DNA of 64,000 bases, from contig JAKAVT010000001.1 of the NCBI GenBank assembly GCA_021817165.1, positions 76,236-140,235 of the forward strand, written 5' to 3'. Both the position numbers and the translations under genes were made by a program. This stretch comes from Nanobdellota archaeon (GTDB lineage Archaea; Nanobdellota; Nanobdellia; Parvarchaeales; Parvarchaeaceae). The notes under the pieces are model-generated. The model made no database searches. It saw nothing but the letters and a program-made list of their open reading frames with translations, and was not told the DNA's origin. Positions 1 through 64,000 of the stretch are shown piece after piece; position 1 is the first letter of the stretch, and the number at the start of each line of letters is the position of its first letter.

Positions 1-271
1 CTCTCTTATCCAACTCATCCCACTTTGATTTCAAATCATCCAATGCCGCATGTAAATCTGCTATGAGTATTTTTGTGCGTATGCCTGCTTTCTCAAAATC
101 AAAAAGTTTACCTAATGCAACGAGGTGACCGAGATGTATTGACCCGGTTGGGGCCCTTCCTATATAAACTGAAAGTGGTTTTCCATCTTCCAGCAGATTG
201 CGCAGCTCTTCAACCGTTATTATCTCAAGCGTATTTCTTTTTATTAAATTCAGGCGTTCTTCAATGTCCAT
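1..271 (-). CDS. tyrS: Tyrosyl-tRNA synthetase, N-terminal part (runs off the window edge; not in ORF track)
   Basis: Manual translation from ATG at 271: MDIEERLNLIKRNTLEIITVEELRNLLEDGKPLSVYIGRAPTGSIHLGHLV...KILIADLHAALDD. HLGH (HIGH) motif and archaeal TyrRS-type N-terminus. Confidence 0.9.
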   Translation of the reverse strand, partial: MDIEERLNLIKRNTLEIITVEELRNLLEDGKPLSVYIGRAPTGSIHLGHLVALGKLFDFEKAGIRTKILIADLHAALDDLKSKWDELDKR

Positions 272-369
272 GAATATAAATAAAATTTAAGATATATATA
301 CATTATTAAAAAAATAAGACATAATGCGAACAGGGTAAGCTTTAATTTGGCGCAATAGCTTTAATAAAA

Positions 370-1548
370 ATGAAATTCATACATGTCGGAGATACACACA
401 TAGGGCAAGTATACAAAAACGATACGAGAAACAACGACATAAAAGATGCATTTATACAGATGATAAATTATGCTATATCGGAAAAAATTGATTTTATTGT
501 GCATTCCGGAGACTTATTTGACTCTGGCAATCCGCCGTTAGATTCGCTATTATTCATGACAGACGAATTAAACCGATTAAAAATAGCAGGGATACCTTTG
601 TTTATAATACCTGGATCTCACGACGTTGGCATTGGAGAAGAAGAAAGCATAGTAGAACTTTTTCACCGAAACAAGCTGCTAATAAACCTAAACTCAAAAA
701 AATATATAGAATTTGGAGAAAAGGTAACACTTACTGGAGAAACATACAAAAATGCATTTATCTGTGGGATAAAGGGAAAAAGGAGCAAAGTTGAAGACGA
801 AATATTTAAAAAATTGACCGTAGACATTGACAATTCTGCTTTCATTAAAATTTTCGCATTTCACCACACTATTTCCTATCTTGGAGAAAAATTTAAAGAT
901 CTCGAAACGGAAAGTTTGCCGAAGGGATTCGATTACTATGCTGCCGGACATTGGCATGGATACAAAGAAAACATAAAATATGACAAAGGAATAATACAAT
1001 ACCCCGGATCGCTTGAATATTGTGACGAAAAGGAGATAGTAGACAATCCAAATAGAGGATTCTTTATAATATCATATGATGAAAAAGGGATAAATGATAT
1101 AAAGTACAAAATAATAAAAACAAGAGCCAAGCAAATTTTCACAATAAAAGCGGATAATAAGACTGCTATTGACGTGGAAAATGAGATGCTCAATAAATTA
1201 AATAAAAATGAGGGGGATATATTGGTTTTAAGGCTGGAAGGAAGACTAAACGACAAAACTTCGGACATTAACGTCATAAAAGTCAAAAAAATGGGATACG
1301 AACTGGGCTATTCTTACATCAGTATAAACAAATCAAAATTAAATGATAAAGACGTAGACGTACAAGTTGACGAAATAAAAACAAAGGAATTATCAACAAT
1401 TGAACATGAATTCCTTAAAAAGAAGGGCTACAATGACAAGGAGATAAGAATTGCAAGATATCTGATAGACTCCGTAGGAGAAAAGCCTGACAGCATAAAA
1501 AAGGAGGTGGAGAACATATTTTATTCACATGATAATATCGAAAATTAA
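370..1548 (+). CDS. mre11: Mre11 nuclease
   Basis: Phosphoesterase motifs DTHIG, GDLFD, GSHD, GHWH; directly upstream of and overlapping rad50. Confidence 0.93.
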   Translation: MKFIHVGDTHIGQVYKNDTRNNDIKDAFIQMINYAISEKIDFIVHSGDLFDSGNPPLDSLLFMTDELNRLKIAGIPLFIIPGSHDVGIGEEESIVELFHRNKLLINLNSKKYIEFGEKVTLTGETYKNAFICGIKGKRSKVEDEIFKKLTVDIDNSAFIKIFAFHHTISYLGEKFKDLETESLPKGFDYYAAGHWHGYKENIKYDKGIIQYPGSLEYCDEKEIVDNPNRGFFIISYDEKGINDIKYKIIKTRAKQIFTIKADNKTAIDVENEMLNKLNKNEGDILVLRLEGRLNDKTSDINVIKVKKMGYELGYSYISINKSKLNDKDVDVQVDEIKTKELSTIEHEFLKKKGYNDKEIRIARYLIDSVGEKPDSIKKEVENIFYSHDNIEN

Positions 1549-3919
1549 GCTGGAAAACATCAGGAGCCACTACAAAACAGAGATACCTTTTGCGGAGGGA
1601 ATAAACGTAATAACTGGAAATACTGGCAGCGGCAAATCATCCATATTGATGTCAATAGAATACGCGCTTTTTGGCAAGATAGGAGAGGGAAGAGAAGAGG
1701 GAAAAATGCTATTAAGGAGAAATTCAACGGAAGGAGAAATAAACATAAAAATAAAGAACGATGAAGATGAGTACGAGATAAACAGGGGCCTAAAACGTGC
1801 AAATGATACTGTAAGAAACGACGATTCAAAAAACTACATAAACAAAAACAACAGTCGGTTGGATTTACAGAATAGAGCATCGGATATAAATTCATACGTA
1901 AACAAGCTTTTAAAAATAGAATCGGAAAACCCTCTTGAAACATTTGAAACTATAACTTACATAAAACAGGATGAGCTAAAGACGTTGATATTTGAAACCG
2001 GCCAGTACAAACAGGAATACATAGATGGACTTTTACAGCTCAATAAATATCTGGATGTATATGAAAACACGAAGGACATCGTAAATAAGGTAAAAAATGA
2101 AGTAGAACTAAACAAAAAGGAGCTAGAATTAAGCATAGACCAGAATGACGTAATAAAAATAGAAAACAAAATAGATGAAAACCAGAATGCGATCAAAACA
2201 CTAAACGAAGAAACGGCTAAAAACCGGATACTTCTAGAAAATAAAACGATAGAAAAAAGACAAAAAGAAAGCGAGCTTGCATTTGAAAGAGATAAAAAGA
2301 TAAAATTTGAAAAATTATCAACGGAAATTAGATTAAAGAGCAACGAAAAATCAAAGTTAGAAGAAGAAAAAGTCAAGGTCATCCGGCAGATAGAAGAACT
2401 AAGAAAATCTATTAAACAGGTAGAAAAACCAAAAAGAGAGGAAATTGACAAGGCGATTACAAGTCTAGAAGAACAAAACAAGCAGGAAAGTGAAATCCTG
2501 AAGAAGCTATATGAAAAACTTTTCAAATCCGAATATTCATATAAAAATGCTCAAAATGAAATTGAAGGATTAAAAAAGGAAATAGATAATGAAAATGAAA
2601 CGCTAAAAAAGCTCATTAGTGAATACGAAGAATTTTACAGGCAGTTAAGCAGCATAAATGAAATAGAGAATAAAGAAGAAATAACAGGTAGAATACGTGA
2701 GTTAAACAAACTAATAAAAGACCTGGAAGAAGAGTTTTCAGAATCAGTTAAAAGAGGAATTTGCATCCTATGCGGCAGCAGGATAGATGATCAAAAACAT
2801 CTTGAAGTGGAGTATTCAAAAAAAATAAACAGATATAAACAGGAAATAGAAAGATTAAACGACATTTCCAACGGAATAAAATACTCTAGGAGCGAGCTGG
2901 AGAAAAATGTTGGCATAAACAAAATAAAAATTGAAACTGCAAAAGAGAACTTGGCAAGATTAGAGGCAAAACTTAAAGCAAACGACCTAGAAAATAAGAA
3001 GAAGGAGCATGAAAGTATAAAAGATGACTATGATAAGCAAAGCCAAAAAATTGAAAAGATTTCATTGGAACTAAAAAACGCAAGAGAGGCTGTAAAGTTT
3101 ATACAAGACCAGGAGAGAAAAATGATTGAGATAGACAATTACAGCAACAGGCTCGGAGAAATAATTAAAGCCATTGATGGCTATCAGCAAGAAATAGTAA
3201 ACTTAGAAAGCGGATTAACTACAATAAAATTCGACGGCAATAGGTTAGATGAGATCGAAAATGAATTTAGATTTATTTCTGATGAAGTAAATAGATTAAA
3301 TTACAAGCTTACTGAAATAAACAAGGAAGTGGAACTTAGAAAAGTTCAACTTTTAACTGACAGAAAAGAGAGAGAAGAATTAGAAGAGAAGATTAAAAAG
3401 AAGAAGGAACTATCAACTTTATTAGACAAAAAAGAAGGTTTTCTGAAGACACTATCGAATTTAAGGGAGGATATACGCAGTATAAGAGAGTATGTAAGGC
3501 TAAGATTTATAAACGATTTCCGGTCGCTTTTTAAAGCGCGATTTGACGAGCTTAGAAATGAGGTTGATTATGACATAGACATAGACAACAATTATAACGT
3601 TGTCATTACCGCTGGAAGCGAAAAAATGGACGCTAAGTCATTGTCCGGAGGAGAAAAAACTTCAGTGGCAATAGCATACAGGCTAGCCCTCTCTTCTCTA
3701 GCTTCTGTTCTTGGTGGCGTGGGAAAGAATGAAATCATACTTATGGATGAACCAACCTCGGGATTAGATAAAGAAGACATAAACGCTCTTACAAATGCAA
3801 TTACTAAAATAACCGATTTAAGACAGATAATAATAGTCACCCATGAAGACAACATGAAAAACATTGCCGACAACGTAATAAAATTGAAAAAAGATTCCGG
3901 CGTATCTTCTATCTACTAA
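1529..3919 (+). CDS. rad50: Rad50 SMC-like ATPase
   Basis: Walker A GNTGSGKS, long coiled coil with central CILC zinc hook, LSGGE signature, Walker B ILMDEPT, H-loop VTHE. Confidence 0.95.
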   Translation: MIISKIKLENIRSHYKTEIPFAEGINVITGNTGSGKSSILMSIEYALFGKIGEGREEGKMLLRRNSTEGEINIKIKNDEDEYEINRGLKRANDTVRNDDSKNYINKNNSRLDLQNRASDINSYVNKLLKIESENPLETFETITYIKQDELKTLIFETGQYKQEYIDGLLQLNKYLDVYENTKDIVNKVKNEVELNKKELELSIDQNDVIKIENKIDENQNAIKTLNEETAKNRILLENKTIEKRQKESELAFERDKKIKFEKLSTEIRLKSNEKSKLEEEKVKVIRQIEELRKSIKQVEKPKREEIDKAITSLEEQNKQESEILKKLYEKLFKSEYSYKNAQNEIEGLKKEIDNENETLKKLISEYEEFYRQLSSINEIENKEEITGRIRELNKLIKDLEEEFSESVKRGICILCGSRIDDQKHLEVEYSKKINRYKQEIERLNDISNGIKYSRSELEKNVGINKIKIETAKENLARLEAKLKANDLENKKKEHESIKDDYDKQSQKIEKISLELKNAREAVKFIQDQERKMIEIDNYSNRLGEIIKAIDGYQQEIVNLESGLTTIKFDGNRLDEIENEFRFISDEVNRLNYKLTEINKEVELRKVQLLTDRKEREELEEKIKKKKELSTLLDKKEGFLKTLSNLREDIRSIREYVRLRFINDFRSLFKARFDELRNEVDYDIDIDNNYNVVITAGSEKMDAKSLSGGEKTSVAIAYRLALSSLASVLGGVGKNEIILMDEPTSGLDKEDINALTNAITKITDLRQIIIVTHEDNMKNIADNVIKLKKDSGVSSIY

Positions 3920-5523
3920 AATAAAGCATCGTTCACAGTATCTATGTTTGCTTTGGGTACTCTGGAATAGTCAGTACTGCTATTCATCTGCCCTGAATTG
4001 CCGAGAAAAACTTTCAAGTTTCTTGTTATGTTTGGATATCTATGCTTTAGTTGATCGTATAAGTCAAACGCAATCTTCTTGTACTCTGGGTGCGCCTCAT
4101 TTGTGCTTCTATTTTCAGCTATAAAGATAGCTTCTGCAAGGCTCATAGACATCTTTAAATTGGTTTTGGTTGCAAGCGGTACTAAAAGCTCCAACTCAGA
4201 ATTAAATCCCTTCTCATGCAACCCCTTTGCATAGCTGTTTATCTGACTTAAAACCCCCTTTGAAAGCCCTGAAAGTTCGCTATTTTCATATACTATTTCT
4301 GGGATTATATAGTCATTTAAATGAACTGACATATTTCTATTAGAAAGTCTGTGTCTCCAAAGGTCCCTCGCGGTGCCTAATGAGCAAGTAATATCTATCT
4401 GTAAAAACGATGACCTCAAGAGACTGTCGTTCAAATCATCAAACTTTCCGCTTCTCCCGGAAGACAATTTAGCAAGGTATTCATTCACTGCCTTTTTATG
4501 ATTCTTTTCATCTTTATACGGCAGTTGATGATATATGGAATTCAGAACCTGTTTTTCGCTCTGTGATCCATTAGTTATGCTGACCTTTACAGAATCTAAT
4601 GAAGAAACTTGCATTTCGTTTAAAATGTTAGAGTAATCGAAATTTACTCTTTCTTTATACACATTCTTGTTAAAGTCATCTGGGACCATATGGGCAGACA
4701 AGGAAGGTACATTGTCAGTTACTACGGAATAAAAAAGGTGACCAACCTGCTTGTTATAAGCATTTTCGCTTGAAAGTAATTTTCTGCCTATGTTCTCAGC
4801 AGTTCTTGCACTTAATAGCATAACGAGGGAGGTCTTCGCTCCAAGCGGCAAAAAACTTCGTGTAGAGTCCCTTACTGTCGGGGCTATTATTGTCTTTATT
4901 TGCATATCACTCGGAAGCTTTCCATTTTTCTTTATAAACTCTTGTTTGTACATATCTGATAATTTATCAAATAGAGAATCATATAAGCCAAATAGTTTAG
5001 TATAACCTTCTGACAGCAATCCAGATGCTTCTTTATCTATATCTCCCGGTGCATATGCTTCATCAAACTTAACATAGCGGGTAGATCTCTCTTGAGAGGA
5101 TATAAACACCTCATCCTGTATTGTCAAAGCTGTTATCTCAGGCATGACCATTGATATCATAAAATTGGATTGTTCTCCTATATTTCTATGACCGAGTACA
5201 GATTGAATATTATATAAACTTTTTCTGGTGGAATTTTCAAGCGCTAGTTCAATTTTACTGAAAAACTTGTTTACGGACAAGGCATTGCTTAAATCAATCT
5301 TTTCGTCATGTATTTTGGCGTATTTATCCGTAATAGAAGCAGATTTTGAAACTAGTTTTTCTAGTAAACTCTCACCGTCATTTGTACTTAACCGACTAGA
5401 TAAAGATAAATCTTCCAACGCCAACATCTCCGTTGTCGGGAAAACCCTGTAAAAAATTGCAGCAAGGCCGTCCGAATAATAAAAACGTAGAAACCCTTTA
5501 TCTTCTCTCCGAACTTCTTGCAT
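3916..5523 (-). CDS. thyX: Flavin-dependent thymidylate synthase, long tandem-domain form
   Basis: SQERSTRY motif in the N-terminal half and RDLWRHR motif in the C-terminal half; 535 aa, about twice a single ThyX domain. Confidence 0.8.
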   Translation of the reverse strand: MQEVRREDKGFLRFYYSDGLAAIFYRVFPTTEMLALEDLSLSSRLSTNDGESLLEKLVSKSASITDKYAKIHDEKIDLSNALSVNKFFSKIELALENSTRKSLYNIQSVLGHRNIGEQSNFMISMVMPEITALTIQDEVFISSQERSTRYVKFDEAYAPGDIDKEASGLLSEGYTKLFGLYDSLFDKLSDMYKQEFIKKNGKLPSDMQIKTIIAPTVRDSTRSFLPLGAKTSLVMLLSARTAENIGRKLLSSENAYNKQVGHLFYSVVTDNVPSLSAHMVPDDFNKNVYKERVNFDYSNILNEMQVSSLDSVKVSITNGSQSEKQVLNSIYHQLPYKDEKNHKKAVNEYLAKLSSGRSGKFDDLNDSLLRSSFLQIDITCSLGTARDLWRHRLSNRNMSVHLNDYIIPEIVYENSELSGLSKGVLSQINSYAKGLHEKGFNSELELLVPLATKTNLKMSMSLAEAIFIAENRSTNEAHPEYKKIAFDLYDQLKHRYPNITRNLKVFLGNSGQMNSSTDYSRVPKANIDTVNDALF

Positions 5524-5528
5524 ACAAA

Positions 5529-5546
5529 CCAGATAAATATATCTGG
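5529..5546. promoter_or_regulatory. 7-bp inverted repeat just upstream of the thyX start codon
   Basis: CCAGATA-AATA-TATCTGG, between a TTTAAA element (~5552-5557) and the ATG at 5523. Confidence 0.35.
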
Positions 5547-5570
5547 CGATATTTAAATGCTTTGAATAAA

Positions 5571-5675
5571 TGCAGGGGAAGGGATTTGAACCCTTGAACT
5601 CACAAAGAGAGCAGATAGCTCAAACGCGCACTTTTCTTGAGTCTGCCGCGTTTGGCCAGGCTTCGCTACCCCTGC
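5571..5675 (-). tRNA. tRNA-Leu(CAA) with 19-nt intron at 37/38 (intron 5617-5635); CCA not encoded
   Basis: Acceptor GCAGGGG/CCCCTGC-A, anticodon stem GCAGA/TCTGC, long variable arm, T-arm AAGGG-TTCAAAT-CCCTT; BHB core CTCA/TGAG with AGA and CTA bulges. Confidence 0.95.
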
Positions 5676-5768
5676 AAAAACAACCGGAAATAAACAACAG
5701 TATATTCCGATAATCAAAATATAGAACAATTACGTTTAAATAAGTTTATTGGAATGCAATCTTTTATC

Positions 5769-6002
5769 CTAATCTTTGCTTTCGGCATTTGATTTATTTA
5801 AATCGCTGAATATTTTCTCAAAAGATTCTTGGATATCTTTTAAGTCTGCTGATAAACTAGCTAGCAGGCTTTCATATTTTTCATTGTCTACTTTAAATTT
5901 ATTAAAAGAATCGGACGTACGTTCAACGGCCTTTTTTAATTCCTCGTATTGAAGCTTTGTCGAATAAGACACCCCTACAAACACGTCTTCCTGGTCTACC
6001 AT
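5769..6002 (-). CDS. Small coiled-coil hypothetical protein
   Basis: 77-aa ORF filling the gap, heptad-like pattern. Confidence 0.65.
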   Translation of the reverse strand: MVDQEDVFVGVSYSTKLQYEELKKAVERTSDSFNKFKVDNEKYESLLASLSADLKDIQESFEKIFSDLNKSNAESKD

Positions 6003-6042
6003 TATGATACTAAATCAGGCTGAGGATTTAAATATTTAAAGT

Positions 6043-6363
<321 letters not shown>

Positions 6364-6389
6364 CTAAATGCAATCATCGTTTATAAATA

Positions 6390-6740
6390 TTATCTCATTT
6401 TATCAAGAACTTCCTTTAATACGACTGCTTGATTGTGTAATTCGTCCTTCGCTCCGAACAGAAGTATTATTTTACCGTGCTGTTTTTCCAGCGATTTCAT
6501 GGCCATAAGTTTTCCAATGGCTTCCCTTGAAGAGAGTTCTTTTTTGTATTTTCTTTGAAATTCATCCCATTTATTTGCATCATGTGAAAACCATTTCCTT
6601 AACGCATTGCTTGGCGCAATGTTCTTTTCCCAGATATCCGCAGCGACATTTTTCTTTGTAAGCCCTCTCGGCCAGACTCTATCTACAAGTATTTTAAATC
6701 CCTTTTCTTTATTTCCGTATACTCTCTGAATTACTATCAT
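6390..6740 (-). CDS. DUF488 (YeaO-like) protein
   Basis: IQRVY...LVDRVWPRG...IAPSNALRKWFSHD..KWDEF motif set; start moved to the ATG at 6740. Confidence 0.85.
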   Translation of the reverse strand: MIVIQRVYGNKEKGFKILVDRVWPRGLTKKNVAADIWEKNIAPSNALRKWFSHDANKWDEFQRKYKKELSSREAIGKLMAMKSLEKQHGKIILLFGAKDELHNQAVVLKEVLDKMR

Positions 6741-6774
6741 AAAAATTAAAGAAGATGTGGAGATATAAATAAGC

Positions 6775-7284
6775 ATGATAAAGTATTACTTATCAAAAAA
6801 TGCAGCTATACTTTTTGTAGGCATAAACCCGCATTTCGGTTCATATACTAGAGGAGTACCTTTTTCTAACAACAAGATGTTCTGGTACTTGCTTTCGGAA
6901 GCGGGAATAGTAAATGAACCAAGGGAAGTTCTAAAGGATGACAAGAAGCTAAAAAAACTTTATGAAGGCATGTCGGGGAAGTATAGACTAAATTTTATAA
7001 ACATAATAGACAAGCCGACAAAAAACGTATCGCAGCTTAAAAAAGGAGAAGAAACGTTGGGCGTAAAAAGGCTTAATGAGGTTATAAAGAAGAAAAATCC
7101 AAAAGTAGTGTGCTTTATAGGCAAAGTGACATTTGCTAAGTTCAAAGGGACTAACAAATTCAGGTTTGGGCTACAAGGTAAATCCTCTAACCCGATAATA
7201 TACGTTATGCATTTTCCGATAAGAGGTTATGCAAGCGTTAGGATAAAGGAATTAAAAGAGGTTAAAAGATTAGCCGGTCTTTAA
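6775..7284 (+). CDS. Mismatch-specific uracil-DNA glycosylase-like protein (MUG/TDG family)
   Basis: ILFVGINP...F..NNKMFWYLLSEAG and VVCFIGK motifs. Confidence 0.75.
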   Translation: MIKYYLSKNAAILFVGINPHFGSYTRGVPFSNNKMFWYLLSEAGIVNEPREVLKDDKKLKKLYEGMSGKYRLNFINIIDKPTKNVSQLKKGEETLGVKRLNEVIKKKNPKVVCFIGKVTFAKFKGTNKFRFGLQGKSSNPIIYVMHFPIRGYASVRIKELKEVKRLAGL

Positions 7285-7572
7285 TCTCATCAAATCTTTT
7301 TTGTATTTGGACCAAACCAAAACAATAAAATAAATTGAAAAAAGTACCGCTATAGCATCTATAAATGTTGATAACAATGGTGAACCGTTATAAAATATGA
7401 CGGAGATTACCGAAAAAGCTATGATTATTGACAGGAGTATAAATGACATGGATATGGACAAAAACAAGATGTGCAGATCCTTTAAAACTCGATAATTTGT
7501 TTTATTATTCTGTAGGTATTCATTAAAGTTTTTCTTTGTTACTTTACCGTTTTTGTATTCGTATACTTTCAT
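7270..7572 (-). CDS. Small two-TM membrane protein
   Basis: ATG at 7572 (MKVYEYKNG...), two hydrophobic segments; the longer ORF-track start lies inside tRNA-Leu(TAA). Confidence 0.6.
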   Translation of the reverse strand: MKVYEYKNGKVTKKNFNEYLQNNKTNYRVLKDLHILFLSISMSFILLSIIIAFSVISVIFYNGSPLLSTFIDAIAVLFSIYFIVLVWSKYKKDLMRLKTG

Positions 7573-7578
7573 ATTAAT

Positions 7579-7700
7579 TGCAGAGGGAGGGATTTGAACC
7601 CTCGAGGGCGCTAAGCCACAGGATATCTTATTCTTTGCAAATACAAAGACAGATAAGGACCTTAAGTCCTGCACGTTGGGCCAAACTTCGCTACCTCTGC
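7579..7700 (-). tRNA. tRNA-Leu(TAA) with 36-nt intron at 37/38 (intron 7625-7660)
   Basis: Acceptor GCAGAGG/CCTCTGC-A, anticodon stem CAGGA/TCCTG, long variable arm, T-arm GAGGG-TTCAAAT-CCCTC; central helix CTTA/TAAG with 3-nt bulges. Confidence 0.95.
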
Positions 7701-7733
7701 TTTCAATAGATAAGTGCGACTAATTATTTATAA

Positions 7734-7850
7734 CTAAGCACTCTTTTCACGCAGAAGCCTTCTCTTTCTTTTTCTGTCCAACATCTTTTTCTTTCTTGTT
7801 TTCCATCTGTCTTTATGGTACTTTTTCCAATTTTTTGAGCTTCTTTTCAT
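7734..7850 (-). CDS. rpl41e: Ribosomal protein eL41/eS32 (38 aa, below the ORF-track cutoff)
   Basis: MKRSSKNWKKYHKDRWKTRKKKMLDRKRKRRLLREKSA resembles the archaeal MKRSS..WKK...RWK...KR pattern. Confidence 0.75.
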   Translation of the reverse strand: MKRSSKNWKKYHKDRWKTRKKKMLDRKRKRRLLREKSA

Positions 7851-7874
7851 ATACTAATTACATCCCCACTCCAT

Positions 7875-8396
7875 TTATATCTTGGCACCGGTTACACCAG
7901 AACTTTGGTGGTAATTGCCGGAATATGGCTTTTGCACTTCGCTTAAAGTAGTACTAAAGATAAGGTGCAAAAACCTAGTCCCCTTTGATATCCTTACTGG
8001 AACATTTCCGCCTATCATCATGATTGTAAGGTTTCCTTCATATCCAGCATCTACTATTGTAGGGGGAATCGCAAGCCCTAATCTTGCAAAAGTAGATCGT
8101 ATATTGCATAAACCTACAAGATTATTCGGCATCTTTATTTTTTCATCTATTTTTATTAAAACCCTCTCCTGGGGGAATATCACAAAATCCTTATCAACTT
8201 TTTCCTTTGTATACACTTTTTCAAGAACTGATTTATCGTTTATGTCTACCGGCTCTTTATTATAGATAAAACGAAGCAGTTCATCGCCGATCCTCAGGTC
8301 TATGCCGTTTTCTCTTATTGTGTCATCAGATAGGGGATCTATAAGAAGCGATTTTCTATCTATGTATTCCTTTATGTCCTTATCACTTAATATCAT
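7875..8396 (-). CDS. dcd: dCTP deaminase
   Basis: MILSD..I, IRENGIDLRIG, RSTFARLG, VDAGYEG motifs. Confidence 0.92.
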   Translation of the reverse strand: MILSDKDIKEYIDRKSLLIDPLSDDTIRENGIDLRIGDELLRFIYNKEPVDINDKSVLEKVYTKEKVDKDFVIFPQERVLIKIDEKIKMPNNLVGLCNIRSTFARLGLAIPPTIVDAGYEGNLTIMMIGGNVPVRISKGTRFLHLIFSTTLSEVQKPYSGNYHQSSGVTGAKI

Positions 8397-8477
8397 CTAA
8401 TGATTAAATTATTACAGTATAAAAATTTATTGTTTTGTGAAAATTAAATATTTATCTTTAAAACTCAATAAATTACT

Positions 8478-9140
8478 ATGATATTTCAAGACATAAACAT
8501 AGAATGGCTGCACCATGCATGTTTTAGGGTAACCGGAAAAACTACAATAATTTATACGGACCCATACAAGGTTATAAAGGATTATAACAACGCGGATATA
8601 ATACTCATAACGCATGATCACTATGACCATCTTGACAATGAAAGCATTAAGAAGTTAGCTAATGAAAAAACCGTCATAGTTGCGCCTAAAGACTGTGAAA
8701 GTTTATTGGGCGGTTTTAACAACAAGAAGGTTTTCGTATCCCCAAATGAGGTCAAGATAGTAAAGGACATAACGATAAAAACTGTGCCATCGTATAACAT
8801 AAATAAATTTAATGAAAAAGGGCTTGCATTTCATCCAAAAGAAAAAGGGAATGTAGGGTATATATTCATTGTGGATAACGTAAAGGTTTACATTGCAGGA
8901 GATACTGATAACATACCGGAAATGGAAAGCTTCAAAACTGACATTGCCCTCCTTCCTGTAAGCGGAATATACGTAATGCTACCAAAGGAGGCTGCAGAAG
9001 CCGCCCTGAAAATAAAACCAGAAATCGCAATACCCATGCATTATGGTTCGGGGATAGGCACGGAAAAAGAAGCACGGGAGTTTAAGAGATTGCTGCAGAA
9101 CAAGCTGAGGGTAGAGATACTAACTTCTGTAGATAAGTAG
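8478..9140 (+). CDS. Metallo-beta-lactamase-fold hydrolase
   Basis: WLHHACF, THDHYDH, YIAGDT, PMHYG motifs. Confidence 0.88.
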   Translation: MIFQDINIEWLHHACFRVTGKTTIIYTDPYKVIKDYNNADIILITHDHYDHLDNESIKKLANEKTVIVAPKDCESLLGGFNNKKVFVSPNEVKIVKDITIKTVPSYNINKFNEKGLAFHPKEKGNVGYIFIVDNVKVYIAGDTDNIPEMESFKTDIALLPVSGIYVMLPKEAAEAALKIKPEIAIPMHYGSGIGTEKEAREFKRLLQNKLRVEILTSVDK

Positions 9141-9182
9141 ATTAAAAAGATTTAAATATAACGTATTTTATAAGATAACAAT

Positions 9183-9563
9183 ATGTCTAAAAGCACTGCG
9201 CCTTCACTCAAGAAGAAAGGGGGAGGATTTAAGGGAAAGAGAAGAGATAAGCGGAGGAGCGAATCGAAGAACCTTTCAGTCCCATTGCAAGTGGGTGAAA
9301 GGAAGATAAAAACCTCAAGAACTGTCGGAGGGAATACTAAGATAATACCGTTAAAAACGGACCAAGGCAACCTTTTCGATGCTAAAAACAAAAAACTCTC
9401 AAAAGTAAAAATAGTTAGGGTTTTAGAGAACAAAGCCAACAGATCCTATGCAAGGCGTAATATAATCACAAAGGGCGCAATTATAGAGACTGATCAGGGA
9501 AAAGCAGTAGTGACGAATAGGCCTGGCCAAGACGGGCAAGTAACGCTAAAAAAACTTGATTGA
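9183..9563 (+). CDS. rps8e: Ribosomal protein eS8
   Basis: RTVGGNTK, RRNIITKGAIIET..GKAVVTNRPGQDG. Confidence 0.95.
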   Translation: MSKSTAPSLKKKGGGFKGKRRDKRRSESKNLSVPLQVGERKIKTSRTVGGNTKIIPLKTDQGNLFDAKNKKLSKVKIVRVLENKANRSYARRNIITKGAIIETDQGKAVVTNRPGQDGQVTLKKLD

Positions 9564-9577
9564 TCATAGGATCATTA

Positions 9578-11866
9578 ATGGAAATTAACCTAAGAAAATT
9601 CAGCGATATAATCGACAAACACCATAAAAAGATAATAATCCTCTGGATTGCGATTTTCTTGATTTCAATACCGTTAGCTATACATCTTTTTAGCATAGTT
9701 TCATATAATATAACCGGAAGTTCGGATAACTCAACAAGCAGCGGTAATAACCTGCAGCTAATCGTCAGTGTAAGTGGCAATGCATTCTCAAACAATACAA
9801 AGACTTTCTTTGAAAATATCTCAAATGATTTCGTTTATAAGAACATTACTTCATTATACTCAATAGAATATACTTTGCTTAATTCCACATACTATACTAT
9901 ACAAAAAAATGCGCAATTTGCATTAAATTCTGCATACTTAAAATATAATCTTACTCCACAAACTGTGCCGGAAAACCTAAACAATACAATAATAGCAAAT
10001 ATAGCGAACATGATAAAAAACGAATTGAATAGTTCTAGTATAACGGAGCACAATTCATCCTATGGGTTTATAATCGGAATAATAAAGGGATATTATAATT
10101 CCTCTCCATTATATGTAATAAATAACTACAACTTCACTGACTATCCGCTTGTACCAAACGTGAATGACACTCTAACGCTCATAAATTACAATCATACCAC
10201 AATGATATCAACCGTAAACAACTCAAATTATTCTTTTGTAAATTCATATATTAACAAGATTTCCAAAAATTACGGCGTTACTTCGTATGTAACCGGCTCG
10301 GGGGGATTAAGCAGCAACATAGAAAGCGAAACGAATTTCGGTACGCTCTTGGCAATTGCAATCGGTATCTTAATGGTAATAATAATAACCGGATTTATAT
10401 TCAGGTCTCCCATTGCGGCGTTTGTGCCATTGATGATATACGGAGTAGATGTTACGATTGCATTTTCAGTATTCTACATCATATATCACATTATTTTAAA
10501 AAGCACTGTGTCCTTCTTTGACCCGGCGCTTGCAGCCATACTCATGCTAGGTATATCAACTGATTATTTAGTTTATATGCTTTACAGATTCAAACAAGAA
10601 TTAAAAAAGAACCACAGGGAAAGCGTAAAGATTAGCATTAACGGTGCGGGAGCCGCAATACTTGTGAGTGGCACGACTGTAATACTAGCATACAGCATTC
10701 TTTCAGGATTTAACTTAGCATTTTTAGGTTCGACTGGAATTTTGGATTCCGTGGGGGTGCTTATAGTCCTTGTATCTGCGGTAACGTTTATGCCTGCCAT
10801 ACTCGTTTCCTTAGGGAAAAGGGTTTTCTACCCGAATTTTAAACCTGGTTTTTCCTTTGAAAAATTGTTTAGCAGGTTGGCGCATTTCAATTACAGAAAT
10901 CGCTACTTCATAATCTCTATTTTTATAATATTTATTGCGATTGCCGCATACTTCTTCGTAGTATACCAGCCTGGATTGAATTTTCTTGGCCTGTTACCGA
11001 ATTCTGGATCAAAAACCGCTTTTTATGTAGCTACAAATAATTTTAAATTTGACCCGATAGACCCGATGATTATAAACATAAACAACTCCCAGAATGTCAA
11101 TGAAACTGCAATTTATAATTCAATAACCTCTATCAGCGGAGTGAGTTATGCCGAAGTAACTCCTGGAGATAATTCTATTCAGATATTAACGTACTTAAAG
11201 CCTCTTGGATTCAGTACACAAGCGTTGAACGACTACAACAGTATAAACAATTACCTAAAAAGCAGCAATGTAAATTATAGCATTGACGGCTTGCAGGTAT
11301 TTTTAGGCAGTGCAGTTAAAACAATGAACGGTGATGTGCCTCTCCTTATATTTTCTCTGGGGGCGATGGTTTTTATCGTACTGTTTATAATACTTTTCTC
11401 AGTTTATACCCCCCTGCGCTTGGTCTTACTTATAATATCAAACGTTATAGCAGCAAACGGAGTTACTTTGTTGATATTTCATTATATATTGTCTTTTCCG
11501 TTCATATCCATTGCCCAGATATTCCTTATAACAAGCATAATGGGAGTCGGAGTAGACTATGACATATTTCTAGTTATGAGAATTAGAGAATACGTAAAGA
11601 TGGGTAAAAGCAATTTTGATGCCATAAAAATGGGGCTGGTAAAAAGCGGACCGGTAGTCGCAAGCATAGGCGTTATATTTTCCGTAGTATTCCTGTCTCT
11701 TGTCGCAAGCGGTGTTCCTATAATAGAAGAGGTAGGCTTCATAGTCGCGATTGGAATATTAATCGATTCGGTAATATCTGTATTGTTTATAGTACCATCT
11801 ATAATGTTTTTGCTGCAAAAATACAACTGGTGGCCGGGTCTCAAAAAATATGAACATAATAAATAA
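9578..11866 (+). CDS. MMPL/RND-family membrane transporter
   Basis: Two TM bundles separated by extracellular domains; GISTDY and GVGVDY Asp-Tyr motifs; start set at ATG 9578. Confidence 0.82.
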   Translation: MEINLRKFSDIIDKHHKKIIILWIAIFLISIPLAIHLFSIVSYNITGSSDNSTSSGNNLQLIVSVSGNAFSNNTKTFFENISNDFVYKNITSLYSIEYTLLNSTYYTIQKNAQFALNSAYLKYNLTPQTVPENLNNTIIANIANMIKNELNSSSITEHNSSYGFIIGIIKGYYNSSPLYVINNYNFTDYPLVPNVNDTLTLINYNHTTMISTVNNSNYSFVNSYINKISKNYGVTSYVTGSGGLSSNIESETNFGTLLAIAIGILMVIIITGFIFRSPIAAFVPLMIYGVDVTIAFSVFYIIYHIILKSTVSFFDPALAAILMLGISTDYLVYMLYRFKQELKKNHRESVKISINGAGAAILVSGTTVILAYSILSGFNLAFLGSTGILDSVGVLIVLVSAVTFMPAILVSLGKRVFYPNFKPGFSFEKLFSRLAHFNYRNRYFIISIFIIFIAIAAYFFVVYQPGLNFLGLLPNSGSKTAFYVATNNFKFDPIDPMIININNSQNVNETAIYNSITSISGVSYAEVTPGDNSIQILTYLKPLGFSTQALNDYNSINNYLKSSNVNYSIDGLQVFLGSAVKTMNGDVPLLIFSLGAMVFIVLFIILFSVYTPLRLVLLIISNVIAANGVTLLIFHYILSFPFISIAQIFLITSIMGVGVDYDIFLVMRIREYVKMGKSNFDAIKMGLVKSGPVVASIGVIFSVVFLSLVASGVPIIEEVGFIVAIGILIDSVISVLFIVPSIMFLLQKYNWWPGLKKYEHNK

Positions 11867-12614
11867 AATGATTGAAAAAATGAAGGGTGAAAGGGTAATA
11901 AAAATGGAGAAGGATGACAATAAGATACTGACTCTAACAAAGGGTCCGGATGGAATAAGCGTAAAATTCAATGGTATAACTTATTCAAGAAGAAATGAAA
12001 ACGCAATATTTACGGGTTCTTATTGGGATTATTTTACGCCACTGCCGTTATTGTATGATAAACCGAATATCCTTATGATAGGCTTGGGAGGCGGAACAAT
12101 TGTCTATCAAATAAATAAGTTATACGGCAGAAAAGTTACTATGGATGTAATAGAGATAGACGAAAAGATGGTAGATCTCGCAAAAGATTTTATACCCGAA
12201 GAAATAAAAAAAATAAATTTATTCGTAGAAGATGGCATAGATTTTCTTAAAAAAAGCCGGAAAAAATATGAACTTGTATTTTTAGATGCATATGACGGAG
12301 ACAAGATTCCAGACGAATTTCTTGATGAAAAAACGATTGAAAACATTGATAAAGTGCTTACTGAAAACGGGGTGCTGGCTATAAACTACGCTATGAGCTT
12401 TAAGGCCATAGTTTTCCTTCAGAATTACATAAACAAACTTAAAAAATATTTTAAGGTATACCTTGTGAATAATCCGCTTGGCTCGGGAAACACGATAATT
12501 CTATGCAGCAAAAAAATGGATAAAACGGAATTGCTTGAAAGGATAAATAAGATGAAACTGGAAGATGACAACATGCATGTAATAAAAGGATATAATAATA
12601 TGAGCAATGGCTAA
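11850..12614 (+). CDS. Spermidine-synthase-like SAM-dependent transferase
   Basis: ILMIGLGGGT, VIEID, VEDG, VFLDAY motifs; start uncertain. Confidence 0.7.
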   Translation: MNIINKMIEKMKGERVIKMEKDDNKILTLTKGPDGISVKFNGITYSRRNENAIFTGSYWDYFTPLPLLYDKPNILMIGLGGGTIVYQINKLYGRKVTMDVIEIDEKMVDLAKDFIPEEIKKINLFVEDGIDFLKKSRKKYELVFLDAYDGDKIPDEFLDEKTIENIDKVLTENGVLAINYAMSFKAIVFLQNYINKLKKYFKVYLVNNPLGSGNTIILCSKKMDKTELLERINKMKLEDDNMHVIKGYNNMSNG

Positions 12615-12644
12615 TATTTAATTCTACAAAACATATTAGAATAA

Positions 12645-14114
12645 ATGGAAATACAAGAGCTAAGAAATTCATTTAAAGAAGTCGATAAAAACGCGTGGGA
12701 ATCTGAAAATGTAGGGAAGGTTCCAATTAAAGTATACGCCAATAGGAATCTTTTGAAAAAGATGGAAGACGATGTTTTTAGACAGGCCGCCAACGCTGCA
12801 TCTTTACCTGGAATACTAAAATATTCTTATTTATTCAGCGATGCCCATATAGGCTATGGTGTACCCGTAGGCTGGGCTGGAGCATTTGATCTTGAAGAAG
12901 GAATAATCTCTCCGGGAGCAATCGGTTTTGACATAAACTGCGGCATGCGCCTGATAAAAACAAACCTGACTTTAGAAGAAGTCAAACCAAAAATAAAGGA
13001 ATTGGTAGATGCATTGTTTAAGATGGTGCCTGCGGGAGTCGGCTCAAATTCTCCACAGAGCCTTACAGCTTTAAAATCTTTAAGTAAATCGGAACTGAAA
13101 GAAGTAGCGGAAGAAGGAGTGGACTGGGCTTTGAGAAAAGGATACGGAACAAGAAAAGATAAAGAAAGGACTGAAGAAAAAGGCAGTTTGAAATATGCTG
13201 ATTTTTCCAAAGTAAGCGAAGATGCATTTAAGAGGGGAAAAAAGCAGCTTGGTACGCTTGGATCTGGAAACCATTACCTCGAAATTCAGGTTGTGAATAA
13301 GGATTTCAACAAAGAAATTGCAAATTCATTGGAATTGGATATGATAAAGAATCAAGTAGTTGTGATGTTCCATACTGGATCAAGGGGATTCGGTCATCAG
13401 ATAGCAAGCGATTACATAAAAAAATTCATAGATTACTCTGCCAAAAATGGGATAGATTTGAAGGACAGACAGCTAGCATACGCTCCTTTCAATTCCGAGG
13501 AAGGTCAAAACTATTTTAAAGCAATGTCTTGCGGAATAAACTTTGCCTTCGTTAACAGGCAGATAATAACACATCAGATCAGAGAAGCCTTTAAAAGCAT
13601 ATTCAAAAAAACCGAAAATGATCTTGGTTTGGAGGTCGTATACGACGTTTCGCATAACACGGCGAAAATAGAAGAATACTCCATTGAAAACAGAAAGAAG
13701 AAAGTTATAATACACAGAAAAGGAGCAACTAGGAGTTTTGGCCCTGGAAATAAAGAATTATCCGGCATACTTAAGAGGATAGGACAGCCAGTTATAGTTG
13801 GAGGAAGCATGGAAACCGGCTCTTACCTTTGTGTAGGTACTAAAAAAGCGGAGGAGGACAGTTTTGGGACTACTCTTCATGGCAGCGGAAGAACGATGAG
13901 CAGAGTAGCGGCAAGAAGCGTTATAAATCCGGATAAACTGCTTGAAAGCATGAAAACTAAAGGGATATACGTAAAAGCCAACAGCATTGTAGGCTTGACT
14001 GAGGAAGGGGGTTCTGCGTATAAAGACATAAACGAAGTAGTGGATTCTATGGACATGGCAGGGATAAGTCGTAAGGTTCTTAGTCTAAGGCCGATAGGAA
14101 ACATCAAGGGGTAA
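12645..14114 (+). CDS. rtcB: RNA-splicing ligase RtcB
   Basis: DAHIGYG, GFDINCG, GSGNHYLE, HTGSRGFGHQ, HRKGAT, HGSGR motifs. Confidence 0.96.
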   Translation: MEIQELRNSFKEVDKNAWESENVGKVPIKVYANRNLLKKMEDDVFRQAANAASLPGILKYSYLFSDAHIGYGVPVGWAGAFDLEEGIISPGAIGFDINCGMRLIKTNLTLEEVKPKIKELVDALFKMVPAGVGSNSPQSLTALKSLSKSELKEVAEEGVDWALRKGYGTRKDKERTEEKGSLKYADFSKVSEDAFKRGKKQLGTLGSGNHYLEIQVVNKDFNKEIANSLELDMIKNQVVVMFHTGSRGFGHQIASDYIKKFIDYSAKNGIDLKDRQLAYAPFNSEEGQNYFKAMSCGINFAFVNRQIITHQIREAFKSIFKKTENDLGLEVVYDVSHNTAKIEEYSIENRKKKVIIHRKGATRSFGPGNKELSGILKRIGQPVIVGGSMETGSYLCVGTKKAEEDSFGTTLHGSGRTMSRVAARSVINPDKLLESMKTKGIYVKANSIVGLTEEGGSAYKDINEVVDSMDMAGISRKVLSLRPIGNIKG

Positions 14115-14536
14115 TGGAAAGATACAGGTTATTAAAGAATGAGGCTACCGCTGACATTGCATTTATAGCGTACGGGAAAAATTTGGCAGAACTTTTCAGA
14201 AACATAACGATAGCTGTATCCAACATAATGATATTAAATGTAAAGAAAGGGGGAAATAAGAAAATAACTTTTGTAATGCACGATAAAAGCTTGGATTATC
14301 TAGTAATAGACTTTATAAATAAGATTGTCTTTTACAAAGACTACAAAAACATAATAATTACTGACGCAAGGATAAAGATAGATAAAAACTTTAACCTCCA
14401 CTGTTCTGCCGTAGGAGAAAACGTCAGAAATTTAAAAGACAATTTTTTAGTGGATGTAAAGGCAGCTACTTTACATGATTTTAAGATAAAAAAGGAAAAA
14501 GGATTAATTAAATGCAAGATAGTCTTAGATGTATGA
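14114..14536 (+). CDS. Archease
   Basis: TADIAF..YG, VKAATLH and terminal VLDV; coupled to rtcB. Confidence 0.88.
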   Translation: MERYRLLKNEATADIAFIAYGKNLAELFRNITIAVSNIMILNVKKGGNKKITFVMHDKSLDYLVIDFINKIVFYKDYKNIIITDARIKIDKNFNLHCSAVGENVRNLKDNFLVDVKAATLHDFKIKKEKGLIKCKIVLDV

Positions 14537-15633
14537 AAAAGATACTGTCTGTTCATTACGATGAAATAGCGTTAAAAGGAAAGCAAAGAGGTTATTTTCA
14601 GGGCCTTCTCATAAAAAACATAAAAGAAAAGATAAATAAACAAATCAAAGCAGTTGAAAGCAGACTTGTTTTGGATGATTACAGCTTAGATGACATAAAC
14701 AAGTTGAAATTAACGCCGGGGATAGCATGGGTAAGCGAAGCTTACCGCATTGACAGGGATGAAAAGGAGCTATCTAAATTAATTGACGAAATAATAGGAG
14801 AAAACAAGAACGTAAACATTGACGTTAAACGTGTTGATAAAGGATACGAGAAAACCTCTTTAAAATTAAAAGAAGAGCTTGCAAAAAGTTTAAAGCTAAA
14901 GTTTGACAAGAACGGTAAAAAAATAAAGGTAGAAATAATGGGTGATTCATTCATAGTAAATTACGGTATAGAAAGGGGAATGGGGGGTTTGCCTGTAGGA
15001 AGTTCTGGAAAGCTTCTGTCATTGTTCTCGGGAGGGATAGACTCAGCTATAGCGCCATTAGAAATGATGAAGAGGGGAGCAAAAGTCGATTTATTGCATG
15101 TTTATGCATTGAACTCACCTGATTTTGCACTTCAGAGCAAGATAAAAACCATAGCGGAGAAATTAAGCGGAATAGAATCAGGCTTGACTCTCTATCTTGT
15201 GCCTTTTCACTATTTCAGCGTTGCCGCATTAAAAATAAATAAACGGTACGAGCTTGTACTTTTCAAAAGATTTCTGTTACGATTAGCAGAGGAAATAAGC
15301 AAGGATAAAGGATACATGGCAATAATAACGGGAGACGCGCTGTCTCAAGTAGCTTCTCAGACAATAGAGAATATAAATGCAATAAGCTTTGACATACAAT
15401 TACCTGTTTTCAGGCCATTTATAGGCTATAACAAAGGAGAGATAATAGAGAAATCAATAAGGTACGGCTTTTATGACCTATCCATAGAAGAATACAAGGA
15501 CTGCTGCTCCATAGTATCAAACAACCCTGCTACCAAGTCCACACCAGAAACCATCAAAAAACTGGCAGGTGATATAGAAATGGAAAAAATAATAAAAGAC
15601 AGCATTAGGGATATGAAAACTGTCAAATTTTAG
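14533..15633 (+). CDS. thiI: tRNA 4-thiouridine synthase ThiI (no rhodanese domain)
   Basis: HYDEIALKG, GGLPVGSSGK, LFSGGIDS PP-loop, SQVASQT, DCC; ATGA overlap with archease. Confidence 0.92.
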   Translation: MKKILSVHYDEIALKGKQRGYFQGLLIKNIKEKINKQIKAVESRLVLDDYSLDDINKLKLTPGIAWVSEAYRIDRDEKELSKLIDEIIGENKNVNIDVKRVDKGYEKTSLKLKEELAKSLKLKFDKNGKKIKVEIMGDSFIVNYGIERGMGGLPVGSSGKLLSLFSGGIDSAIAPLEMMKRGAKVDLLHVYALNSPDFALQSKIKTIAEKLSGIESGLTLYLVPFHYFSVAALKINKRYELVLFKRFLLRLAEEISKDKGYMAIITGDALSQVASQTIENINAISFDIQLPVFRPFIGYNKGEIIEKSIRYGFYDLSIEEYKDCCSIVSNNPATKSTPETIKKLAGDIEMEKIIKDSIRDMKTVKF

Positions 15634-16447
15634 AACGTATTGCATTCAGCCTAGAATAATCAAATATAAACATTTGAGCATACCCAGCATACCTTCCAAA
15701 ATAATCGGTCATTGACTTTCTTTTATCCTTATAGCTCTTTGACTTTCCTAAGATACTACCGTAATAGAGTGACAAAGTCCTTAAAATCCATACATCCATA
15801 GGAAAAGCAGAAAGATTATGCATACCATAAAGAAGTATGCAGTCCAGTACCTTCTCTCCTATGCCGTTTATATTAATTAAAGCGTTCCTGATTTCTTCTT
15901 CTGTAAAACCTTCATTTATCTCATTTTTGTAAAAGTACTCTGCTGCTGAAAATACGAATTTAGTTCTAAAACCAAGATTAAACTGCTTTAGTTTATCATA
16001 CCCCTTTTCGTATATCTTTTCAAATGAGGGAAAACTTTTTAATGCCTTGCCGTTTATTTCTCCTTCTACACCGTAATAATTAGACATTGTCTTTATCCTT
16101 CTTAGAATAAGATTTATGTTAGACTGAATTGACAGGATAAAACCCAAAGTTGCAGGCCATATCCCGCTTTTTACTACGCGCAAAGAACCCGAGTACCTTA
16201 TTGCCTTGTCAATGAAATCGTCTTTATCAATTTCTGCTTTTATCTCGTTTATTTTGTCATTTAACCCAAATAACTCCTTCGCAGACTCCTTGTCTATTCC
16301 ATAGCACTCCAAGGAGTCTCCAATCTGTCTAAATGCACTTGGTTTATCCACAAAAGAATACCAATAATCGCCTTCTTTAAAAAATGAGAATATCTGACCA
16401 GAATTTAAGGTCCTATCCAATGAGAAGTCTTTTACTTTGGTTATCAT
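15623..16447 (-). CDS. 8-oxoguanine DNA glycosylase (OGG1-like HhH-GPD)
   Basis: TLNSGQIF N-terminus, LGFR.K, INGIGEKVLDCILLY, FPMDVWI. Confidence 0.82.
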   Translation of the reverse strand: MITKVKDFSLDRTLNSGQIFSFFKEGDYWYSFVDKPSAFRQIGDSLECYGIDKESAKELFGLNDKINEIKAEIDKDDFIDKAIRYSGSLRVVKSGIWPATLGFILSIQSNINLILRRIKTMSNYYGVEGEINGKALKSFPSFEKIYEKGYDKLKQFNLGFRTKFVFSAAEYFYKNEINEGFTEEEIRNALININGIGEKVLDCILLYGMHNLSAFPMDVWILRTLSLYYGSILGKSKSYKDKRKSMTDYFGRYAGYAQMFIFDYSRLNAIRSKI

Positions 16448-16508
16448 AATTATTATAATTAAAAATATACATACTTATATTTAAAATAAGCATTATAGTT
16501 AAATTAAT

Positions 16509-16602
16509 GCTGGGTTGGCTGAGCGGTCAAAGCGCCGGTCTTGAAAAGATCAAGCAAACCGGTTTCCGTAAGGATTCGTAGGTTCGAATCCTGCACCCAG
16601 CG
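16509..16602 (+). tRNA. tRNA-Ser(TGA) with 11-nt intron at 37/38 (intron 16546-16556)
   Basis: Acceptor GCTGGGT/ACCCAGC-G, anticodon stem CCGGT/ACCGG, long variable arm, T-arm GTAGG-TTCGAAT-CCTGC; helix CTTG/CAAG with CAA bulge. Confidence 0.93.
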
Positions 16603-16612
16603 TTTTTATTTT
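16603..16612 (+). terminator. Oligo-T terminator after tRNA-Ser
   Basis: TTTTTATTTT directly after the discriminator base. Confidence 0.45.
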
Positions 16613-16674
16613 GTCATTTTGGTGATAACTTTGCAGTAATGATGTTTTATTCCTGCTAATATATCTACTCAAAA

Positions 16675-16992
16675 CTACGCTTTGAAGTGAAAAATCGACG
16701 ATCTGTCAAGTTTATCTTTGTTAAATTTAACGCCGTCTTCTATCAATTTTCTCTTTTTAACCGTTAAGGTCGCAGAATCGTTCCTGTTTTTTATTGTGTA
16801 ACCGCCGAGAGCACCATCGGACCTTACAACTTTATAGCATGGAAACTTCTCAGGATGTTCGTTTCTGCTTAGGATCTTTCCGACTTCCCTAGGAGACATT
16901 CTCAGTTTTTCAGCTATGCCTCCATATGTAGCTGCTTTTCCCTTTGGTATCTTTTTTAATAACAAGTAAACCCTCTTTTCCTTATTTTTCAT
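16675..16992 (-). CDS. Minimal O6-methylguanine-DNA methyltransferase-family protein
   Basis: IPKGK..TYG.IA, PREVG, PCYKVV (PCHRV-like); only the C-terminal domain is present. Confidence 0.8.
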   Translation of the reverse strand: MKNKEKRVYLLLKKIPKGKAATYGGIAEKLRMSPREVGKILSRNEHPEKFPCYKVVRSDGALGGYTIKNRNDSATLTVKKRKLIEDGVKFNKDKLDRSSIFHFKA

Positions 16993-17680
16993 CTTTCCAC
17001 CCTATTTCTTCAAGTATGTCCTTTGCTTCTTTAATGTTTCTATATTTCAACGATAAAAACCAGTTATTTATGTTGTTTATGTCCCTAAGGAGAAAATTTA
17101 GCGTAAACGCCGAAAGTTTTAATGCCTGCGAAAAATCTATTATAACTGGTTCTCCGTTGTAATTTAATATATTGTAAGGGCTGAGATCTCCGTGTATCAT
17201 CCCGTTTTTTGCCATATCAACTATAAATTTTGTTATAAGTTTGTACCATTTCTCCGCGTCAAAATCGCTGTCTTTTATAGCCTGCTTAGCTATATTGCCC
17301 TCACTGCCTATAAACTGCATTACTATTATATTTTCATAACAGCGTATTGGCTCAGGTGCATTTACTCCCAGATTATAGGCTTTTGAAAGAAAGTTATATT
17401 CAAATCTTGTCCAGTCGTTTATCTGTTTTATAAATCCCCCACTCTTCCTTCCCCTCAGCCTTATGTAAGAAGGAATGCTCTTGAAAGCCTCGATATTATG
17501 CCTGTGTATCTTAACCGCAACCAGCCTATCATGAAAGTCCCTGCTATAAAAAACGTAGGATTCCTTGCCTGTTCCTATTGGACCAAGAAGATTACTTATG
17601 TAGCCATCGCCTTGAAGCTTGTTAACGTTTATTAACGTTTCCTCGTCGAACACGTGGGAGAAGACCTTACTTTTGGTCAT
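16982..17680 (-). CDS. RIO1-family Ser/Thr kinase
   Basis: [32 protein letters not shown]. Confidence 0.9.
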
Positions 17681-19598
17681 ATTTTATTTTCAACGACTTC
17701 TTTATTGTGTTCAGTAATTTTGACTTCTGGCTATTGTCAGCCATCGAATATTCTATTACGTCTATTATCGATTTTGCAGGTATTATTTTTATGATCTTTG
17801 GATCGGACAAGACCAAATCATCTGTATTGGACGCGGGTATTATTACCTCTTTGATTCCTGCGTTTATGGCCGCTTCCACTTTTGCAGATACTCCTCCAAC
17901 CGGCAGAACTTCTCCCCATATCGACAGGGAGCCTGTCATCGCTATAGACTGCTTAATCGGTATGTTCGTGAGCGCAGACAGTATGCTTATCGCCACGCTT
18001 ACGCTTGCGCTGTCTCCTTCCACTCCTGAGTAAGCCTGCAGGAACTGGATGTGTATGTCATAATCTGTCAATGGTTTCTTGGCATACAATTTGACTATGG
18101 CAGAAACGTTCTTCACGGCCTCTTGCGCTATTTCACCAAGTTTACCTGTAGCAATTATTTCACCCGCCCCTTTCCTCATGCTTTTAGTAACTATCGCTTC
18201 TATAGGCAGCATTAAACCAGAATCTGAATTTTCTATAACTGCTAAACCGTTTACCCTGCCCACTCTAGATCCTTTGACTTGTATAACGTCATAGTCCTTC
18301 TTTTCCTTTATGTATCTGGCGGCAATTTGCTGCTCAAATGAACCAGCATAGCTCTTTGATTTCAGAACGTCGTCTCTAGTCACGATGGAATGTTTGTTTT
18401 CTACGGCAATATCTCCTGCGACCCTTATCACTCCTCCCAATTCCCTTAGCTTTAAAGTTAATGATTCTTTTCTGTTTGATTTTCTTCTTGCTTCATTCAG
18501 TATTTCAACTACGGCATCCTTTGAAAAAGGAGGTATCTTCTTGTCCTTGCTTATTTCCTGTGCCACAAATCTGGCTATTTTATCCCTGTTTTCCAGCGTA
18601 TCAGGCATCGTTTCATTCATGTAGATCTCGTAACCATAACCACGTATTCTGGATCTTAAAGCTGGGCTCATCTCGCTTAAGGTATTCGGATTACCCGCTC
18701 CGACAAGTATGAAATCACATGGAACTGGATTGGTCTTTACCATTGCGCCCGCACTTCTTTCGCTCCTGCCTGTTATGCTTGATTTCTTTTCCTGCATTGC
18801 GGTGAGCAGCTGTATCTGCGTTTCAGGGGAAAGATTTGCTATTTCGTCTATGAAAAGGACTCCCCCGTTTGCTTTGTGTATGTCTCCAAGAACCACTCTT
18901 TCATGAGCAGGCGTGCCCAACCCACCGGATTGAAAGGGGTCATGCTGAACATCACCCAACAATGCGCCTTCCTTTGCGCCTGTCGCATCTATAAATGGCG
19001 CATACTTTGCACCGGAATTATCAAGAAGAAGCTTTGGGGCTGGAACGGAAGATCTTAAAGACGTCCTGCCTAACCTGTACATTAATAGAACGAAAAGAAA
19101 TCCTATAAGCATGGTTATTATGAACAATGTGCCGGAGATTTGATTTGCGGCTGCAAGTATGGGATTTTTTTGGCTTGAAACAAGTATGCTTACTACATAA
19201 GTAGCTATGAAAAAAGCCACTATGAAAGCAAGGAATATTATCATGTTGTTACCACCGCCTAAAGCAGACATGTTCCTAGCCTTTGCTTGGTTTACTATTC
19301 GTTTGCCTTCTCCAGCAGGAACCGTCTTCACTGTTGGTTCATTTTCATCCTTTGGATTTGGGAAAGCAAGCATGTCTACCAATTTCTCGGCTGGCAAAAG
19401 TTGCGACAGCGCCTGCCCCAACATACTTTTACCGGTACCAGGTGCGCCTACCAACAACACGTTTCTTCTCTGAATTGCAGCTTTCTTTATTATTTCAACT
19501 GCGGGTTCCTGACCTATCACTTGATCAACTATTTTGGGAGGTATCTTTATGTCATCTGTGGTCTTAAAAGAGATACTGAAGTTATTATCCATAAACAA
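17667..19598 (-). CDS. lonB: Membrane-anchored Lon protease (LonB)
   Basis: GAPGTGKS, two TM helices inserted in the AAA+ domain, LFIDE, GDSAS catalytic Ser and KVEAA Lys. Confidence 0.95.
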
Positions 19599-19647
19599 TA
19601 TTAGTTCCTGTTAAAACTTAAAGTTAAGCTTTTCCGGATTTAAAAGC

Positions 19648-19926
19648 TTATTCTGCGTCTGGATTTTCCTGCTCTGATTGCGAAGTCACTATGTTCGATA
19701 TTATGAAGATATCCCCTATCGCTCTTACTAGACTGTGCTGTATGATGGCTCCTTTAGCCCCTTTTATCATTTTTGACAGGTTTGACGATGCGCTGGCCCT
19801 TATCCTCCAGCTGACTATTCTATTGTCCTGAAGGATTGCTTCTTCTATCTCTCCGAAGTAAGTTCCATTGTCTGTGTATACCTTTAGACCGTAAGTTGAT
19901 CCGACGCTCTTTAATTTTAAAGCCAT
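19648..19926 (-). CDS. Stand-alone PRC-barrel protein
   Basis: YGLKVYTDNG.YFG.I...V.AIGDIFII pattern, 92 aa. Confidence 0.8.
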   Translation of the reverse strand: MALKLKSVGSTYGLKVYTDNGTYFGEIEEAILQDNRIVSWRIRASASSNLSKMIKGAKGAIIQHSLVRAIGDIFIISNIVTSQSEQENPDAE

Positions 19927-19976
19927 AAATTAACTTGGTTTTTTTAGCTTAAATAGTTTAAACAATGGAAAGCTTT

Positions 19977-22028
19977 TTAAACAAATATCTTAAAATCAGT
20001 CGCAAATAATTTATCTTTTAGCAATATTATTGGATTAAGATCTATGTCTTTTATGCCCTTATTTGCCGCCATAAGCCTGTCCAGTTTTAAAAGATAGTTT
20101 ACGAGTTCATCAAAAACATTTTCATTTGCAAATTCTTTTATTATAGTTCCTAATTTTGACGACTTTAATTCATCGATGTCCTGGTCGGAAATAGGTGAGA
20201 GAAGGAACTTTGTTTCGTTTATCTCATTGGCGAATATTCCGCCCAATCCGATTGCCATCATGGGCCCGAACTGCGGGTCTCTGTGCGCTCCGAGTAATAT
20301 CTCCATTTTGTCTTCGCCGAATTTATTTACGTCTTCATAAAGCCCAAACGCTGCCTTGTTTATTTTCTGTTCCTTTATTATCTTTGAAAGCTTCATGAAC
20401 GAATCCTCCAGTGCTTTTCTGTCTTTTATGCCGAGTATCACTGCTCCGACCTTGTTCTTATGCGCAAGGTTATTCGACTCTATCTTTAAGACGCAGGGAT
20501 ACCCTATTTTGTCTATGCCATTTTCCAGATCCTTCCTGGAATTAAATTTCACGCCTTCTACGCTTTTTATGCCGATAGAATCAAAAATTTTCTTTGCATC
20601 CATCCCGAAAATGTCGTTCTTCAGCTTAAAGTCTCTGTACCTTGATTTCTCCTTTCCTATCCTTTTGAAGGTCTGCAGCCTATGTGAATAATACGCAAAC
20701 AGTCCCTTTATCATAAAAACGGCTTCGTTCGGATATTCATATATTGGCATGTTTCTTTCAAGAAGGAACCGTCTTGCCTTATCAACCCTCGCTCCTCCGA
20801 GGAAAACGGAAAGAAACGGCACGGATGGATGCCTTTCATGGGTCTCATATATTTGTTTTGCCGTTTCTAAAGGCTGTGACATCTCCTGTGGTGAAAAAAG
20901 TATTATTATGGGCTTGTTCTGCTGCACAAGTATCTCCAAAGTATCCCTGTATCTTTCCGGCGTTGCGTCTCCCACCATATCTACAGGATTATGTATATTA
21001 GCTTCTTTTGGCAGCGACTTTGCCAGTTCATTTAAAAGTTTGTCGTTAAATTTCGAAAGCTTCAAACCGCTGCTTATTATGTGATCTGTCGTAACTACTC
21101 CTGCTCCACCCGCATTCGTAGCGATTATAACTTCATCCGAAGTTATTTTTATGTTTGGGGCATCCCTCATAAAATTAAACAGATCATCTATATTGTCAAC
21201 GGATATGGCCCCTACCCTGTTGAAAGCAAGCTCGTACGCTTTGTAATCACCTGCCATCGATCCCGTATGCGAAGAAACGGCTGTTGAGGTTGATTTGAAT
21301 TTACCTCCTTTTAATACCAACAATGGTTTTTCCTGCGAAAAGGACATGCTCGCCTTGAGAAATTTTTCTCCATTGTTTAGTCCTTCAAGGTAAATGGCCA
21401 AGACCTTTGTCTTTTCATCCGTCTTTAAACCTTCTATTATGTCTGCTTCGCTTATGTCCGTAGCATTTCCTATGCTTATTATCTTGCTGAAACCAATGTT
21501 GTTCGTAGACGCATCGTCTACTACAGCACTTAGCAATGCTCCGCTCTGAGAGATGAAGCCTGCGTTGCCCTTGATAACCTTTGAATTTGGGTCTAGGAAA
21601 GTGGCATTGAAATTCGGATCCGTGTTTATTATGCCTAGGCAGTTAGGTCCTATTATCCTTATCTTTGCCTTTGACAGGAATTTCTTTATTTCCTCTTCTC
21701 TTTTTGTACCTTCACCTCCTATTTCATTGAAGCCTGCACTGAGTATTACTGCCAGTGATATTTTTGCTTTTTCGCACTCTCTTAAAATGCTTAGAACAAG
21801 CTCTGCGGGAACGGCAATAACCGCTATGTCTATCTTTTCTTTCACGTTCACTACTGATTTGTAAGCCTTCAATCCCTGCAATTCGTCTACAAACGGATTA
21901 ATGGGAAATATTTTGCCTCTAAAAGTTATTATAAGATTCTTTAATACAGCACTGCCCACTTTATTTGGGTCCCTTGAAGCGCCTATAACGGCTATGCTCT
22001 CGGGCTCAAAAAATCTTTTTATATCCAT
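19977..22028 (-). CDS. ADP-forming acetate-CoA ligase, alpha-beta fusion
   Basis: IAVIGAS, IIGPNCLG, SQSGA, SHTGS phospho-His, C-terminal ATP-grasp (HKNKVGAV, DLNP). Confidence 0.9.
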   Translation of the reverse strand: MDIKRFFEPESIAVIGASRDPNKVGSAVLKNLIITFRGKIFPINPFVDELQGLKAYKSVVNVKEKIDIAVIAVPAELVLSILRECEKAKISLAVILSAGFNEIGGEGTKREEEIKKFLSKAKIRIIGPNCLGIINTDPNFNATFLDPNSKVIKGNAGFISQSGALLSAVVDDASTNNIGFSKIISIGNATDISEADIIEGLKTDEKTKVLAIYLEGLNNGEKFLKASMSFSQEKPLLVLKGGKFKSTSTAVSSHTGSMAGDYKAYELAFNRVGAISVDNIDDLFNFMRDAPNIKITSDEVIIATNAGGAGVVTTDHIISSGLKLSKFNDKLLNELAKSLPKEANIHNPVDMVGDATPERYRDTLEILVQQNKPIIILFSPQEMSQPLETAKQIYETHERHPSVPFLSVFLGGARVDKARRFLLERNMPIYEYPNEAVFMIKGLFAYYSHRLQTFKRIGKEKSRYRDFKLKNDIFGMDAKKIFDSIGIKSVEGVKFNSRKDLENGIDKIGYPCVLKIESNNLAHKNKVGAVILGIKDRKALEDSFMKLSKIIKEQKINKAAFGLYEDVNKFGEDKMEILLGAHRDPQFGPMMAIGLGGIFANEINETKFLLSPISDQDIDELKSSKLGTIIKEFANENVFDELVNYLLKLDRLMAANKGIKDIDLNPIILLKDKLFATDFKIFV

Positions 22029-22096
22029 ATTATACTATGTTGGCCCTAAAATTTAAACGCTTATAAAACCATGATTTTATGGTTAAATAACTATTA

Positions 22097-22513
22097 TTAA
22101 ATGGTTATTTCATCCCAGTATACTTCCTTATCCTGAACCGCCTTTTTTACTGCTTCTTCGTTTTTATTCAATTTTGCATTTCCGGTCTTTATTTCTATGA
22201 ATTTAATCTTTATTTTCCCGGTTTCGCTTAGATTTGAAAGGCCTTCAAATTTTATGTAGTCTATAGGATTGCCTAGAAACCTTAAATCCGAAAGATCTCC
22301 CTCCTTTTCGTATAATATTGGAAAAAGCTGCTCGCTTATTTTTCCTTTCAGTATTGGCCTTTGTATGTTAACCGTCTTTTCAAGTGCCTTCTGCATTTCG
22401 TACTTCTCCCACTGTTCTATCTTTCTCTTCAAAAGATATTTCAACACAAAAAAAGAAATCACAGAAACTGTTATTAATCCAGCTACCAATCCCCAAAAAA
22501 ACGCGTATTCCAT
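22097..22513 (-). CDS. Membrane-anchored Holliday-junction-resolvase-like endonuclease (Endonuc_Holl type)
   Basis: N-terminal TM, GKISEQLFP, RFLGNPIDYI.F.G, FIEIKTG. Confidence 0.8.
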   Translation of the reverse strand: MEYAFFWGLVAGLITVSVISFFVLKYLLKRKIEQWEKYEMQKALEKTVNIQRPILKGKISEQLFPILYEKEGDLSDLRFLGNPIDYIKFEGLSNLSETGKIKIKFIEIKTGNAKLNKNEEAVKKAVQDKEVYWDEITI

Positions 22514-22542
22514 GCAAAATAATGGAATTTAAACAATAAAAA

Positions 22543-22614
22543 TGTCGGGGATGGGATTTGAACCCATGACCTCCGCCTCATGAGGGCGGCGTACTACCGC
22601 TGTACTACCCCGAC
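22543..22614 (-). tRNA. tRNA with CAT anticodon, probably elongator Met; no intron
   Basis: GTCGGGG/CCCCGAC-A, CCGCC-CTCATGA-GGCGG, ATGGG-TTCAAAT-CCCAT; lacks initiator A1:U72 and the GGG/CCC anticodon stem. Confidence 0.9.
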
Positions 22615-22651
22615 TTTATCGTTAATATCTTGTCTGCAAATATTATTATTT

Positions 22652-23140
22652 TTATCGTTTATAACCAATGTCCCTTAAAAATTTGTGTCTTTTTTCCTTG
22701 TCAGTTTCATTTTCTACGCCTAAAGGCTTCTTTCCGTCTATAACTCCTATTATTCCCCTGCCATCTTTACCATCATCATATACCAAAACTTTTAAGGAAT
22801 TTGCAGTAGCAACATAGATATTTACGACTTCCATTACCTGCTTGATTCTATTCAAAACGTTTATTGGATATGCATTTTTCAGCAGAATCACAAAAGAATG
22901 GCCCGCACCTATCTTTTCAGCGAATCCGACCACTTTCTTTATGAGTTCCTCGTTATTTCCGTCCTTTCTTATTAATCTGTCCCCAGAGGCTTCATTAAAA
23001 GCTATACCAAATTCTATATTAGGAAAGGAAGTTATCAATGCTTCATATAGATCCTCGACGGTTTTTATGAAATGAGTCTGTCCTATTATTATGTTCGAGT
23101 CTTTATCTAAGCTTATTTCTATTTCAGATACTTTCTCCAT
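22652..23140 (-). CDS. Adenosine-specific kinase family protein (DUF355)
   Basis: NIIIGQTHFIKTVEDLYE, FGIAFNEASG, GAGHSF, YPINVLN, ATAN, GVIDG. Confidence 0.88.
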   Translation of the reverse strand: MEKVSEIEISLDKDSNIIIGQTHFIKTVEDLYEALITSFPNIEFGIAFNEASGDRLIRKDGNNEELIKKVVGFAEKIGAGHSFVILLKNAYPINVLNRIKQVMEVVNIYVATANSLKVLVYDDGKDGRGIIGVIDGKKPLGVENETDKEKRHKFLRDIGYKR

Positions 23141-23189
23141 AACCTATCATATAATCTATATTTAATAAATTTAATTACAGGTTACATGC

Positions 23190-23747
23190 TTATATATACG
23201 GGGATGGACCAAAGCTTATTGTCTGCAATATTTTATTTAATGCGGAATCGCTTACATTTACAAACTGCGAAAAAGGGTCACTTATAAATATGGCTGTATA
23301 ATAGCCGCTTGGGCCAAATATAAAAGCCAAGGCGTATGCTATCCTTGCTTTATCTGCCATCACCTTTAAACCATTGTATCCTTTTACTGAAATGTTTTGG
23401 AATGAATAATTAGAACCATTGAATTCACTATAGATTAGGTTATAAAAGTATCCGAAGCTCTCATTCGTCTTGTTTTGAATTACACTTATAATTACGGAGG
23501 TGTTATGATTATAATAAAACCTTATAGAATTATAATACTGCGATATCAATAGGCCCGTTGTGTTAACAAGATAAAAATCGCTGCTGAAATTAAATGACAA
23601 TGTCGGAGACGAAAAAACATGAGACAAATTTTCCTTTTGTAGGAATGTCAATGCAGCCGTGCTTTTTGCAGGCTTGTTAAGCAGCAAAAAGGCTATAATT
23701 ACTGCTGCTATTATAATCAAAATGATGATAACCATTTTCGTTTCCAT
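23190..23747 (-). CDS. Membrane-anchored secreted protein, last gene of the surface operon
   Basis: ATG at 23747 (METKMVIIILIIIAAVIIAFLLL) directly after the stop of the giant gene; beta-rich body with N-glycosylation sequons. Confidence 0.75.
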   Translation of the reverse strand: METKMVIIILIIIAAVIIAFLLLNKPAKSTAALTFLQKENLSHVFSSPTLSFNFSSDFYLVNTTGLLISQYYNSIRFYYNHNTSVIISVIQNKTNESFGYFYNLIYSEFNGSNYSFQNISVKGYNGLKVMADKARIAYALAFIFGPSGYYTAIFISDPFSQFVNVSDSALNKILQTISFGPSPYI

Positions 23748-23748
23748 G

Positions 23749-26700
23749 TTAAGCAAACGTATTACATGATACTGTATAATAGAGATATATGCTTTGTCCA
23801 GGATATAAGCTGCCACTTGAAGCATTCGCCGTCCAGACATCTGCACCGATAACACAATCTCCCCATGCCCCAGTTATTGGGCTATTAACCGACCATGAAT
23901 CCAGCGATGTTGAGCTGGAGCTCGAAAATGAGAATTCCAAGCCAGTTTGGCCATTAGGAAGAATCACTCTGTTATTGCCCCAATTTTGTGTCTGTGAATC
24001 CCCGTTAAATATGACATTCTCAGTGTATCTATTACTTGGCAGTGGAGATTGTGTCCATATATAGAAATACGTATTACATGCCCAGCTGGAGAAAGTATAA
24101 CTATTGCCTGCAGTGGCAGATATACCCGTAGCTGTACAGGAAAGACCAGAAACAGATGCATGGGCAATGTATGTGCCTTGTCCTGTATCTAAGGTTATAG
24201 ACGAACCTGTGCCGGCTGAACCTTGTTTTCCATCGTATGATACTGACCAAGTATACCCGCTAGGCAGATTACTTTCATAAAATGTAGTAGCACATGAAAT
24301 AGACGCAGAAAATGATACTGAAACAGGAATACCGGCAGTGTTTTTGCCAGCGGGAGAGTTATAAGACTCTGTACAGCCGCTTGACGGAGTAGTTTGCGAA
24401 GCGGATGAAGACCAAGAGAATGATCCAGAGCTTGTGTTGAAGGTTATTGAAGATCCTGTAGAGGTTTCTTTATTATTGTCATAAGTTACGGACCATCTAT
24501 CTCCAGCCGGTAAACCTTTTTCTGTAAACGTAGTAATGCAATAAGTCTTTGATGAAAAGTCTATATTAACAGATGACCCTGCCGACAAAGAGCCTGAGGA
24601 TGGATCCGGACTGTAGGAAGTAGTGCATCCATTGGAAACCAGAGAAGTAGCGCTTACCGAATATGAAAGAATTCCTGCGTTGGTTACAAACGTTATAGTC
24701 GAGATAGTTGCCGTCTTTATAATACCATCGTAATCAACGCTCCATTTTTGATTGGTTGGCAGACCTTTTTCTGTAAACGTAGTAACGCAGGTATTGGAGC
24801 TTAATGAAAACGTTATACTCTGGTTTGTTCCGGCTATAAGATAACCGGAGCCTGGGGAAGGTTCATAAACTTGTGTACACGCAGCCGAAGTTGTTTTAAC
24901 GTTAGAAACATAAAATGAAAAATTGTCTCCAAATCCTCCAGGATTACTAGTTATAAATTCTATTGCTAAATTACTGTTTGCGTTTACTGTCCCGCCGGAA
25001 TTAGAAGCTAAAGGCGTTGGCATAGACGTACTTCCGATTATATTGTTGTATGTAACGTTCCAATTTAATCCTGAAGGCAAGCCATTTTGTTTAAAGTAAG
25101 AGTAGCACGTAGTAACACCAGCAAATTGTATGTATGTGGTTGTGCCAGAGGTTACGCTTCCAGACGAAGGCGTTGGCGTATACGTTGTATAACAGTCGGG
25201 GGTTGCAGAACTGTTGGACAATGTATAAGTTTTAAACGCATTTTTACCAGTCGAATAGAAGTAGATACTGTTTGCGGAAGAACTGCTATTAACTCCATTG
25301 TAATCTAGATACCATTTATACCCTTTCGGCAGACCTTCTTCAATAAATGTAGTCTTATTAGGCTGCTGCAATGTAAGTATTGAACCAGTTGAGTAGTTTA
25401 TCTGGTATACTGGTGTAGGCACAACTTCATAACTTTTTGGAGAAACTAGCAAGGAATAGCTTATGTTCCAGATAGTCGGAAGGTTATACGCTAAGTAATA
25501 CTGTGAGCTTATGGTGTAAGTCTCATTTCCAGGAGTTTGATACAGACAGTTTACTATGTATCCGTATAGCTGGCTGTTTATCGGATTGCATTGCTGGTCG
25601 GAAGTAATGTTAAAACTCCATTTTCCACCGCTGTAAGTTGAGGTAAACGCCCTGCTATTGCCATTTGAACAAGCACTGTTTAGATTAACAGCATTTCCAA
25701 CGCTGTCGAAGACAGAAACCGACGGCTGCGCTTCATTTGTGGAATTTCCTATGCTGTAAAATTGCAATGAATGTAAACCTTCGTTTAAAGTGCCTAACGA
25801 TAGGAAAATTCCCTCTTTGTAACTTGACGGAAGTGTAGTACCAGAACACAACTCTCCTTCCCCCAGTCTGAAAATACCATCACCGCTGACATTGAAAGGC
25901 GGGCCGCAATTTCCAGAGGTTCCTCCCGTAAATAAGCTTAAGGCGTAATCTAGAATGCTGCCGTTAGTAAATCCTGGTATGCCGCTTACTCCAAGTGAAG
26001 GGTTCTGAAGCATTAATAGATTCAACATATCATATGAATAAGCTGCAGAAATCGACAATGCTTTGCTAGGAAGATTGGATTCAAGTAAAGAAGCAGGCAA
26101 CAAATCTGTAAGTATGTTGTTAGCTCCTTCTATTTGAGATTCCGACAGACCAGAAAGATAAGCATCTTTTACGGAGTTTTGCTGTTTGCTGTTAGGTATT
26201 GAAACGTTCAGGTTATAGTTATTTCCAATTACTCCCAGCCCTATGCCAAAACTGCTTGAATTAACGTACTGCATTTCATAGGAAGCCGTAGTTGAATTTA
26301 GGATTGGGTTATGGTAAGCTATGCAGTTATCTTGTACGGTTGGCTGTAAGTATCCAGCTTTGTTAAACGGATTGCAGCTTGTCGCCTGTCCTCCAGTTCC
26401 GTTTCCGTTTACAGTGGTCGTTTTAATCGTTGTGTTTATCAATGTGGTATTTGTGACAGCGCAGTTGTTATTCTTAGAAATGCTCAGGCTGTAGCTTGAC
26501 AATGACGTTTTCTGGCTGCATGCGGTTATGGTGCCCGTATAACCTGTCTGGCAGGAATAAAATTCCTGAAAACTGTTTCCAGATTCCTTAGTTATTGTAA
26601 TATCAGGATTTGCAGTTACAAATGAATCTCTGCCCGCCTCGCACCCACCTACTTCTGCAATACCCGCGGGATTTGTCGTAGTAACTGGGTTTATTGATCC

Positions 26701-29700
26701 TGCGGTTGAGTATGGTCTCCAATTCCACCCATTCAATACATTATTGTTTATAACGTTGGTTTCATTTCCGCAGACGTAATCAGATATTAATCCAGTGGTT
26801 TCGGACTGGGAGCTATTTATATTGAGATGTGTAATGGCCGTTACAGCCGAAGTCACCTTGAATGAACTGGTAGAAACAGCGGAGCACTCTGCAGTTATGT
26901 TGTATGCTGTTGAGTTTATCTTCGCATAAGAAACGCTTGCAGAACATACTCCGGAATTTGCGTTGTTTGGATAGCTGCATGAGGCTAATTCGAATTTCGA
27001 GCTATTGGTCGCATTTATACTGCAGTCAAAAGAAGGAGAAAAGGCAGAAGTCGGCGCATCTGTTGAATTTATTATGACTTTTGAAACCGAAACGCTTAAC
27101 GAAGAAGCGGATTTATACTGATAGTGATAATTTATGGCGCCATCCGTCGGTGCACAGCTGTATGAAACTCCATTCAATGCACCTAGATAACAGCCACCAC
27201 CGAATGACTGGTTACCATTTTTGCCTGCCGGGAGGGCTTCAAGGCTTGAATAAGAGCCATTTGAGGGTATTATTGACACTGGTTTTGTGCATGTACTATA
27301 ACTTAATATTGTGCTGTTAACAGAACAGCTGTTTATGAAAACTCCACCTGATGGACTGTAAAGCATTTCTAATCCAGTATTGCTGGCAGAATGATTTGCA
27401 ATGTAGTTTTCTCCAGTATTTGATGGAGTGTACGTTTCCTCTTTTCCATTTAAATAAAACAAAGGAGGGTTTGAGGCAGCAAGACTAGATGGAATTTGGC
27501 AGGATGCATATAAAGTACCTATCCCATTCGTATAATTTCCAGGTTGGTAAGCAAACCCAACTAACGAAGTTGAGTTCATATTTGTAGTTGAACTTAGCGG
27601 AAACTGAGGGGTATATGACGGAGTACCACCGTAAACGCAATACAGCTTTTCAGGAGTAAGCACGTTGGCAGAGGAGATGTTTATAGCAGTGATCTTGTTA
27701 TTGCTAAGATCGATTAAATTAGAATTTATATAAGTATAGTTTATGCATTTTGTTAGTATATTATCAAGAGTGCTTACATTGTAATATACCGGACTTATTG
27801 CGCTAACATTTACGCTGCTGTATGAGCTGTAACCCACATTTATTGCTGGCGGCACATAGAATACATTGTGTTTGCTATCCTCCAGAAAAGAGAAATTTGA
27901 TATCAATTGATTCTGTACTTTGAAAGTTATTGGGGAACCCTGTGCGGATATGGAATCAGTTATTACTGGGGAATTGGCATAGAAGCAGTACATACTGCTT
28001 ATCGACTGCGAAGGAGTCATGGTCTGATAAATTTTGTTATTGGCGTAGTTTATGCTTCCAAACCCTGTTTCCGGGAATTCAACGGTTTGTGAAGAAGAGT
28101 AGCTTACGGTGAAGCAGTCTTCAACCGGCCCAGTTATAGTCTGGGATATAGCAGCAGAAGAAGTTGAAACATTGTTAAATAAAAGATTGCCGAGCGATTT
28201 TCCGCCTGCTGTAAAGGAATCCACGCACGGTCCGAAACCAGACTGGCAATTGCTTATAAGATCTGCACTGAACAAACTGGTAGACAGCTGAACGGTGTAT
28301 TGGGAACTATTGTAGCTAACCCAATTAGAATTATACGTAATTGAAGGGGAGTTGCTTTCGAATACCGAATATCTATTGCCACCGTATCCAATGAATACGT
28401 AATCGCAGGACTGCGCGCCTGAAGAAAGTACTTGGTAAGGGATCTCCGCATAAGGATACGGAGTTTGAGTTACCAGCCTTATATTATTGCAGCCTCCAAA
28501 ATTATTAGGAAGAGTAAACTGTATCGGCCCATTTTCTATTCCGTTATTTGGAACCGTTAAATTGTATTCCGCCACTGGAGAATCAGAAACGGCTGAAGCT
28601 CCAATAAACAAAAAGTTTTTGGAATTTAAGTTATAATTTGATGGCGAAATAAATGCAGATTCGGGTATTAAACTTCCGTTATTGTTATAATCAAATGTTA
28701 TGAGTGCATAGGACAAATTGCAGCCTGCTGGGTATTGCAGAATGCCATTGTAAACTACTTTATCATTTATATTGCAGCTGCTTTGGGTTTGGGATATTAT
28801 GCTAAGATCTTGCGTATTCACAGGAATCCCGTTTATACTGATGTTTAAAACGCCCAGGTTAGATTTTTTACTTATGTTTTGCATTGATAATCCAGATTGG
28901 ATATCCCCGCTGCCAAGATATGCATTGTTAGATTTATTCGTGAATACGGCTCTTAAATATGTAAAATCACTATTCAAATTGCACATTATCGTGCCATTTG
29001 GCAGGAAATATTCCCCGTTTCCTATTTTGGTAACTCCCAAATTACCTGTATTGTTATATTCGTTTACTATGTTGCAGTTAAATGGGGTTCCATTTATGTT
29101 GTAGAGATATAATGTCGAATTGTAAAGCTGTCTGCTTAAAGGAACAACTGAAAAAACTAAAGCGATTCCATTGTTAATAGTCGCATTTATCGGCAATGTA
29201 ATCATAAATAGTCCGTTTTTAGAAGGCTTTGAAAGCGTTTCATTCGCTGCCATTAAAACCGTCCCGCCGTAAGTTTCATTCGACATGTTTAGATTGGAAT
29301 TGTTGTACATGTCGACAAAGAATGGCCCGGATTTCGATGAAATGGTTATGTATGAATCGTTTATTACAGCATTGCTCAAACAGGAAGAAAGCGATGCACC
29401 TGATTCAAATGTGGCGTTTGTAGACGTTGATTCGCTGTAGGAGCACTGTAGCGAACCTTTGCTTGTCAATGAAAATGTAAATGACTTATTTGAGAAGGTT
29501 GAATAGTTAACCAATGTGTCCGTTCCAACTATCCTTAATAAGGAGGGGTCGCTTACCATCGTATTTGAGATAATATTGAAGTTAAGCGAACTATTTGGAA
29601 GGGAAACAGGAAATGAAGACACAGACGAATTAAGAGAATCGTACACGCTTGAGAGACCATTGAAAAGATTGCTTTCACTTCCACTGCCGAAATATGCAAA

Positions 29701-32700
29701 AGCTTCATAGTTAAAATTACCCGGAGTCTGATTAAGAACAGGCTTCTCAATCTGGAATGATGAAAGAGCAGGAGTATACTGTGGCAGATTATTGTAATTC
29801 AGCGCTACTTGATCAGAATACGGCATGAATAAAATCCCAGTCCAGCTAGTTATTAATACGTCACTGGCTTGTTTTTCGTTATCAGAGTATATGCTGTTTG
29901 ACAAGGCATAATTTAAATTAGACGGTGAAACTATCTGTTTAGACCAGAACACTCCGAAATTCTGTACATTGTCTGGAGAAGCAAAACATGAAATTGAAGA
30001 ACCCTTTAGCTTGCTAAGAGTTAATTTGTAGGAACCGCTGCCGTTTAAAACTGAAACTGAGGGGTTTACAGTTACATTTAATGCATTTGAGGTGGAATTA
30101 AAGGCATTTACATTAATAGACAGGTTATCATTGTATATGCCTATTCCTTTCATTGGGGAATTTGAAAGATTAAAGTTATAACTGGCAAGGTACTGCCATA
30201 TTGGAGACGCCGCTCCGCTTCCTGTAGTTATTATTTCATTGTTGTGAATCTCAGAGGAGTTCTGAGTAGACGATGAAACAAGCGGATTCACTATAACCGG
30301 GGTGCCGGGATTTAATAGCGTTGTCTTCGGAGAACTTCCAGTTAAAGTATTCCACGTAACGTTAAATGTATTTCCGAAGAAAACGCTTAAATTGTATTTT
30401 CCTGAAAGCAAAGCTTCAAAGAGCGCCATTGGAACCTGAAAAGTAAACGTTGCTGTACCGTTTGGCTCTATTACAGGAACATTTGAATTTCCTGAATCTG
30501 AATGTACAAGCAGCGTATTGGAGGTTCTTATTACATTGTTGGGCAAACCCGCTCCTTTATCATATATCCACATCCCAAGCAATGAATTATTAAATGGGCC
30601 GTTTTCATAGAGCTGACCGGCTGAGAAGAGTGATTCTAGGGGAATGGGATTTAATGGATAACCACTGTCAAAAACATACATGTTCGTGTCAAAGTTATTG
30701 TTATAATCTACCTGTATAACTCCCGTTGTGGCGCTCATTGATGATAGGAAATCCTGATATAAGTTGTAAGTTACTTCTTGACTGTTCTGTGAGTTGTAAA
30801 ATATCGTGCTTATATTGTTGTTCCCGTATAAAGCCACAAGATACGGATTTGTTATGTTTGTATTTCCAACATTCTTAACTGTTATGACTAGATTAATAGA
30901 AGATGAATTAGCATTGAATGATGGACAGCCAGTGCTTACATTCTGTAGGAATATTGTAGAATTAGCTGTTGGATTAGATGGATCTTTCTGTCCTCCAAAT
31001 GAACCGCAGTAATTTCCAGCGTCGTTTGCGATGTATATTGAATTTATCCATGCATCGGTTACATTTTGCGCGTGTATCCCATTTGATGTGCATTTTATAT
31101 TGCTTGCAAATATCCCATCCTGGAAATTTAAATACTGACTTGCGCTGTTGCTGAAACAATTTGTATTATTGAAAAATGCATTGCATGTTCCAATTGCACT
31201 GGTATAGTTTTCAAGCGAAGTAGGGGGTATGATCCGGGTATAGCTTGGAGAAGTGTAAACTCCGTCGTTAGTGTTAAAGTTTTCCCCATAAAAGCAAAAA
31301 CTATCCAAGGCGGTCAGTGTAAAGTTATTTTCATCAGTGGTGCTTGAGTAACCTGGAGAAAATGTAGTGTCGTATAACTGATTGTTCTTTATGTTATTTG
31401 ATAACCACAATCTTTCATAAGATACATTGTTTATAGTTGCAGGATCTTCGAATGTGCAACTGCTTAAAGTATTACCAATTGTGGAATTCCATGCGCATAT
31501 TGGGAATATTGCATCCGTTCTGAATTTAACGTATGCTCCGTTAGCATAATTAGGATAATACGCACCTTCTAGATCCGGAGAGGTAAAAGTATCAGCACTT
31601 TGCGAACTTATTGGATTTTGGCCGTATCTTAAGCATGACCCATGTGGCCCCAGCTCTGTACATGTAGTCTCGGTTGATGAAACGGTAACAAGAGAAGCAA
31701 TCCCTTTGTTTGAAACGTAAATTTCAACGTTTGAGGTGTTTGACGGACTATAATAAGACATGTATAATGGCGTTAAAAAACCAGTTGAGACATTCAGATA
31801 CTGAATATCCCCTTTATTCCCTTTCGGAAACTGAGCATAGTCTACGGATGGCATTGTATAATTAAAAGCCGGGCTTATTGATTGTATCTGATATGCTAAA
31901 AGTGAATTAAATGATCCCGTCCACGGAGTGCCTGTCAAGGAAAGCAAATGACCAAAAGAATAATATGCACCAAAGCCGTTTTCATTTGGAGAAGCTAGGA
32001 AAACTGAGGGAGTAAAACCGCTTAAGGTGGAGATATTGTATAATGTGCCGATGAATCCTGGATAGTTAATATAATTATTTATGAATGTAGACCCGCATGA
32101 AACGGCAGGTATTATCAATGTACTTTTCGGTATGTTACCGGTTAGATCCTGATAACCCGTAAAAGAGTTGTTTATGGCGTATATGTAGCTGTTTCCATTT
32201 TGGGATAACCCAGAATAACTGTGTATAGTAGAATCGCTCCAGTTTATAAAGTTCTGGTAAGGAAACTCGGAAGACGGCAATTGATAAACGTTCTGTGAAG
32301 TGCCATTGCTCGTTGCCGAGTAAAGGTTCGAATAATTTGTGCCGCCACTGTTTGGAAATCCGCTGTCCCCTTGTGGAAAACCAAGATAACCTACTAAATT
32401 GGTAAAAGTGGAGGTTTCCGGCCCACCCCCGCATGAAAAGAATGTAAAAAGGCTTAGACACAGGTGCGGAGCCGCTATCTGATTTACTGCACTGCATGAA
32501 TAACTATTTGAAGAAAAAGATACATTTCCGGGATAAAATTTCTCATTAAACCAGAAATTACTATTATAAGAAATCGACGAAGAAAAGACATATTCATTTT
32601 TGGTTATTAGGCTTGATGCAGCGGAGATTCCGCCACTGAATGATACCAAATTTGAAAATGGATTAGGACTGCCATTCACAACGCTGGTTTGTAGCGGGGA

Positions 32701-40124: not shown

Positions 40125-40832
40125 TTACAAGACATATTCTATTTCGTTTTCAGAACCGTGTTTTTCCTGGAATTTTTTGAATGCGTTTCCTAGATCATTT
40201 TTATCGTAGCTGTTTAATTCTTCTGCAACCCTGTGTGCAAATGCCTTTGCTCTGAAATAGAAATTTGGCAGAAGAGCCTCGAATCTTTCTGGTGTTTCTG
40301 CCTTTATTTTTTCAATCTTGCCAAATTCTTCGTAACCTGCTTTTTTTGCCAATGCGGCATTTCCGGTTTTAGGGTCCTTTATGAACTTTGGCATGGCCAT
40401 CATAACTTTTTCTTCAGGTATGTATAAAAATAATGCGGTAAAGGCTGGATTTGAACTGTACTTTGCCTTGTAATTTTGTGCAACGCCCGTATATCTTTTC
40501 ACAAGGTTAAGATATAGATATCCTCCTTTTTCATGTAAAGCCGCTTCGTATGCGTTATCGTTGTTTATATCGATGCCTGTTTTTAAAAGCCAATCAGAAG
40601 TAGTAAGAAAATAGGTTGCGCTTGATTTGATCATGTCATCTTTGCTCAGTCTATAGACTTTTCCTTTTATATTATTCTTGTCCTGTCCTTCAACATAAGG
40701 TAAAACTTCTATGTTTATTGCTGTCGAATCTAAAGAATCCAGGATAGCGTCCATTGCATTTTCTAATTTGGATTCCTTGTATTTATTGTACGCTTTATCG
40801 GCAGCAAAACCTATCAAATCAAATAACCCCAT
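40125..40832 (-). CDS. Hypothetical protein
   Basis: 235-aa ORF with normal composition; no recognised motif; MGLFDLIGF N-terminus. Confidence 0.75.
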   Translation of the reverse strand: MGLFDLIGFAADKAYNKYKESKLENAMDAILDSLDSTAINIEVLPYVEGQDKNNIKGKVYRLSKDDMIKSSATYFLTTSDWLLKTGIDINNDNAYEAALHEKGGYLYLNLVKRYTGVAQNYKAKYSSNPAFTALFLYIPEEKVMMAMPKFIKDPKTGNAALAKKAGYEEFGKIEKIKAETPERFEALLPNFYFRAKAFAHRVAEELNSYDKNDLGNAFKKFQEKHGSENEIEYVL

Positions 40833-40902
40833 AGCTTATTTTGATTATTTCTATTATAAATATTTAATCCAATCCGGTAGGTAATAAAATTCAATAAAAA
40901 AG

Positions 40903-40974
40903 CGCCCGGGGCAGGATTCGAACCTGCAACACATTGGTTAACAGCCAATTGCTCTGCCGTTGAGCTACTCGGGC
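40903..40974 (-). tRNA. tRNA-Asn(GTT)
   Basis: GCCCGAG/CCCGGGC-G (A6.C67 mismatch), ATTGG-CTGTTAA-CCAAT, GCAGG-TTCGAAT-CCTGC. Confidence 0.93.
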
Positions 40975-40975
40975 A

Positions 40976-42172
40976 TTAATTAATAAATATTGATTTGGGA
41001 GACATATATTCTTTTATTTTAAGCAATATAAATTTATTGAAGTCTTTAACATTATAAGGTTTATCATAACAAACATACTTGCCAGCGATAAACACCTTTT
41101 TATGGGCCTTAATGAAATTTTTGAGTATTCCGATGTCGGAGAATACTGCCGGCCCGGCAACTGCTTTTGTTTTGCTTTTTGGTAAGTTCTTTATCTGCAG
41201 GAAGAGGGTGGCATTTCTTGCAGTGTAATCTATGTCATAAGAATAAATTTCTACATCCATCATTTTAAGCTCCTTTACTAATTTATCCAGATTCTTGACA
41301 TACTTTGAAAGGAACATGTCCCTGGGTTCTATTATTTTAGTCGTAAAAACAAACAGCTTTGTACCGCGCAGTTTAACTTCTTTAAGTACCTTGTCTTTAA
41401 GGTTTTCCTTTATGAAGAAGTCAAATGATGGGACAAGATAAAACCGCTTAATTGAAAGAACAAACTTCGACAGGTTTTCTTCGTTAACGGATGCACAGAT
41501 ATTTCTCTTCGGATTAGTTGGATCTCGAAGGAAGATTGGAAAAGCGCTGTCCCCTGCGGATTTGCCTATTCTAACCGGTAAAGTCCAGGAATTAACTGCT
41601 TTTACGAGAGACATGAAGCTGCCGAATTCCTTTATCATTACTTCTAAAGAATACCCGGAAAAACCGTGCATGTAAGTCTCCGAACCGTAACAGTTATTAG
41701 CCTTACAAAAAGCCTTTAATATTATAACGTCATTTTTCTGCGATTTTGATAAAAATGAGTTTATGTAATTTGCATGCAGCACGGAAAGATCTATTGAATT
41801 TTCTATTAAAGTCATGTCAGAAAAGCGGCGAACCGGCACAACCTCTATTTTTACTCCTTTAAAAATTCCTTTGAAATACTTTCTTGTCCCGAATGTAGAA
41901 ATAAAATCTTTTGGGACTAGAAATGAAAGCCCTTTCATTTCCTCCTCAGAATTAAAAATAGCAAATATGTCTATGTCGCTTTCATTCTTTATCCAGGTCC
42001 CTTTTGCGTAAGAGCCGCCAAATTTAAACTCTACATTCACTCCTTTACTATTCGCATTTTTAATAAGCAGACTGATAATCTCGTTGGCCACTCTACTCAA
42101 TTTATCGAATTCTTTTACCGAAGGCACAAATACTGAATATGCTCTGTCAAATACTTTTTTATACTTATCCAT
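40976..42172 (-). CDS. cca: CCA-adding enzyme (archaeal class I)
   Basis: GGSYAKGTWI..ESDIDIF, IEVVP, DLSVLH, YGSE....GFSGYSLE, DPTNP.RN; start at MDKYKK (42172). Confidence 0.93.
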   Translation of the reverse strand: MDKYKKVFDRAYSVFVPSVKEFDKLSRVANEIISLLIKNANSKGVNVEFKFGGSYAKGTWIKNESDIDIFAIFNSEEEMKGLSFLVPKDFISTFGTRKYFKGIFKGVKIEVVPVRRFSDMTLIENSIDLSVLHANYINSFLSKSQKNDVIILKAFCKANNCYGSETYMHGFSGYSLEVMIKEFGSFMSLVKAVNSWTLPVRIGKSAGDSAFPIFLRDPTNPKRNICASVNEENLSKFVLSIKRFYLVPSFDFFIKENLKDKVLKEVKLRGTKLFVFTTKIIEPRDMFLSKYVKNLDKLVKELKMMDVEIYSYDIDYTARNATLFLQIKNLPKSKTKAVAGPAVFSDIGILKNFIKAHKKVFIAGKYVCYDKPYNVKDFNKFILLKIKEYMSPKSIFIN

Positions 42173-42247
42173 AACAATATATCGTTTAAAAGATATTAAT
42201 AAATTATATAAGGCATAGAAACGATTAATCCGCATAAAAGTATTACA

Positions 42248-44947
42248 ATGGAAAATATATCTGTAAAATTAGAGAAAATATTAAAAGATGCAGGGTTTAC
42301 AGACCTTACAGAAATACAAAAATTAGTCATACCTAAGATAAAAGAGGGAAAAAACATAATATTCAGGGCCCCGACGGGGTATGGAAAAACCCTGGCAGCA
42401 TTCTTGCCGCTGCTTGACAAATTAGACCCTGATTCAGAAGGCATACAACTTCTTTACATAACTCCATTAAAGTCGCTTAACAGGGACATATTCAAAAACA
42501 TAATAACAATAAGCAATAAAATGGGCATAGAAGTAGACATAAGACACGGTGACACAACAGCGTATGAAAGGGCAAACCAGGTTAGAATGCCACCGCATTG
42601 CCTGATAACAACGCCGGAAACCGTGCAATCTATATTACTTAGCAAAAAACTTGTAGAAAAGCTGAAAAATTTGAGGTATGTAATTGTAGACGAAGTTCAA
42701 AGCCTCATGGAATCCAAAAGAGGCACCCAATTTTCGGTAGGATTGGAAAGACTGCGCAGGCTGTCTAAATTCCAAGTCGTGGGGATAAGTGCTACGATAG
42801 CGGATTTTAAGGAAACAAAAGAATATCTGTCGGCAGAAGAAAGCGTAGAGTTTTCTGGTGATAAAAAGTATGATATAGAGGTTGCTTATCCAAGTTTCAA
42901 GAGTGAAGACGAAGAAGTTGCATCAAAAGAAAACGTAAGTAAACTGGTTGCAAATTCACTTAGATACATAAGCGACGCAATCAAAAATTCAAAGTCAACG
43001 ATAATATTCACAAATACGCGGGAAACTGCAGAACTGCTTGGATCTAGGTTAAGTAAATTTTTAAAGGACAAAAAAATGGAAGTGCACCATAGCTCGCTGT
43101 CAAAGGAAGTAAGAATGGAAATAGAAAACGCGTTCAAAGTAGGCGATATAGATCTTATGATAGCTACAAGTTCGCTGGAGCTGGGAATAGACATAGGAAA
43201 CGTAGATTTAGTCATACAGTATATGTCTCCAAGACAGGTAATAAAGCTGGTACAAAGGGTTGGAAGATCAAACCACAACCAGTTGGGGATAGCGAAAGGA
43301 AAACTCGTAACAATAAACATAGATGACTACCTTGAAAGCAAAGCGATAGATAATTGCAGGCTGGCAGGAAAGCTTGAAATCATTTCATTGCCCGTTCAAA
43401 GCCTAGATATACTCGCACATCAGATAGTAGGACTGGTAATAGACGGCGTGCAGAAAAAAGACGAAATATTCGAGGTCGTTAAAAAAAGCTATGCATACAA
43501 AGAACTAAAAAAGGAGAAATTTGATGAAGTGATAGACTTTCTAATCAAGCATTACATGATTAGATATTATGGAGAGGGTCTTATAAGAACCAGAAAAGGC
43601 CTGCTCTTTTACATAAATAACATATCCTCCATACCGGATAAAAAAAGTTACATCGTAATAGACAGCCAGCTGAACAAAAGAGTGGGAGTATTAGACGAAG
43701 AATTCGTAGCTGAAAACGGAAAACCTGGGAATAATTTTATAATGCGCGGAGAGAATTGGAAGATAGTAAAGATAGAAAACCAGAAAATAGAAGTCGTGAG
43801 AACAACAAGCAACATTGGAGCCATACCTGCATGGGAAGGTGAATTAATGCCCGTATACAGATTCGTGGCAGAAGAAGCTGCGAATCTGAGGGAGGAATAT
43901 TCTAATAAATTTTCAGTCTTAAAGGAGCAGAAGGAAAACTTCACAATTCCGAACTCAAAAAGAATAGTAATAGAAAAAGTGGATGATTATTTAATAATCC
44001 ATTCTACTTTCGGCAGCATGACAAACGAAGCTATCGCAAAGGCGCTTACGTCTAAGATAACAGAAATAATCGGGGAAAGCGTAATAAGCAAAATAGATCC
44101 GTACAGAATAATGATAAAGACCCACATCCCTGCAGAAAAAATCAAGGGGATGCTGATAAATCTTGTTGATATAGAAAAGAAAATCAAAGAAAGCGTAAAA
44201 AGGACTTCGCTGTATGAATATAGATTTCTTAATATAGCAAAAAGGTTTGGAGTCATAAACAAATACGCAGATTTCACGAAGATACGGCTGAGGAGCCTCA
44301 TTGAGATGTACGATAACAGCGTATTGGAAGAAGAAACGTACAAAGAGATTTTTTCAAGTAAAATAGACGTAAAATCTGCGGAGGATGTGCTTAACAGGGT
44401 AAATAAGGGGGAGATACAGGTTATTGTAAACACTGGTGAAGCGTCTCCGCTTACATATGAAGGTCTGGAAAGTAGTTATGGTGGTTCTATAATCAAGCCG
44501 GAAGAAGCAAAAAAAGCCTTAAGGCAACTTGTATTGGAAAGAATAGAAAACACGGAGATATTCATGCAGTGCATGAACTGCGGGTATAAGATAGGAAACA
44601 TGACGGTAAAGAACACTGATGGGCTAAAATGCCCAAAGTGCAAGGCAAGATACATTGGATTTTACAAGATAAAACAGAAGGCTATTTATGAGCCTGTACT
44701 TAAAAAGGCATTTAAAAACAAGAAACTAGGCAAAGAAGAGCAACTCCTTTTTGACAGCGTTAAACAGAATGGTGCATTGTATTTGGGATATGACAAGAAA
44801 GCCTGCATAGTCAGTTCGGCTTACGGGATAGGTGCAAAGACGGCCAGCAGGATACTATCAGCTTACAGTAAAAACGAAGAGGAATTGATAGATAGAATAA
44901 TCGAAGCAGAAAAGAACTACATAGAAACTAAAGAATTTTGGGCTTAA
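42248..44947 (+). CDS. lhr: Lhr-like SF2 helicase
   Basis: APTGYGKT, ITPLKSLNRD, RHGDT, VDEVQ, SAT, HHSSLS, ATSSLELGID, QRVGRS; C-terminal CxxC..CxxC. Confidence 0.9.
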   Translation: MENISVKLEKILKDAGFTDLTEIQKLVIPKIKEGKNIIFRAPTGYGKTLAAFLPLLDKLDPDSEGIQLLYITPLKSLNRDIFKNIITISNKMGIEVDIRHGDTTAYERANQVRMPPHCLITTPETVQSILLSKKLVEKLKNLRYVIVDEVQSLMESKRGTQFSVGLERLRRLSKFQVVGISATIADFKETKEYLSAEESVEFSGDKKYDIEVAYPSFKSEDEEVASKENVSKLVANSLRYISDAIKNSKSTIIFTNTRETAELLGSRLSKFLKDKKMEVHHSSLSKEVRMEIENAFKVGDIDLMIATSSLELGIDIGNVDLVIQYMSPRQVIKLVQRVGRSNHNQLGIAKGKLVTINIDDYLESKAIDNCRLAGKLEIISLPVQSLDILAHQIVGLVIDGVQKKDEIFEVVKKSYAYKELKKEKFDEVIDFLIKHYMIRYYGEGLIRTRKGLLFYINNISSIPDKKSYIVIDSQLNKRVGVLDEEFVAENGKPGNNFIMRGENWKIVKIENQKIEVVRTTSNIGAIPAWEGELMPVYRFVAEEAANLREEYSNKFSVLKEQKENFTIPNSKRIVIEKVDDYLIIHSTFGSMTNEAIAKALTSKITEIIGESVISKIDPYRIMIKTHIPAEKIKGMLINLVDIEKKIKESVKRTSLYEYRFLNIAKRFGVINKYADFTKIRLRSLIEMYDNSVLEEETYKEIFSSKIDVKSAEDVLNRVNKGEIQVIVNTGEASPLTYEGLESSYGGSIIKPEEAKKALRQLVLERIENTEIFMQCMNCGYKIGNMTVKNTDGLKCPKCKARYIGFYKIKQKAIYEPVLKKAFKNKKLGKEEQLLFDSVKQNGALYLGYDKKACIVSSAYGIGAKTASRILSAYSKNEEELIDRIIEAEKNYIETKEFWA

Positions 44948-44948
44948 A

Positions 44949-45647
44949 TCAAACGAAAATGTCGTCTACGTTGTGGTCTTTGCCGTGCGAAACGCAGATA
45001 AGATCAGGCTTCAGTTCTTTTATTTTATTTATGCTGTTTATAAGCGAGATATAATCCTCAAAAAACGGCGGCGATTCAAGCCTTTTGTTAGTTCCCTGTA
45101 ATAAGTCTCCCACTATCGCCGTCTTTGAATTTACAAGGTAGATTGATATAGAGTCTTTTGTATGGCCAGGAGTCTCGATTATCTTTGCGTTTATCCCCAT
45201 CTCCTTTGGAAAAACGCCCTCCTTCAATTTCATATCCGGCTTTATATATTTGGGTTTAGTGAATTTAAGCATAATCGGCAGAAAAATTGCAAAGACCTTG
45301 TTCTTAAACGATTTTGAATTTGAAACCGGCATCAGAATGCCTTTGCTTCCATCAACGTACGGTATTCCGTTCTCGTTTATGCCTATGTGGGCATTGCTCA
45401 TTTTTTGCAACGCATATGCACTCCCAAAATGATCGATGTGTGAATGCGTCAATAGGATGTACTTTATATCGCTCACGGATTTTCCTATGCTGTTTATGTA
45501 CGCGATTATCTTCTTTTCGCTGTTTGGCAAACCTGTGTCTACCAGTATCAAACCATTTTTAGATTCTATTAGAAATACTTTTACGGTTCCTAGGTTTATT
45601 TCATGCAGCACATCATTTATTTTTATCCCTAAGCTTTTCTTTGCCAT
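44949..45647 (-). CDS. Metallo-beta-lactamase-fold hydrolase
   Basis: LVDTG, THSHIDHFG, TPGHT, VGDL, HG motifs; probable start MAKKSL (45647). Confidence 0.85.
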   Translation of the reverse strand: MAKKSLGIKINDVLHEINLGTVKVFLIESKNGLILVDTGLPNSEKKIIAYINSIGKSVSDIKYILLTHSHIDHFGSAYALQKMSNAHIGINENGIPYVDGSKGILMPVSNSKSFKNKVFAIFLPIMLKFTKPKYIKPDMKLKEGVFPKEMGINAKIIETPGHTKDSISIYLVNSKTAIVGDLLQGTNKRLESPPFFEDYISLINSINKIKELKPDLICVSHGKDHNVDDIFV

Positions 45648-45772
45648 ATATAGTAATTTTCTCTCAACTCTAACGCTTTGTTCCAAACTACCCTGCTGCA
45701 GCCGAAATATTTTGAAAACAGTTCTTGCTGCTTTTCATTTGGGTACAACCTGAATTTGTATGCTGTTAACAT
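45629..45772 (-). pseudogene. tnpB: Truncated IS200/IS605-family tnpB (N-terminal HTH only, 47 aa)
   Basis: MLTAYKFRLYPNEKQQELFSKYFGCSRVVWNKALELRENYY matches the AYKFRLYP..Q...FGC.R.VWN.AL TnpB N-terminus; GAGGT SD-like motif at 45784-45788. Confidence 0.85.
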
Positions 45773-45860
45773 ATTGTTATTCTACCTCTTCTGCTATTTA
45801 TGTTTTCCACTTTTTGTTCGCTTTCATCCCGCGATTTAACTTGTGGGTTTTCCCGCTCAC
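45629..45860 (-). mobile_element. Left-end relic of an IS605/IS1341-type element
   Basis: Imperfect subterminal palindrome CCCGCGA-TTTAAC-TTGTGGG (45828-45847) upstream of the tnpB fragment; the rest of tnpB and the right end are absent. Confidence 0.6.
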
Positions 45861-45890
45861 ACTTTATAAATGCTTATTTACAAGATAAAA

Positions 45891-45953
45891 GCGCTCAGAA
45901 GCTACCCTACTCTTCATCGCAAAGCTCAGCAGGTGTTCATTTCATCATTGCGC
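45891..45953 (-). ncRNA. Box C/D methylation-guide sRNA
   Basis: GCGCA-ATGATGA (C)-AATGAACACCTG-CTGA (D')-GCTTT-GCGATGA (C')-AGAGTAGGGTAGCTT-CTGA (D)-GCGC; terminal GCGC/GCGC stem. Confidence 0.85.
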
Positions 45954-45956
45954 CGA

Positions 45957-46514
45957 TTAACCAAGATGGATTGGTGGAATTGAATTTGAGTTATTTGATG
46001 AATTTAAAACTTCAAAAAATGCGAGTAAATACGTTGAATTAGAGGTTATAGAATTGAGGTTTGTGTGGGAAATTGGCTCTTGAATCGGTGATAATTTACC
46101 ATTGCTGCCAACGTAAAATAAATTCCATGAGCCATTGAATAGATTAGCGCATAATGGGTAAACAAACTGATCTGAGAATATGCACTGTATATTACCGTTA
46201 GAAACATTATATGTAATATTACCTTGACTAAGAATGCTTTCAGTTAAATTGAGCATATTGGATATGTTAGATGCTATCAAATTTGACACTGGAACTGAAA
46301 CGACTGAGGAGATTATCGTTTCCGAGTAACCAGGTTGTAAATTAATAACATTTCCATTTAACGTTGAATTAGGTCTCAGAGCAGGAGTTGGTACAGCTAT
46401 ATAATAAGTAATCGGAGAGGTACTGGAAACGTGGGGAAAGAAGAAGAAAATAGACGAGACAAAGGCTATCGCTATAAACAATGCTGCAGCTTGTTTTAAT
46501 CTTGCATTTACCAT
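45957..46514 (-). CDS. Secreted or membrane-anchored hypothetical protein
   Basis: Basic plus hydrophobic N-terminus, Asn/Ser-rich body, Cys pair. Confidence 0.75.
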   Translation of the reverse strand: MVNARLKQAAALFIAIAFVSSIFFFFPHVSSTSPITYYIAVPTPALRPNSTLNGNVINLQPGYSETIISSVVSVPVSNLIASNISNMLNLTESILSQGNITYNVSNGNIQCIFSDQFVYPLCANLFNGSWNLFYVGSNGKLSPIQEPISHTNLNSITSNSTYLLAFFEVLNSSNNSNSIPPIHLG

Positions 46515-46554
46515 ATTTAACTGATTTTATTTGGGCTTGCCTAATATAAAAGCT

Positions 46555-47910
46555 TTATTTTACCAAAGCATATCCTATAAAAGCAACTATAAGAATTATT
46601 ATTAACCCGATTAAGAACGGCACTGGCGAGAATGCGATTAATGCTAAAAGAACCACAAAAACAAAGAAACCGAATAAGGCCCTGGAATAATTTTTCTTCT
46701 TTGAATAGACATAACCGTAACCAAACGCGAAGAATGCGAATGCTGCTGCGAAAGCCAGAGCGCTTATTATTATCAATGAAAGATAGCTGAAAACACCAGA
46801 ATTCACTATTACCGGCGCAAATATGGTTATCAATACGATTGGGACAGCGGCCGTTATGAGAAGCTTGAGATTTTCATCTCTTTGCAGAAAAGAGGGCATT
46901 AAACCGTCTTTTGACACATCGTCAAGTGTCCTATTCGAAGCATTGATCAACGCAAATGCGGTTAAGAGAATTATGATTATGGATAATGCTACTACGACGT
47001 ATTCAACGCCTAAGCCAAACGGTGCTGATAGGATGTTTGCAGTAAATATATTGGCTGTGGGGATGCTTGACAGTATAGGATAGATAAGTTTACCGACTGC
47101 TGCCGAATTCTCTGCGGTGTACACAAACGTTTGTACCAATCCGAATAGTATTATTGCTGTTATTATTATCGCCAGCAAAGCCTTTGCTACGTCTGTTCTT
47201 TTTTCGCCCTTGTAAACTATTGATGCGCCTTCAAAACCGCCATACATCCAAAGCAGTATAAGCAACCCGAATAGAAACAGAGGTGCGGAAACTGGAAGAA
47301 CATAGGAGATCTGGGCACCGCCCGGAGGATTTGTCTTACTTGAAAAGAAAGCTATGGCACCCAATGCTATAAGCAGCAAAATGAAGAATATTTTCAACGC
47401 GCCTGCAAAGTTTAAAGTTCTTCTTATCTTGTTATAGAACATCAATATCCACATTATAACAAAGATTATGTCGATTATCGCTATTGAGGTAAAAGGACTC
47501 AGCCCGAAAAACAAGGAAAGCTCCCCTACTGATGCTATCCCTGCTGCCGTTATCGTTATTATAAATGAAACGATAAGAAGGAATGCAAATATGAATGAAT
47601 ACTCCTTTGTAACTGTGTTTTTAAGAAAATTATAAGGATCATGGTTATGCGTTATGCTTATATCGTATATGAGCATTGCAATCATTAATGCAAGAAAACC
47701 CGCACCTATAACAAGATATATTGAAAATGCTCCTCCATAGACCAATGCAACGAAAAGAGGGATAACGAGTATTCCTAGGCCTATTACCCCTGCCAGACCG
47801 TGCAGGTAAAGCTCGAAAAATGAATGTTCCTTTTCCTTTTTAATGATAGGTTTCACTTTATTTTTCCTAGTGCTACTCATTTTAACGTTCTTTTTTGCCT
47901 TTCTCTGCAT
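46555..47910 (-). CDS. APC-superfamily amino acid permease
   Basis: About 12 TM helices; GVIGLGI in TM1 and WMYGGFE in TM6. Confidence 0.8.
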   Translation of the reverse strand: MQRKAKKNVKMSSTRKNKVKPIIKKEKEHSFFELYLHGLAGVIGLGILVIPLFVALVYGGAFSIYLVIGAGFLALMIAMLIYDISITHNHDPYNFLKNTVTKEYSFIFAFLLIVSFIITITAAGIASVGELSLFFGLSPFTSIAIIDIIFVIMWILMFYNKIRRTLNFAGALKIFFILLLIALGAIAFFSSKTNPPGGAQISYVLPVSAPLFLFGLLILLWMYGGFEGASIVYKGEKRTDVAKALLAIIITAIILFGLVQTFVYTAENSAAVGKLIYPILSSIPTANIFTANILSAPFGLGVEYVVVALSIIIILLTAFALINASNRTLDDVSKDGLMPSFLQRDENLKLLITAAVPIVLITIFAPVIVNSGVFSYLSLIIISALAFAAAFAFFAFGYGYVYSKKKNYSRALFGFFVFVVLLALIAFSPVPFLIGLIIILIVAFIGYALVK

Positions 47911-47941
47911 ATATTATAATAATAATTATATGCTATTTAAA

Positions 47942-49330
47942 TCATTTGTATTTACTTTCTCGTTTACCTGACTCGGTTAACAGTACAAATTCCGAATTTT
48001 TCCTAAATTCTGTTAAGTTTTTGGAATTAAGGTACGTCATTGAGGATCTTAGTCCGCCCATTAAATTATTAACTATCTTAAGTACGCTGCCTTTATACGG
48101 GATAAGGGTTTCAGTGCCCTCTGGTGTGTAACCCTCCAAATCAGCGGCTTCTTCCGTCTTTAATGCCCTATCAGAAAATGCATTTATGGAAGCCATCCCT
48201 CTGTAAAATTTATAATTTATATTTTCTTTAGTTATGACAACGCCAGGACTTTCTTCGGTTCCGGCGAAAAGACCACCTATCATCACGGTATCAGCACCGG
48301 CCGCAATGGCCTTTGCAAAGTCTGCCGATTTACTAACCCCCCCGTCTGCTATTATATTAACGCCGTTTCTTGCACATTCCAATATTGCGCTCAGCTGCGG
48401 ATAACCAACGCCAGCTACCGGCCGAGTAAGGCACGCTCCGCCAGGACCTATGCCTATTTTAACGCAGTCAGCACCTGCTTTTTTAAGATTCAAAACACCT
48501 TCTCTAGTTGCAACGTTTCCTGCAATTATACTTATTCCAAGTTTCTTAACTTCTTTCACCACTTTTGCTGTTTTCTCTAAGTAGCCGTTTGCCACGTCAA
48601 CTACTATGAAGTCTGCATCGGCTTCAACTAATGCTTTTGCTCTTTCCAGATAATCACTTCCTATCCCTATGGACCCTCCGACTATTAACCTGCCATTTTT
48701 GTCCTTAGACGCCTTGGAGTAACCATCTAGTAATTTTACGTCCTTAGAGGTTATCATGCCAATCAAGTTACCTTCTTTGTCTATTAACGGCAATTTCTCT
48801 ATTTTATTTTTATACATGAGTCTTTTTGCATCATCCAATGAAATGCCTTTGTGGGAGGTTATGACGTCCTTCGTCATTAAATCACTCACTTTCTTGTTCA
48901 TGTCCTCTTCGAATTCAAAATCCCTTCTCGTTATTATGCCGACAAGTTTTCCGTTTTCTACCACTGGAAAGCTAGTAACCTTTTTTTCGTTTACCATCTC
49001 CCGTACCTTTCCTATGGTGAAATCCTTGCTTACGACGTACGGCTTCTCTATAACTATATTCTGCTCTCTCTTTACTCTTGTTATCTCAAGCACTTCATTT
49101 TCTATGGAATTGAAGCGGTGTATTATCCCAACGCCACCTATCTTTGCCATCGATATGGCCATTGCATGCTCTGTAACCGTATCCATATTTGAGCTTACTA
49201 AAGGGAGGTTAAGCCGTATTTTATCAGTCAAATAAGTTGATGTATCGACCTGCCATCTTGAATTTATGGAAGAAACCTTTGGAATAAGCAATACGTCATC
49301 AAATGTGAATTTGTCTTTGACAATCTTCAT
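47942..49330 (-). CDS. guaB: IMPDH/GMP-reductase family protein with tandem CBS domains
   Basis: TFDDVLL.P, SSNMDTV, GIIHR, two CBS domains, [23 protein letters not shown]. Confidence 0.85.
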
Positions 49331-49393
49331 ACCAGAGATTATAAAGAAAGTATTAGATTATAAATCTTTAATATTTGTCTAATTAAGCGGGAT

Positions 49394-49411
49394 ATGCATT
49401 ACTTAATGCAT
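49394..49411. promoter_or_regulatory. Perfect 8-bp inverted repeat in the divergent guaB/tRNA-Ala intergenic region
   Basis: ATGCATTA-CT-TAATGCAT. Confidence 0.35.
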
Positions 49412-49457
49412 TAAAATGCAAAGCTTTTATTTTAAACTCTTATTAGATATCATTTAT

Positions 49458-49530
49458 GGGCCGATGGCGCAATTGGCAACGCGCTCCCCTTGCACGGGAG
49501 AGACTGTGGGTTCAAATCCCATTCGGTCCA
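49458..49530 (+). tRNA. tRNA-Ala(TGC)
   Basis: GGGCCGA/TCGGTCC-A with G3:U70, CTCCC-CTTGCAC-GGGAG, GTGGG-TTCAAAT-CCCAT. Confidence 0.95.
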
Positions 49531-49580
49531 TTTTCCTGTTAATATTAAAAAATTTTAAAGCATAAACTTCTATAAAGTAG

Positions 49581-50171
49581 ATGGACTACTACGCAAGAGG
49601 GGAGGAAAGATTTGGTACAATATCCTCTAGGTTGTATTCTTTTGGAGTTTCGAGATCAATGAGAAGCTTTTATTCTTTCATAGAAAAGGACATTGAAAAG
49701 TACAAGCCCAAAAAGATACTTGACGTAGGAGCTGGTCCTGGAGATCTTGCCTTAGCAATGAGTAAAATGAAAAACGTCAATGTGTACTGCGTTGACCCTT
49801 CCATTTCCATGAAAAAAATAGCCGAAAGGCGGTTTATTAAAAATGGAATAAAAAACATAATATACGAACTGGGAAGCAGTCGTTATATCCCGTTCAATGA
49901 AAAATTCGACGTGATAGTAACAACAATCTCATTTCACCACTGGAAGGAAAAGGAAGGAAGCATAAAGTATATTTTAAATAAATTGAATAAAAACGGCACG
50001 TTCATCGTATACGAATTTTGCTACGACAAGCTAAATGTCATTCAAAAAATGTCTCTGGGAAAGCACAGCCTGTCGATAGAGCAGGCCAAAAGCTACAGGT
50101 TCAAAGACCATAAGAAAAGGGTGGAAGTGATGGGCAAAATCATAAAACTGTCATTTGCAAATAAGTCTTAA
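49581..50171 (+). CDS. Class I SAM-dependent methyltransferase
   Basis: ILDVGAGPG, VDPS..M, FDVI...SFHHW motifs. Confidence 0.85.
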   Translation: MDYYARGEERFGTISSRLYSFGVSRSMRSFYSFIEKDIEKYKPKKILDVGAGPGDLALAMSKMKNVNVYCVDPSISMKKIAERRFIKNGIKNIIYELGSSRYIPFNEKFDVIVTTISFHHWKEKEGSIKYILNKLNKNGTFIVYEFCYDKLNVIQKMSLGKHSLSIEQAKSYRFKDHKKRVEVMGKIIKLSFANKS

Positions 50172-50174
50172 ACA

Positions 50175-50182
50175 TATAAATA
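50175..50182 (+). promoter_or_regulatory. TATA box for tRNA-Ile
   Basis: TATAAATA ending 25 nt before the mature tRNA 5' end, preceded by an A-rich BRE-like stretch. Confidence 0.5.
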
Positions 50183-50206
50183 ATAAAGTGATAAATTATA
50201 GTTTAG

Positions 50207-50280
50207 GGTCTGGTAGCTTAGCCCGGTGGAGCGTTCGACTGATAATCGAAAGGTCGGGAGTCCAAATCTCCCCCAGACCA
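50207..50280 (+). tRNA. tRNA-Ile(GAT) with atypical T-loop (C55)
   Basis: GGTCTGG/CCAGACC-A, TTCGA-CTGATAA-TCGAA, GGGAG-TCCAAAT-CTCCC. Confidence 0.92.
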
Positions 50281-50432
50281 TTTCCTTTTCTGATTGAAAC
50301 ACGCAAAAAATACTGCTTAAACGCCTTTGCAGTTTTATTGCGTAACCATACATTGTTTTTCACTAAATTTAGATTTTCGGCTCTAAAAATGCATAAAAAT
50401 AAGTTTAAATCGGGTGAAAAAGTAATATTCAA

Positions 50433-51650
50433 ATGAATTTTATAGCAATAGAAAAAAATACTGCAAAAAACATTGAAAAGCAGAGCATAGAAATCGTAGA
50501 GAGGAAAGGATTGGGCCATCCGGATTACTTGGCGGATTCAATAGCAGAGAACTTCTCGGTAAACCTTTCAAAGTACTACATAGAGCATTTTGGGAAGATA
50601 ATGCACCACAATGTGGATAAATTAGAGGTGATAGGCGGTGAAACAAGGCCTGCATTTAACGGTGGAAAGATAACAAAGCAGATAACCATACTTTTTTCAG
50701 GAAGAGCAACTGGCATTGTAAACAACGAAGCAGTACCTTTAAAGGACATAGCTGAAAACTCCGCTAAGGGCTGGTTAAAACGCAATATAAGGTTTTTAGA
50801 TCCAAATCAATTAAGATACTTATTTGAAACAAACAACGGCTCCGTAAACCTTGCTGATGCTTTCCAGAGAAACGGCAGGCCCGGCTCAAATGACACTTCT
50901 TTTGCAGTGGGTTACTACCCTTACAGCACGCTTGAAAGTTTGGTTTTAAAAACGGAAAATTACCTGAATTCAAAGGAATTTAAATCCAAATTCGAATTTT
51001 CTGGAGAAGACATAAAAATAATGGGAGTAAGGCTGAAAAGCAGGCTTAAAATTACGATTGCCATGGCAATGATAGACCGGTTCATCTCTTCGGAGGTGGA
51101 TTATTTCAAGAAGAAAAATGAGGTAATGGAAGACGCTTTGTCTTACATCAAACGGCTAAATGAAACGCTTGAAAATGAAAACGGAATAAAACAAAAAAGG
51201 AAGATAGATCTTGCTATAAACGGCATGGACAAAAGGGGAAGAGGAATAAACGGCTGCTACCTTACCGTTACGGGACTAAGCGCTGAAGGCGGAGATGACG
51301 GCGCAGTAGGCAGAGGCAACCGCGTAAATGGATTAATAACTCCTAATAGGGCAATGACGCTAGAAGCGGCAGCCGGTAAAAACCCAGTAAACCACATAGG
51401 AAAAATATACAGCCTGTTTTCTTTCGACCTTGCGAAAAAGATACATGAAAGGTTTGGATTAAGAAACCAGATAAAGATGGTTGGAAGGATAGGTAACGAT
51501 CTAAGCAAACCGCTGGCCTTTTCTTTATTGTTAGAAGAAAAAACCGACAAAAATCAGAAAAAGGACATAACAAATTTTATAAACGAAGAACTGTCAAATA
51601 TAAACGAAATTACAAATAAGATAATAGAAGGAAAATTTAGCGTTTGCTGA
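50433..51650 (+). CDS. mat: Archaeal-type S-adenosylmethionine synthetase
   Basis: [57 protein letters not shown]. Confidence 0.93.
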
Positions 51651-51655
51651 TTTTT

Positions 51656-52738
51656 ATGGATGAATTTGAGATACTGAACCTTATAAAGTACCTGGAAGGG
51701 ATAAAAGGTAGACATACTGAATTAGTAACGGTTTACGTACCTGGGGGATTTAACCTGGATTTAATACGCTCGCAGTTGGCGGACGAAAAAAGCACTGCCA
51801 CGAATATAAAGGACAGGAACAACAGAAAAAATGTAATAGACGCATTAGAGAAGATAATGAACGAGCTAAAGCTCATACGCAATACTCCTGAAAACGGATT
51901 GGTAATATTCTGCGGAAACGTTTCCGAGAGGGAGGGAGAACCTGATATAAAGGTGTGGGAGATAGTGCCGCCTGCCAAATCGGACATAAGGCTTTATCGC
52001 TGCGATCAGAGGTTTATAACAGAGCCTTTAAAACAAATGTACCACCAAGAAAACGCATACGGCCTGATAGTTCTTGACTTAAGAGAAGCGACTTTCGGGA
52101 TATTGGAAGGCTCCAGGATAGACATGCTTAAGCACATAAAATCGCTGGTGCCGGGAAAATTCTCAAAGGGTGGACAGTCGGCGATGCGTTTTTCAAGGGA
52201 AAGAGAAGGCTTGATACGGGACTTTTACAAGGAGATAGCCGACACCGCAAAGGACCTTTTCTTTAACAAAGAGCTTAAAGGCATAATAATCGGAGGGCCT
52301 GGGCCTGCAAAAGACAATTTCATTGAAAGCGGATACCTTATAACTAACCTGAAAAACCTCATAAAGGGCATGAGGAGCATAAGCTATACCGATGAAAGCG
52401 GTCTTAGAGAACTGGTTGAAAAAAGCAAGGACATACTTGCAAACGAAAGGATTACCATAGAAAAAGAATACGTGCAGAAGCTTTTGAGTAGCATAGCTAG
52501 AAACGACAACATGTCGGTATACGGAGAAGATGCCGTAAGAAAAGAGCTAGAAAACGACAACGTGGATCTTCTTTTGATTTCCACAGGGATGGATGAAAAC
52601 AAGAAAAACGAGTTTTATTATCTTGGAAAGGGAAAAAACATCGACGTACAAGTAATATCCAAAGATTCCAGCGATGGCCTTCAGCTTTTTAATCTTGGAG
52701 GGGTCGCAGCATTTTTGAAAAGGCCTTCAAAACAATGA
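51656..52738 (+). CDS. prf1: Peptide chain release factor aRF1
   Basis: RHTELVTVY, NIKD (NIKS-like), YRCD, KGGQS motifs. Confidence 0.95.
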   Translation: MDEFEILNLIKYLEGIKGRHTELVTVYVPGGFNLDLIRSQLADEKSTATNIKDRNNRKNVIDALEKIMNELKLIRNTPENGLVIFCGNVSEREGEPDIKVWEIVPPAKSDIRLYRCDQRFITEPLKQMYHQENAYGLIVLDLREATFGILEGSRIDMLKHIKSLVPGKFSKGGQSAMRFSREREGLIRDFYKEIADTAKDLFFNKELKGIIIGGPGPAKDNFIESGYLITNLKNLIKGMRSISYTDESGLRELVEKSKDILANERITIEKEYVQKLLSSIARNDNMSVYGEDAVRKELENDNVDLLLISTGMDENKKNEFYYLGKGKNIDVQVISKDSSDGLQLFNLGGVAAFLKRPSKQ

Positions 52739-52779
52739 TGTATAAAAAGGATTAAATATGTTTAGATACAGAAAAACTT

Positions 52780-53352
52780 ATGGATCTGACAATAAACGAC
52801 AGTAAAAGCATAAAAAGAGTTATAAGCGAAACCCTTTCCAAATACCTTGAACCGGAAGATAAAAACAGAGTATACAACTATCTTTTGATGAAAAACGAGA
52901 GGACCGGTAACCTCATACATGCCATAAACGACCTGCTTGCAAAAAGCGATTACTCAAGGAAAATCAAGGACATAATAGAAAGAATAAACGATGAGCTTTC
53001 ATCAAAACTTGCTGTCGAAACCAATGCTAAAGATATACACCTCAATGAAGGGAGTAGTTTTATACTATCCGTAAAGATAACGAACAACTTTGATGTGCCT
53101 CTGGTATTTGAAGTAAAGCTGGAAGACCGAGACAATTTTCTTCCCATAGTATACGACAAAATCCAGGATTCTTATTTCAATGAATTCTCGGAAGAGCGCA
53201 TAATAGACAGCGAAGAGATGAAAGAGGTAAAATTCAAGATAAGCAGCAATGAAAAAGCAAAAAAAGGGTCTACGCTTCTTTTCCTTGTCATAAAGTCAAA
53301 GGAGATAGAAGGTTTGAACCTTATCTCCAGAATAAAGGTGGAGATTGCTTAA
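52780..53352 (+). CDS. Hypothetical protein (helical N-terminus, Ig-like C-terminus)
   Basis: 190-aa ORF; alternating beta-strand pattern in the C-terminal half. Confidence 0.7.
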   Translation: MDLTINDSKSIKRVISETLSKYLEPEDKNRVYNYLLMKNERTGNLIHAINDLLAKSDYSRKIKDIIERINDELSSKLAVETNAKDIHLNEGSSFILSVKITNNFDVPLVFEVKLEDRDNFLPIVYDKIQDSYFNEFSEERIIDSEEMKEVKFKISSNEKAKKGSTLLFLVIKSKEIEGLNLISRIKVEIA

Positions 53353-53465
53353 GATCTGTCGTTTATTACCTTATACAGCCTGTCTCCGAATTTATTCTCG
53401 TCTTTCCTGTCTCTTCTCGTCCTTTTTCTTTTTAAAGCCAGTTTTTTCCTTAAAAGATTTGCCAT
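53349..53465 (-). CDS. Small basic hypothetical protein (38 aa, not in ORF track)
   Basis: MANLLRKKLALKRKRTRRDRKDENKFGDRLYKVINDRS; starts 1 nt after the endA stop and exactly fills the gap. Confidence 0.55.
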   Translation of the reverse strand: MANLLRKKLALKRKRTRRDRKDENKFGDRLYKVINDRS

Positions 53466-53466
53466 A

Positions 53467-54000
53467 TCACATCCTCACCCAATTAACCTCATAGTAGGTA
53501 ACGGAACCTTCGTCGTCCACTATCCCAATAAGAAGTCTTTTTCTTACGCTATGAGCAACCCTGTTCATTGCCGAAAAGTTCAGCAGCGGCAGGCTCTCAT
53601 GCTCATCAGAGCAGTAAAGTAACCATTCTGCGTGCTCTTTGCCCGGAATGGCTCCTTTATTATACACTCTAAAATCGCCACCGTATTTAAAGGCTGTCTT
53701 TGGCAGATAACCCATGCTTCTAAGATCACTGAAAACAAGATACCTTGTCCAGAAGCGCTTTTGCTTACGTCTCGCAATTTCTATTAGCTCACGAAATTTC
53801 AGTTCCTTCCCTTCCTTGTTGTATATTTTAAGCGCCTTTTTTTCATTCAGGTAAACGGCTTCTTCTATCGACAATTCCAGTTTTCCGTTTATGAATGCCC
53901 CGAAATTGCCCTTGTTAAATAACGTGGAAGCCAAAGACTGGTCGGTTACCACGACTTTATTTCCAACAAAAAGCGTTAACTGTCTTTTAACTTGTTTCAT
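53467..54000 (-). CDS. endA: tRNA-intron endonuclease, single-unit alpha type
   Basis: LSIEEAVYL, KYGGDFRVY..G..HAEW, RVAHSVRKRLL catalytic Tyr/His/Lys. Confidence 0.93.
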   Translation of the reverse strand: MKQVKRQLTLFVGNKVVVTDQSLASTLFNKGNFGAFINGKLELSIEEAVYLNEKKALKIYNKEGKELKFRELIEIARRKQKRFWTRYLVFSDLRSMGYLPKTAFKYGGDFRVYNKGAIPGKEHAEWLLYCSDEHESLPLLNFSAMNRVAHSVRKRLLIGIVDDEGSVTYYEVNWVRM

Positions 54001-54063
54001 ACATAGTATACGAATGAATCGATAATATTTATTTATATCAATAGAACCATTTAGCTTGTAAAC

Positions 54064-54789
54064 ATGGAAATAAAAGAGGGGGATATATACATTTGCCGGG
54101 TTAGAAAGCTACTGCAGCACGGAATAATCGTAACTATAGGAAACGGTGAAACTGAAGGATTCATACACATCTCAGAGCTTAGCAAAAGATGGGTAAGAGA
54201 CGTAAAAGACGTGGCAAAGGAAGGTGAGGTTCTTGTTTGCAAAGTGATAACTCTCGGACAGTCCCCTGAACTTTCTATAAAAAGGGTAACGGATAGCGAA
54301 AAAAGGGAAGCATTGAGGGAATGGTCCATAGAGAACAGGCTTATAAAATTGATAGAAAAATTCTACAAAAAGGACACTGACAAACTCAAAGACCAGATAA
54401 TAAAAAAGTACGGTTCTATATTCGGTTTCTACGAAGCATTGACAAAAAACGGGAAAACAGAGCTGGAAGACATGAAACTGAACAAAGAGATTACAAATGA
54501 GCTGCTGGACTTTGTCGAAAAAACCAAAAAGAAGGTAATCATAAAAAACCAACTTGAACTAAAGACATATGAAGAAAAAGGAGTCGAAAAAATAAAAGAA
54601 CTGCTGAATGAATGCGCAAAAACAAAGGGAGTATCGATAAAATACATAAAAGCACCAGTTTACATGATGACCTTAGATCTTGGTGATACGAAAAAGACAT
54701 TAAATGAAAATAAAAAACTGCTTGAACTTATTAGCAAAAAAAGCAAGACGCTGAACATAGACTTCAAATACACGGAAATAAGGCAGTAA
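54064..54789 (+). CDS. eif2a: Translation initiation factor aIF2 alpha
   Basis: S1 domain EGFIHISELSKRWVRD, LSIKRV, C-terminal YIKAP.Y. Confidence 0.9.
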   Translation: MEIKEGDIYICRVRKLLQHGIIVTIGNGETEGFIHISELSKRWVRDVKDVAKEGEVLVCKVITLGQSPELSIKRVTDSEKREALREWSIENRLIKLIEKFYKKDTDKLKDQIIKKYGSIFGFYEALTKNGKTELEDMKLNKEITNELLDFVEKTKKKVIIKNQLELKTYEEKGVEKIKELLNECAKTKGVSIKYIKAPVYMMTLDLGDTKKTLNENKKLLELISKKSKTLNIDFKYTEIRQ

Positions 54790-54791
54790 AT

Positions 54792-54968
54792 ATGGAAAGG
54801 ATAAGATTCTGTACGAAGTGCAATAAGTATACTCTTAAGAGGATATGCCCGGAATGTGGCGGGGAAACTGAGATAAATGCGCCACAAAAATACTCTAAAG
54901 ACGAAACAGTGGCATATTATAGAAGAAGAATAAAGAAGGAGTCATTAAACGGACATGAAAGTAACTAA
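54792..54968 (+). CDS. nop10: Nop10 (58 aa, not in ORF track)
   Basis: MERIRFCTKCNKYTLKRICPECGGET...PQKYSKDE...YRR; conserved position after aIF2 alpha. Confidence 0.9.
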   Translation: MERIRFCTKCNKYTLKRICPECGGETEINAPQKYSKDETVAYYRRRIKKESLNGHESN

Positions 54969-56115
54969 CGTAAAATCGGTGTATTATGAGCTGGTAAAAC
55001 ATAAAAATGAGATTAAAAGGGTAGTAGATTACGTGAAGAAGGGAGACATAAACGGCTTCACACCACCATCGGCATTGGTTGGAGAATACAATTATCCAAA
55101 TGTTTCCGTGGGAGTGATATTTACAGAAGACAATAAAGCCCAGATATACGATGCGCCTAAGCTCTGGGTTGCAAACGGTTTTAAGGTTGCAGACGTTTTC
55201 TCGCTTAGGACACGGCTTATAAATGCATCAAAAAACTTCAACGTAAACAACATAAACCTGGAGGAATTGGAAAGAATAAGACTGTCAGTTATATCCTCAA
55301 ATGAACTTAACATAGACTTAAAGGTGTCCAGCGTAAACATGCCTAAGATTGATGTAAATGACTTTTACCAGCATGGAATAAAGACTAAACTCGAAAAGTT
55401 CAAGATCAATGACAATTTTAAGATAGACTCAAAGATAGAAAAGATTTATTATGATAAGGACATGAAAGCACAGGAGGGCATAAAATTCCTCTATGACTCA
55501 AAAATCGACGAAAACAAAATAAGTAAGATTCTCAGTGTCGGTGCAATGGGCGTGAAAAGGAAACTTGTTCCAACAAAGTGGTCCATAACAGCAGTTGACG
55601 ATTCTTTGGGAAAAGAGGAGATAGAGAAGATCAAAACGTTCAAAAAAGGGGAGAATTATCGCATACAGACTGGACAGTTCTTCGGAAACCGCTTTACGTT
55701 CCTGTTCCTAAAAGGCCCGTGGTCATTTGAGCTCCTTGAAACTTGGAACAGGGATGCGAATAACGTGTTCATGGGCAGCGGGGACCATGAATTTTATAAT
55801 GGAAGGAAGGAATATGTGAAGAACACTGCGGGAGCGTACTATGCTGTAAGACTGGCAGTCCTGGAAAAGCTTCTGCAATTGAAAGAGCAGTATTCCGTTT
55901 TGGTGGTAAGGGAGATACTTCCGGAATACTTTGTGCCTTTGGGAGTTTGGGTGGTAAGGGAAGGCGCGAGAAAGGCGCTGGAAGAAGAAAGTTTGCCAGC
56001 TCCAGACATGCAGACTGCATTGTCCATTGCAAAATCGAAGGTGCTATTCCCGGCAAACCTTGAAAAGAGAAGCGCGCTGATAACCATGCTGAAGAGCCAG
56101 ACTACACTCATTTAA
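54955..56115 (+). CDS. nre: Nre DNA-repair protein (DUF650/DUF651)
   Basis: PPSALVGEYNYPNV, LSVGAMG..RKLVPTKWSITAVD, AGAYYAVRLAVLE, EY.VPLGVWVVRE. Confidence 0.85.
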   Translation: MKVTNVKSVYYELVKHKNEIKRVVDYVKKGDINGFTPPSALVGEYNYPNVSVGVIFTEDNKAQIYDAPKLWVANGFKVADVFSLRTRLINASKNFNVNNINLEELERIRLSVISSNELNIDLKVSSVNMPKIDVNDFYQHGIKTKLEKFKINDNFKIDSKIEKIYYDKDMKAQEGIKFLYDSKIDENKISKILSVGAMGVKRKLVPTKWSITAVDDSLGKEEIEKIKTFKKGENYRIQTGQFFGNRFTFLFLKGPWSFELLETWNRDANNVFMGSGDHEFYNGRKEYVKNTAGAYYAVRLAVLEKLLQLKEQYSVLVVREILPEYFVPLGVWVVREGARKALEEESLPAPDMQTALSIAKSKVLFPANLEKRSALITMLKSQTTLI

Positions 56116-56831
56116 GCAATTAGTTTAAAATGTGCAAGTAGTCTATTCAAAGTTATCGAAGTTATGAAAGTTATTATAAGATATGCCCAATACCAGTTGA
56201 GTTCGTTTCCTATCAATGGCAGGCTGAATGGAAGTTTTGTAACTATAAATGTGTTAGGGATAAATTCTATCTTGGAAGAGTTCAAGGAGATGGTTTGTAC
56301 ATGCGAGTCTCCCACCAATGAAAAGGAATTATTGTACACCTTCCCGCTGGTTGAAAGGTACAGCGTACAGCTTCCGCTTTTTGTCACGTTCGCGCTCAAC
56401 TTAAGGGAAGTCTCGTTAGAAAATATGGATATGTTTTTGTAACCGTTGAACATTACGCAATTGTTTGCTGAATAAAGGGTACCGTTTATGTTCCCTGAGA
56501 AGGTAGCTGATATGGGCGAACCAAGCATTACAGGAGCGTAACTGAAGTATGAAGACATTAAAAGAAAGATTACGAGAAAAGGCACGAAGGTTATGAAGGT
56601 AGGCTTCATCGACTGCTTCATTATCCTCGAGTTTTCTGCCATCAATTGGCTATAAGTCGGTTTGAATTCCGGGTGATCCGGCTTCATTCCCTTCATCTTC
56701 TGTTGCAATTCCTTTATCTTTGCCTTGCTGGTTCTTACCATCTCATGATCTACTATGAAAAGGTAGGCTATCTGACCAGAAGCCCCTACAGCTATCGAAA
56801 TTAATATTACGGCTATGACGTCTATATTCAT
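56112..56831 (-). CDS. DUF106/EMC3-like (Oxa1 superfamily) membrane insertase
   Basis: TM1, coiled coil, MKP.FIT..PFL, terminal WYWAY motif; located after secY. Confidence 0.82.
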   Translation of the reverse strand: MNIDVIAVILISIAVGASGQIAYLFIVDHEMVRTSKAKIKELQQKMKGMKPDHPEFKPTYSQLMAENSRIMKQSMKPTFITFVPFLVIFLLMSSYFSYAPVMLGSPISATFSGNINGTLYSANNCVMFNGYKNISIFSNETSLKLSANVTKSGSCTLYLSTSGKVYNNSFSLVGDSHVQTISLNSSKIEFIPNTFIVTKLPFSLPLIGNELNWYWAYLIITFITSITLNRLLAHFKLIA

Positions 56832-56870
56832 ATCCTTTAATCTAATTTTTTATAGTAAATAAACTTATCC

Positions 56871-58268
56871 TTACTCCATGGTGTTGCCAACGAGCTTGTC
56901 TTTTATTGGTTTGAATTCATCGGCGTTGTCCTGCTGCAATGAGAAGTAGAACTGGTAGATTATCATTACGATAAGAAGTATTCCTATGCCCTCCGTTAAA
57001 GTATTTAGAAAAGCCGCGAGAGCTGCGACTAATCCAGTTAACGCGCCTCCGAGTATGGCCAAGGGTATTATATACCTTTTGAATATATCAACCAGCACCC
57101 TTTCATCCCTTCTAAATCCTGGCATTGATAAACCAGATTCCATAAGCTGTTTTACCACTGATCTTGGGTCCTGTCCGCCAAGATACATCCATACGTATGA
57201 GAATGCCGCTGCGCCTATTACCAGTATAACCGTGTATATGATCATCGATTCTATTTCCAATGCAGTTATTCCGGTAGTTACAGCACTTGTATAAAGTTCC
57301 TGTATTGTAGGGGGAGAAAGATAAGCTGCCAATCCGCCGGTCGCTACTTCCTGTGTTCCGAATGCCGTTGATTCGGTTGTAAACGTTCCCAATATGTTTA
57401 TTCCTGCATGTGATAACGTAAGCCCGAAGAACTGCACTCCTGCGACCATCGACACGATCAATACAATGGGGATTATACTCGTATAAAACAAAGACACTGG
57501 CCACCTTATTGAATACCCCCGTAACCTGCCAAAAGAAAGAGGAAGTTCTACTTTTATAGATTGAAGCCATATTGCAACCGCAAACAAAGCCACCGTGGAT
57601 ATTACGGTTATTATTGGGAATACTGCATTCAACGGTATGCCCGCAATAAAAGCCGTGATTATGGATGGAATTGCGCCGATTGGAGTTATAAACGGATTAA
57701 AGGCAGTATTTATTAACTGCAATGAGATGCCTGCAAGTATGAAAAGGCTTATGCCGGAGCCGATGCCCCACTTACTTACGACTTCGTCCATGAAAAGAAG
57801 TATGACTCCGGCTACAAAGAGCTGGAGAAACATAATAATCGGGAAAGCTATGCCTGGCCCGGCCGGAGTGAGTGCGCCACTGAATACGTAAACGCCGTTT
57901 TCTATCGCTATAAAAGAAAATGCCGCTAACTTTTGTATGCCCTGAAAAGTCACCCTTCCTTCTTTTGTCGCGGTGTCTATATTGATTATCTTAGTGCCCT
58001 GCAGCATCTGTATTATTATGCTTGCACTTACTATTGGCCCGATACCGAGGGAAAGCAAGGAACCAAAATGTGAAGCTATAAGCACCTGAAGTATCTCGAA
58101 GTTAAGGCTGTATGACTTGCTTACTCCAAACAGTGGAACAAAAGACATTACTATGAAAAGAACTACGATTACGAATGTCCATTCTAACTTCGTTTTTAAA
58201 TCAAGCTTTTTTTCTGGGACTAATACGGCCGGTAGGTTCGAAATGAATTTTTTCAGCTTCTCATTCAT
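56871..58268 (-). CDS. secY: Protein translocase SecY
   Basis: LGIGPIVSASII.Q, DEVVSKWGIGSGISLFI, FYTS.IP, PGFRRD, GIGILL.V. Confidence 0.96.
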   Translation of the reverse strand: MNEKLKKFISNLPAVLVPEKKLDLKTKLEWTFVIVVLFIVMSFVPLFGVSKSYSLNFEILQVLIASHFGSLLSLGIGPIVSASIIIQMLQGTKIINIDTATKEGRVTFQGIQKLAAFSFIAIENGVYVFSGALTPAGPGIAFPIIMFLQLFVAGVILLFMDEVVSKWGIGSGISLFILAGISLQLINTAFNPFITPIGAIPSIITAFIAGIPLNAVFPIITVISTVALFAVAIWLQSIKVELPLSFGRLRGYSIRWPVSLFYTSIIPIVLIVSMVAGVQFFGLTLSHAGINILGTFTTESTAFGTQEVATGGLAAYLSPPTIQELYTSAVTTGITALEIESMIIYTVILVIGAAAFSYVWMYLGGQDPRSVVKQLMESGLSMPGFRRDERVLVDIFKRYIIPLAILGGALTGLVAALAAFLNTLTEGIGILLIVMIIYQFYFSLQQDNADEFKPIKDKLVGNTME

Positions 58269-58662
58269 ATAGCTCGCCGCCGTTGGCTAATATATCATCC
58301 TTAGCCTTTGCGGAGGCCTTTCCATATACAGCCAACTTAAACTTCTCCTCCCTAAATTTGCCGCATACTTTTGAATAGCCAAGATCTGCAAGCTTTATCT
58401 CGTACCTGTCATTGTCAACTTTAACCTTCCCCTTCTTTTTAAGGGACTCTATCAAATTACCGACATCTTTCAAGTTCAAAGGTACTTTTTTACTTGTTGA
58501 ATAAGAATATGTGTGCGTGTTGGCGTGAAAAGAGGCTAGTTTTTGCTGTCCCCTCTTTCCTCCCCCGGCCTTCCCTACTCCTCCTCTGTTCCCTGCATGT
58601 CTAGTCCTTTTACCGGAACCCCTTCCTGCCGTAGAACTGCCGCGCAAATGTTTCCTTTTCAT
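58261..58662 (-). CDS. rpl15: Ribosomal protein uL15
   Basis: RGSST.GRG..K..R.AG.RGG.G.AG; position in the spc cluster. Confidence 0.88.
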   Translation of the reverse strand: MKRKHLRGSSTAGRGSGKRTRHAGNRGGVGKAGGGKRGQQKLASFHANTHTYSYSTSKKVPLNLKDVGNLIESLKKKGKVKVDNDRYEIKLADLGYSKVCGKFREEKFKLAVYGKASAKAKDDILANGGELYE

Positions 58663-59108
58663 ATCATCCTTTCCAAAAGCTCGTTTATTTTGCTTCCCCT
58701 ATATCCAAATGAGCCTTTCAGCGAAAATGGGGTCTTTTTGCCCTTTCTTTCAAAGCCTTTTATAGGAGGGTGAAGATTAAACAGATTTTTAACGCCTATG
58801 TCCTTAATTTTCTTTTCCCCCTTCAAAAATGACTCGGAAAATGAAGTTATTTCCTGTTCTTTTGCGTCTATCTTCTTTTTGTTGCTTATCCTTCCTCTCT
58901 TCAAAAGTAATTTGGAAATGGTATTAGTGTCTATTTCTCCGTATGTCACAACGCTGTCTATTATATTTAGAATACCCTTGTTACGAGGTGAATTGTCAAC
59001 TATTACACATGAGTAAAGCTTTTTTAGACCAAAAACCCTGAGCCCATCTTTTATCGCTTTGTTCTTTCCTATATCGGACCGTATCTTTATTACTGCAATC
59101 TTTTCCAT
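58659..59108 (-). CDS. rpl30: Ribosomal protein uL30
   Basis: IAVIKIR, TYGEID, FNLHPP.KG..R, GYRG..INELL.RM. Confidence 0.92.
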   Translation of the reverse strand: MEKIAVIKIRSDIGKNKAIKDGLRVFGLKKLYSCVIVDNSPRNKGILNIIDSVVTYGEIDTNTISKLLLKRGRISNKKKIDAKEQEITSFSESFLKGEKKIKDIGVKNLFNLHPPIKGFERKGKKTPFSLKGSFGYRGSKINELLERMI

Positions 59109-59109
59109 T

Positions 59110-59859
59110 TTAGCCCTTTATCCCCAGACTTTCCTTTTCTTTGCCGAAAAACCTGTAGTAATTAAGCGATTTCAATGCCTCGAAAGTCGCGTAACCGATG
59201 TTTATTCTCGTGTTTGTCTGGCCTTTTACCCTTGACCATACGTCTTTTATTCCTGCAAGTCTCATTATCGTTTTTATGTCGTCCATGACGCAGAAACTTA
59301 TGCCTTTCGGTGCAGGAAGGAGCGTGACAACGACAGAACCGCACTTTCCGGAAACTTTAAAAGGGATTGAATGGCTACCATGGCACGCACATTCCCAGCT
59401 GCCGCACCCTCTAAGTATGCTGATTATGTTTAATTTTGCGCTTTTCAATGCTTTTTCCTTGGCGATTACTGACTCTAACCCTCTTCCTTTGCCAATGCCT
59501 ATGTGTCCATTGCCGTCGCCGACGACCGCCATTGCAGAAAAATGCTGTCTCTTTGCCTTTGCAGTCACCTTCTGGGTGTTTCTGATTATCCTTCTCTTAC
59601 CTCCGCCTAGCTTGCCCTTTGACTGACCGACGTAAAGGAAATCTGATTGAAGGTTAGGTATAAGAAAATCTACTATCTGCGGCTCCAGTATTTTAAGATG
59701 CTTTCTAAGGATTTCATCTATGTCCTTTATCTCACCGCTCTGTACGGCTTTCCCAAGCTCTGTCTTAAACTCGTAAGTCCTTTCACGGTATGACTCAGGA
59801 TTCGCAGTCTCCGCACTGCTGTCTACTACTGCTTCTTTTACGGGTTCTTCATTTTCCAT
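59110..59859 (-). CDS. rps5: Ribosomal protein uS5
   Basis: VVGDGNGHIGIG, RGCGSWEC, VTLLPAPKG, AGIKDVW. Confidence 0.95.
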   Translation of the reverse strand: MENEEPVKEAVVDSSAETANPESYRERTYEFKTELGKAVQSGEIKDIDEILRKHLKILEPQIVDFLIPNLQSDFLYVGQSKGKLGGGKRRIIRNTQKVTAKAKRQHFSAMAVVGDGNGHIGIGKGRGLESVIAKEKALKSAKLNIISILRGCGSWECACHGSHSIPFKVSGKCGSVVVTLLPAPKGISFCVMDDIKTIMRLAGIKDVWSRVKGQTNTRINIGYATFEALKSLNYYRFFGKEKESLGIKG

Positions 59860-60358
59860 TCTTTATATTCTCCAGTGTCTTATTAAAATCTTCCTTTATG
59901 TTTTTTATTTTATCTCCTACGGCAGAAAACTGATTTCCATTTCTGTTTTGGTAGTAATTTGCGATGTGCTCCCCGTACAGCCTTTTTTCGTCTATTTTTA
60001 TATCCTCGGAATGGACATCAACGCCAAAATCGTGCAGGCCTTTCATTACGTAGTATATGAAGCTGTTTTCCTTTAAAGTCCTGTTTCCCTTGTCAAGTAT
60101 TACCTCTTTCACGTTCGCTTTCTTTCCCAACAAATAACCTAAAAGATACGAAGCTGGTGAGTTTTTGCTGCTGAAGTTCCATCCGAATTTTCTCAGCTCA
60201 TTGCCGCGCACCATTGCTATTGTTTTGTCTCCTTCTTCGCCGTATTCAACGATGTGAACTATGACAGATTTATCAGTCTTTCTTACCACTACCCGAGGTA
60301 TCCCCGATTTCAGCAGTTCAAGCCTTTTTCTGTAATTAGTCCTTTTTCTGTTTTTCAT
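59849..60358 (-). CDS. rpl18: Ribosomal protein uL18
   Basis: KRTNY.KRL.LLKSG.PR.VVR, N.PASYL.G, GEHI..Y. Confidence 0.92.
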   Translation of the reverse strand: MKNRKRTNYRKRLELLKSGIPRVVVRKTDKSVIVHIVEYGEEGDKTIAMVRGNELRKFGWNFSSKNSPASYLLGYLLGKKANVKEVILDKGNRTLKENSFIYYVMKGLHDFGVDVHSEDIKIDEKRLYGEHIANYYQNRNGNQFSAVGDKIKNIKEDFNKTLENIKNGK

Positions 60359-60804
60359 TGTCCTGTCCTCTTCATCCCTTCAATGTAATTCCTCATGTGA
60401 TTGACGCTGTGAAATGAATTTCCTTTTATCTTACTGTAAAGCTGCCTGAACTCCTTCTTGTCTATCTTACCCTGTTTTCTCTGCTTAAAAAGTTCGTTTC
60501 TAAGCGCTCTGACCTTGTCTATCCACTCAAATGCCATCCTTGCAGATTTCTCCCCCCTTCTGCTTCCTATGCCTTTTCTGTGGCCCCTTCTTTTCTTTTC
60601 ATGCAATGCCCTTGCCCTCGATCTGGACTGGCCTTTAAGCTCCTTCTTCTTTATCAATCCTTTTGAAATAAGTCCCTCTATGTCTGCCCTGGTTATAGCT
60701 TCTTTTATGTCCTTAAATTTAGCCGGATCAAGCCAAACCCTGCTTTCTCCAACGTTTAGAACGTTACTGGCTATCCTTCTTTGTGTCTTCAGTTTCCCCT
60801 GCAT
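60355..60804 (-). CDS. rpl19e: Ribosomal protein eL19
   Basis: QRRIAS.VL.VG..RVWLDP, ITR.DI, G.GSRRG, W..KVRALR. Confidence 0.95.
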   Translation of the reverse strand: MQGKLKTQRRIASNVLNVGESRVWLDPAKFKDIKEAITRADIEGLISKGLIKKKELKGQSRSRARALHEKKRRGHRKGIGSRRGEKSARMAFEWIDKVRALRNELFKQRKQGKIDKKEFRQLYSKIKGNSFHSVNHMRNYIEGMKRTGQ

Positions 60805-61114
60805 AATTTATCACCATTATCTTCTTTTCCTTGCATTTCTCATATATTAATTTTCGCTTTAGTGCACCAACGGCTTTGCCCATTATCACTATGTTTCCTT
60901 CATTCAATCTGTCAACGTCTTTTACGTTAAAAACCCTTACAGGTATCTTGCCAGCAATCTTGCCCCTCGTGGAAGCGGGAGACATGAATCCTTTTGAAGG
61001 CATCTTTTTATGTCCTTTCTTGCCTACTTTAGTCTTGTTCTTTTTGCCGGTTGGCTTTCTCCAAGAGTTGCCTACTCTTTTGAGTTTCCCAGCATCGTGT
61101 TTTGTGAATTTCAT
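60764..61114 (-). CDS. rpl32e: Ribosomal protein eL32
   Basis: WRKPTG..NK, P..GF.SP...RG, VG..KR..I; position between L6 and L19e. Confidence 0.88.
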   Translation of the reverse strand: MKFTKHDAGKLKRVGNSWRKPTGKKNKTKVGKKGHKKMPSKGFMSPASTRGKIAGKIPVRVFNVKDVDRLNEGNIVIMGKAVGALKRKLIYEKCKEKKIMVINYAGETEDTKKDSQ

Positions 61115-61116
61115 AA

Positions 61117-61638
61117 TCAAGGTTTCTTAGTGATGAATATTCCGTCTTTAAAGACCCTCCTATCTTTATTTTTGATCTGAATCTTGGATTCTATCATGCC
61201 AGCGAGCTGCCCCACCTTGTATTTGTCTATTCCCGAAAGTATTATTTTATTGCCCTTTACTTCGACCTTCAATCCCTCTGGTACTTGTATCTCCCTGGGT
61301 TTTCTTTCTCCCACAAAATTCTCGACAACTACCTTGTTTCCGTTTAGTTTTAAAGAAGCTGGAAAATGCATGTAGACAAGCTCGAGCTCTGCGGTATACT
61401 TTTCATTTACTCCTTTTATCATGTTTCTTACGTTCGCCGCCAAGGTGCCTGCAATGGATTTCTGGAATTTATTGTCTTTTTCGGATTCTATAAAAAGCAC
61501 ATTGTCTTTCTTTTCAACTTTGAGGAAAGGATACGTTATCTCAGTATGCAGTTCGCCTTCCTTCCCTTTCACAGTTATCTTGTTCCCGCTAAGCTCCACG
61601 TTTGAGCTGGAAAGATCGACCTTAAATTTAGTAGACAT
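61117..61638 (-). CDS. rpl6: Ribosomal protein uL6
   Basis: VKG.EG, NMIKGV, VYMHFP, NFVGE, D.RVF.DGIFI. Confidence 0.95.
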   Translation of the reverse strand: MSTKFKVDLSSSNVELSGNKITVKGKEGELHTEITYPFLKVEKKDNVLFIESEKDNKFQKSIAGTLAANVRNMIKGVNEKYTAELELVYMHFPASLKLNGNKVVVENFVGERKPREIQVPEGLKVEVKGNKIILSGIDKYKVGQLAGMIESKIQIKNKDRRVFKDGIFITKKP

Positions 61639-62014
61639 AAGCTAAAAGACTTCCTCCCACCATAAGTTGTTTTGCCTCTTCATTTGTTATTACCCCTTTG
61701 TTCGTGGATATAAGAATTAAACCGAATCCCAAAGCAGGAAGGTATCTCTTTTCGTATTTTACTACATCCCCCGCCTTTATTGGTATTCTTGGCCTTATCG
61801 CCTTGCATTTATTCAAATGTTCGTTTATGTCTATCTTTACGAAACCCCCTCTTATGTCATTGATTATCTCATAATTGTCAATGTACCCGCCCTTTTTGAT
61901 TATTTCCAAAAGACTGATTAAGAGTTTGCTGTTTGGGCTTACAACGCAGGATTTCTTGCCTACCCCCCTTGCAACGTTTATGGTATTGAATATAGTCGAA
62001 AGAGAATCTACCAT
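61628..62014 (-). CDS. rps8: Ribosomal protein uS8
   Basis: Start MVDSLS (62014); GYI, NKC.AI.PR, YLPA.GFG.ILIST.KG, GG.LLAYVY. Confidence 0.95.
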   Translation of the reverse strand: MVDSLSTIFNTINVARGVGKKSCVVSPNSKLLISLLEIIKKGGYIDNYEIINDIRGGFVKIDINEHLNKCKAIRPRIPIKAGDVVKYEKRYLPALGFGLILISTNKGVITNEEAKQLMVGGSLLAYVY

Positions 62015-62016
62015 GA

Positions 62017-62253
62017 TTATGCCTCCTTTCCGTATTTTTTGAAACCGAGATCCGGAGCGACCTCTCTGAAACACTGCCTGCAGTAGTTAAGACCATGTAT
62101 CTTTATATGGCCTTCCGCCCTGTTGCACCTTATGCATAAGTGTGCCCGTCTGTCATGAGACTGCATTTTATGCTTGTTGAACTTCATAAATCTTGCCCTC
62201 TTTGCTGGATTGGTGGCATGTACCTTCAATATCTTTTCAAACTGGGTTTCCAT
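62017..62253 (-). CDS. rps14: Ribosomal protein uS14 with N-terminal extension
   Basis: CIRC...GHI...[17 protein letters not shown] zinc ribbon. Confidence 0.92.
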
Positions 62254-62259
62254 GATTCT

Positions 62260-62766
62260 TTAAATAACCTTCACATTGTATTTATCCTTTATGAATTGGA
62301 TTGCCTCTTCTTTTTTTATAAGGTGCGATTTACCGACGCTTGATTTATTCCTTTTTCTGGTTATGCCAAAACCCTTTCTTGATAAAGTCACGTTGACCGA
62401 AAGACCGACTATCCCGATGGTATAGTCGTACTTTGCTCCGGGTATGTGGGTATACTCTTTTACTCCGAAAGAGATGTTGCCTCTTCCGTCAAAATTAGAT
62501 TCCCTTACAGTGTTTTCCATAGCCGTAAACATTCTTTTTAAAACCTCTTCTGCAGTCTGTTTTCTTAACGTTGTCTTTACCCCTATTTCAAGGCCGGGTC
62601 TAAGCCCCCATTCAGGTATTCTCTTTTTGGTTTCAGTCTTTACTACCTTTGAACCGGAGATCTGTTCCAGCAGGCTCTTTATTTTTTCCAGTCTTTCTCC
62701 TGGTTCTCCTACGCCTACGTTTAACGTTACTTTTTCAACAAAAATGTCCCTCATTTTATTTTCCAT
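62260..62766 (-). CDS. rpl5: Ribosomal protein uL5
   Basis: Start MENKMRD (62766); KVTLNVGVGE.G, IG.KTTLR, FD.RGNISFG. Confidence 0.95.
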   Translation of the reverse strand: MENKMRDIFVEKVTLNVGVGEPGERLEKIKSLLEQISGSKVVKTETKKRIPEWGLRPGLEIGVKTTLRKQTAEEVLKRMFTAMENTVRESNFDGRGNISFGVKEYTHIPGAKYDYTIGIVGLSVNVTLSRKGFGITRKRNKSSVGKSHLIKKEEAIQFIKDKYNVKVI

Positions 62767-62767
62767 A

Positions 62768-63430
62768 TCACACAGCCATGCAGGATTTAACGGATGAAAC
62801 GAACTCTCCATCTTTTCCTGAAACCAAAACCGAATAGCCGTTAATTTCCTTTATCTTTCCCGTCTTTCCTGCGTTTTTACCGTTGAATACTATGACTTCC
62901 TTTCCCTGCTCGAATGGTATCTTATCCTTTATTTTGCCACTTGTGAAATCAAGGATTACGGAGTCATTTATCTGCACGTCGTCCTTGTCATACGCCAGAT
63001 TCCTGGCATCGCTCGTAAAAAGTATGTCTTTTGAGCCTTTGCCCTTGTGTTTCGACATTATTTTTACCTTTTTGCTGTCCGCTTTGCCGTCCTGTTTTAA
63101 TGCTATTATCTTTCCTTTATCACTCAACCACACTATGAAATAGTTCTCTTTCACATTTATTACGTCGGAAAAACCAACTACATATTTCTCTTCGTTTATC
63201 TTTTTTCCGTCTACCGAAACCAGGCCTGTCTTTATGAGATATCTAGCTTCTCTTGCATTGCCTGCTACATTCATCACGTCCCTTAAAAAGCCGAGTATCG
63301 ATACTCCTTGCCTGTCGCTGTGTTTTCCCGGAAATGGTTTGGTATAATATTTGTATTTTTTCCTAGGCACGACTAAAGAATTCGTAACCGCGCTTCTCTT
63401 AAAATGTTTTGATTCACCGTGTCTTGCCAT
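62768..63430 (-). CDS. rps4e: Ribosomal protein eS4
   Basis: HFKRS, PGKH, LRD....NAREA, V.VDGK, GKNAG.TG.I. Confidence 0.92.
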   Translation of the reverse strand: MARHGESKHFKRSAVTNSLVVPRKKYKYYTKPFPGKHSDRQGVSILGFLRDVMNVAGNAREARYLIKTGLVSVDGKKINEEKYVVGFSDVINVKENYFIVWLSDKGKIIALKQDGKADSKKVKIMSKHKGKGSKDILFTSDARNLAYDKDDVQINDSVILDFTSGKIKDKIPFEQGKEVIVFNGKNAGKTGKIKEINGYSVLVSGKDGEFVSSVKSCMAV

Positions 63431-63806
63431 ATGATTCTATTTTTTCCAACCTCCTTGCATCGGACAGATTAAGATCCGTTATAATCAAAGCCGATGGCCT
63501 AATCTTAAAAGGAACTTTGTTCCCCTTTTTTGTTACGTTCTTAGCAGAATCTACGCCTACTTTGAGTTGTTTTGTATAAACCTTGTCTATCTTTCCTTCT
63601 TTTCCCTTAAATTTTCCCCTTGCTATTATTACGCTGTCTCCTTTCCTCAACACTACGTTTCTTGTCTTATATTTGGCCCTTAGTTCCTTTGATAAATGGC
63701 CTGAAAGCATCCTACGTTTTACATGAAGAGGGGCGTTCATCCTGTATTTCCGCTGCTTTTTCGGAGAGGTGCTCGAAACCCAATTCATGCTAAAATTATT
63801 TTTCAT
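63414..63806 (-). CDS. rpl24: Ribosomal protein uL24
   Basis: S.SP.KQRK...NAPLH, LS.ELR.KY, GDSV.I.RG.FKG.EGK. Confidence 0.95.
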
Positions 63807-64000
63807 ACAATCTTCGACGCTATTTTTGTTATGTTCGGGAAGCGTATGGATATCTCCCTTGCTATCGGTCCTCTTATAATAGTACCCTGCGGCTCGTATT
63901 TTTCTATATCCTTTACTATCGCGCAGGCATTGTCCTCAAATGAAACCCTTGTGCCGTCGTGTCTTCTGTATTCCTTTCTTTGCCTTACTACGACTGCGGG
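63803..64000 (-). CDS. rpl14: Ribosomal protein uL14, C-terminal part (truncated by the window edge)
   Basis: Manual translation [29 protein letters not shown]...[27 protein letters not shown]; ATGA overlap with rpl24. Confidence 0.93.

What the first reader, a model, noticed from the sequence alone, without database searches (positions are those of the whole stretch)
45891..45953. Unannotated box C/D sRNA predicted to methylate the 23S peptidyl-transferase centre
Seen: complete C, D', C' and D boxes with a terminal GCGC stem, starting 4 nt after the upstream stop codon (probably processed from that mRNA) and lying just upstream of the IS relic. The D guide TAGGGTAGCTT is complementary over 11 nt to AAGCUACCCUA, the sequence before GGGAUAAC in archaeal 23S as I recall it; the N+5 rule points to the U equivalent to E. 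coli U2438. The D' guide complement is CAGGUGUUCAU, and N+5 falls on a U before GUUC, as for A-loop Um2552, but this needs G at 2551 and is speculative. It implies an active fibrillarin/Nop5/L7Ae system in a reduced genome.
Basis: partly seen in the sequence, partly recalled or inferred. Interest (0 to 1): 0.68.

Follow-up and report, generated by a model that had tools for sequence, protein, structure and literature searches.

The report
Conserved rRNA methylation guide RNA
This is a real but ordinary archaeal box C/D guide RNA, not detected by Rfam at its curated thresholds; it most likely directs sugar methylation of two uridines beside the ribosome's catalytic centre in a tiny acid-mine archaeon, and it looks like the only such guide in that genome.

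Summary
On the minus strand, window 45953 to 45891 encodes a 63-nt box C/D sRNA: a GCGC/GCGC terminal stem, C box AUGAUGA, D' CUGA, C' AUGAAGA, D CUGA and two 12-nt guides.

- **Targets.** Both guides match the organism's own 23S rRNA. The D guide pairs over 10 Watson-Crick pairs plus one G·U and points to E. coli U2438. The D' guide pairs over 10 Watson-Crick pairs and points to A-loop U2552.
- **Conservation.** A covariance model finds one copy in 36 of 40 genomes of the order (Parvarchaeales, ARMAN-4/5 group) and matches in 226 of 401 genomes of the phylum. Boxes and guide cores are conserved. Loop, flanks and stem vary, with compensatory changes.
- **Covariation.** Four guide positions change together with their 23S targets in sister genera.
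- **Machinery.** Fibrillarin, Nop5 and L7Ae are present. No true RrmJ/FtsJ was found.
- **Copy number.** Motif scans find no other canonical C/D sRNA in the 762-kb assembly.
- **Closest known.** Nanoarchaeum equitans sR10 (D' guide) and sR14 (D guide) carry the same two guides on separate RNAs.

Verdict: a new member of a known kind, of modest interest.

The parts
45950..45953 (-). 5' arm of the terminal stem (GCGC), RNA nt 1-4
   Evidence: Pairs with 45891-45894. Compensatory variants GGGC/GCCC, CCGC/GCGG, UUGC/GCAA and GUGC/GCAC occur in homologues. All 4 pairs show changes on both sides and 98% of cells are paired.
45942..45948 (-). C box AUGAUGA, RNA nt 6-12
   Evidence: Read. AUGA is invariant in the order. 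Position 6 covaries with D-box position 1: G:C in 36 distinct sequences and U:A in 16.
45930..45941 (-). D' guide AAUGAACACCUG (12 nt)
   Evidence: Forms 10 contiguous Watson-Crick pairs with own 23S 2538-2547 (CAGGUGUUCA). N+5 falls on own U2542, which is E. coli U2552. The core GAACACCU is invariant in the genus. Guide position 8 changes A to G where the 23S target changes U to C in genera g2 and g3.
45926..45929 (-). D' box CUGA
   Evidence: Read. GA is invariant in the order. Position 1 pairs with C' position 6: C:G in 51 distinct sequences and A:U in 3.
45918..45925 (-). Variable linker GCUUUGCG between D' and C', with a 2-bp mini-stem
   Evidence: Length and sequence vary between genomes. 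The mini-stem GC/GC covaries (GU/AC, GG/CC and others), with 94% of cells paired.
45911..45917 (-). C' box AUGAAGA (one departure from RUGAUGA, at position 5)
   Evidence: Read. Position 5 varies freely (A, U, G or C) across homologues, while UGA and GA are kept within the genus.
45899..45910 (-). D guide GUAGGGUAGCUU (12 nt)
   Evidence: Forms 10 Watson-Crick pairs plus 1 G·U with own 23S 2424-2434 (AAGCUACCCUG). N+5 falls on own U2428, which is E. coli U2438. The core AGGGUAGCU is invariant in the genus. Guide positions 4, 9 and 10 change together with the 23S target in g2 and g3.
45895..45898 (-). D box CUGA
   Evidence: Read. It becomes AUGA in the lineages whose C-box position 6 is U.
45891..45894 (-). 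3' arm of the terminal stem (GCGC), followed by UUUUAU
   Evidence: Read. A T-run directly follows the RNA here and in most close relatives (alignment).
45957..46514 (-). Upstream 185-aa ORF (signal or transmembrane start, rich in NxS/T, no Pfam match); probable host transcript
   Evidence: A homologous ORF ends 1-3 nt before the sRNA in G011, G016 and G028, and a stop codon lies 1-6 nt before the sRNA in all 11 genomes compared, ARMAN-4 and ARMAN-5 among them.
45629..45772 (-). TnpB N-terminal relic (not part of the sRNA), inserted between the sRNA and the MBL-fold gene in this genome only
   Evidence: PF12323, 70 bits. In the three relatives whose ORFs were listed (G011, G016, G028) the MBL-fold gene follows the sRNA after 35-48 nt without this insert.

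Best explanation
This is a box C/D small RNA, the archaeal counterpart of a snoRNA, which acts in trans as a double methylation guide for 23S rRNA.

**Shown**
- The RNA has the complete box architecture with 12-nt spacers.
- It is a conserved gene, found as one copy per genome in the order and mostly one elsewhere in the phylum.
- Its K-turn and terminal-stem pairs covary.
- Both guides match the organism's own 23S and have co-evolved with it.
- The three core proteins are encoded.

**Inferred mechanism**
- The RNA is transcribed with the upstream 185-aa gene and trimmed to the L7Ae-protected core.
- L7Ae binds the C/D K-turn and the C'/D' K-loop. A Nop5 dimer then brings two fibrillarin copies.
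- The D guide pairs with own 23S 2424-2434 (E. coli 2434-2444, the 3' strand of helix 74), and U2428 (E. coli U2438) is 2'-O-methylated.
- The D' guide pairs with own 23S 2538-2547 (E. coli 2548-2557, helix 92 and the A-loop), and U2542 (E. coli U2552) is methylated.
- No RrmJ/FtsJ gene was found, so this RNP would be the only route to the near-universal Um2552.
- The two sites lie 114 nt apart and bracket helices 89-91 and the catalytic ring. Binding of both guides at once may also assist local folding.
For: - **Architecture and uniqueness.**
- **Guide-target duplexes with a Watson-Crick pair at N+5.** Numbering was checked against E. coli rrlH and the Rfam LSU alignment.
- **Significance of the duplexes.** A single 10-11-bp match reaches only about P 0.02-0.06 in shuffles. 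But both guides hit the same 114-nt stretch of domain V, and one hit is the known Um2552 site.
- **Distribution.** One copy in 36 of 40 genomes of the order and matches in 226 of 401 genomes of the phylum.
- **Conservation pattern.** Boxes and guide cores are conserved; linker, flanks and stem vary.
- **Structural covariation.** 96.6% of cells are paired, all 8 pairs show changes on both sides, and 0 of 500 shuffles reach the observed values. The C-box position 6 / D-box position 1 pair switches between G:C and U:A; this pair was not in the model.
- **Guide-target covariation.**
  - g2: 23S CAGGUGUCCA with guide position 8 G, and 23S AAGUUACCCU with guide position 4 A.
  - g3 (G038): 23S AAGCUACCUCGG with guide GCGAGGUAGCUU, changed at positions 9 and 10.
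- **Proteins.**
- **No true FtsJ.**
- **Literature.** U2552 is predicted to be guided by C/D sRNAs in 5 of 7 archaea, and double guides typically aim at sites within about 100 nt (PMC4644070). N. equitans sR10 and sR14 carry near-identical guides.
Against:
- No Rfam family reaches its gathering score; the best is 24.7 bits against a threshold of 45.
- In G008 the 23S has C at target position 8 while the guide keeps A. In G038 one A·C mismatch remains at D' position 7.
- Four of the 40 genomes of the order gave no hit, among them one rated 100% complete (G020).
- The D' duplex has a mismatch at position 11.
- The predicted fold is no more stable than shuffles (z = 0.29). That is usual for this RNA class, so it gives no independent support.
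Confidence: 0.92

Rival explanations
1. The RNA binds the two 23S segments only as a folding chaperone for domain V, and no methyl transfer occurs at one or both sites.
For: A chaperone role for double guides has been proposed (PMC4644070). The two targets bracket the lineage's heavily rewritten catalytic ring.
Against: The N+5 pair is a Watson-Crick A-U in both guides in every homologue seen. Spacers are the optimal 12 nt. Fibrillarin, the methyltransferase itself, is kept in 39 of 40 genomes. U2552 is methylated in nearly all organisms, and no RrmJ is present here.
Confidence: 0.04
2. It is a cis-acting element of the upstream mRNA: an L7Ae-binding K-turn in the 3' UTR, or a terminator structure, that controls the 185-aa gene rather than acting as a trans-acting guide.
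For: It starts 1-6 nt after a stop codon in all 11 genomes compared, and the gene upstream is the homologous ~185-aa ORF where this was checked. L7Ae is reported to bind mRNAs (title and abstract of PMC5539422, seen).
Against: The most conserved parts are the two 'spacers', not only the K-turn, and these track changes in 23S rRNA. In the 25 hits outside the order that were read, from 25 other genomes of the phylum, the sequence flanking the RNA is not conserved although boxes and guide cores are. N. equitans carries the same guides on two other sRNAs.
Confidence: 0.02
3. It is a chance motif or a decaying relic carried by the neighbouring IS200/IS605-type element.
For: A TnpB relic lies 118 nt downstream.
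Against: The three relatives whose ORFs were listed have the sRNA but not the IS relic at this place. The pattern occurs once in the genome and never in the reversed genome. Conservation is phylum-wide and comes with covariation.
Confidence: 0.01

Closest known systems
Nanoarchaeum equitans C/D box sRNAs sR10 and sR14 (Randau 2012; Dennis et al. 2015, PMC4644070, Additional files)
   Same: The Neq sR10 D' guide AGUGAACACCCU is predicted to target 23S U2826 of their alignment, which is E. coli U2552. It is near-identical to the D' guide here (AAUGAACACCUG) and to that of other phylum members (AGUGAACACCCG).

The Neq sR14 D guide AAGGAGUAGCUG is predicted to target U2712. With their constant offset of 274 (my inference) this is E. 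coli U2438. It matches the D guide here (GUAGGGUAGCUU) and in other members (…GGAGUAACUG).
   Different: In N. equitans the two guides sit on two different sRNAs, each partnered with another guide or with none (sR10 D targets U2880; sR14 D' has no predicted target). Here, and in the other phylum genomes whose hits were read, the two guides are combined in one double-guide RNA. N. equitans has 26 C/D sRNAs; this genome shows only one recognisable.
Archaeal double-guide box C/D sRNAs in general (Sulfolobus sR1-sR29, Pyrococcus sR1-sR46; Rfam RF01152 sR1, RF00095 snoPyro_CD)
   Same: Same box order, 12-nt spacers, terminal stem and K-turn, the N+5 rule, two targets roughly 100 nt apart in a functional centre of rRNA, and the same three core proteins. 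Sulfolobus acidocaldarius sR7 also targets the U2552 equivalent.
   Different: There is no sequence-family membership: every Rfam C/D model scores below its gathering threshold. The host is a mesophilic to moderately thermophilic acidophile with a genome of about 0.8 Mb and apparently a single guide RNA, not the dozens seen in hyperthermophiles.
RrmJ/FtsJ (RlmE) in bacteria and many archaea; Spb1 with snR52 in yeast
   Same: They produce the same product, 2'-O-methyl U2552 in the A-loop (established knowledge; cites Caldas 2000 and Hansen 2002).
   Different: Those are stand-alone protein enzymes. Here no true FtsJ-domain gene was found in the genome or the order, and the site is specified by RNA guidance.

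Membership tests
Archaeal box C/D sRNA (2'-O-methylation guide) | C box (RUGAUGA) near the 5' end and D box (CUGA) near the 3' end | tested here: met
   AUGAUGA and CUGA. The GA dinucleotides are invariant in the order.
Archaeal box C/D sRNA (2'-O-methylation guide) | Internal D' and C' boxes, giving two guide units | tested here: met
   D' is CUGA. C' is AUGAAGA, with one departure at the variable position 5.
Archaeal box C/D sRNA (2'-O-methylation guide) | Spacers of about 12 nt between the C and D' boxes and between the C' and D boxes | tested here: met
   Both are exactly 12 nt.
Archaeal box C/D sRNA (2'-O-methylation guide) | Terminal stem and K-turn pairing between the C and D boxes, supported by covariation | tested here: met
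   All 4 stem pairs show compensatory changes. C-box position 6 and D-box position 1 switch between G:C and U:A. 0 of 500 shuffles reach the observed score.
Archaeal box C/D sRNA (2'-O-methylation guide) | Guide complementarity of at least 9-10 bp to a stable RNA of the same organism, with a Watson-Crick pair at N+5 | tested here: met
   D guide: 10 Watson-Crick pairs plus 1 G·U. D' guide: 10 Watson-Crick pairs. Both match own 23S and both have A-U at N+5.
Archaeal box C/D sRNA (2'-O-methylation guide) | Guide and target co-evolve | tested here: met
   Four compensated positions in genera g2 and g3, and two uncompensated exceptions in G008 and G038.
Archaeal box C/D sRNA (2'-O-methylation guide) | L7Ae, Nop5 and fibrillarin are encoded | tested here: met
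   Fibrillarin is present in 39 of 40 genomes of the order.
Archaeal box C/D sRNA (2'-O-methylation guide) | Accumulates as a stable RNA of about 50-70 nt | not testable with these tools
Archaeal box C/D sRNA (2'-O-methylation guide) | 2'-O-methylation present at the predicted nucleotides | not testable with these tools
   This needs RiboMeth-seq, primer extension or mass spectrometry.
Any curated Rfam C/D family (e.g. RF00095, RF01152) | Score at or above the family's gathering threshold | tested here: not met
   The best scores are 24.7 bits (threshold 45) and 23 bits (threshold 45). It belongs to the class, not to any curated family.

The most novel reading that the evidence does not exclude
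This double guide may be the only C/D guide RNA of Parvarchaeales and a core RNA gene of much of the DPANN phylum Nanoarchaeota (GTDB sense).

If so, nop5 and the fibrillarin gene are kept in a genome of about 0.8 Mb to serve one 63-nt RNA and two uridines. That would be a natural minimal C/D system. It would have replaced RrmJ for the near-universal Um2552. By clamping helix 74 and helix 92 it might also help fold the catalytic centre, which this lineage has rewritten.
Probability: 0.35. Interest if true: 0.5.

Novelty: new member of a known kind. Interest (0 to 1): 0.3.

Why it matters
It adds a well-supported RNA gene that Rfam's curated thresholds, and hence annotation that relies on them, do not detect, in ARMAN-type archaea and many other DPANN genomes. 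It also predicts two specific rRNA modifications.

It explains why these reduced genomes keep fibrillarin and Nop5 and can do without RrmJ.

If it is really the sole guide, it offers a very simple natural system for studying what RNA-guided methylation at the A-loop and helix 74 contributes to ribosome assembly. The lineage is of added interest because its catalytic-centre rRNA is unusually divergent. The RNA class and the mechanism themselves are textbook.

Tried and rejected
- **Too permissive a null.** My first null test allowed unlimited G·U pairs. I redid it with at most one.
- **blastn versus covariance model.** The blastn-type search found homologues in the genus only, in 24 of its 33 genomes plus one partial hit in G028 that proved genuine on reading. 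The covariance model extended this to the order and phylum.
- **False hit.** A weak blastn hit in G008 (L029) was not a homologue. The true G008 copy came from the model.
- **Other C/D sRNAs in the genome.**
  - C box, D box and stem only: 5 real against 3 null hits.
  - Half-units: 65 real against 56 null hits.
  - Very relaxed full pattern: 9 real against 7 null hits.
  - Nothing beyond this locus rises above the null.
  - One half-unit with 11 Watson-Crick pairs to 23S (window 52371-52392) lies inside a 364-aa ORF and is taken as chance.
- **Intron-containing tRNA.** The 122-nt tRNA at window 7579-7700 has no C/D boxes that I could see in its intron.
- **Promoter.** I looked for a conserved promoter upstream of the sRNA and found none in an 11-genome alignment. 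The sigma-70-type scan is not informative for archaea.
- **Literature.** I found no paper that mentions Parvarchaeum together with C/D sRNAs in the held library.

Full report
**What is there**

Read on the minus strand, window 45953 to 45891 is 5'-GCGC-A-AUGAUGA-AAUGAACACCUG-CUGA-GCUUUGCG-AUGAAGA-GUAGGGUAGCUU-CUGA-GCGC-3', 63 nt in all. This is the full archaeal box C/D layout:
- a 4-bp terminal stem;
- C box, 12-nt spacer, D' box;
- an 8-nt linker;
- C' box (one departure, at its variable fifth position), 12-nt spacer, D box.

The RNA starts at the fourth nucleotide after the TAA stop of a 185-aa ORF on the same strand (45957-46514). A T-run follows it. A TnpB N-terminal relic (PF12323, 70 bits) lies 118 nt downstream, and a metallo-beta-lactamase-fold gene follows that.

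Rfam at gathering thresholds reports only tRNAs in the window. At relaxed thresholds about twenty C/D families hit exactly this place and strand, the best being snoPyro_CD at 24.7 bits and sR1 at 23 bits.

**More than chance**

A relaxed regular expression for the whole C-D'-C'-D architecture matches this locus alone in both strands of the 762-kb assembly. It matches nothing in the reversed genome.

**Organism and machinery**

The window is part of a 15-contig, 762-kb assembly with about 39% G+C, rated about 90% complete. Homologues of the upstream ORF lie on scaffolds of Candidatus Parvarchaeum ARMAN-4 and ARMAN-5, which are the same contigs as G006 and G007 of the genus. So this is a Parvarchaeum species (Parvarchaeales; phylum Nanoarchaeota in the GTDB sense).

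The genome encodes:
- fibrillarin (251 bits; NCBIfam 264 bits);
- Nop5, directly upstream of fibrillarin (133 bits);
- L7Ae (82 bits).

Fibrillarin is found in 39 of 40 genomes of the order. The FtsJ/RrmJ domain gives no hit in this genome. In the order it gives only weak partial hits of 32 bits or less, which look like other Rossmann-fold methyltransferases.

**Targets**

I located the organism's own 23S (contig C9:196-3073), its 16S, and 36 tRNAs.

| Guide | Own 23S segment | Pairing | N+5 nucleotide | E. coli equivalent |
|---|---|---|---|---|
| D | 2424-2434, AAGCUACCCUG | 10 Watson-Crick + 1 G·U | U2428 | U2438 (helix 74) |
| D' | 2538-2547, CAGGUGUUCA | 10 Watson-Crick | U2542 | U2552 (A-loop) |

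I fixed the E. coli equivalents by reading E. coli rrlH directly and by the Rfam LSU alignment. The N+5 pair is a Watson-Crick A-U in both guides.

Taken alone, a 10-11-bp match is only moderately rare in shuffled guides, about 2-6%. What makes the pair convincing is that both guides hit the same 114-nt stretch of domain V, and one hits the best-known conserved 2'-O-methyl site in the large subunit.

This lineage has G2551 and A2557 in helix 92.

**Conservation**

A DNA search found full-length copies in 24 of 33 genomes of the genus, plus a partial hit in a twenty-fifth (G028) that proved to be the complete sRNA on reading. A covariance model built from the 25 copies found exactly one copy in 36 of 40 genomes of the order, covering all three genera. 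It found matches in 226 of 401 genomes sampled across the phylum, mostly one per genome.

The conservation pattern is the one expected of a guide RNA:
- The GA dinucleotides of all four boxes are invariant in the order, and so are the guide-core stretches CACCU and GGUA; within the genus the whole cores GAACACCU and AGGGUAGCU are invariant.
- The linker, the flanks and the stem sequence change.
- The 25 best hits outside the order keep both guide cores (GUGAACACC and GUA[A/G]CU). The pairing of U2552 with U2438 is therefore an old, widespread design.

**Structural covariation**

I counted pairs on a 62-sequence alignment made with the model. All eight proposed pairs show changes on both sides, 96.6% of cells are paired, and no shuffle of 500 reaches the observed values.

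The model already contained the terminal and linker stems, so those counts lean towards it. It did not contain the pair between C-box position 6 and D-box position 1. That pair nevertheless switches cleanly between G:C (36 distinct sequences) and U:A (16). The D' position 1 / C' position 6 pair behaves the same way. This is the Watson-Crick pair that closes the K-turn.

**Guide-target covariation**

I collected 23S domain V segments from 20 genomes of the order and compared them with the sRNAs of the same genomes.

| Genomes | 23S target | Guide |
|---|---|---|
| g2 (G001, G003, G005), A-loop | CAGGUGUCCA (U to C at target position 8) | D' guide position 8, A to G |
| g2 (G001, G003, G005), helix 74 | AAGUUACCCU (C to U at position 4) | D guide position 4, G to A |
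| g3 (G038), helix 74 | AAGCUACCUCGG (positions 9 and 10 changed) | GCGAGGUAGCUU, compensated at both positions, plus a new pair at position 11 |

Two changes are not compensated. G008 has an A·C at D' position 8. G038 has an A·C at D' position 7, while its relative G039 carries G there.

Position 1 of the D' guide varies (G or U) without any change in the target. This fits structural work showing that the nucleotide next to the box need not pair (established knowledge).

**Genomic context and biogenesis**

In G011, G016 and G028 the gene order is the same on one strand:
1. an amino-acid permease;
2. a secreted protein of about 185 aa, rich in NxS/T;
3. the sRNA, starting 1-3 nt after that protein's stop codon;
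4. after 35-48 nt, the MBL-fold gene.

A stop codon lies 1-6 nt before the sRNA in all eleven genomes aligned, ARMAN-4 and ARMAN-5 among them. The TnpB relic lies between the sRNA and the MBL gene in this genome; none of the three relatives whose ORFs were listed has it there. The sRNA is therefore not part of the insertion element.

An alignment of the 67 nt upstream from eleven genomes shows no conserved promoter-like element. Co-transcription with the upstream gene, followed by trimming, is thus the most economical reading. This is inference only; it fits the co-transcription and 3'-end overlap of sRNA genes described for other archaea (from my recollection of that literature, not checked here).

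**Is it the only guide?**

Three progressively looser motif scans, each with a reversed-genome null, gave these counts:

| Scan | Real | Null |
|---|---|---|
| C box, D box and stem | 5 | 3 |
| Half-units | 65 | 56 |
| Very relaxed full pattern | 9 | 7 |

Only this locus combines good boxes with good rRNA complementarity. The loosest pattern would, by my reading of them, match the N. equitans sRNAs listed in the supplement of PMC4644070 that I saw; I did not run it on them. So canonical sRNAs should not have been missed. Non-canonical guides, or genes in the missing ~10% of the genome, cannot be excluded.

**Comparison with what is known**

- Guiding of the U2552 equivalent by C/D sRNAs is predicted in five of seven archaea studied. 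Double guides aimed at sites within about 100 nt are the rule and have been proposed to act also as folding chaperones (PMC4644070; PMC7994747).
- The closest published relatives are N. equitans sR10 and sR14. The sR10 D' guide AGUGAACACCCU is assigned to alignment position U2826, which is E. coli U2552. The sR14 D guide AAGGAGUAGCUG is assigned to U2712. Their stated equivalences give a constant offset of 274, which makes U2712 equal to E. coli U2438; that last step is my inference.
- In N. equitans the two guides are on separate RNAs. Here they share one RNA.
- U2438 lies in a conserved motif next to the catalytic centre and has been mutated in Halobacterium halobium (Leviev et al. 1994, as cited in PMC4665369).

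**Side observation: the 23S catalytic centre**

The organism's 23S departs strongly from the archaeal consensus around the catalytic ring:
- GGGAUAAC becomes GGGCGUAAG.
- CCUCGAUGUC becomes CCACAGUCUU.
- The sarcin-ricin loop reads GAAA instead of GAGA.

The two catalytic-ring strings recur in every 23S fragment of the order that covers them, across three genera; the sarcin-ricin loop lay outside the stretch compared. A stray contig in one bin has the canonical sequence. Earlier notes of this scan already describe this (e1-5230238). It is relevant here only because the two guide targets bracket the rewritten region and the guides follow the lineage's own sequence.

**Limits**

- The predicted fold is no more stable than shuffles. 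That is normal for this class.
- Four genomes of the order gave no hit, among them G020, which is rated 100% complete. This is unexplained.

**Verdict**

This is a genuine box C/D methylation guide that Rfam does not detect at its curated thresholds. It very probably specifies Um at E. coli positions 2438 and 2552 of 23S rRNA. It is a new member of a well-known class, with published near-equivalents of both guides. Its modest extra interest lies in being apparently the sole guide of a minimal genome and a widely conserved DPANN RNA gene.

Noticed in passing
G000 contig C9:196-3073 (locus L001 2620-2900), outside the window: The organism's 23S has a strongly non-canonical catalytic ring: GGGAUAAC becomes GGGCGUAAG, and CCUCGAUGUC becomes CCACAGUCUU. 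Helix 92 has G2551 and A2557. The same catalytic-ring strings occur in every 23S fragment of the order that covers them, whereas a stray contig in G035 has the canonical sequence. This scan has already noted it (e1-5230238).
   Followed up: partly
L001 about 2835-2850 (own 23S sarcin-ricin loop): The sarcin-ricin loop reads UAGUACGAAAGGAAC, that is, a GAAA tetraloop in place of the near-universal GAGA (E. coli G2661 to A).
   Followed up: no
window 7579-7700 (-): Rfam calls a 122-nt tRNA gene with an intron of about 50 nt here. ARAGORN did not call it in this range. I saw no C/D boxes in the intron.
   Followed up: partly
window 45629-45772 (-): A 47-aa N-terminal fragment of TnpB (PF12323, 70 bits) lies between the sRNA and the MBL-fold gene in this genome. 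In the three relatives whose ORFs were listed, that gap is only 35-48 nt.
   Followed up: partly
window 45957-46514 (-): A 185-aa ORF with a hydrophobic N-terminus, many NxS/T sequons and no Pfam match is conserved directly upstream of the sRNA in the genus. Its function is unknown.
   Followed up: partly
window 52371-52392 (+): The unit TGAGGA-GCATAAGCTATA-CCGA has 11 Watson-Crick pairs to 23S around 880-890. It lies inside a 364-aa ORF and has no partner half-unit, so it is probably chance.
   Followed up: partly
L095:1379-1438 (G090, another family of the phylum): A second, tandem copy of the sRNA lies about 60 nt upstream of the main copy. It has the same D' guide but a different D guide, an example of guide-module duplication and drift.
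   Followed up: no
G020 (same genus, rated 100% complete): The covariance model gives no hit, although fibrillarin is present and the helix 74 target is unchanged. The first nucleotide of its A-loop target differs (GAGGUGUUCA).
   Followed up: no
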